Shown here: positions 1 to 24,360 of the stretch, piece after piece
How positions within the stretch are numbered: position 1 is the first letter of the stretch
Layout: every line of letters begins with the position of its first letter
DNA from: a virus
Lineage: Duplodnaviria; Caudoviricetes
Reading direction: 5' to 3' (one strand)
DNA: 24,360 nucleotides
IMG/VR virus record: IMGVR_UViG_3300017754_004644
Coordinates: 1-24,360 of that record
The notes under the pieces: generated by a model
What the model was told of the DNA's origin: nothing
The model's input: only the letters and a program-made list of their open reading frames with translations
Databases searched by the model: none
Made by a program: the position numbers and the translations under genes

Positions 1-1053
1 GGTAGATATATTACAACATCCAATAAATTTATTTCTGAATATACACCTGAAGGATTTTGTAAATTAACATTTGGTGGTGGAAATATTTCTGCCGAAGAAC
101 AATTAAGAGAATTTGCAAGAGACGGAAAAGGATTTGATATTGCAAGATATGCAAATAATTTAGGTTTGGGTAGTACATTAAAATCAAATAGTACTTTATT
201 TGTTCAATACAGAATAGGTGGTGGTGCTGGTAGTAATTTAGGTATTAATACTATAAATCAAATTGGTACTGTTTCATTTTCAGTTAACGGACCTTCAGCG
301 GCAATAAACACTTCAGTTGTTAATAGTTTAAGATGTAATAATGTTACCGCAGCAATTGGAGGGGCAAACGCACCAACTACTGAAGACGTAAGACAAATGG
401 TTTCATTTAATTTTGCGGCACAAAATAGAGCGGTTACGGTTAATGATTACGACTCAATAATTAGAACAATGCCATCAATATTTGGGGCACCCGCAAAAGT
501 TGCAATAACAGAAGAAAACAATAAGATAAAAATTAAAATGTTATCTTACGATACTAGTGGGAATTTAACTGACGTTATCTCAAACACATTAAAACAAAAC
601 GTAGCAAATTACCTTTCTAATTATAGAATGATCAATGACTACATTTCAATCGAAAGTGCACAACCTATCGATTTGGCGGTTGAATGTGATGTTGTTTTAG
701 ATAGTTCACAAAGTTCTGGAGCGGTAATTGCGAAAGTTATTGAAATAATATCAAATTATTTTAACCCATTAACAAGACAATTAGGTCAAAACGTTGTGGT
801 ATCTGAATTAAGAAGATTAATACAGGCTGAAAATGGTGTTATAAGTATTTCTGACATGAAATTTTTTAATTTAGTAGGTGGTCAATACTCTTCATTTGAA
901 ACTTCACAAACATATTCAGATGCAACAACACGTCAAATTGAATTATATGCTGACACTATATTTGCTGAACCATCACAAATATACCAAATTAGGTTCCCTA
1001 ACAAGGACATTACGGTAAGAGTTTTGAATTTAAAAACCGTAAGTTTTTCATAG
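1..1053 (+). CDS. Baseplate wedge subunit, T4 gp6 / baseplate J-like (5'-truncated)
   Basis: Frame 1 is open from base 1 (GRYITTSNKFISEYTPEGFCKLTFGGG...), so the TTG start at 166 in the ORF track is not the real start. Contains YRIGGGAGSN and GGANAPTTEDVRQ...FAAQNRAVTVNDY, matching the gp6/BplJ GGxxxE...R...QxRAVTxxDY signature. Ends TAG 1051-1053. Confidence 0.85.
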   Translation, partial: GRYITTSNKFISEYTPEGFCKLTFGGGNISAEEQLREFARDGKGFDIARYANNLGLGSTLKSNSTLFVQYRIGGGAGSNLGINTINQIGTVSFSVNGPSAAINTSVVNSLRCNNVTAAIGGANAPTTEDVRQMVSFNFAAQNRAVTVNDYDSIIRTMPSIFGAPAKVAITEENNKIKIKMLSYDTSGNLTDVISNTLKQNVANYLSNYRMINDYISIESAQPIDLAVECDVVLDSSQSSGAVIAKVIEIISNYFNPLTRQLGQNVVVSELRRLIQAENGVISISDMKFFNLVGGQYSSFETSQTYSDATTRQIELYADTIFAEPSQIYQIRFPNKDITVRVLNLKTVSFS

Positions 1054-1056
1054 TAA

Positions 1057-1110
1057 TTTATTTTTTGATTTTGAAACCTATTTTTTGAAAATAGGAAATA
1101 AACTATTTAT
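1057..1110 (+). promoter_or_regulatory. Intergenic regulatory region: 10-bp direct repeat, hairpin and putative late promoter TATTTAT
   Basis: TATTTTTTGA at 1059-1068 and 1079-1088; inverted repeat CCTATTTT-TTG-AAAATAGG at 1077-1095; TATTTAT at 1104-1110, 17 nt before ATG 1128. Confidence 0.55.
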
Positions 1111-1127
1111 CAAAAAAGAAAAATTTA

Positions 1128-4100
1128 ATGCCTAAATCATATAGAATAAGAACACAAGTCGGTGTTGATAAATATATCAATGTAGAGTTAGATCAAGATT
1201 TTGAATTTTTGGAAATTCTTTCATTGAAATTATTGTCTGAAGATGTCTACACAAGATTTTGTTCAGATTATGGAGTTGTTGTTGGTAGAGTTTTAGTTAA
1301 CAATGGTTTTGGAGTCCCTAATGCTAGAGTATCCGTATTCATTCCATTAGAGGAACAAGATCAGTTAAACCCAATAATTGCAGAATTATACCCATATCAA
1401 GATTTATCATCAAGAAATGAAGAAGGTTATAGATATAACCTTTTACCTAAAGACCCTTCTTATATTGGTCATCAGGCAACAGGAACATACCCAACAAGAG
1501 GAAATGCTTTAATGGATCAGTCATACATTGAGGTGTACGACAAATACTATAAATTTTCTGTGAAAACAAACGAAAGTGGGGACTTCATGATTTTTGGCGT
1601 ACCTCTTGGAGAACAAACCATAGTCATGGACGTTGACTTATCGGATATAGGATGTTTTTCACTTTCACCACAAGATTTGATTCAACAAGGAGTTGCGACA
1701 GAAGATCAAGTAGATGGTGCAAGTTTTAAAACTTCAACTAATTTAGATTCTTTACCACAAATAGTTAATTTAAATTTTAATGTCGATGTAAGACCTTTAT
1801 GGGGTGATTTAGATGTGTGTCAAGTTGGTATAACTAGAGTTGATTTTGATCTTACTAAATTGGCGAATATAAAAATAGAACCTTCAGCCGTTTTCATGGG
1901 ATCGATAGTGTCAACAACAAATGATGATGCATTAAAAATTAGTTGTAAACCAAAAAACAATACAGGAAACTTATGTGAATTGATTGCCGGTGAAGGACAA
2001 ATAATGTCAATCAGACAAACTGTAAACACAGATGATGATGGATACCCAATTTTGGAACAATATAATTTAGAAAATGATGGTAAAATAATTGATGGTGACG
2101 GATCATTTTTAACTAATCTACCAATGAACTTAGATTATGTTGTAACAAATGAATTTGGGGAACAAATAATATCAAATGACCCAACAAAAGGTATACCAAC
2201 AAAAGGAAAATACAGATTTAAATTTAAGTGGGTTAATAAAGAACAAAATTTAACTTTATCTGATGTCCAAAAAGAAATTGATAAACAGATAAATAAAGTA
2301 AAAAAAGAAGTCGGTATTAAGGAACAAGACTACAGCGGTAATTTCCAAAGAGCTCATTTTTTAGTACCAAACATTAAAGAGTATGGGTGGTCAACTTACG
2401 ATAAAGATCCTTTAGAAAAGAAAAAACCAACAACATTTTCTTATCAAATTTCGGCAAATAATAACATTGGACCCACGCAGATTATCGGACCTTCAGTATT
2501 ACAATTTGTGAGTGCCCCTAATACATCTTCATATATCATCTATTTAAATGGTCAACAATATTTTGGTGATCCTAATACAATATCTTTACCCGGTGTTACT
2601 TCATTTTATATTGATGGTACCGCAATAGATCCTAATCAAACACAAGATTTTACTTATACCGAATATCCTGAAGAATTATATTACTTATTTGCATCATATG
2701 CTTTCTCACTTGATTGGAATGATTACGGTAATACACAGATGGTACAAGAGGCAATTGATTGTGAGGACAGATTCTATGAATTTAATTATAACAAAGTCTA
2801 TACCACAGCAATGTTCCTTGACAGATATAAAAATGGTATCGGTAGAGCAAAACATTTAGGTATAAAAGAAATAGATGATAGAAGTTGTGCCTCAACAAAT
2901 AATACTTTTCCTGTAAATGATATTATCAGAAACTTTGACCCAATATTTTTTGTTTTTAACATATTCACAAATATTTTAATATATCCACTATTAACACTAT
3001 TATACGTTACACATTTTGTGGCATTTATTTGGCCAATATTAAAATGGGTATTATTATTTTTAGGTATTAGATGGACGGTTAATTCAATACAAGATTCTGC
3101 GGTCGCTATTGATACTGCGGCTGAAGCCGTTAATGACTTATTAAGTCTTGTTTCATTCACATTGGCAGGACCTGTCATTGATCCAGGTCTTACACCTGAA
3201 TTAATAAAGGATACTTTAGCTGCGGTCAGAGACGCCGCATATGCGATTGCTAGTGTTGCTTCCGCAGTAGTGTTCACGGCATTTATTACTAATGCAATAT
3301 TTGATTTTACAACAGGTACATTTAGAAGATTAAGAATACCAAGATTAGGATTCCCAATGATAACATACAATGATTGTACAACATGTGAATGCGAATGTAA
3401 TACTGCAGAATTAGATGACGACGTAACACCACAGTCAATCCAAGATGAAATAGACCAACAAATCGCTAATTCAGGTGCTGGATCTAGCTTGGAATTGGCA
3501 ACACCAAATAGTTTTTTAGCTCCTGTAAATTCACCAGGATCTTACAACATTAGTCACCCAAATTTAAACCAAAACCCAATAGACTCAAACGACCCTGATG
3601 ATGGGTATTTTTCTTGTGGTGGATTAATTAACGATTTTCAGTCTTTTTCTTATACTTTACAACAACAAGATGTTGAACCTGAAGTTGTTGTAAGGGCTAA
3701 TTTTGATTTTTTAAGAATCTTTTCGGGGTACGACATTATAAACTCAACCGAGCCTATAAAATTAACAACACAAGAAAAATATCTTTTACACGCACCACAA
3801 CCATTCCTTTGGTCTGCAGGAAAAACATCAGGTATAAACAGAAGGTGGTTCGCATTTCCAACAACAGTTACGTATCCACAAAAATTAAATGATTTTAATA
3901 CTCGCGATAAGTATTTTGCAAATGCGGGAACCGGTATTGGACCAAATAGAGTTAAAATAAATGTTAACAACTCACCCAATAGTTTTTACGATCAAGTAAT
4001 TGTTGTTTTGGCAAATCCTGGAACATCCGCTTATTTGGGGACAGGGCAATTATTCTCGTTCCAAGACCCCGCATTATCAAATTCATTTGTTAATTTAACA

Positions 4101-6905
4101 GGTGCGTCATTTAATCAATTTCAAACAAACTCAATTACAGGTGTTACATTTACAGGACAAACAACCATAAATGTTGGATATGGTAACTTTAATAATATTA
4201 ACGCCACCTCAAATTTATTTGCTCAAGTTGTTATAACAGGACAAACTGAAACATCGATACCTTCTTCAGTCGCGGGAGTACCTGGAGTTTACGGGTATGA
4301 AGAAAATTATTTAAAATACCCGACAGATATTGAATACTTCCAAGTTATTACAGGTATGACTGTAGGGACTTTTCTTTCTATGTCAAATAATACCACACCT
4401 GGTTTATTCCCTAATGAATATTTGTTACATAGAATAAAATATGTAACACCTGAATGTGGTATACTACCTGGATATGGAGGATCCGAGTATAATATTAGAA
4501 CAACTTCACCGGCATTACAATATATGGCAGGATATCAAAACTATGAATTGGTAATAATGATTCGTGGAGTCGATCCTCACACACAAAGACAAAATATTTC
4601 ATATGATTTATCTAGAATATTTGGAAATACTTCTTTTGGGTCTAACCAAAATTTAATTGTTAGTGGCGATTATTTTATAAATGTACCAATACAATCATAC
4701 CCAACTACACCAAGAAAACCTAAATCACATGTTACAGGAAATAATCAAGGACATAATCTATATTTTAACTCTTACTCATTCCAAGTAAGTGGACCGACCG
4801 CGACTAACCCAAATTTTACGGCATTTACATCTACATTACCGTACTATTATATTGCAACAGATGATTCATTATATGTTGGTTATAGTCCAGCACCATTCTT
4901 CACGTCAAACTCTAACTTTTTGGCGTCAAATACAAACCCATTAGTTTTCCCTGGCACTAATAGACTACCTTATTACCAATTCTCAATAAACCCACCACAA
5001 CCAACAACTACAGGTGCTGGTGGTGGAGCATATTTGGCTTCAAATAATAGTTTAAATTTAATCGGTATAACCTCCACAAACAATCCATTCTATTATTTAG
5101 CACAAAATCAAGATGATTATTATTTGAATAGCCCACCAAATGCCAATTTTAACCGACTTTATGGTTTATATTCACCAGCCTATTATCGAAACACTTCATT
5201 AACACCTGTTAACTTTATTAATAGAAACAGAATTGTAATGAGAAGTGATAGGATCCCAACCTCAACAAGAGTTGAAAATGGATTAGAAGGTAATACGGGA
5301 TATGGGTTACATCAAAACAATAATTTCACATATTATAATGCAAATGGTGAACAAGCACCTGAAATAATACAGGCAGGATTTGACACGATAGATGGATCAC
5401 AAGCAGATTTGGATCCAATAACATCAGGACTAACAGAAACATTACAATGTGAAACTATGGTTTCATTACAATGTTATTCAGGTAGTGGTACAAATATAGG
5501 AATTATTCCTGCTGATTTATGTCCTATGCCGCCTGACAGGGTTGTTAATGGCTGTTATTGTTTATTAAACAAAGGTGATGAAGTCGCACAAAAAAGATGG
5601 TATTTAATTGGGGATGCATTCAAATACGACTCAGCACTTCTTTTAGAATGGAAAGTAAGATTTACATTAAACTTTGCTGCGTGTAGAGGAGTCTTCTCCC
5701 AAACATTCCAAAACAATTGGGTTAATGGTGTATTGTACATGTTTTCATTTAATACAAGAAAATTATTTGGTTTGGATCCAAATAATCCTAATTATACATC
5801 AAGAAAATTTTATAAATCTTATTGTGATGATGTGATAGTATACAATGATATTACAAATAATTTCTATTATAGATCTTCACCTTGGAATGAAACAGATCAA
5901 GAATTCATTGGTAAAGAATCACCAAACACTAGTGGGTTTATTCCTGCCTTGTTAAACTTCCCTGGTGCCGCTTATAACGTTAAACAAATACAATTCCCAA
6001 CTACAGTTGTTGATTTAGGACCAAGAGATCTTTTTATAAATGAGATTTGTGCAAATCCTGCATTTGGAAGTTACTACGCTAATCAAATGACACCAACATC
6101 TTACCAAGATAATTCAGATTTACTTCAGTTATCATTCCTATCGAGAATATTGAATGAAAATTTTAGACAAAACATGGAACCTGGTATCTTTAACAATAAT
6201 GTTAAAGAGGGTGTGGGTATAACTCAATTTTTTGATAATGATAGAAAAGGTCAAAGAATTGATGGTGATATTGCTCAAATGATGTCTATTAATTCTGAGT
6301 GGAAAGTAACACCATTTATTAGTGAAAATTTAGCAGGACTACCAAATGCAAATTCCTACATCTACTTCAATAACCAAGGAGGTAACAACAACCCAAATAA
6401 ACCTGTATTTGGTGTTTTCTTCTCGTCTACAACACAAGAATTCAGATATAGAAGAATAATGTCACCTGGTATTGAAACATTTAATCAATCTCCATTAATC
6501 CAACAATCATTTGGGTATCCAAAAGCTCAATTTGTACCAAATTACAAATGGTATATTAATACTGGATCAAGTATTTTTGGGAATGAAAATAACAATTGGT
6601 ATACTGATAGTGTAAATAGTCAGTTAGGATTCTTCCAAAAAAAATATCAGGATGTTGATTTTGACACTCCATTTGAAAAATATAGAACCTCAACAACTAA
6701 ATTTGGATTCATATCTAACTTTACTGCGGGTTCTCCACAACAACCAAACCCATCACCAAACAACGTACTACAAGGAGTACCAAGTTCAGTTGTAACTCCA
6801 ATGTCAATTGTGGTTGTTGGGGCACCATATCATTTTTACTTTGGTTTAGTAAATGGTAATACTGCGGTTGACAAATTTTATAAACTTTATGTTGCTGATT
6901 ATTAA
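1128..6905 (+). CDS. Very large putative virion/baseplate-associated protein (1925 aa) with N-terminal carboxypeptidase-regulatory-like (transthyretin-like) beta domain and internal hydrophobic helices
   Basis: Long uninterrupted ORF directly after the gp6-like gene. GVVVGRVLVNNGFGVPNARVSVF...KTNESGDFMIFGVPLGEQTIVMDVD resembles the CarboxypepD_reg-like fold. Hydrophobic stretches at about aa 603-649 and 703-727 are followed by CTTCECEC. Function inferred from context only. Confidence 0.6.
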   Translation: MPKSYRIRTQVGVDKYINVELDQDFEFLEILSLKLLSEDVYTRFCSDYGVVVGRVLVNNGFGVPNARVSVFIPLEEQDQLNPIIAELYPYQDLSSRNEEGYRYNLLPKDPSYIGHQATGTYPTRGNALMDQSYIEVYDKYYKFSVKTNESGDFMIFGVPLGEQTIVMDVDLSDIGCFSLSPQDLIQQGVATEDQVDGASFKTSTNLDSLPQIVNLNFNVDVRPLWGDLDVCQVGITRVDFDLTKLANIKIEPSAVFMGSIVSTTNDDALKISCKPKNNTGNLCELIAGEGQIMSIRQTVNTDDDGYPILEQYNLENDGKIIDGDGSFLTNLPMNLDYVVTNEFGEQIISNDPTKGIPTKGKYRFKFKWVNKEQNLTLSDVQKEIDKQINKVKKEVGIKEQDYSGNFQRAHFLVPNIKEYGWSTYDKDPLEKKKPTTFSYQISANNNIGPTQIIGPSVLQFVSAPNTSSYIIYLNGQQYFGDPNTISLPGVTSFYIDGTAIDPNQTQDFTYTEYPEELYYLFASYAFSLDWNDYGNTQMVQEAIDCEDRFYEFNYNKVYTTAMFLDRYKNGIGRAKHLGIKEIDDRSCASTNNTFPVNDIIRNFDPIFFVFNIFTNILIYPLLTLLYVTHFVAFIWPILKWVLLFLGIRWTVNSIQDSAVAIDTAAEAVNDLLSLVSFTLAGPVIDPGLTPELIKDTLAAVRDAAYAIASVASAVVFTAFITNAIFDFTTGTFRRLRIPRLGFPMITYNDCTTCECECNTAELDDDVTPQSIQDEIDQQIANSGAGSSLELATPNSFLAPVNSPGSYNISHPNLNQNPIDSNDPDDGYFSCGGLINDFQSFSYTLQQQDVEPEVVVRANFDFLRIFSGYDIINSTEPIKLTTQEKYLLHAPQPFLWSAGKTSGINRRWFAFPTTVTYPQKLNDFNTRDKYFANAGTGIGPNRVKINVNNSPNSFYDQVIVVLANPGTSAYLGTGQLFSFQDPALSNSFVNLTGASFNQFQTNSITGVTFTGQTTINVGYGNFNNINATSNLFAQVVITGQTETSIPSSVAGVPGVYGYEENYLKYPTDIEYFQVITGMTVGTFLSMSNNTTPGLFPNEYLLHRIKYVTPECGILPGYGGSEYNIRTTSPALQYMAGYQNYELVIMIRGVDPHTQRQNISYDLSRIFGNTSFGSNQNLIVSGDYFINVPIQSYPTTPRKPKSHVTGNNQGHNLYFNSYSFQVSGPTATNPNFTAFTSTLPYYYIATDDSLYVGYSPAPFFTSNSNFLASNTNPLVFPGTNRLPYYQFSINPPQPTTTGAGGGAYLASNNSLNLIGITSTNNPFYYLAQNQDDYYLNSPPNANFNRLYGLYSPAYYRNTSLTPVNFINRNRIVMRSDRIPTSTRVENGLEGNTGYGLHQNNNFTYYNANGEQAPEIIQAGFDTIDGSQADLDPITSGLTETLQCETMVSLQCYSGSGTNIGIIPADLCPMPPDRVVNGCYCLLNKGDEVAQKRWYLIGDAFKYDSALLLEWKVRFTLNFAACRGVFSQTFQNNWVNGVLYMFSFNTRKLFGLDPNNPNYTSRKFYKSYCDDVIVYNDITNNFYYRSSPWNETDQEFIGKESPNTSGFIPALLNFPGAAYNVKQIQFPTTVVDLGPRDLFINEICANPAFGSYYANQMTPTSYQDNSDLLQLSFLSRILNENFRQNMEPGIFNNNVKEGVGITQFFDNDRKGQRIDGDIAQMMSINSEWKVTPFISENLAGLPNANSYIYFNNQGGNNNPNKPVFGVFFSSTTQEFRYRRIMSPGIETFNQSPLIQQSFGYPKAQFVPNYKWYINTGSSIFGNENNNWYTDSVNSQLGFFQKKYQDVDFDTPFEKYRTSTTKFGFISNFTAGSPQQPNPSPNNVLQGVPSSVVTPMSIVVVGAPYHFYFGLVNGNTAVDKFYKLYVADY

Positions 6906-8683
6906 TGTACGACGAAACAACAAATATAATTTTAGGTAATCAAAGATACAAAGGAGCGATCAATGTTGATGGTTTTGTAAATATACCTTTAGAACAAAGT
7001 ACAAAACTTATTAATGAGTACGATAGGTCTATAAATGTGAATCAAGAAGATCTTTTTGATGAAGAAAGACAACAATCGACAATATTTAGACCTGTATGTA
7101 AGTATACGATTGTTTTTGATAATGCATTAACAGGATCAACTACATACATACCATTTAGAAATAATTTGTACTATACAAATGAATTACAAAATACCATAAC
7201 GGCATTCCCAAATGGAAATATTGGACAATCAGCATTACCAACACCTTGGGACGGTTTTCCGCAATACTTTGAGTTTGATTTCATAAGAACTGATAGAGAT
7301 GTTGTTGGATATACGTCACCACCAAATAACCACATAGACTTCAAACCTTTAAGTGCGTCAACCTATAATTGGACTCACTACATGAGTTATCCTTTTGAAA
7401 ATGATTATAACAAGAATTTAAATTTGGTTGACCCAAAAACTAATAAGACTTGGTCTTGGATTGCTTCTGACGGGATACCTTTTGTAATTGAGGTTGGTTC
7501 TGATCAGATCACAAGATTTATAAGATTCTATTGTCCTATACCACATGGACTTACAGCAGGTGAATATGTTGAATTAACATTAACGTACAACGGACAAAAA
7601 TATTTTCAAGTTGCAAATTTAGGTACAACAGGATTTGACTCAAACGAGTATTATTTTAATGTTTCAAATGTAGGATATACGGGAACAACCTTTGTAACTG
7701 GAACTCAAGGGTTTATGAAGAGAGTTATAAATATCAATAATATAAGTGAAACCAAAAGTGAGTACTATATTAGAAGACATAAAATAATAACCGATGTCCA
7801 ATGTTCTGTTTTAGTGAATGCAGGATTTGAGCAAAATGCTTTTAATACAACAACTAAATTCGAACAAGAAGCTTTAACACCAACTCAAGTTGCCAGATCT
7901 TCCGTAAAAAACGCTAGTAGATCATACACTTTAAGTTTTAATTGTGATGTTGACATACAACCACTTAGAGATAATCAAAAAAGACCTTTAACACAATTAT
8001 TTTTTACCACATTGTGGAGAGGTTATTTTGGTTGGACCAGAAATATGAAACAAGGTTGGTTTTTTAACACTTACTTATTAAGTGGGGCGACCTCAAGTTG
8101 GTGGGATCAATCAAATCCATTATCTAATACTAATATACCCCAATTACAATACAATAGTTTGTATTTTAACACAGGACCATTTTTTTATAATAAAACCTTA
8201 ACTAGTGGTGATACTATGGATGGGGATTTTTGTGAATGGAATAATTATGATCAAAACGAAAGAGTTATTTCTGAATATAGACATAAAATAAAATTCAATA
8301 CAAATTATTTTTATCAATCAACAGGACAACCACCAACTAACGAATACGGTTATTATTATGATCCACACTCACCAATACAGATAAGAGAATTCTCAAGTTA
8401 TATTGAAGAAGGTAACGAATCTGTTGTTGGAATTCCTGATTATGCATACTTTTCTCAATTATCAAATAGTTTTAGATGGAGAGATTTATTACCATATGGG
8501 TTTATTGATGAAGACTTTAATGGGACTGACTACCCATTTTTGAATGGTAAACATTATCCGTATACCAATATTGTTTTTAGAATAACACCTGAAAATTATA
8601 ATGTTGCAAGTGAATACTCACAAGGTATTTTAAGTCCAGACATAACACAAATAGAAGACCCAATAGTAGATGAATGTGAATAA
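6905..8683 (+). CDS. Hypothetical phage structural protein (592 aa)
   Basis: Long ORF translationally coupled to the upstream gene (TAATG at 6903-6907); aromatic/Thr/Asn-rich composition like its neighbours; no family recognised. Confidence 0.6.
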   Translation: MYDETTNIILGNQRYKGAINVDGFVNIPLEQSTKLINEYDRSINVNQEDLFDEERQQSTIFRPVCKYTIVFDNALTGSTTYIPFRNNLYYTNELQNTITAFPNGNIGQSALPTPWDGFPQYFEFDFIRTDRDVVGYTSPPNNHIDFKPLSASTYNWTHYMSYPFENDYNKNLNLVDPKTNKTWSWIASDGIPFVIEVGSDQITRFIRFYCPIPHGLTAGEYVELTLTYNGQKYFQVANLGTTGFDSNEYYFNVSNVGYTGTTFVTGTQGFMKRVININNISETKSEYYIRRHKIITDVQCSVLVNAGFEQNAFNTTTKFEQEALTPTQVARSSVKNASRSYTLSFNCDVDIQPLRDNQKRPLTQLFFTTLWRGYFGWTRNMKQGWFFNTYLLSGATSSWWDQSNPLSNTNIPQLQYNSLYFNTGPFFYNKTLTSGDTMDGDFCEWNNYDQNERVISEYRHKIKFNTNYFYQSTGQPPTNEYGYYYDPHSPIQIREFSSYIEEGNESVVGIPDYAYFSQLSNSFRWRDLLPYGFIDEDFNGTDYPFLNGKHYPYTNIVFRITPENYNVASEYSQGILSPDITQIEDPIVDECE

Positions 8684-9479
8684 AGTTAAAATATTAAGAT
8701 CTGACTTAGATAGTTACCTAAATGTTCCTGTTGAAATGACGTGGGATTTTTCAGGTAGAGATCAGGCAATTGAGGAGTATGAAACGACCGTATTGAAAGA
8801 AATATTAGGTCAAGCAAAAGACTTTGAAATAATTAGATTTGCCCACAAACCTTATCAGAATGAAAAAACATCAATTAATTATGAATTTAATTTTTATGAT
8901 AATCTTTCACCGGTATCGGCAAACACAGTAACCTCAGCTAATTGGGGGTCGACATACATCAATGAAGGATTTACAATACCTGAAGTTTATTACTACGCAA
9001 ACTCATTTCAAAAATCATTCTTCAAATTAGATTTTTATGACACAACAAATGAAAGTAATCAGAAAAACTATTTTACAATAATTCTACCCGTACAACAAGG
9101 ATTTTTCCAAAATGTACCATTGGGACCACAAATCCCAAATGTGGACATTAGAATCCCAACATTTCAATTGGACTATTTGGGAGATAAAGAAGGGTTCTTT
9201 ATTTATTGGTTAAGAAATAGAGACTATATCAATATTGATACATTCTATATGAGTGCGAAATTTTTTGATGGTAAGTTAGGTGTGTTTGTTAGGATGACCA
9301 ATACACCCCAACCACAGATCTCACCTAGTAAATTCACATTTAACGGAGCTGATTATTTTTATTATAGAGTAAAACTGAACTATCCTGATTTTAATTACGA
9401 AGTAACAAAAGTTTCTAATTTACTCAGAATAGGGGATCCTGCAAACCCCATAAAATGGTATGAATATGTTAACCCATAA
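8670..9479 (+). CDS. Hypothetical phage structural protein (269 aa)
   Basis: ORF overlapping the upstream gene by 14 nt; aromatic-rich beta-type sequence (FFKLDFYDT, FYMSAKFFDG); no family recognised. Confidence 0.6.
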   Translation: MNVNKVKILRSDLDSYLNVPVEMTWDFSGRDQAIEEYETTVLKEILGQAKDFEIIRFAHKPYQNEKTSINYEFNFYDNLSPVSANTVTSANWGSTYINEGFTIPEVYYYANSFQKSFFKLDFYDTTNESNQKNYFTIILPVQQGFFQNVPLGPQIPNVDIRIPTFQLDYLGDKEGFFIYWLRNRDYINIDTFYMSAKFFDGKLGVFVRMTNTPQPQISPSKFTFNGADYFYYRVKLNYPDFNYEVTKVSNLLRIGDPANPIKWYEYVNP

Positions 9480-10660
9480 TGAACACACAATATTATAAAT
9501 TTGTTGTATCACCTGAAAACATAATAGGTGATTTAATAACGGTTCCTTTCACGGGTGAAACTGATATTACCACATATATTGATCCTTGTTGCCCAATAAC
9601 AGCACAAACAATATCGACATTAACAGGTACCACAGGATATTATTTACCTATGCGTGAAGTATTGTCGGGTGGAACGGCAGGGGATTCTATATTGACTGGA
9701 TTATCAGTCAATCTATTACTCGTCCAAAATACAGTTGATATTGGATATTACTCAGTTTTTGATGGAGCTATATTACAAAAAGAAGTAATGACTAACTTTT
9801 TGTTTAGTGCCGATACAATAACAGATCCATTAGGTTATTCATTTTATTTTTATAACACTTCCGACTTAGAGTTTGCTAAGTTTTTACAGCAAGTGAATTA
9901 TGTTGTTGATTGGGGTGATGGGTCACCACAACAACCAATATCAAGTCCGCTTCCTTTATTTCACCAATATCCTTCAGGTAATAATGTTTATACAATAACA
10001 TTAACTTCTTATTCTCCATGGGGTATATCTTATGTTGAAAAAGATGTTGTTGTACCATTTACTGGCACCACAATCCCAAACCCAAACGGAACTGCATTCT
10101 TTGTACCTGCAAGTGGAGGTTGGGCTGCGACACCTATAAGTTATGATTATATTTTTAGCGGTGACTCAAATACTAATATAAATGATTTCTATAGTTACAA
10201 TTACACTACAATACCTTTTATTATTACAGGATATACTGAATCATCAATAAATGAATTAGTACAATATGGTCCTGTTAATAGTTTAATTGGTGGTAAGTAT
10301 GTTTATGGTCCTGTCACAGGAAGTACGGGACAAGTTGGTGAATTTATTGGACCAGATCCTACAGGTATTTACACGGCATATACTTTAGGTAATATAACTT
10401 ACTATGATTACGAAGATTTTACAATTTATGTAGTCGATTCTTCTGGTTTTACACAAAATGATTTAATATTAAGTGCGATAACAAAAAACGAGGCTTTACT
10501 AAACGTAGTTGATGAACTACAAGTTTTATCTGACGTTTACATTGAAAGAGGTGTTTATGCACCTTTAGAAAGTGTAATGAGATTAGGTGAAGTTGATAAC
10601 GTCGGAGACTTAGAAAAATACGGATATGGATTTTTCAATGTAGAAAAAGTGGCTACATAA
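9479..10660 (+). CDS. Putative virion protein with PKD-like Ig domain (393 aa)
   Basis: YVVDWGDGS...FHQYPSGNNVYTITLTSYSPWG (nt ~9900-10050) matches the PKD WDFGDG...HxY...YxVxLT pattern; TAATG coupling at 9477-9481. Confidence 0.65.
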   Translation: MNTQYYKFVVSPENIIGDLITVPFTGETDITTYIDPCCPITAQTISTLTGTTGYYLPMREVLSGGTAGDSILTGLSVNLLLVQNTVDIGYYSVFDGAILQKEVMTNFLFSADTITDPLGYSFYFYNTSDLEFAKFLQQVNYVVDWGDGSPQQPISSPLPLFHQYPSGNNVYTITLTSYSPWGISYVEKDVVVPFTGTTIPNPNGTAFFVPASGGWAATPISYDYIFSGDSNTNINDFYSYNYTTIPFIITGYTESSINELVQYGPVNSLIGGKYVYGPVTGSTGQVGEFIGPDPTGIYTAYTLGNITYYDYEDFTIYVVDSSGFTQNDLILSAITKNEALLNVVDELQVLSDVYIERGVYAPLESVMRLGEVDNVGDLEKYGYGFFNVEKVAT

Positions 10661-10661
10661 C

Positions 10662-10668
10662 TATTTAT
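10662..10668 (+). promoter_or_regulatory. Putative late promoter TATTTAT
   Basis: AACTATTTATAAAAAAGA context nearly identical to 1101-1119; again 17 nt before the ATG (10686). Confidence 0.6.
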
Positions 10669-10685
10669 AAAAAAGATAAAAAAAT

Positions 10686-11594
10686 ATGGCAACAGGCAGT
10701 TACGGAACGGTAAGAGGATCAGATGTTAGTCCTGAGGACGTTGAAATAATTTTGACGTATACTCCAAGTAGAGACGACACTAATAATTTCATTTTAACAA
10801 CATTGAATGCTCAAGACGTTCTTAGACCTTATTTTCACAATTCAGACACTGGTGGTAATGCAAACGTGGAAATATTAGGTGGTTTATACAACTTAAAATT
10901 ACCGGCAAATCAATTTAATAAATTAGGTATTTATACCTTATTAATTAGACCTGCGGAAATAAGAACTGTGATTAATGATTGTGGTGTTTTGTCAGCATTA
11001 CCTAATGTTAAAGGAATTGTGGTTGATATAAATCAAGTACCTGTTGAATATAGAAATAAATTTGTTAATCAAGGTTTAACTGGTTTTAGAGTTGAGTATT
11101 TAAATCCTGATGGTACAAAAATACCTAATTTTTTCAGAATCATAACATCTTCTTTTTATTGTGAACCAGTTGTTCAGAATCTAACAAACACAATACAAAA
11201 ATCAATCAGATATAGATATGTTGATGGGGCGACAAATTTAATTTTTTGTACTCTGTCACCATCATCATCACCAACAAACAAACCAAACGCAACACCATAT
11301 ATTGGACAACCAAATCAAGACATTATTATAACAAACACTTATTTCAACCCGATCACAACTGAAATTGAAATAGTTGACCAAGATATCTCAACGTTGGCAA
11401 TTGCTCTTTATGGAAATCAAACTAAATCTATTGATGATGGAATTTACACAATTTACGACTCCAACAATAACATTTATAAACAATACAACCTTTATGAAAT
11501 TAAAGACCAATTTAATAATTTATTATATGAGGTAAGACAAGATAGAGGTACAAACATAGATTTTAGTAAAAGTTTTTCTAATATAACAGCATAA
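10686..11594 (+). CDS. Hypothetical phage structural (probably baseplate) protein (302 aa)
   Basis: Clean ORF behind a TATTTAT motif, coupled by TAATG to the gp7/gpI-like gene; no family recognised. Confidence 0.6.
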   Translation: MATGSYGTVRGSDVSPEDVEIILTYTPSRDDTNNFILTTLNAQDVLRPYFHNSDTGGNANVEILGGLYNLKLPANQFNKLGIYTLLIRPAEIRTVINDCGVLSALPNVKGIVVDINQVPVEYRNKFVNQGLTGFRVEYLNPDGTKIPNFFRIITSSFYCEPVVQNLTNTIQKSIRYRYVDGATNLIFCTLSPSSSPTNKPNATPYIGQPNQDIIITNTYFNPITTEIEIVDQDISTLAIALYGNQTKSIDDGIYTIYDSNNNIYKQYNLYEIKDQFNNLLYEVRQDRGTNIDFSKSFSNITA

Positions 11595-14584
11595 TGGCAA
11601 CACAAAAATTTACCTGTCCTCCCCAAAACGCAAGCGGCCAAGGAACGTTTTCTGACAATTTAGTTGGATTACAATTAGTTGGTGGTGGAGGATTTACGCA
11701 GGGAAATTTTGAATTCACAACCTCAATCTCAGAGAAACAAAATAGAACATTTAACATAGGAACATTTTCAGATCCAATCAACTTACAAAGTATGGATATT
11801 GAAAGTGTTGCAGAGGCTAGAGGGATATTAACAAGTAACTTAAGTGTATATCCTAATTATGATTTATCACAGGTAACTAATTTTACCGAATATGGATCTT
11901 TAAGTAAAAGACTCTCAACGTCAGTAACAAAAATTATAAACTATTTTCCTGCGGCTTTAGAAATTTCCCCTGTTAATAAAAAAATGTTAAATGTTGAAAC
12001 CGCAATAAATGCGGTTTATGATGTTATAGATAACGAGACAAGTTTTGATCTTAGAATCACGTCAATAAACAATCCTTTTGACATAGATTTTTCAGTTAGT
12101 GCTACAAGAAATATTGCATTAAGAGAAATACAAGTATCACCATTAAGAGATATGACCGTAGAATATAAAAAATATTCACTATTCATCGGTCAGACAGAAT
12201 ACCCCGTTAACTTTATAACTCCTACTAACGATTCATCAATATTATTTAATATAGTTGTTGAAGGAAATCCTTTTTCTGGAAACTCAATTTCTTATGATTA
12301 CTTAGTAATCAGACCTAATGATATAGAAGTTAATAGAGTATTCAAAGATAGTTTAGATCCTGTTGAGAATTTTCTTTTAAATAGAAATGTAAATCCAATT
12401 TATACATCGTCATTTAGAGTACCTAAAGAAACTGAATCAGGTAATTATGTATTCACAAGTCAATTTGCGACTTTTCCATTAAGCGGTGTTTGGAATTTAG
12501 ATATTGAGTCAAAATCTTTTGACAATTATTTGGAGAAATTAAGTTCTTATGGTATTAGTTTAGATGAATATAAAACAAATCTAATATCAAGATTTTTAAC
12601 TACTGCGGCTCTTAAAGAATTTGATACTCCTGATCAAAAATTTGAAAAGGTTTTACAAATATATGGTAGAAGTTTTGATGAAACAAAAACATTCATCAAC
12701 GCTTTAGCGAACATGAACAATGTTAACTACATTGTAACTAATGACATACCATCACAACTTTTGAAAAATTTGGCCGAGACCCTTGGTTGGAAAACAAATA
12801 TTTCACCAATTACAAATGAGATGTTGTTAGGTAGTGTTTTCTCACCAACAACAAACACTTATACTGGTTTATCTAAAGGACAAACACCTGAAGAACTTAA
12901 TTACCAATATTATAGAAATTTAATTTTAAATTCTGCGTATCTATTTAAATCAAAAGGAACTAGAAAATCGATTGAATGTCTTCTTAAATTAATAGGTGCT
13001 CCTGAAGCCCTTACTGAATTTAATGAGTATGTTTATGTTGCGGATCAAAGAATTAATATGAGTGATTTTGATCAACAGTATAGACAAATCACAGGAGGGA
13101 CCTTTACGCAACAATTTCCTTCTTTACAAACAAACAACATATTCTCAATCCAAGGAGTACAATATACCGGATTTACCACAAATAGTTTAACGGTAGATGT
13201 TACAACAACTAGAGATGATTATCCTGTCGATATTTTTGGTTGTCCACAAATGCCAACGGCAAGTGACACATATTTTTACCAAATAGGTGGTGGATGGTTT
13301 GAATCAACACCACAACATAGAATGCCAGCGGCTGTGAATATAACAAACAATGTTTTTACAGGAAACAACCCTGACTACCAAACAACCTTGTTACCCTTCA
13401 ATTACGGAGAAGAGTATTTACAAAGATATAGACAATTCCCGTACATGAATCTTGGGTATAGATTAAGAAAGATCCAAGACAACAAAAAAAGTTGGTATGA
13501 TGAACAAGGTATTTTAAGAGAAAGTTTTGACGCTGGTTTTAACGCATATTATACCGTTGGAGAAGAATGTTTAACCATTAATGTTAAAAACGTTGATATA
13601 TTCATGAATCCGGCACAAGGATTGGTTTATGACGTTTGGTCAATGTCTAGACAATATAATTTCCCAATACCTGAACAAGGTTTAAATTATGTACCACCAT
13701 CACCTTGTAACATACCAAATCCATACCCAAAAAGAGGAGGAATAGATTGGACTGAGATTATACCAAAACCAAAACAAAAAACTTTTTTTGAGTTTGCTCA
13801 AACTTTCTGGCATAATATGATTAATGTTAGAAATAGACAATTTATCACTGACGGTAAGACAGGTGGTTATCCTACTTTACAATCAATTTATTGGAAATAT
13901 TTAGAATCACAACAATTAGCCGGTATCCAAAACGATAATTTTACCTACCAAACTATGATCGATTACGTAAATGGTCTCGGAGATTATTGGATTAGATTAA
14001 TTGAACAAATGATACCTGCAACAACGATATGGACTACAGGGACAAAGTTAGAAAATTCAATTTTCCACAGACAAAAATTTGTTTGGAGAAGACAAACTGG
14101 ATGTAAATTTATTCCTGTTCCATGTAAACCATGTAGTATAATTACACAACTTTTTGTTTATGATTGTCCAGGTCAAAAAATTGAATGTGGTATATTCCCT
14201 TGGAATAACGACCCAACTGTGGTCTCATTTGGATATATTTTAAATCAAGTATTACAACAATACTATGCATCAAGTAATATTAATTGGGCCGATTGTTTAG
14301 GTACCACAATAATAGCCAATTGGTTTGTTGATTTAAGGTTAAACGGAAATCCTGTGGTCCAACAACAATTTTTGACGACTTATGGTGCGTTAAATGCACC
14401 GACTTCACAACAATGGTTAGTTGCTTTGGAGTCGGCATTAAGTAGTTTACAACTTAGTGGTTATAGTTATGATATTGATATAGATAATGAAACCGTAACG
14501 GTATTCAATAATAATTGCAATTCAACATTTGATGATTTTCAAATAAATGTCGGAATTGATTTCGAAGTTTTATGTAACGGGTAA
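11594..14584 (+). CDS. Baseplate wedge protein, T4 gp7 / P2 gpI (Tail_P2_I)-like (996 aa)
   Basis: DIPSQLLKNLAETLGW...YYRNLILNSAYLFKSKGTRKSIECLLKLIG (nt ~12740-13000) matches the gpI/gp7 pattern (P..L..LA..LGW...R..I......KGT..AI...L); lies in the same module as a gp6-like gene. Confidence 0.7.
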   Translation: MATQKFTCPPQNASGQGTFSDNLVGLQLVGGGGFTQGNFEFTTSISEKQNRTFNIGTFSDPINLQSMDIESVAEARGILTSNLSVYPNYDLSQVTNFTEYGSLSKRLSTSVTKIINYFPAALEISPVNKKMLNVETAINAVYDVIDNETSFDLRITSINNPFDIDFSVSATRNIALREIQVSPLRDMTVEYKKYSLFIGQTEYPVNFITPTNDSSILFNIVVEGNPFSGNSISYDYLVIRPNDIEVNRVFKDSLDPVENFLLNRNVNPIYTSSFRVPKETESGNYVFTSQFATFPLSGVWNLDIESKSFDNYLEKLSSYGISLDEYKTNLISRFLTTAALKEFDTPDQKFEKVLQIYGRSFDETKTFINALANMNNVNYIVTNDIPSQLLKNLAETLGWKTNISPITNEMLLGSVFSPTTNTYTGLSKGQTPEELNYQYYRNLILNSAYLFKSKGTRKSIECLLKLIGAPEALTEFNEYVYVADQRINMSDFDQQYRQITGGTFTQQFPSLQTNNIFSIQGVQYTGFTTNSLTVDVTTTRDDYPVDIFGCPQMPTASDTYFYQIGGGWFESTPQHRMPAAVNITNNVFTGNNPDYQTTLLPFNYGEEYLQRYRQFPYMNLGYRLRKIQDNKKSWYDEQGILRESFDAGFNAYYTVGEECLTINVKNVDIFMNPAQGLVYDVWSMSRQYNFPIPEQGLNYVPPSPCNIPNPYPKRGGIDWTEIIPKPKQKTFFEFAQTFWHNMINVRNRQFITDGKTGGYPTLQSIYWKYLESQQLAGIQNDNFTYQTMIDYVNGLGDYWIRLIEQMIPATTIWTTGTKLENSIFHRQKFVWRRQTGCKFIPVPCKPCSIITQLFVYDCPGQKIECGIFPWNNDPTVVSFGYILNQVLQQYYASSNINWADCLGTTIIANWFVDLRLNGNPVVQQQFLTTYGALNAPTSQQWLVALESALSSLQLSGYSYDIDIDNETVTVFNNNCNSTFDDFQINVGIDFEVLCNG

Positions 14585-16770
14585 TGGGGTACATTTTAAT
14601 ATATGATCTTACTTTTACTGGAGATTGTTCAAATACAAACTCGGGTGGTTTCTCTTTTAGTATAACAGGAGATAGTGGACCAACATGGTTGGTTTATGAT
14701 ATAACATCAGGTGGAACTATACCAACCTCAGCGGCAACGACATATTATGAAGTAACTGGATTGCCGGCAAATACATATTTTTTAGAAGTCCAAGATTCGG
14801 TAGATTCATTACCTGTAGTTATTAATATTTCTTCAGGTACTACAGTTTCTGTAATATCTGAAGACACGACATGTGGTTTTAACAATGGATCTATAACCGC
14901 ATCGACTCAATATGTATATGGTCAATCTTATTATTATTTATATGATTCATTAAATAATTTGATGTCCACTGGTACAACAAACGATTTGTATTTTGAATTT
15001 TCACCATTGAGTGCTGACACATATTATGTGGTTGCTAATGACGGTGGTGGATGTACAGGAAGCACTGCAACCGTTTTGATACAATCCTCAACAACTTTTG
15101 ATTTTGGTTATTACGTTGTTGCGGACTCAAGTTGTTATAATGAAGGTAGTGGTAAAATATTTATTACAGGTTTAACACCGACTTCCGCTTATACGGTTAC
15201 TTGGTTGAGTGACGTTGGAGGGCAGAGTGGATTTACAGTAACTGGTTTGACAACAGGTATCTATCAAGTTGAAGTTGAGGATATAAATGGATGTATTGCA
15301 ACCAAATCAATAAATGTCCCTGATGTACCAATTATTGGTTTGGGTGCGTTTTTTGTAACGCCAAGTAGTGCTTGTTTTATTGACGATGCTGAAGTTGAGG
15401 TTGTAATTACAGGTGGTACCGCACCTTTTTACTACAGTGGAACATCAGGACAGGTTGGAATTTCTTTCTCAACCTCATACACTTTTACGGGTGTTTCGGC
15501 AGGGTATTTTGGTGTTAGTGTTACAGATGCTGGACTTTGTAATTTTACAGCACAAGCATCCGTATTAAACCCTAACACTTTTTATCAAGTTGATATAAAC
15601 ACAACAAACTCTAATTGTTCTTCAAACGACGGGACAATACAGATAATTGTAGATGAAGGTAACCCACCACTATCAACATTTAATTATTCAGTTTCAGGAA
15701 CCTCAGGTTATTATCAAACTGTAAATTTTGGAAATCCAATACAAACTTTTAACGGTTTAGGATCGGGAGATTACATCATAACAGTATCCGACGATAATGG
15801 GTGTACATACACAGGAACCACAACAATAACAAATGTTGCATCTTATTCAATAACGGCAAACACAACAGGAACTACATGCGGATTCAATAACGGTATTGTG
15901 GAAATAATTGTTTCAACCGGAGGAACATATCCATATTCTTTCACTCTTGTTGGACCTGTTGGTAATTCTGAAATTAGAAATAATAATCTTGGTATTTTTG
16001 AAAATTTACCATCAGGAAACTATGATTTAATTGTATCAGACAGTAGTGATCCTACTTGTAACGAAGTGTCCAATGTTTATATTTCACCATCAAGTGGTGT
16101 TTATTTTGATTTTTATGTTAATCAACCTGTATTTGGTGGTGATGGAAGAATAAGTGTTTATATTACAAGAGGTACTCCACCTTTCACATTAAGTTGGAGT
16201 GGTGATGTTGGTACACAAACAGGATTAGTAATAACTGGTGCGTCATCAGGACAATATAGTTTAGAAATTACTGATAGTTTAGGATGTGGGTTAAAGAAAG
16301 ATGTTATTTTATTTGGTACAAAAAGCGTAACTAACTACAGTATATTCACTAGTTGTGAACAGACCTTCCAAAGTGTTAATACCGTAACGAGAAGAGGTAT
16401 TCGACAAATGTATTGGGAAGGATTTTCAGACCTAACAAGTGGTGATACAAATTGTATAATCACTTCTGCCGATTTCATTATTTTAGCAACTGTTGATGGA
16501 GAAACAAAAGAAGAAGTATTTTATAATTCTTCAGGTTTTACAGACTATCCTTCAGATACACTATGGTCTAACACTTTAATTGATATGTTGAATAGTTTTG
16601 CAGGAATCTCAAATGTTGTTGTAGATGTGGACAATAATAAAGTGACAATTACCAGTGATTGTACAAAACTACCAAAAAATTGTGATTTAGAAATTACAAA
16701 TTCTTTGGATAATACACCAATAGTTGTTGATTTAAAAATTGAATACGACATTGCATGTGTTAGTTGTTAA
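14584..16770 (+). CDS. SprB-repeat (Ig-like adhesin) Cys-rich putative virion fibre/appendage protein (728 aa)
   Basis: About six tandem modules of the type C...G.I....GGT.P(Y/F).(Y/W)...(F)xGLxxGxYxVxVxDxxGC, e.g. TGLTTGIYQVEVEDINGC, ITGGTAPFYYS...GVSAGYFGVSVTDAGLC, NGLGSGDYIITVSDDNGC, GGTYPYSF...ENLPSGNYDLIVSD, RGTPPFTLSW...GASSGQYSLEITDSLGC. No signal peptide or T9SS tail apparent. Confidence 0.75.
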   Translation: MGYILIYDLTFTGDCSNTNSGGFSFSITGDSGPTWLVYDITSGGTIPTSAATTYYEVTGLPANTYFLEVQDSVDSLPVVINISSGTTVSVISEDTTCGFNNGSITASTQYVYGQSYYYLYDSLNNLMSTGTTNDLYFEFSPLSADTYYVVANDGGGCTGSTATVLIQSSTTFDFGYYVVADSSCYNEGSGKIFITGLTPTSAYTVTWLSDVGGQSGFTVTGLTTGIYQVEVEDINGCIATKSINVPDVPIIGLGAFFVTPSSACFIDDAEVEVVITGGTAPFYYSGTSGQVGISFSTSYTFTGVSAGYFGVSVTDAGLCNFTAQASVLNPNTFYQVDINTTNSNCSSNDGTIQIIVDEGNPPLSTFNYSVSGTSGYYQTVNFGNPIQTFNGLGSGDYIITVSDDNGCTYTGTTTITNVASYSITANTTGTTCGFNNGIVEIIVSTGGTYPYSFTLVGPVGNSEIRNNNLGIFENLPSGNYDLIVSDSSDPTCNEVSNVYISPSSGVYFDFYVNQPVFGGDGRISVYITRGTPPFTLSWSGDVGTQTGLVITGASSGQYSLEITDSLGCGLKKDVILFGTKSVTNYSIFTSCEQTFQSVNTVTRRGIRQMYWEGFSDLTSGDTNCIITSADFIILATVDGETKEEVFYNSSGFTDYPSDTLWSNTLIDMLNSFAGISNVVVDVDNNKVTITSDCTKLPKNCDLEITNSLDNTPIVVDLKIEYDIACVSC

Positions 16771-16773
16771 AAT

Positions 16774-16989
16774 ATGAATGAAATAACTATAAATTCGGTT
16801 AGTGGTTTTTCTTTACCTATAAGTGCTTACACATGTGATGTATATGGTAATCAATGTGTATATGCCGGTACAATAATAACAATACCTGAAACCATTACAC
16901 TAAGTTCTCAATTTAATATGGCACCCGCTTTAGGTTTAAAATTAAACGACGGAACTTGCGAAACTTTCGAAATTATTGATTGTTCTTAG
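16774..16989 (+). CDS. Small Cys-containing hypothetical protein (71 aa)
   Basis: Starts 3 nt after the upstream stop and fills the gap; beta-rich with 4 Cys, composition like neighbouring structural proteins. Confidence 0.65.
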   Translation: MNEITINSVSGFSLPISAYTCDVYGNQCVYAGTIITIPETITLSSQFNMAPALGLKLNDGTCETFEIIDCS

Positions 16990-17017
16990 ATCTTATTTTT
17001 TAATTCCTCACGTTAAA

Positions 17018-17045
17018 TTCACTTAAAAAAATATGTTAGTATAAT
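17018..17045 (+). promoter_or_regulatory. Putative sigma70-like (early/middle) promoter TTCACT-N16-TATAAT
   Basis: TTCACT 17018-17023, 16-nt spacer, perfect TATAAT 17040-17045, 6 nt before ATG 17052; the same architecture occurs before the RuvC-like gene. Confidence 0.5.
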
Positions 17046-17051
17046 TCTATC

Positions 17052-18032
17052 ATGGATTCTCTTCTTTTTGTTAGTGCTCAACCTGACGTACCGTATTTTC
17101 ATTGGCAGGTAAAATTATATGTTCACAATTTTATAGAAAAAGGAATCAATCCAAAAAACATCCATGTAATATACTCAATACCCGAAGGTAAAAAAGAACC
17201 ATCAGACGAATCAATAGAAATTTTAAAAAATGGAATAAACTTACATTTCTTCAAAGACGAAAGAGATAATAAACATTATATCCCAAGCATTAAACCATAC
17301 TTAATTAGTAAATGGATTGAAAAAAACAGTGATCATGGGAATATGTTTTTTTTACACGATGCGGACATAATGTTTAATAAATTACCAAATTTTGAAAAAT
17401 TAATAAAAGATGATGTAATTTATCTATCTAATACTAAAAGTTATATTGGATATGAATATTTAAAAAAATGTTCAAAAAATTATGAAATAAGATTCGACCA
17501 TTGTAAAAATGAAGAACTAATTGATTCTATGTGTGATATTATTGGAATTCAAAAAAGTAAAATTATTGAAAATGAAGATAATTCAGGTGGAGGACAATAT
17601 ATTGTAAAAAATACAAGTCATAAAGTTTGGGATAAAATCTATAAAGACTCAAATTCTTTATACTCAACACTAATAAAATTCCAAAGAAAGTACCCAATCA
17701 ATCAAGGGCAGATCCAATTTTGGACCGCAGAGATGTGGTCACTTTTGTGGAATCTTTGGGTTGAAAACAAACAAACATTAATCACTGATGAATTGGATTT
17801 TTGTTGGGCAACAGATACTCTTGAAGAGTATGAAAAAAACCCAATCCTTCATATGGCCGGAGTGACAGAAAACATTAAACACGATAAATTTTATAAAGGT
17901 GATTTTATAGATAATGACCCAATTGAAATTTTAAAAAATGAACCTAATTATTTTAATTACATCAATCCTAATAGCTCAACAACAAAATATATTGAGAACA
18001 TTAAGGATTATTTAAAAAAAAGAGGTTTTTGA
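17052..18032 (+). CDS. GT-A fold glycosyltransferase resembling peptidyl-serine O-galactosyltransferase (SGT1/GT96) and hydroxyproline O-arabinosyltransferase (HPAT/GT95) (326 aa)
   Basis: Motifs in family order: YFHWQ (aa 15-19; SGT1 YFDWQ), YIPSIKP (aa 76-82; SGT1 YPAINKP), FFLHDADIMF with DxD at aa 103-105 (SGT1 VILDADMI), GGGQY, WTAEMW (aa 224-229; SGT1 WISEMY), late ILHMAG. Lys-rich soluble composition, unlike its neighbours. Reference motifs recalled from memory. Confidence 0.7.
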   Translation: MDSLLFVSAQPDVPYFHWQVKLYVHNFIEKGINPKNIHVIYSIPEGKKEPSDESIEILKNGINLHFFKDERDNKHYIPSIKPYLISKWIEKNSDHGNMFFLHDADIMFNKLPNFEKLIKDDVIYLSNTKSYIGYEYLKKCSKNYEIRFDHCKNEELIDSMCDIIGIQKSKIIENEDNSGGGQYIVKNTSHKVWDKIYKDSNSLYSTLIKFQRKYPINQGQIQFWTAEMWSLLWNLWVENKQTLITDELDFCWATDTLEEYEKNPILHMAGVTENIKHDKFYKGDFIDNDPIEILKNEPNYFNYINPNSSTTKYIENIKDYLKKRGF

Positions 18033-18033
18033 T

Positions 18034-18040
18034 TATTTAT
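18034..18040 (+). promoter_or_regulatory. Putative late promoter TATTTAT
   Basis: TATTTATA in the 15-nt gap between the GT stop and ATG 18048 (7 nt upstream). Confidence 0.55.
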
Positions 18041-18047
18041 AATAAGA

Positions 18048-20087
18048 ATGGAAAATTGTTTTGTATTATATTCTTGTGATGGGTCTTACGCACCAATTAT
18101 CTCAAACAATACGGATTTAAGTGCGTATACTAATTCGTTTGTTTCCATAATTATTACCGCACCATATATTGTACCATCAACTTGTTTTTATGTACTTTCT
18201 TTGGGTGTTATTGATTGTGATGTTACATATGATATTATAGTTGATCCTGATATACCATGTGATTGCGGCACCCTGTGTTATTTTGTTGACATTGAAGGAG
18301 AATATTATGACACAATTTATGTTAGAAATAACAATGAGATAGTAGTTGACCAATTCCAAACAGGAATTACCGCAAACTTTTGTTCTAAAATATACCCTGT
18401 TTTTGATTATACAGGAACAACTAAGGTGAAAATAATGGGAACCTGTGTTGGAGATGTTTGTCCACCAACAATCCCTTCCGTAAAAAGAACTAATGAATGT
18501 GATGTCACTACAATATTTCCAATGTATGTTGAGTGTTTAACACAAGCACCGACAAATCAATATACTTTTGATGGATCAGTACAGTTATTAGTTACCGGAG
18601 GAACACCACCGTATACAATTTTCTGGGAGATTGGTAGTTACGCACCTGCACTTACAAACTTAGGTGCTGGTGATTATAACGCACAAATTACCGATTATTA
18701 TGGAGATTTTGTGATTAATACTACTTGTGTTTTAACTGCGGAAACGGTAACCTATTCTGCCATGTGTTTTGTTTTAGAGAGTAAAACCTCAACACAATAT
18801 TTGACAATACAACCGTCCGGTGTTAAAAACTCAAAACCATATTACGTAATTTCAAATGGATTGATTTCTGTAGGGATAGTATTTTGGGATGGACAAACAA
18901 ATACTTGGGTATTCTGTCAAACTTTTGATTGTAACCCAAATCAATTATATGCTTATTTGGATAATAACGATGGACTTTACCCAACAACAGACACCTTACT
19001 AATGTATGAATGGGAAGATGGGACAAATTTAAATTATACTTTTAGTGAATCATATGTAGGACCTTGTAGTCTACCTATAATACCAAAAACATATCCTAAT
19101 TTATGTTTATTTTTACTTGTAAGAAGTTCCGGTGAAGATCCTGTTGAACAAATACAAATAGATTTAGGTTATAACTCTATTGTTAATGGACAACCAAGTT
19201 GGGAGAGTAGTGATAATCAATATTACCTTTATTGGAATACAGGAGCAACCCCAAATCAATGGGTTATAACAGGATATTCAAATAATAGTCAAATAGTTAA
19301 TTATAATGCTGCAGAACCACCAATAAGTAATTGGCAAAATTTTGGAGATGCTACATTATACACCGTTTCAGTCTTGAGTGGAAGTTGTAGTGCTGATAGT
19401 TTAGTTGGATTTAACGCAGTCGTTAATGATGCGGTCTGTGATAATTCAGGTACAATAATGATTACCGCTTATGGAGGGACACCACCATACCAATATTCTA
19501 TCAACTATGGTCAAACATATCAAAATTCACCGTATTTCCAAAATTTGGCACCAGGCAATTATGGGGTTAGAGTTATTGATAGTAATGGTGTATCTGAACA
19601 AAATTTGATTTCGGTTTTATCAACACCACCTGTCACATATCAATTAGGATTTGCATATACAATTGGTGGGGCGTTCCAAATAAATGCGCCAACGTTACCT
19701 GCGGGAATTACAATAACATTTGATTTAGTACATACCGGGGTACTAACTTATTATCCGAACACTTTAATAGTTCAGCCAACCTATAATAATTTTACAACAA
19801 TAACGGGAGTTGGACTTATGACACCATACAATAACTTGAATAGTTTTTCTTTTGTAAGTGGTCCTTGTAGTTTAACTTCACCAATTTATAAAAATCAAGA
19901 ATACAGAGTTTATAAAAATACACTTACTATTGGAAGTAACGGTGTGATAAGCGGATCAACAACAAATACTATAATAAACGCACCGTCAGGTCCTTGTACG
20001 TTTGCTGGTGGTACTTATACTTTACAATTGGCCAATCTAAGAGTGAATGGTTGTGATTGTTGTAGTGTTGAGGTAATAGGATTTTAA
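18048..20087 (+). CDS. Cys-rich SprB-repeat putative virion protein (679 aa)
   Basis: Two SprB-like modules (DGSVQLLVTGGTPPYTIFW...LTNLGAGDYNAQITD, nt ~18570-18700; SGTIMITAYGGTPPYQYS...FQNLAPGNYGVRVIDSNG, nt ~19445-19590) flanking two N(G/S)xPx(Y/W)...W...W modules; Cys-rich N-terminus. Confidence 0.7.
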   Translation: MENCFVLYSCDGSYAPIISNNTDLSAYTNSFVSIIITAPYIVPSTCFYVLSLGVIDCDVTYDIIVDPDIPCDCGTLCYFVDIEGEYYDTIYVRNNNEIVVDQFQTGITANFCSKIYPVFDYTGTTKVKIMGTCVGDVCPPTIPSVKRTNECDVTTIFPMYVECLTQAPTNQYTFDGSVQLLVTGGTPPYTIFWEIGSYAPALTNLGAGDYNAQITDYYGDFVINTTCVLTAETVTYSAMCFVLESKTSTQYLTIQPSGVKNSKPYYVISNGLISVGIVFWDGQTNTWVFCQTFDCNPNQLYAYLDNNDGLYPTTDTLLMYEWEDGTNLNYTFSESYVGPCSLPIIPKTYPNLCLFLLVRSSGEDPVEQIQIDLGYNSIVNGQPSWESSDNQYYLYWNTGATPNQWVITGYSNNSQIVNYNAAEPPISNWQNFGDATLYTVSVLSGSCSADSLVGFNAVVNDAVCDNSGTIMITAYGGTPPYQYSINYGQTYQNSPYFQNLAPGNYGVRVIDSNGVSEQNLISVLSTPPVTYQLGFAYTIGGAFQINAPTLPAGITITFDLVHTGVLTYYPNTLIVQPTYNNFTTITGVGLMTPYNNLNSFSFVSGPCSLTSPIYKNQEYRVYKNTLTIGSNGVISGSTTNTIINAPSGPCTFAGGTYTLQLANLRVNGCDCCSVEVIGF

Positions 20088-20096
20088 TAAAACTAA

Positions 20097-20103
20097 TATT
20101 TAT
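20097..20103 (+). promoter_or_regulatory. Putative late promoter TATTTAT
   Basis: TATTTATA in the 22-nt intergenic gap, 6 nt before ATG 20110. Confidence 0.55.
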
Positions 20104-20109
20104 AACTAA

Positions 20110-22611
20110 ATGGGTTACATAATAAAAAATACTTCAGGTCTTGTGAACACAAGAATAACCGACACCGGAAGACAAAAATTGTCTCAAGGTAGATTTAATG
20201 TTGCTTATTTCCAAGTTGGAGACAGTGAGGTATCATATGACAAATTACCTTTAACATACAATCAAGCAAATAGTTTTGTGTTAGAACCTGAATTTAATGG
20301 ACAAAATACTGCAGGTGTCCCACAATCGAACAAACAATATGTTAAATATCCTTATTTGGTTGATGCCACTGAAACAAATACTTATGGTATACCATTTATG
20401 GATTCTTCTGTTGAGCCTGTTTATAACAGGGCTGCGATGAGAGGTTTTTTTAGTGCGAACACAATTAATAATCCGATAGATTGGAAAGTAATGACAGGTG
20501 ATTATTATGTTGTAAGTGCAAATTTTATGACTCAAATGAGTTTATTGGACGGATCAAATCAATTAACACTAACACAATTAAGTTGTAACCCTCAAAACAC
20601 AAACAAACCAAGTGTTGGAGATTTAATTACAATTTTTTACGATGGTAATGGTAAAAACGATTGTGTTTGTTATGACTTACCTACACCAACTCCGACAGCT
20701 TCACCGACAAATTCACCTACAACAACACTTACACCAACGCCAACGTCAAGTGATGTTTGTGCTTCACCAACCCCAACACCAACACCAACTAAAACACCAT
20801 GTTTATCACCAACCCCAATACCTGTTTGTCCACCAACACCATTACCTGAGTGTTTGATGAACATGAACAGTTGTTATTTAATGTTAACATATAGGATAAT
20901 TGATGTTTGTGAAAATGTTTTAACACTTGATAGAAACCTACCTGACTATAGAAGTTTTTCACCTGATTGTTTTGCAAGAGTGGTAATTTACCCACCAAGT
21001 ATGACCGTACAATATGATAGTTATACACCAAGACCACATTGGGCTGACAACGTTATTGATTTTGAGTCTATTTGTGATATAGACCAGTTCAATGTTAAGA
21101 TATGGAATATGAACATTCCTTGGACTGAAAATCCTGCTGGGTTAATATCAACATTATACGAAGGGTATACTCAATTTGGATCCATAAATTATATTGGTAG
21201 TAAAGAATATTTTGGGTATAACTCATCTAAAGGACAAACAGACACTGATCCACCTTATTATTATAATTCTTTTGATGAGAAGATTGTGGTTAAACCTGAA
21301 GAACAAAAGGCAATCGCAATAGTACATTACACAAATCAAACGATAGATTTCTTTTATGGTGAAAAATTTGCTTTGGAACCATATGATAATACAAATCCTC
21401 AAGATACAACAGGACAAGCAAGAAACTTCAAAATACACATACCATGGTTAATGTGGCATAAAAACCCACAATGTTGTTTTGGTCAAACTTTTTGGGTAGA
21501 TCCTCCAGGATTTGATAATAAAAATCTATTTCAAGTACAATATCTTAAATCAAGTATTAATCAAGACATGAATCAACCTGGTTTAAGATACTATAATTTA
21601 TGGGATACAAACGCAAATTCAAATGGACTACCAAGTAGAGTTGGAAAAGTTTTCCCTGATTCAAAAATAATAATTTTTGATGACGAAGAAATTGTTGCGG
21701 CACTATCATATAAATCTAACAGAAATTTTACACTACCTGCACCTCAAATATCTTTAATCACACCTAATGTTTGTGACACCACAACATCAAGTAATGGTAT
21801 ATTGACTGGAAGTACTGAGGCTATGTACATTACATATGTTTTAGAAAATGATTATGGATTTACAAATTGGTTACATTGTAATTATTACTCTTATTTGGTT
21901 GGTAATAACAACGATTGTAATCCTGACGTTAGTAAAAACGTTAGTGTAAGATTTGGTTCTGAATTTCCTTGTTTAAAACAACCAGGGTATGCACCAATTA
22001 CAACGACAACTACAACAAGTCCTTTAACGACTACAACAACAACTATACCTGTCACAACTACCACAACAACATATTGTCCGTCATGTGATATATCAACAGG
22101 ATTTTGGGCAACAAACTTTAAAATATTGGCTCAAAAAGTTGTTGCAGGACAAAGACCTGACCCAACAAAATGGAAACTTATTGATTTCACATCTCAAATA
22201 CAAAATAGTTTTATTAACGGATACGTTACCGAATCATCACTTACAGGAACTACATTTATTGTTAACCCTCAAAACTACAATTCGGCACCTTATTACAATT
22301 TAAATAATTACATTGATTTAGTACCTGTTGGAACAACAGGAAGAAAGTTAAATTTTGGTGATGAATACTATTTTTATGGTAACATTGAAACCGACATCCA
22401 AGCGACAATTTATGAAATGAAATATAAAATAAATTTAAGTCAGACTGAATTCTTAAAATCACAAAACCCAAGTTGGGTTAACGGAACACCATCCTACATA
22501 ACTGAAATTGGGTTGTTTGATGAAAATAAAGATTTATTAGTCATTTCAAAATTACAATCACCAACCTTAAGACAGGGAATACAACAATATGTGGTGAAGC
22601 TTGATCTTTAA
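20110..22611 (+). CDS. Baseplate/tail-collar (DUF3751 / P2 gpH N-terminal-like) protein with Pro/Thr and poly-Thr inserts (833 aa)
   Basis: N-terminal ITDTGRQKLSQGRFNVAYFQVGDSE and C-terminal YITEIGLFDENKDLLVISKL resemble the first and last motifs of tail-collar fibre-attachment domains (T..G...LA...VGDG; I.EIGLFD..G.L.A). Confidence 0.55.
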   Translation: MGYIIKNTSGLVNTRITDTGRQKLSQGRFNVAYFQVGDSEVSYDKLPLTYNQANSFVLEPEFNGQNTAGVPQSNKQYVKYPYLVDATETNTYGIPFMDSSVEPVYNRAAMRGFFSANTINNPIDWKVMTGDYYVVSANFMTQMSLLDGSNQLTLTQLSCNPQNTNKPSVGDLITIFYDGNGKNDCVCYDLPTPTPTASPTNSPTTTLTPTPTSSDVCASPTPTPTPTKTPCLSPTPIPVCPPTPLPECLMNMNSCYLMLTYRIIDVCENVLTLDRNLPDYRSFSPDCFARVVIYPPSMTVQYDSYTPRPHWADNVIDFESICDIDQFNVKIWNMNIPWTENPAGLISTLYEGYTQFGSINYIGSKEYFGYNSSKGQTDTDPPYYYNSFDEKIVVKPEEQKAIAIVHYTNQTIDFFYGEKFALEPYDNTNPQDTTGQARNFKIHIPWLMWHKNPQCCFGQTFWVDPPGFDNKNLFQVQYLKSSINQDMNQPGLRYYNLWDTNANSNGLPSRVGKVFPDSKIIIFDDEEIVAALSYKSNRNFTLPAPQISLITPNVCDTTTSSNGILTGSTEAMYITYVLENDYGFTNWLHCNYYSYLVGNNNDCNPDVSKNVSVRFGSEFPCLKQPGYAPITTTTTTSPLTTTTTTIPVTTTTTTYCPSCDISTGFWATNFKILAQKVVAGQRPDPTKWKLIDFTSQIQNSFINGYVTESSLTGTTFIVNPQNYNSAPYYNLNNYIDLVPVGTTGRKLNFGDEYYFYGNIETDIQATIYEMKYKINLSQTEFLKSQNPSWVNGTPSYITEIGLFDENKDLLVISKLQSPTLRQGIQQYVVKLDL
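20680..20847 (+). repeat. Coding low-complexity (Pro-Thr)n tract punctuated by Cys
   Basis: Encodes PTPTPTASPTNSPTTTLTPTPTSSDVCASPTPTPTPTKTPCLSPTPIPVCPPTPLP; ACACCA-like hexamer periodicity with synonymous variation. Confidence 0.9.
21991..22071 (+). repeat. Three tandem 27-nt units encoding x-P-hydrophobic-Thr6
   Basis: API-TTTTTT / SPL-TTTTTT / IPV-TTTTTT, using all four Thr codons. Confidence 0.9.
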
Positions 22612-22614
22612 AAC

Positions 22615-22642
22615 TTCACGTTTTTATAACTTTTATTATTTT
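22615..22642 (+). promoter_or_regulatory. Putative early/middle promoter TTCACG-N16-TATTTT
   Basis: Same TTCAC-N17-TAT spacing as at 17018-17045; no TATTTAT in this gap. Confidence 0.4.
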
Positions 22643-22657
22643 AAATAAAAAAACTTT

Positions 22658-23263
22658 ATGTCAAAAAATTTAAAAAACTCACCAAAAGTTTTAGGGTTAG
22701 ACATTTCAACCAAAACCATAGGTTGGGCATTGTTCGATATTAAAACTCAACAATTATTAGAATTAACCCATGTTTCACCAAGACCAAAAGTTGATAAGGA
22801 AGAAGATAAATTAAAAGAACTACTTCTTAAGTCTGAAATTTTTGCTGAAAAACTTAAAGATTATAAAAACTTGGGGATCGTTAGAGTCGTAATTGAAGAA
22901 CCATTACTTAATTCGAATAACGTTTATACGATTCAAACATTGTTGAGATTCAACAGTTTTGTATTTAAAGAGATTTATAATATATTAGGTATTGTACCTG
23001 AATTCATATCAACATATAACTCAAGAAAATTTGCATTTCCTGAGCTAGTTCAAGAGAATGACAAAAAGAAGTTTGTTTTATTTGGGGGATTACCAAAAGA
23101 TATTGATAAGAAAATGATTATTTGGGAAAAAGTGGCAAAAAAAGAACCTCAAATAAAATGGCTTTATACAAGAAACAATACACTTAAAAAAGAAAATTTT
23201 GACCAAACAGATGCTTACACATGTGCTCTTGGTTTTATGAAATCAAAAGGTATTTGGGACTAA
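22658..23263 (+). CDS. ruvC: RuvC-like Holliday junction resolvase (phage type, 201 aa)
   Basis: RNase H-fold catalytic motifs VLGLDISTKTIGWA (Asp), VVIEE (Glu) and C-terminal FDQTDAYTCA (DxxD), plus a basic SRK...KK segment; size typical of stand-alone RuvC. Confidence 0.8.
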   Translation: MSKNLKNSPKVLGLDISTKTIGWALFDIKTQQLLELTHVSPRPKVDKEEDKLKELLLKSEIFAEKLKDYKNLGIVRVVIEEPLLNSNNVYTIQTLLRFNSFVFKEIYNILGIVPEFISTYNSRKFAFPELVQENDKKKFVLFGGLPKDIDKKMIIWEKVAKKEPQIKWLYTRNNTLKKENFDQTDAYTCALGFMKSKGIWD

Positions 23264-23287
23264 TATCGTTTAATATACCGATAATTG

Positions 23288-23321
23288 AAAATATCGTCTT
23301 TTTAGACGATATTTTTTTTTT
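23288..23321. terminator. Rho-independent terminator between convergent genes, probably bidirectional
   Basis: Perfect 12-bp stem AAAATATCGTCT (23288-23299), TTTT loop, AGACGATATTTT (23304-23315), with a T run continuing to 23321; the A-tract on the left gives a shorter U-tail for the minus strand. Confidence 0.85.
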
Positions 23322-24360
23322 AACATAATCCTATTGGATCAATTACAATATTTGCTGATAATGTTGTTGGTGCGACTGATGCACATATTATAACTGATGA
23401 ATACATTGGAATATTTATCGCGGTATTACCTTCACAATTTGTGTAATCAAATTTTTTGGAAGATATACTATTGTTTGTAATTCTATATTGATAAAGTACA
23501 CAAGGTGAAGGAGTTGGTGTTGGTGTAGGGGTTGGTGATGGGGAAGGACAAGGTACCGATAAAAGTGTTGTGTTGAAACCGGATAATTCCTCAATACAAT
23601 CTGTTGAAGAATTGATGGTGTTAACATAATCCCATTCTAAAATAGACCCAACAGGAATATCACTATCAATATTTAAATAACAACCAACCAAGTCAGTTGT
23701 TAATTCTTTACAAACCCATCTACCATTTAAAGAATCCCAATAAATTTGATAAGTATATTGAGGGTATGCAGGAAAAGTCCAAGTATATGACAATTTCCCA
23801 TTAATAAATGAACCAGGGTTAACATTAATATTACCACATTCAGAGTTAACAACTAAACATTCTAAAATTGGTTCTGGTGTTGGTGGAATACAATCAATAC
23901 AACCACCTTGATCATAAGGACCAACTAAATCTACAATCTGTACGTTATCAATACCACTTATGTTTTCAACTAAACCATCAAATACCGCACAAATACCAAT
24001 ACCATTAATATATGTACTATAAACATAACCTTGACTCAGAGTATTTCCTGACGGATCAAATAAGTTTTGAGTTGTGTAGTAATCTAAACCTGTGAAACAA
24101 TCTTTGAATTTTTTGCTATTAGCACAAGTCATAATTTCATTGATAGTATTGAATATTACGGTACCACTATAAACACAAGGTCTGGTAACATCAGGCGTTG
24201 GTGTTGGGGTTGGTGTTTGTGATGCCGATGGTAGTGGTGTTTTTTTAAGTCCTCCCACATCGGCAAATACACCACCACACGGATTGGATGTTGTTGGTGT
24301 AGGAGTTGGTGTAGGTGTTGGAGTTGCGGTTGGTGTTAATGACGGTGTTGGTGTTACCAA
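23320..24360 (-). CDS. Pro/Thr-rich, Cys-rich putative virion protein (5'-truncated at window end)
   Basis: Frame open to the window edge (the TTG start in the track is only the first codon in view); three (PT)n tracts, many Cys, one NGKxSY...IYWD...W module; stop TAA abuts the terminator. Confidence 0.75.
   Translation of the reverse strand: MVTPTPSLTPTATPTPTPTPTPTTSNPCGGVFADVGGLKKTPLPSASQTPTPTPTPDVTRPCVYSGTVIFNTINEIMTCANSKKFKDCFTGLDYYTTQNLFDPSGNTLSQGYVYSTYINGIGICAVFDGLVENISGIDNVQIVDLVGPYDQGGCIDCIPPTPEPILECLVVNSECGNINVNPGSFINGKLSYTWTFPAYPQYTYQIYWDSLNGRWVCKELTTDLVGCYLNIDSDIPVGSILEWDYVNTINSSTDCIEELSGFNTTLLSVPCPSPSPTPTPTPTPSPCVLYQYRITNNSISSKKFDYTNCEGNTAINIPMYSSVIICASVAPTTLSANIVIDPIGLC
23501..23550 (-). 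repeat. Cys-bracketed (Pro-Ser/Thr)n tract
   Basis: Encodes C-PSPSPTPTPTPTPSP-C. Confidence 0.85.
24191..24360 (-). repeat. Two (Pro-Thr)n tracts
   Basis: Encodes VTPTPSLTPTATPTPTPTPTPTT (24291-24360) and TPLPSASQTPTPTPTP (24191-24240). Confidence 0.85.

Follow-up and report, generated by a model that had tools for sequence, protein, structure and literature searches.

A predicted phage glycosyltransferase of the phrog_4417 family that co-occurs with threonine runs in phage proteins

The locus and its tract-bearing proteins

We analysed a 24,360-nt stretch of DNA (the window), IMGVR_UViG_3300017754_004644, from a large freshwater phage (Duplodnaviria; Caudoviricetes). A baseplate wedge gene (phrog_6, E 2e-16) lies at the start of the tail module. 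The genes and features considered here are as follows.

14584..16770, plus strand: SprB-repeat protein of 728 aa, tract-free (SprB 26.7 bits, below the cut-off of 28)
16774..16989, plus strand: 71-aa ORF between the 728-aa SprB protein and the enzyme, kept in many relatives
17018..17045, plus strand: promoter-like TTCACT-N16-TATAAT upstream of the enzyme gene, differing from the TATTTATA motif that precedes structural genes
17052..18032, plus strand: 326-aa predicted GT-A glycosyltransferase of phrog_4417, without a membrane anchor (profile E 3.6e-66, fold model, hydropathy)
18048..20087, plus strand: SprB-repeat protein of 679 aa, tract-free (SprB 33.9 bits, above the cut-off of 28)
20110..22611, plus strand: conserved 833-aa tail-module protein without a family match, presumably part of the virion and the leading substrate candidate
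20680..20790, plus strand: Pro/Thr repeat insertion of the 833-aa protein (residues 191–227), retained in relatives without the enzyme
22000..22071, plus strand: three Thr6 runs of the 833-aa protein (residues 631–636, 640–645 and 649–654) in a variable, Cys-flanked insertion, the predicted acceptor site
22658..23263, plus strand: RuvC-like resolvase (phrog_159, E 8e-8), a syntenic neighbour outside the proposed system
23320..24360, minus strand: 346-aa ORF with (PT)n and PSPSPT repeats, 5'-truncated by the window end

A sequence-only reading of this DNA had placed a glycosyltransferase gene inside the structural module, flanked by two adhesin-like genes. This arrangement was confirmed: the open reading frame is real and both flanking products match the SprB repeat, one of them below the cut-off. 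The PT, PSPSPT and Thr6 tracts reported nearby were also found, in the 833-aa protein and the 346-aa minus-strand ORF. Profile searches, including Pfam and PHROGs, returned no structural-family match for either protein, and the term 'virion-type' is therefore applied to them from position. The 833-aa protein matched nothing among cultured phages, its matches being unnamed Atlas clusters only. Homologues of the minus-strand ORF often have Thr runs too (18 loci). Neither SprB protein of the window contains a PT or Thr tract, although homologues of the 679-aa protein carry runs of at least six threonines in 25 loci that have the enzyme gene.

The sequence TT[CG]ACTT precedes 26 of 61 enzyme genes, as against 0 of 96 SprB2 genes and 1 of 83 genes of the 833-aa family. 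The enzyme gene would be expressed ahead of the structural genes.

The predicted enzyme and its distant relatives

The 326-aa protein contains the motifs YFHWQ (residues 15–19), YIPSIKP (76–82), HDAD (102–105) and WTAEM (224–228). Conservation was scored for three sites in 105 aligned sequences.

17358..17366, plus strand: DxD motif D103-A-D105 (D103 in 104/105, D105 in 105/105)
17721..17735, plus strand: WTAEM motif, W224–M228 (W224 in 105/105, position 227 D or E in 90/105)
17850..17861, plus strand: HxxG motif (H267 in 104/105)

The acid at position 227 is likely an acceptor-side acid, and H267 is presumably the third metal ligand, by analogy with GT-A enzymes. The 19-residue hydropathy maximum is 0.42 and the domain begins at residue 5, indicating a soluble protein that has no type II membrane anchor.

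The fold model (pLDDT 97.6) predicts a single Rossmann-like GT-A fold. In a Foldseek search against the PDB, the top rows were all GT-A glycosyltransferases, with identities of 6–11% and TM-scores of about 0.4–0.46. VIA-align of the model ranked glycogenin best (Z 15.1, rmsd 3.6, 230 aligned) and gave Z 14.2 for Skp1 galactosyltransferase and Z 14.1 for LgtC; the top solved matches were GT8, GT24 and GT6 enzymes (UGGT, XXYLT1, LgtC, LARGE1 and ABO). The earlier assignment as a glycosyltransferase with a DxD motif is thus supported by the predicted fold, the Z scores of 14–15 to GT8/GT24 enzymes and the near-invariant DxD, and we retain it as a prediction. The DxD and a C-terminal His are common to the phage enzyme and to GT8/GT24/GT6 enzymes such as glycogenin, Skp1 galactosyltransferase, LgtC and UGGT. 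Sequence searches of the PDB with the enzyme, however, gave chance matches only, and the shared fold reveals neither donor nor acceptor. These solved neighbours mostly transfer sugar onto sugar rather than protein.

Donor specificity is unreadable from sequence, and GT-A-like phosphotransferases rank further down among the fold matches (GNPT, Z 9.8; CpsY, Z 9.4), so a nucleotide donor might supply the Thr runs with a sugar phosphate or a polyol phosphate rather than a plain sugar. We consider this very unlikely, since the true glycosyltransferases score 4–5 Z units higher and the domains fused to members of the enzyme family are GT2, GT7 and GT60-like.

The enzyme belongs over its full length to phrog_4417 (VOG1322), a family labelled 'prophage pi2 protein 34' or hypothetical to which PHROGs, Pfam and NCBIfam assign no function; the enzyme itself was without any match in Pfam (E 0.1) and NCBIfam. 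The order of its motifs had been read as a hallmark of GT95 (HPAT) and GT96 (SGT1). It is not diagnostic: the enzyme has no match at E 0.1 to PF23452, whose gathering cut-off (23.9 bits) it does not reach, and PF23452 was detected in 2 of 105 family members with a best E of 0.09. An HMM of the enzyme family nevertheless finds two bacterial proteins (E 6e-7 and 8.5e-6), both above the PF23452 cut-off, and profile-profile comparison of the family with bacterial PF23452 proteins gave prob 76.6 and E 2.1e-5 over 261 columns. PF23452 is present in 10% of the members of the enzyme's Atlas cluster, and PqqD fusions are among the nearest PF23452 proteins. No HPAT/SGT1 of plants or algae was retrieved by protein searches that started from bacterial members of PF23452, and HPAT/SGT1 structures were absent from the solved matches listed, with which kinship is still compatible. 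A PF23452 search of the phage's own record was blank and is uninformative, the positive control being equally silent. The enzyme is thus remotely related to the HPAT family, through bacterial PF23452 proteins. Because the kinship is remote only, membership of GT95 or GT96 is not established, and of the earlier claim of a GT95/GT96-like enzyme only the family resemblance survives.

HPATs are described in passages of PMC8012813 as Golgi type II membrane proteins with hydroxyproline as acceptor, and SGT1 as acting on serine of extensin. The remote homology of these plant families to the phage enzyme, by way of bacterial PF23452 proteins, spans the whole domain, and a peptide-hydroxyl acceptor is presumed; the phage enzyme differs in being soluble and in following Thr runs rather than Pro-rich repeats (see below). 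Chromosomal homologues of the enzyme in Bacteroidota lie within RiPP clusters, a further hint that the acceptors are peptides.

Threonine runs, Pro/Thr repeats and the enzyme gene across phages

We compared 82 dereplicated loci from the phage's own clade, 65 with the enzyme gene and 17 without. Thr runs of at least six residues, a cut-off picked after inspection of the data from the three tried (5, 6 and 7), were found in 56 of the 65 loci with the gene and in 0 of the 17 without it, 11 of the latter being partial records scored by absence of the gene at its usual position. The exceptions were nine gene-bearing loci without a run of six (five without a run of five) and three gene-less loci with a run of five. 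The tree contains seven changes and four independent pairs (mean 3.8 in the same direction, none opposite). Loci L385 and L395, in records 61% and 37% complete, have a Thr7 run within PT repeats and no enzyme gene; L416 and L417 have Thr7 runs and lack the gene at the locus, but a whole-record search found it elsewhere. Two further contigs, G008 (270 kb, with PT repeats) and G003, were considered as counter-examples and left unscored, as they stop where the gene usually lies.

Repeats of (PT)3 or longer, in contrast, occurred in 63/65 loci with the gene and 17/17 without it (p 1.0), and the gene-less relatives with (PT)n include six records at least 90% complete. Since the Thr runs track the enzyme gene and (PT)n do not, the likely acceptor is poly-Thr and not extensin-like repeats. 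The 833-aa orthologues behave in the same way: the Thr insertion holds a run of at least five threonines in 36 of the 52 rows that have the enzyme gene and in 0 of 15 without, whereas the PT insertion persists where the enzyme gene and the Thr insertion are both lost. The runs are not products of DNA slippage: none of 192 with six or more threonines uses one codon throughout. Thus, the co-occurrence with tract-bearing structural genes that the sequence-only reading anticipated is borne out for Thr runs and fails for PT repeats, and its Pro/Thr extensin-like stalks lose their place as the enzyme's partner.

Glycosylation of Ser, Thr or hydroxyproline in (PT)n/PSPSPT stalks, in the manner of plant SGT1/HPAT, would fit the remote PF23452 homology, and loci L194, L220 and L235 pair the gene with PT repeats while lacking a long Thr run; from these few loci, PT repeats may be secondary acceptors. 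As the main function it is highly improbable, given the distribution of (PT)3+ repeats, the survival of the 833-aa PT insertion, and the tags of Bacillota phages, which are Thr runs with little Pro. A prolyl hydroxylase, expected from the earlier reading, was sought through one hydroxylase family: the 2OG-Fe(II) oxygenase PF13640 was present in one and absent from two of three near-complete enzyme-carrying genomes.

The association extends beyond the locus. The tail sheath gene (phrog_23), which is unlinked (about 47 kb from the enzyme gene in genome G023), has Thr runs in 5/10 cases with the enzyme gene and 0/12 without (p 0.0096). The enzyme family is found in 77 GenBank phage records (tblastn, E 1e-3), among them phages of Enterococcus, Staphylococcus, Lactobacillus, Lactococcus and Clostridium, and also in contigs of jumbo phages by the hundreds. 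In a set of phiFL-like siphophages selected by their major tail protein, Thr tags are present at the C-termini of capsid and tail proteins in 12/12 phages with the gene and 0/15 without, with four changes and three independent pairs. Sign tests on the independent pairs gave p 0.125 for the own clade and 0.25 for the phiFL-like phages, neither set being significant alone. In the cultured-phage regions, Thr tracts adjoin the enzyme gene in 7/7 read, and in five the tract-bearing proteins are annotated as head, portal, protease or tail.

These data bear on whether the acceptor is a virion protein at all. DNA and host serotype are well-known targets of phage glycosyltransferases (passages of PMC12619734), the promoter-like motif of the enzyme gene is its own and not a late one, and VPE25 and VFW carry the phrog_4417 gene and have glucosylated DNA (passages of PMC4999554). 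Modification of phage DNA or, for exclusion, of host surface polymers, with the Thr runs as hitchhikers or binding sites, nonetheless seems highly improbable. The same passages of PMC4999554 name a T4-like beta-glucosyltransferase as the source of the DNA modification, the phrog_4417 gene being annotated 'prophage pi2 protein 34'. In the relative nattely the gene sits in the head module; moreover, tags on unlinked genes follow the enzyme, which has no membrane anchor.

A proposed O-glycosylation of virion proteins

The gene and the conserved DxD and WxxD/EMW motifs of its product, which lacks a membrane anchor, together with the Thr runs that accompany the gene in two independent matched phage sets and on an unlinked sheath gene, make it probable that this soluble enzyme works in the cytoplasm and O-glycosylates Thr runs of the phage's own virion proteins, using a nucleotide sugar from the host. 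In this phage the likeliest acceptor is the 833-aa tail-module protein, at its three Thr6 runs. Transfer would be metal-dependent and take place in the cytoplasm, and the GT8/GT24/GT6 fold neighbours suggest a retaining mechanism. The resulting glycan coat might serve as a surface shield; stiffening, protease resistance and mimicry were the candidate roles put forward in the sequence-only reading.

The enzyme may act as an initiating glycosyltransferase, because it is the sole recognisable one in the small phiFL-like genomes: no GT2 or GT4 was found in 5/5 small phage records carrying the gene, and phiFL1A, with 61 features, has no annotated glycosyltransferase. Jumbo phages have many other glycosyltransferases, with or without the phrog_4417 enzyme, and these could lengthen the glycan. 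Were the enzyme instead to extend a glycan on Thr runs already primed by the host or another phage enzyme, leaving bare peptide unused, the sugar acceptors of most of its fold neighbours would be accounted for. This is unlikely: the tags vanish once this single gene is absent, they are seen across hosts ranging from Bacillota to Bacteroidota, each of which would require a priming enzyme, and HPAT-family kinship indicates peptide acceptors.

The sequence-only reading knew of no described phage system of this kind. Virion O-glycosylation is already published: in mycobacteriophages, phage-encoded glycosyltransferases modify capsid and tail tube C-termini, and three transferases are encoded in tandem by cluster O phages (Freeman et al. 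2023, Cell Host Microbe 31:1216, as cited in passages of PMC12619734, PMC11600133 and PMC11652166). The Thr tags of phiFL-like phages lie at just such C-termini. A transferase gene together with capsid or tail acceptor tails in one phage is true of the relatives, and the own clade shows it on the sheath. Here, however, one gene rather than three follows the tags, the hosts are Bacillota and probably Bacteroidota, and the system is known from sequences alone, whereas the mycobacteriophage glycans were measured. The 77 tblastn-matched records (E 1e-3) include no Mycobacterium phage. A full-text literature search, with subscription journals mostly outside it, found nothing on the phrog_4417 family, phage-capsid Thr tags or HPAT-like RiPP enzymes.

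By description, the relatives of this phage (257–326 kb, encoding a sheath, sigma-70 and DnaJ) resemble the moraphages, freshwater phages of 200–307 kb with a contractile tail, a sigma factor, in some cases DnaJ, several putative glycosyltransferases and predicted Bacteroidota hosts (PMC12619734, in part). The main text of that paper contains none of the words 'proline', 'SprB' and 'HPAT' and assigns no substrate.

More tentatively, and with slightly less than even confidence, we suggest that phrog_4417 is a portable one-enzyme cassette for tag-directed O-glycosylation: a soluble prokaryotic sister of HPAT/SGT1 that may initiate on any Thr run, coat capsids, tails and sheaths in phages of two bacterial phyla, and glycosylate Bacteroidota RiPPs. 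As cultured carriers of the gene exist, among them Lacticaseibacillus phage iLp84, Lactobacillus phage Bacchae, Chryseobacterium phage MA9V-3 and phiFL1A, the proposal is directly testable. Virion glycans of mycobacteriophages weaken antibody neutralisation (summarised in PMC11652166, in part). If the proposal is true, virion glycosylation would reach well past mycobacteriophages, the soluble enzyme and a short Thr tag would make a simple glycoengineering tool, the RiPP-linked branch would predict an unassigned class of glycosylated peptides, and a function would be given to an unannotated family present throughout these GenBank records and jumbo-phage contigs.

The enzyme gene and its family

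The window, a linear virus contig whose 24,360 bases make up the entire record, has a completeness of about 8% (CheckV) and a GC content of 27–37% across its length. Near-identical DNA occurs in 20 runs of 14 studies; the labels read freshwater, lake, plankton, aquatic or just metagenome. Complete relatives have genomes of 257–326 kb and look similar to the moraphages described in PMC12619734; that paper, the SprB repeats and a homologue in Chryseobacterium phage MA9V-3 suggest a Bacteroidota host. The tail module comprises a baseplate wedge gene (phrog_6, E 2e-16), six genes without a name, two SprB-repeat protein genes, the enzyme gene, the gene for an 833-aa protein, a RuvC-like gene and a truncated ORF on the (−) strand. 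The ORF, motifs and tracts on which the sequence-only reading was built were all found where it had placed them:

17018–17045: TTCACT-N16-TATAAT, 5′ of the enzyme gene
17052–18032 (+): enzyme gene, 326 aa
18034–18041 and 20097–20104: TATTTATA, 5′ of structural genes
20110–22611 (+): 833-aa protein, with Pro/Thr (PT) repeats at residues 191–227 and three Thr6 runs at residues 631–654
truncated ORF: PT and PSPSPT repeats

The two SprB proteins of the window contain no PT or Thr tracts. In several lineages (L010, L037, L042, L050, L065, L072, L242 and L261), the segment between the PT-rich ORF and RuvC, both included, lies in reverse orientation with respect to the baseplate genes, and one locus (L416:6743–11431) carries a tandem pair of paralogues of the 833-aa protein.

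The 326-aa protein is a full-length member of phrog_4417 (E 3.6e-66), a family without assigned function, and had no match in Pfam or NCBIfam. Its relatives numbered 1,243 among 3,915 candidates and 827 among the 50%-identity representatives. The proposal that it is a glycosyltransferase agrees with its predicted structure (pLDDT 97.6, built from a 105-sequence alignment), for which the Foldseek matches listed were exclusively GT-A glycosyltransferases, with TM-scores of at most 0.46. VIA-align ranked glycogenin first (Z 15.1, rmsd 3.6, 230 residues aligned), followed by Skp1 galactosyltransferase (Z 14.2), LgtC (14.1) and UGGT (14.0), and the top viral models were an uncharacterised phage protein (TM 0.87) and Lactobacillus phage LP65 Orf49 (TM 0.71). 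D103, D105, W224, M228, W229 and H267 are conserved in 104–105 of the 105 aligned sequences.

The suggested likeness to GT95 (HPAT) and GT96 (SGT1), related families according to PMC8012813, survived as remote homology through a bacterial PF23452 profile, and the protein is not classed as a member. Only 2 of 105 phrog_4417 members touched PF23452, at E 0.09 or worse. The phrog_4417 HMM found two Acidimicrobiales proteins (E 6e-7 and 8.5e-6), both above the PF23452 cut-off, and profile–profile alignment of 46 such PF23452-type proteins with phrog_4417 covered 261 columns (probability 76.6, E 2.1e-5) and brought the WQ, DxD, WxxDM, H and K motifs into register. As judged from sequence, the kinship with HPAT/SGT1 is real, if remote, and was traced through these bacterial proteins. 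Unlike HPATs, described in PMC8012813 as type II membrane proteins of the Golgi, the 326-aa protein has no hydrophobic anchor; it may work as HPAT/SGT1 do.

Threonine runs, Pro/Thr repeats and the presence of the enzyme

Among the jumbo relatives of the window, we assembled a pool of 258 loci, 80 fetched with the enzyme and the others with the 833-aa protein. The marker was present in 248, of which 108 were left after 95% dereplication; removal of 24 loci of unknown state and 2 with short upstream DNA gave 82. A Thr run of at least 6 occurred in 56 of the 65 loci with the enzyme and in 0 of the 17 without it (p 2e-11, uncorrected for kinship). With thresholds of at least 5 and at least 7, the counts were 60/65 versus 3/17 and 30/65 versus 0/17, respectively, all run lengths having been chosen after inspection of the data. 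The tree required 7 changes and yielded 4 independent pairs, of which 3.8 on average ran in the same direction and none in the opposite one (p 0.125). Six of the 17 gene-less loci belong to records with a completeness of 90% or more that lack any enzyme match, and these have no Thr run of 6 or more (0/6); the other 11 are partial records in which the enzyme is missing at its usual place and across the record. None of 192 Thr runs was encoded by a single codon; since the codons are mixed, the runs are maintained at the protein level.

PT repeats behaved differently. At least (PT)3 was present in 63/65 loci with the enzyme and in 17/17 without it; thus the expected co-occurrence with tract-bearing structural genes held for Thr runs and failed for PT repeats. 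The two insertions part ways even within one orthologue: at the Thr site of the 833-aa protein, a run of at least 5 occurred in 36/52 rows with the enzyme, 0/15 without it and 0/20 of unknown state (the wrongly scored row L200 removed), while the PT insertion is still there in relatives without the gene (L341, L342, L354 and L378, for example). The tail sheath (phrog_23), encoded about 47 kb from the enzyme gene in genome G023, had a Thr run of at least 5 in 5/10 carriers versus 0/12 non-carriers, two of which appear to be duplicates (p 0.0096; 6 further sheaths, duplicates or of unknown state and all without the run, were omitted). Counter-evidence consists of nine carriers without a Thr run of 6, a Thr7 inside PT repeats of two enzyme-less partial records (L385 and L395), and a conserved 155–159-aa ORF 3′ of RuvC that begins with Met and six Thr, whether or not an enzyme gene was detected in the record (L190:15185–15661, L400:16303–16779, L406 and L412).

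Beyond this clade, tblastn with the 326-aa protein matched 77 of 50,697 GenBank phage records, named for Lactobacillus (23), Enterococcus (21), Staphylococcus (11), Lactococcus (8), Clostridium (3), five others and no host (6). Thr tracts adjoined the enzyme gene in all seven regions examined out of these 77 records, on annotated head, portal, protease or tail proteins (phiFL1A, nattely, VB-SauS-SA2, phiCTP1, iLp84) or hypothetical proteins (Bacchae, MA9V-3). For a matched comparison, we used the phiFL1A major tail core, not the enzyme, to select 27 phiFL-like siphophage loci. C-terminal Thr tags were present on both tail and capsid proteins in 12/12 loci with the enzyme, 8 of them near-identical, and absent from the tail in 15/15 and from the capsid in 13/13 readable loci without it. 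The 15 whole gene-less records, of which 6 have a completeness of 90% or more, gave no enzyme match, while the positive control did. The tree needed 4 label changes, 3 forced by starred branches, and all 3 independent pairs agreed (p 0.25).

Prohead proteases and a portal of cultured carriers also bear Thr tracts (L456:6044–7222, L457:4868–5977, L459:1434–3023), so the tags are not confined to outer-surface proteins. In Staphylococcus phage VB-SauS-SA2 (L457:9111–9924), the major tail gene has a terminal Thr run and is overlapped in another frame by an ORF of nearly all Thr/Ser, which suggests a frameshift yielding a longer tail protein.

Bacterial homologues

We examined the best 80 of 134 bacterial loci from species genomes. 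In 48, the enzyme had the single-domain form, and a Thr run of at least 5 lay nearby in 38 of these, mostly in prophage-like gene order; the remaining 32 had a longer fused form, with such a run in 0/32 and a peptidase-C39-type exporter motif adjoining 17/32. Fused domains include GT2, GT7 and GT60-like ones. Nine loci scanned for neighbours contained bacteriocin-type exporters, HlyD and radical SAM/SPASM proteins, with grasp-with-spasm neighbours (L121, L129) and class I lanthipeptide precursors (L120, L124, L146) above the cut-off.

RiPP-cluster homologues, each at about position 10000 of its locus (L098, L112, L120, L121, L124, L129, L146, L154, L157, L159), are chromosomal in Bacteroidota (Chitinophaga, Pedobacter, Sphingobacterium) and mostly 530–670 aa long with a second domain; one candidate precursor (L098:6182–6376) ends in a Thr/Pro-rich tail. 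Acidimicrobiia (L092:5214–6086 and 9980–13021; L094; L117) encode a 1,000-aa fusion of the enzyme domain with F5/8 and GT60-like (PF11397) domains, a separate PF23452 gene lying 4 kb away in L092 and L094, and PqqD fusions occur among other bacterial PF23452 proteins.

A proposed modification of virion proteins

The best explanation, which we consider probable, is that a predicted GT-A enzyme O-glycosylates Thr runs of the phage's own virion proteins. The enzyme would be synthesised in the cytoplasm, perhaps before the structural genes are expressed, because the upstream motifs differ: TT[CG]ACTT precedes 26/61 enzyme genes versus 1/83 genes for the 833-aa protein, 41/83 of which are preceded by TATTTATA, a candidate late promoter of the clade. 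A motif similar to TTCACT-N16-TATAAT also precedes RuvC in 7/78 loci. The enzyme would then bind a nucleotide sugar through its DxD and a metal, and pass the sugar to the hydroxyl groups of unstructured Thr runs in proteins of the capsid, tail, sheath and fibres. The benefit would most likely be a hydrated shield against proteases, wrong-surface adsorption or, in animal-associated phages, antibodies.

Other glycosylation genes occur independently of the enzyme. Among near-complete jumbo relatives with or without it, GT2, GT4 and GT9 were each present in 4/5 records; none was found in G061 (L342, L427), a complete 257-kb enzyme-less relative with inverted terminal repeats, whose sheath has PT repeats at the place of the carriers' Thr runs. 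In three gene-less relatives (L316, L317 and L319, of G011, G018 and G009), clusters of GT9, GT4, GT34, GT2, FkbM methyltransferase, acetyltransferase and DegT-like genes lie right next to PT-rich fibre-like genes, and may form another glycosylation system, one that targets PT repeats. Because these genes are independent of the enzyme and adjoin PT-rich genes where it is missing, PT repeats may be plain linkers or another system's acceptors. PF13640 oxygenases, sought as hydroxylases, occurred in 1/3 carriers and 1/2 non-carriers. An initiating role for the phrog_4417 enzyme is favoured by the lack of GT2 and GT4 in five small carriers and of any annotated glycosyltransferase in phiFL1A.

O-glycosylation of capsid and tail tube is already known in mycobacteriophages (Freeman et al. 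2023, as relayed in PMC12619734, PMC11600133 and PMC11652166). In VPE25/VFW, the DNA is glucosylated by a T4-like enzyme (PMC4999554), the product of a gene other than the phrog_4417 one. None of the papers listed by full-text search dealt with phrog_4417 or with Thr tags. The additions made here are that Thr runs and PT repeats go separate ways inside a single clade and a single orthologue, and that homologues occur in a RiPP setting. Wherever the context is readable, a peptide acceptor is plausible for phrog_4417, and its RiPP-linked homologues predict glycosylated lanthipeptides, graspetides and radical-SAM peptides.
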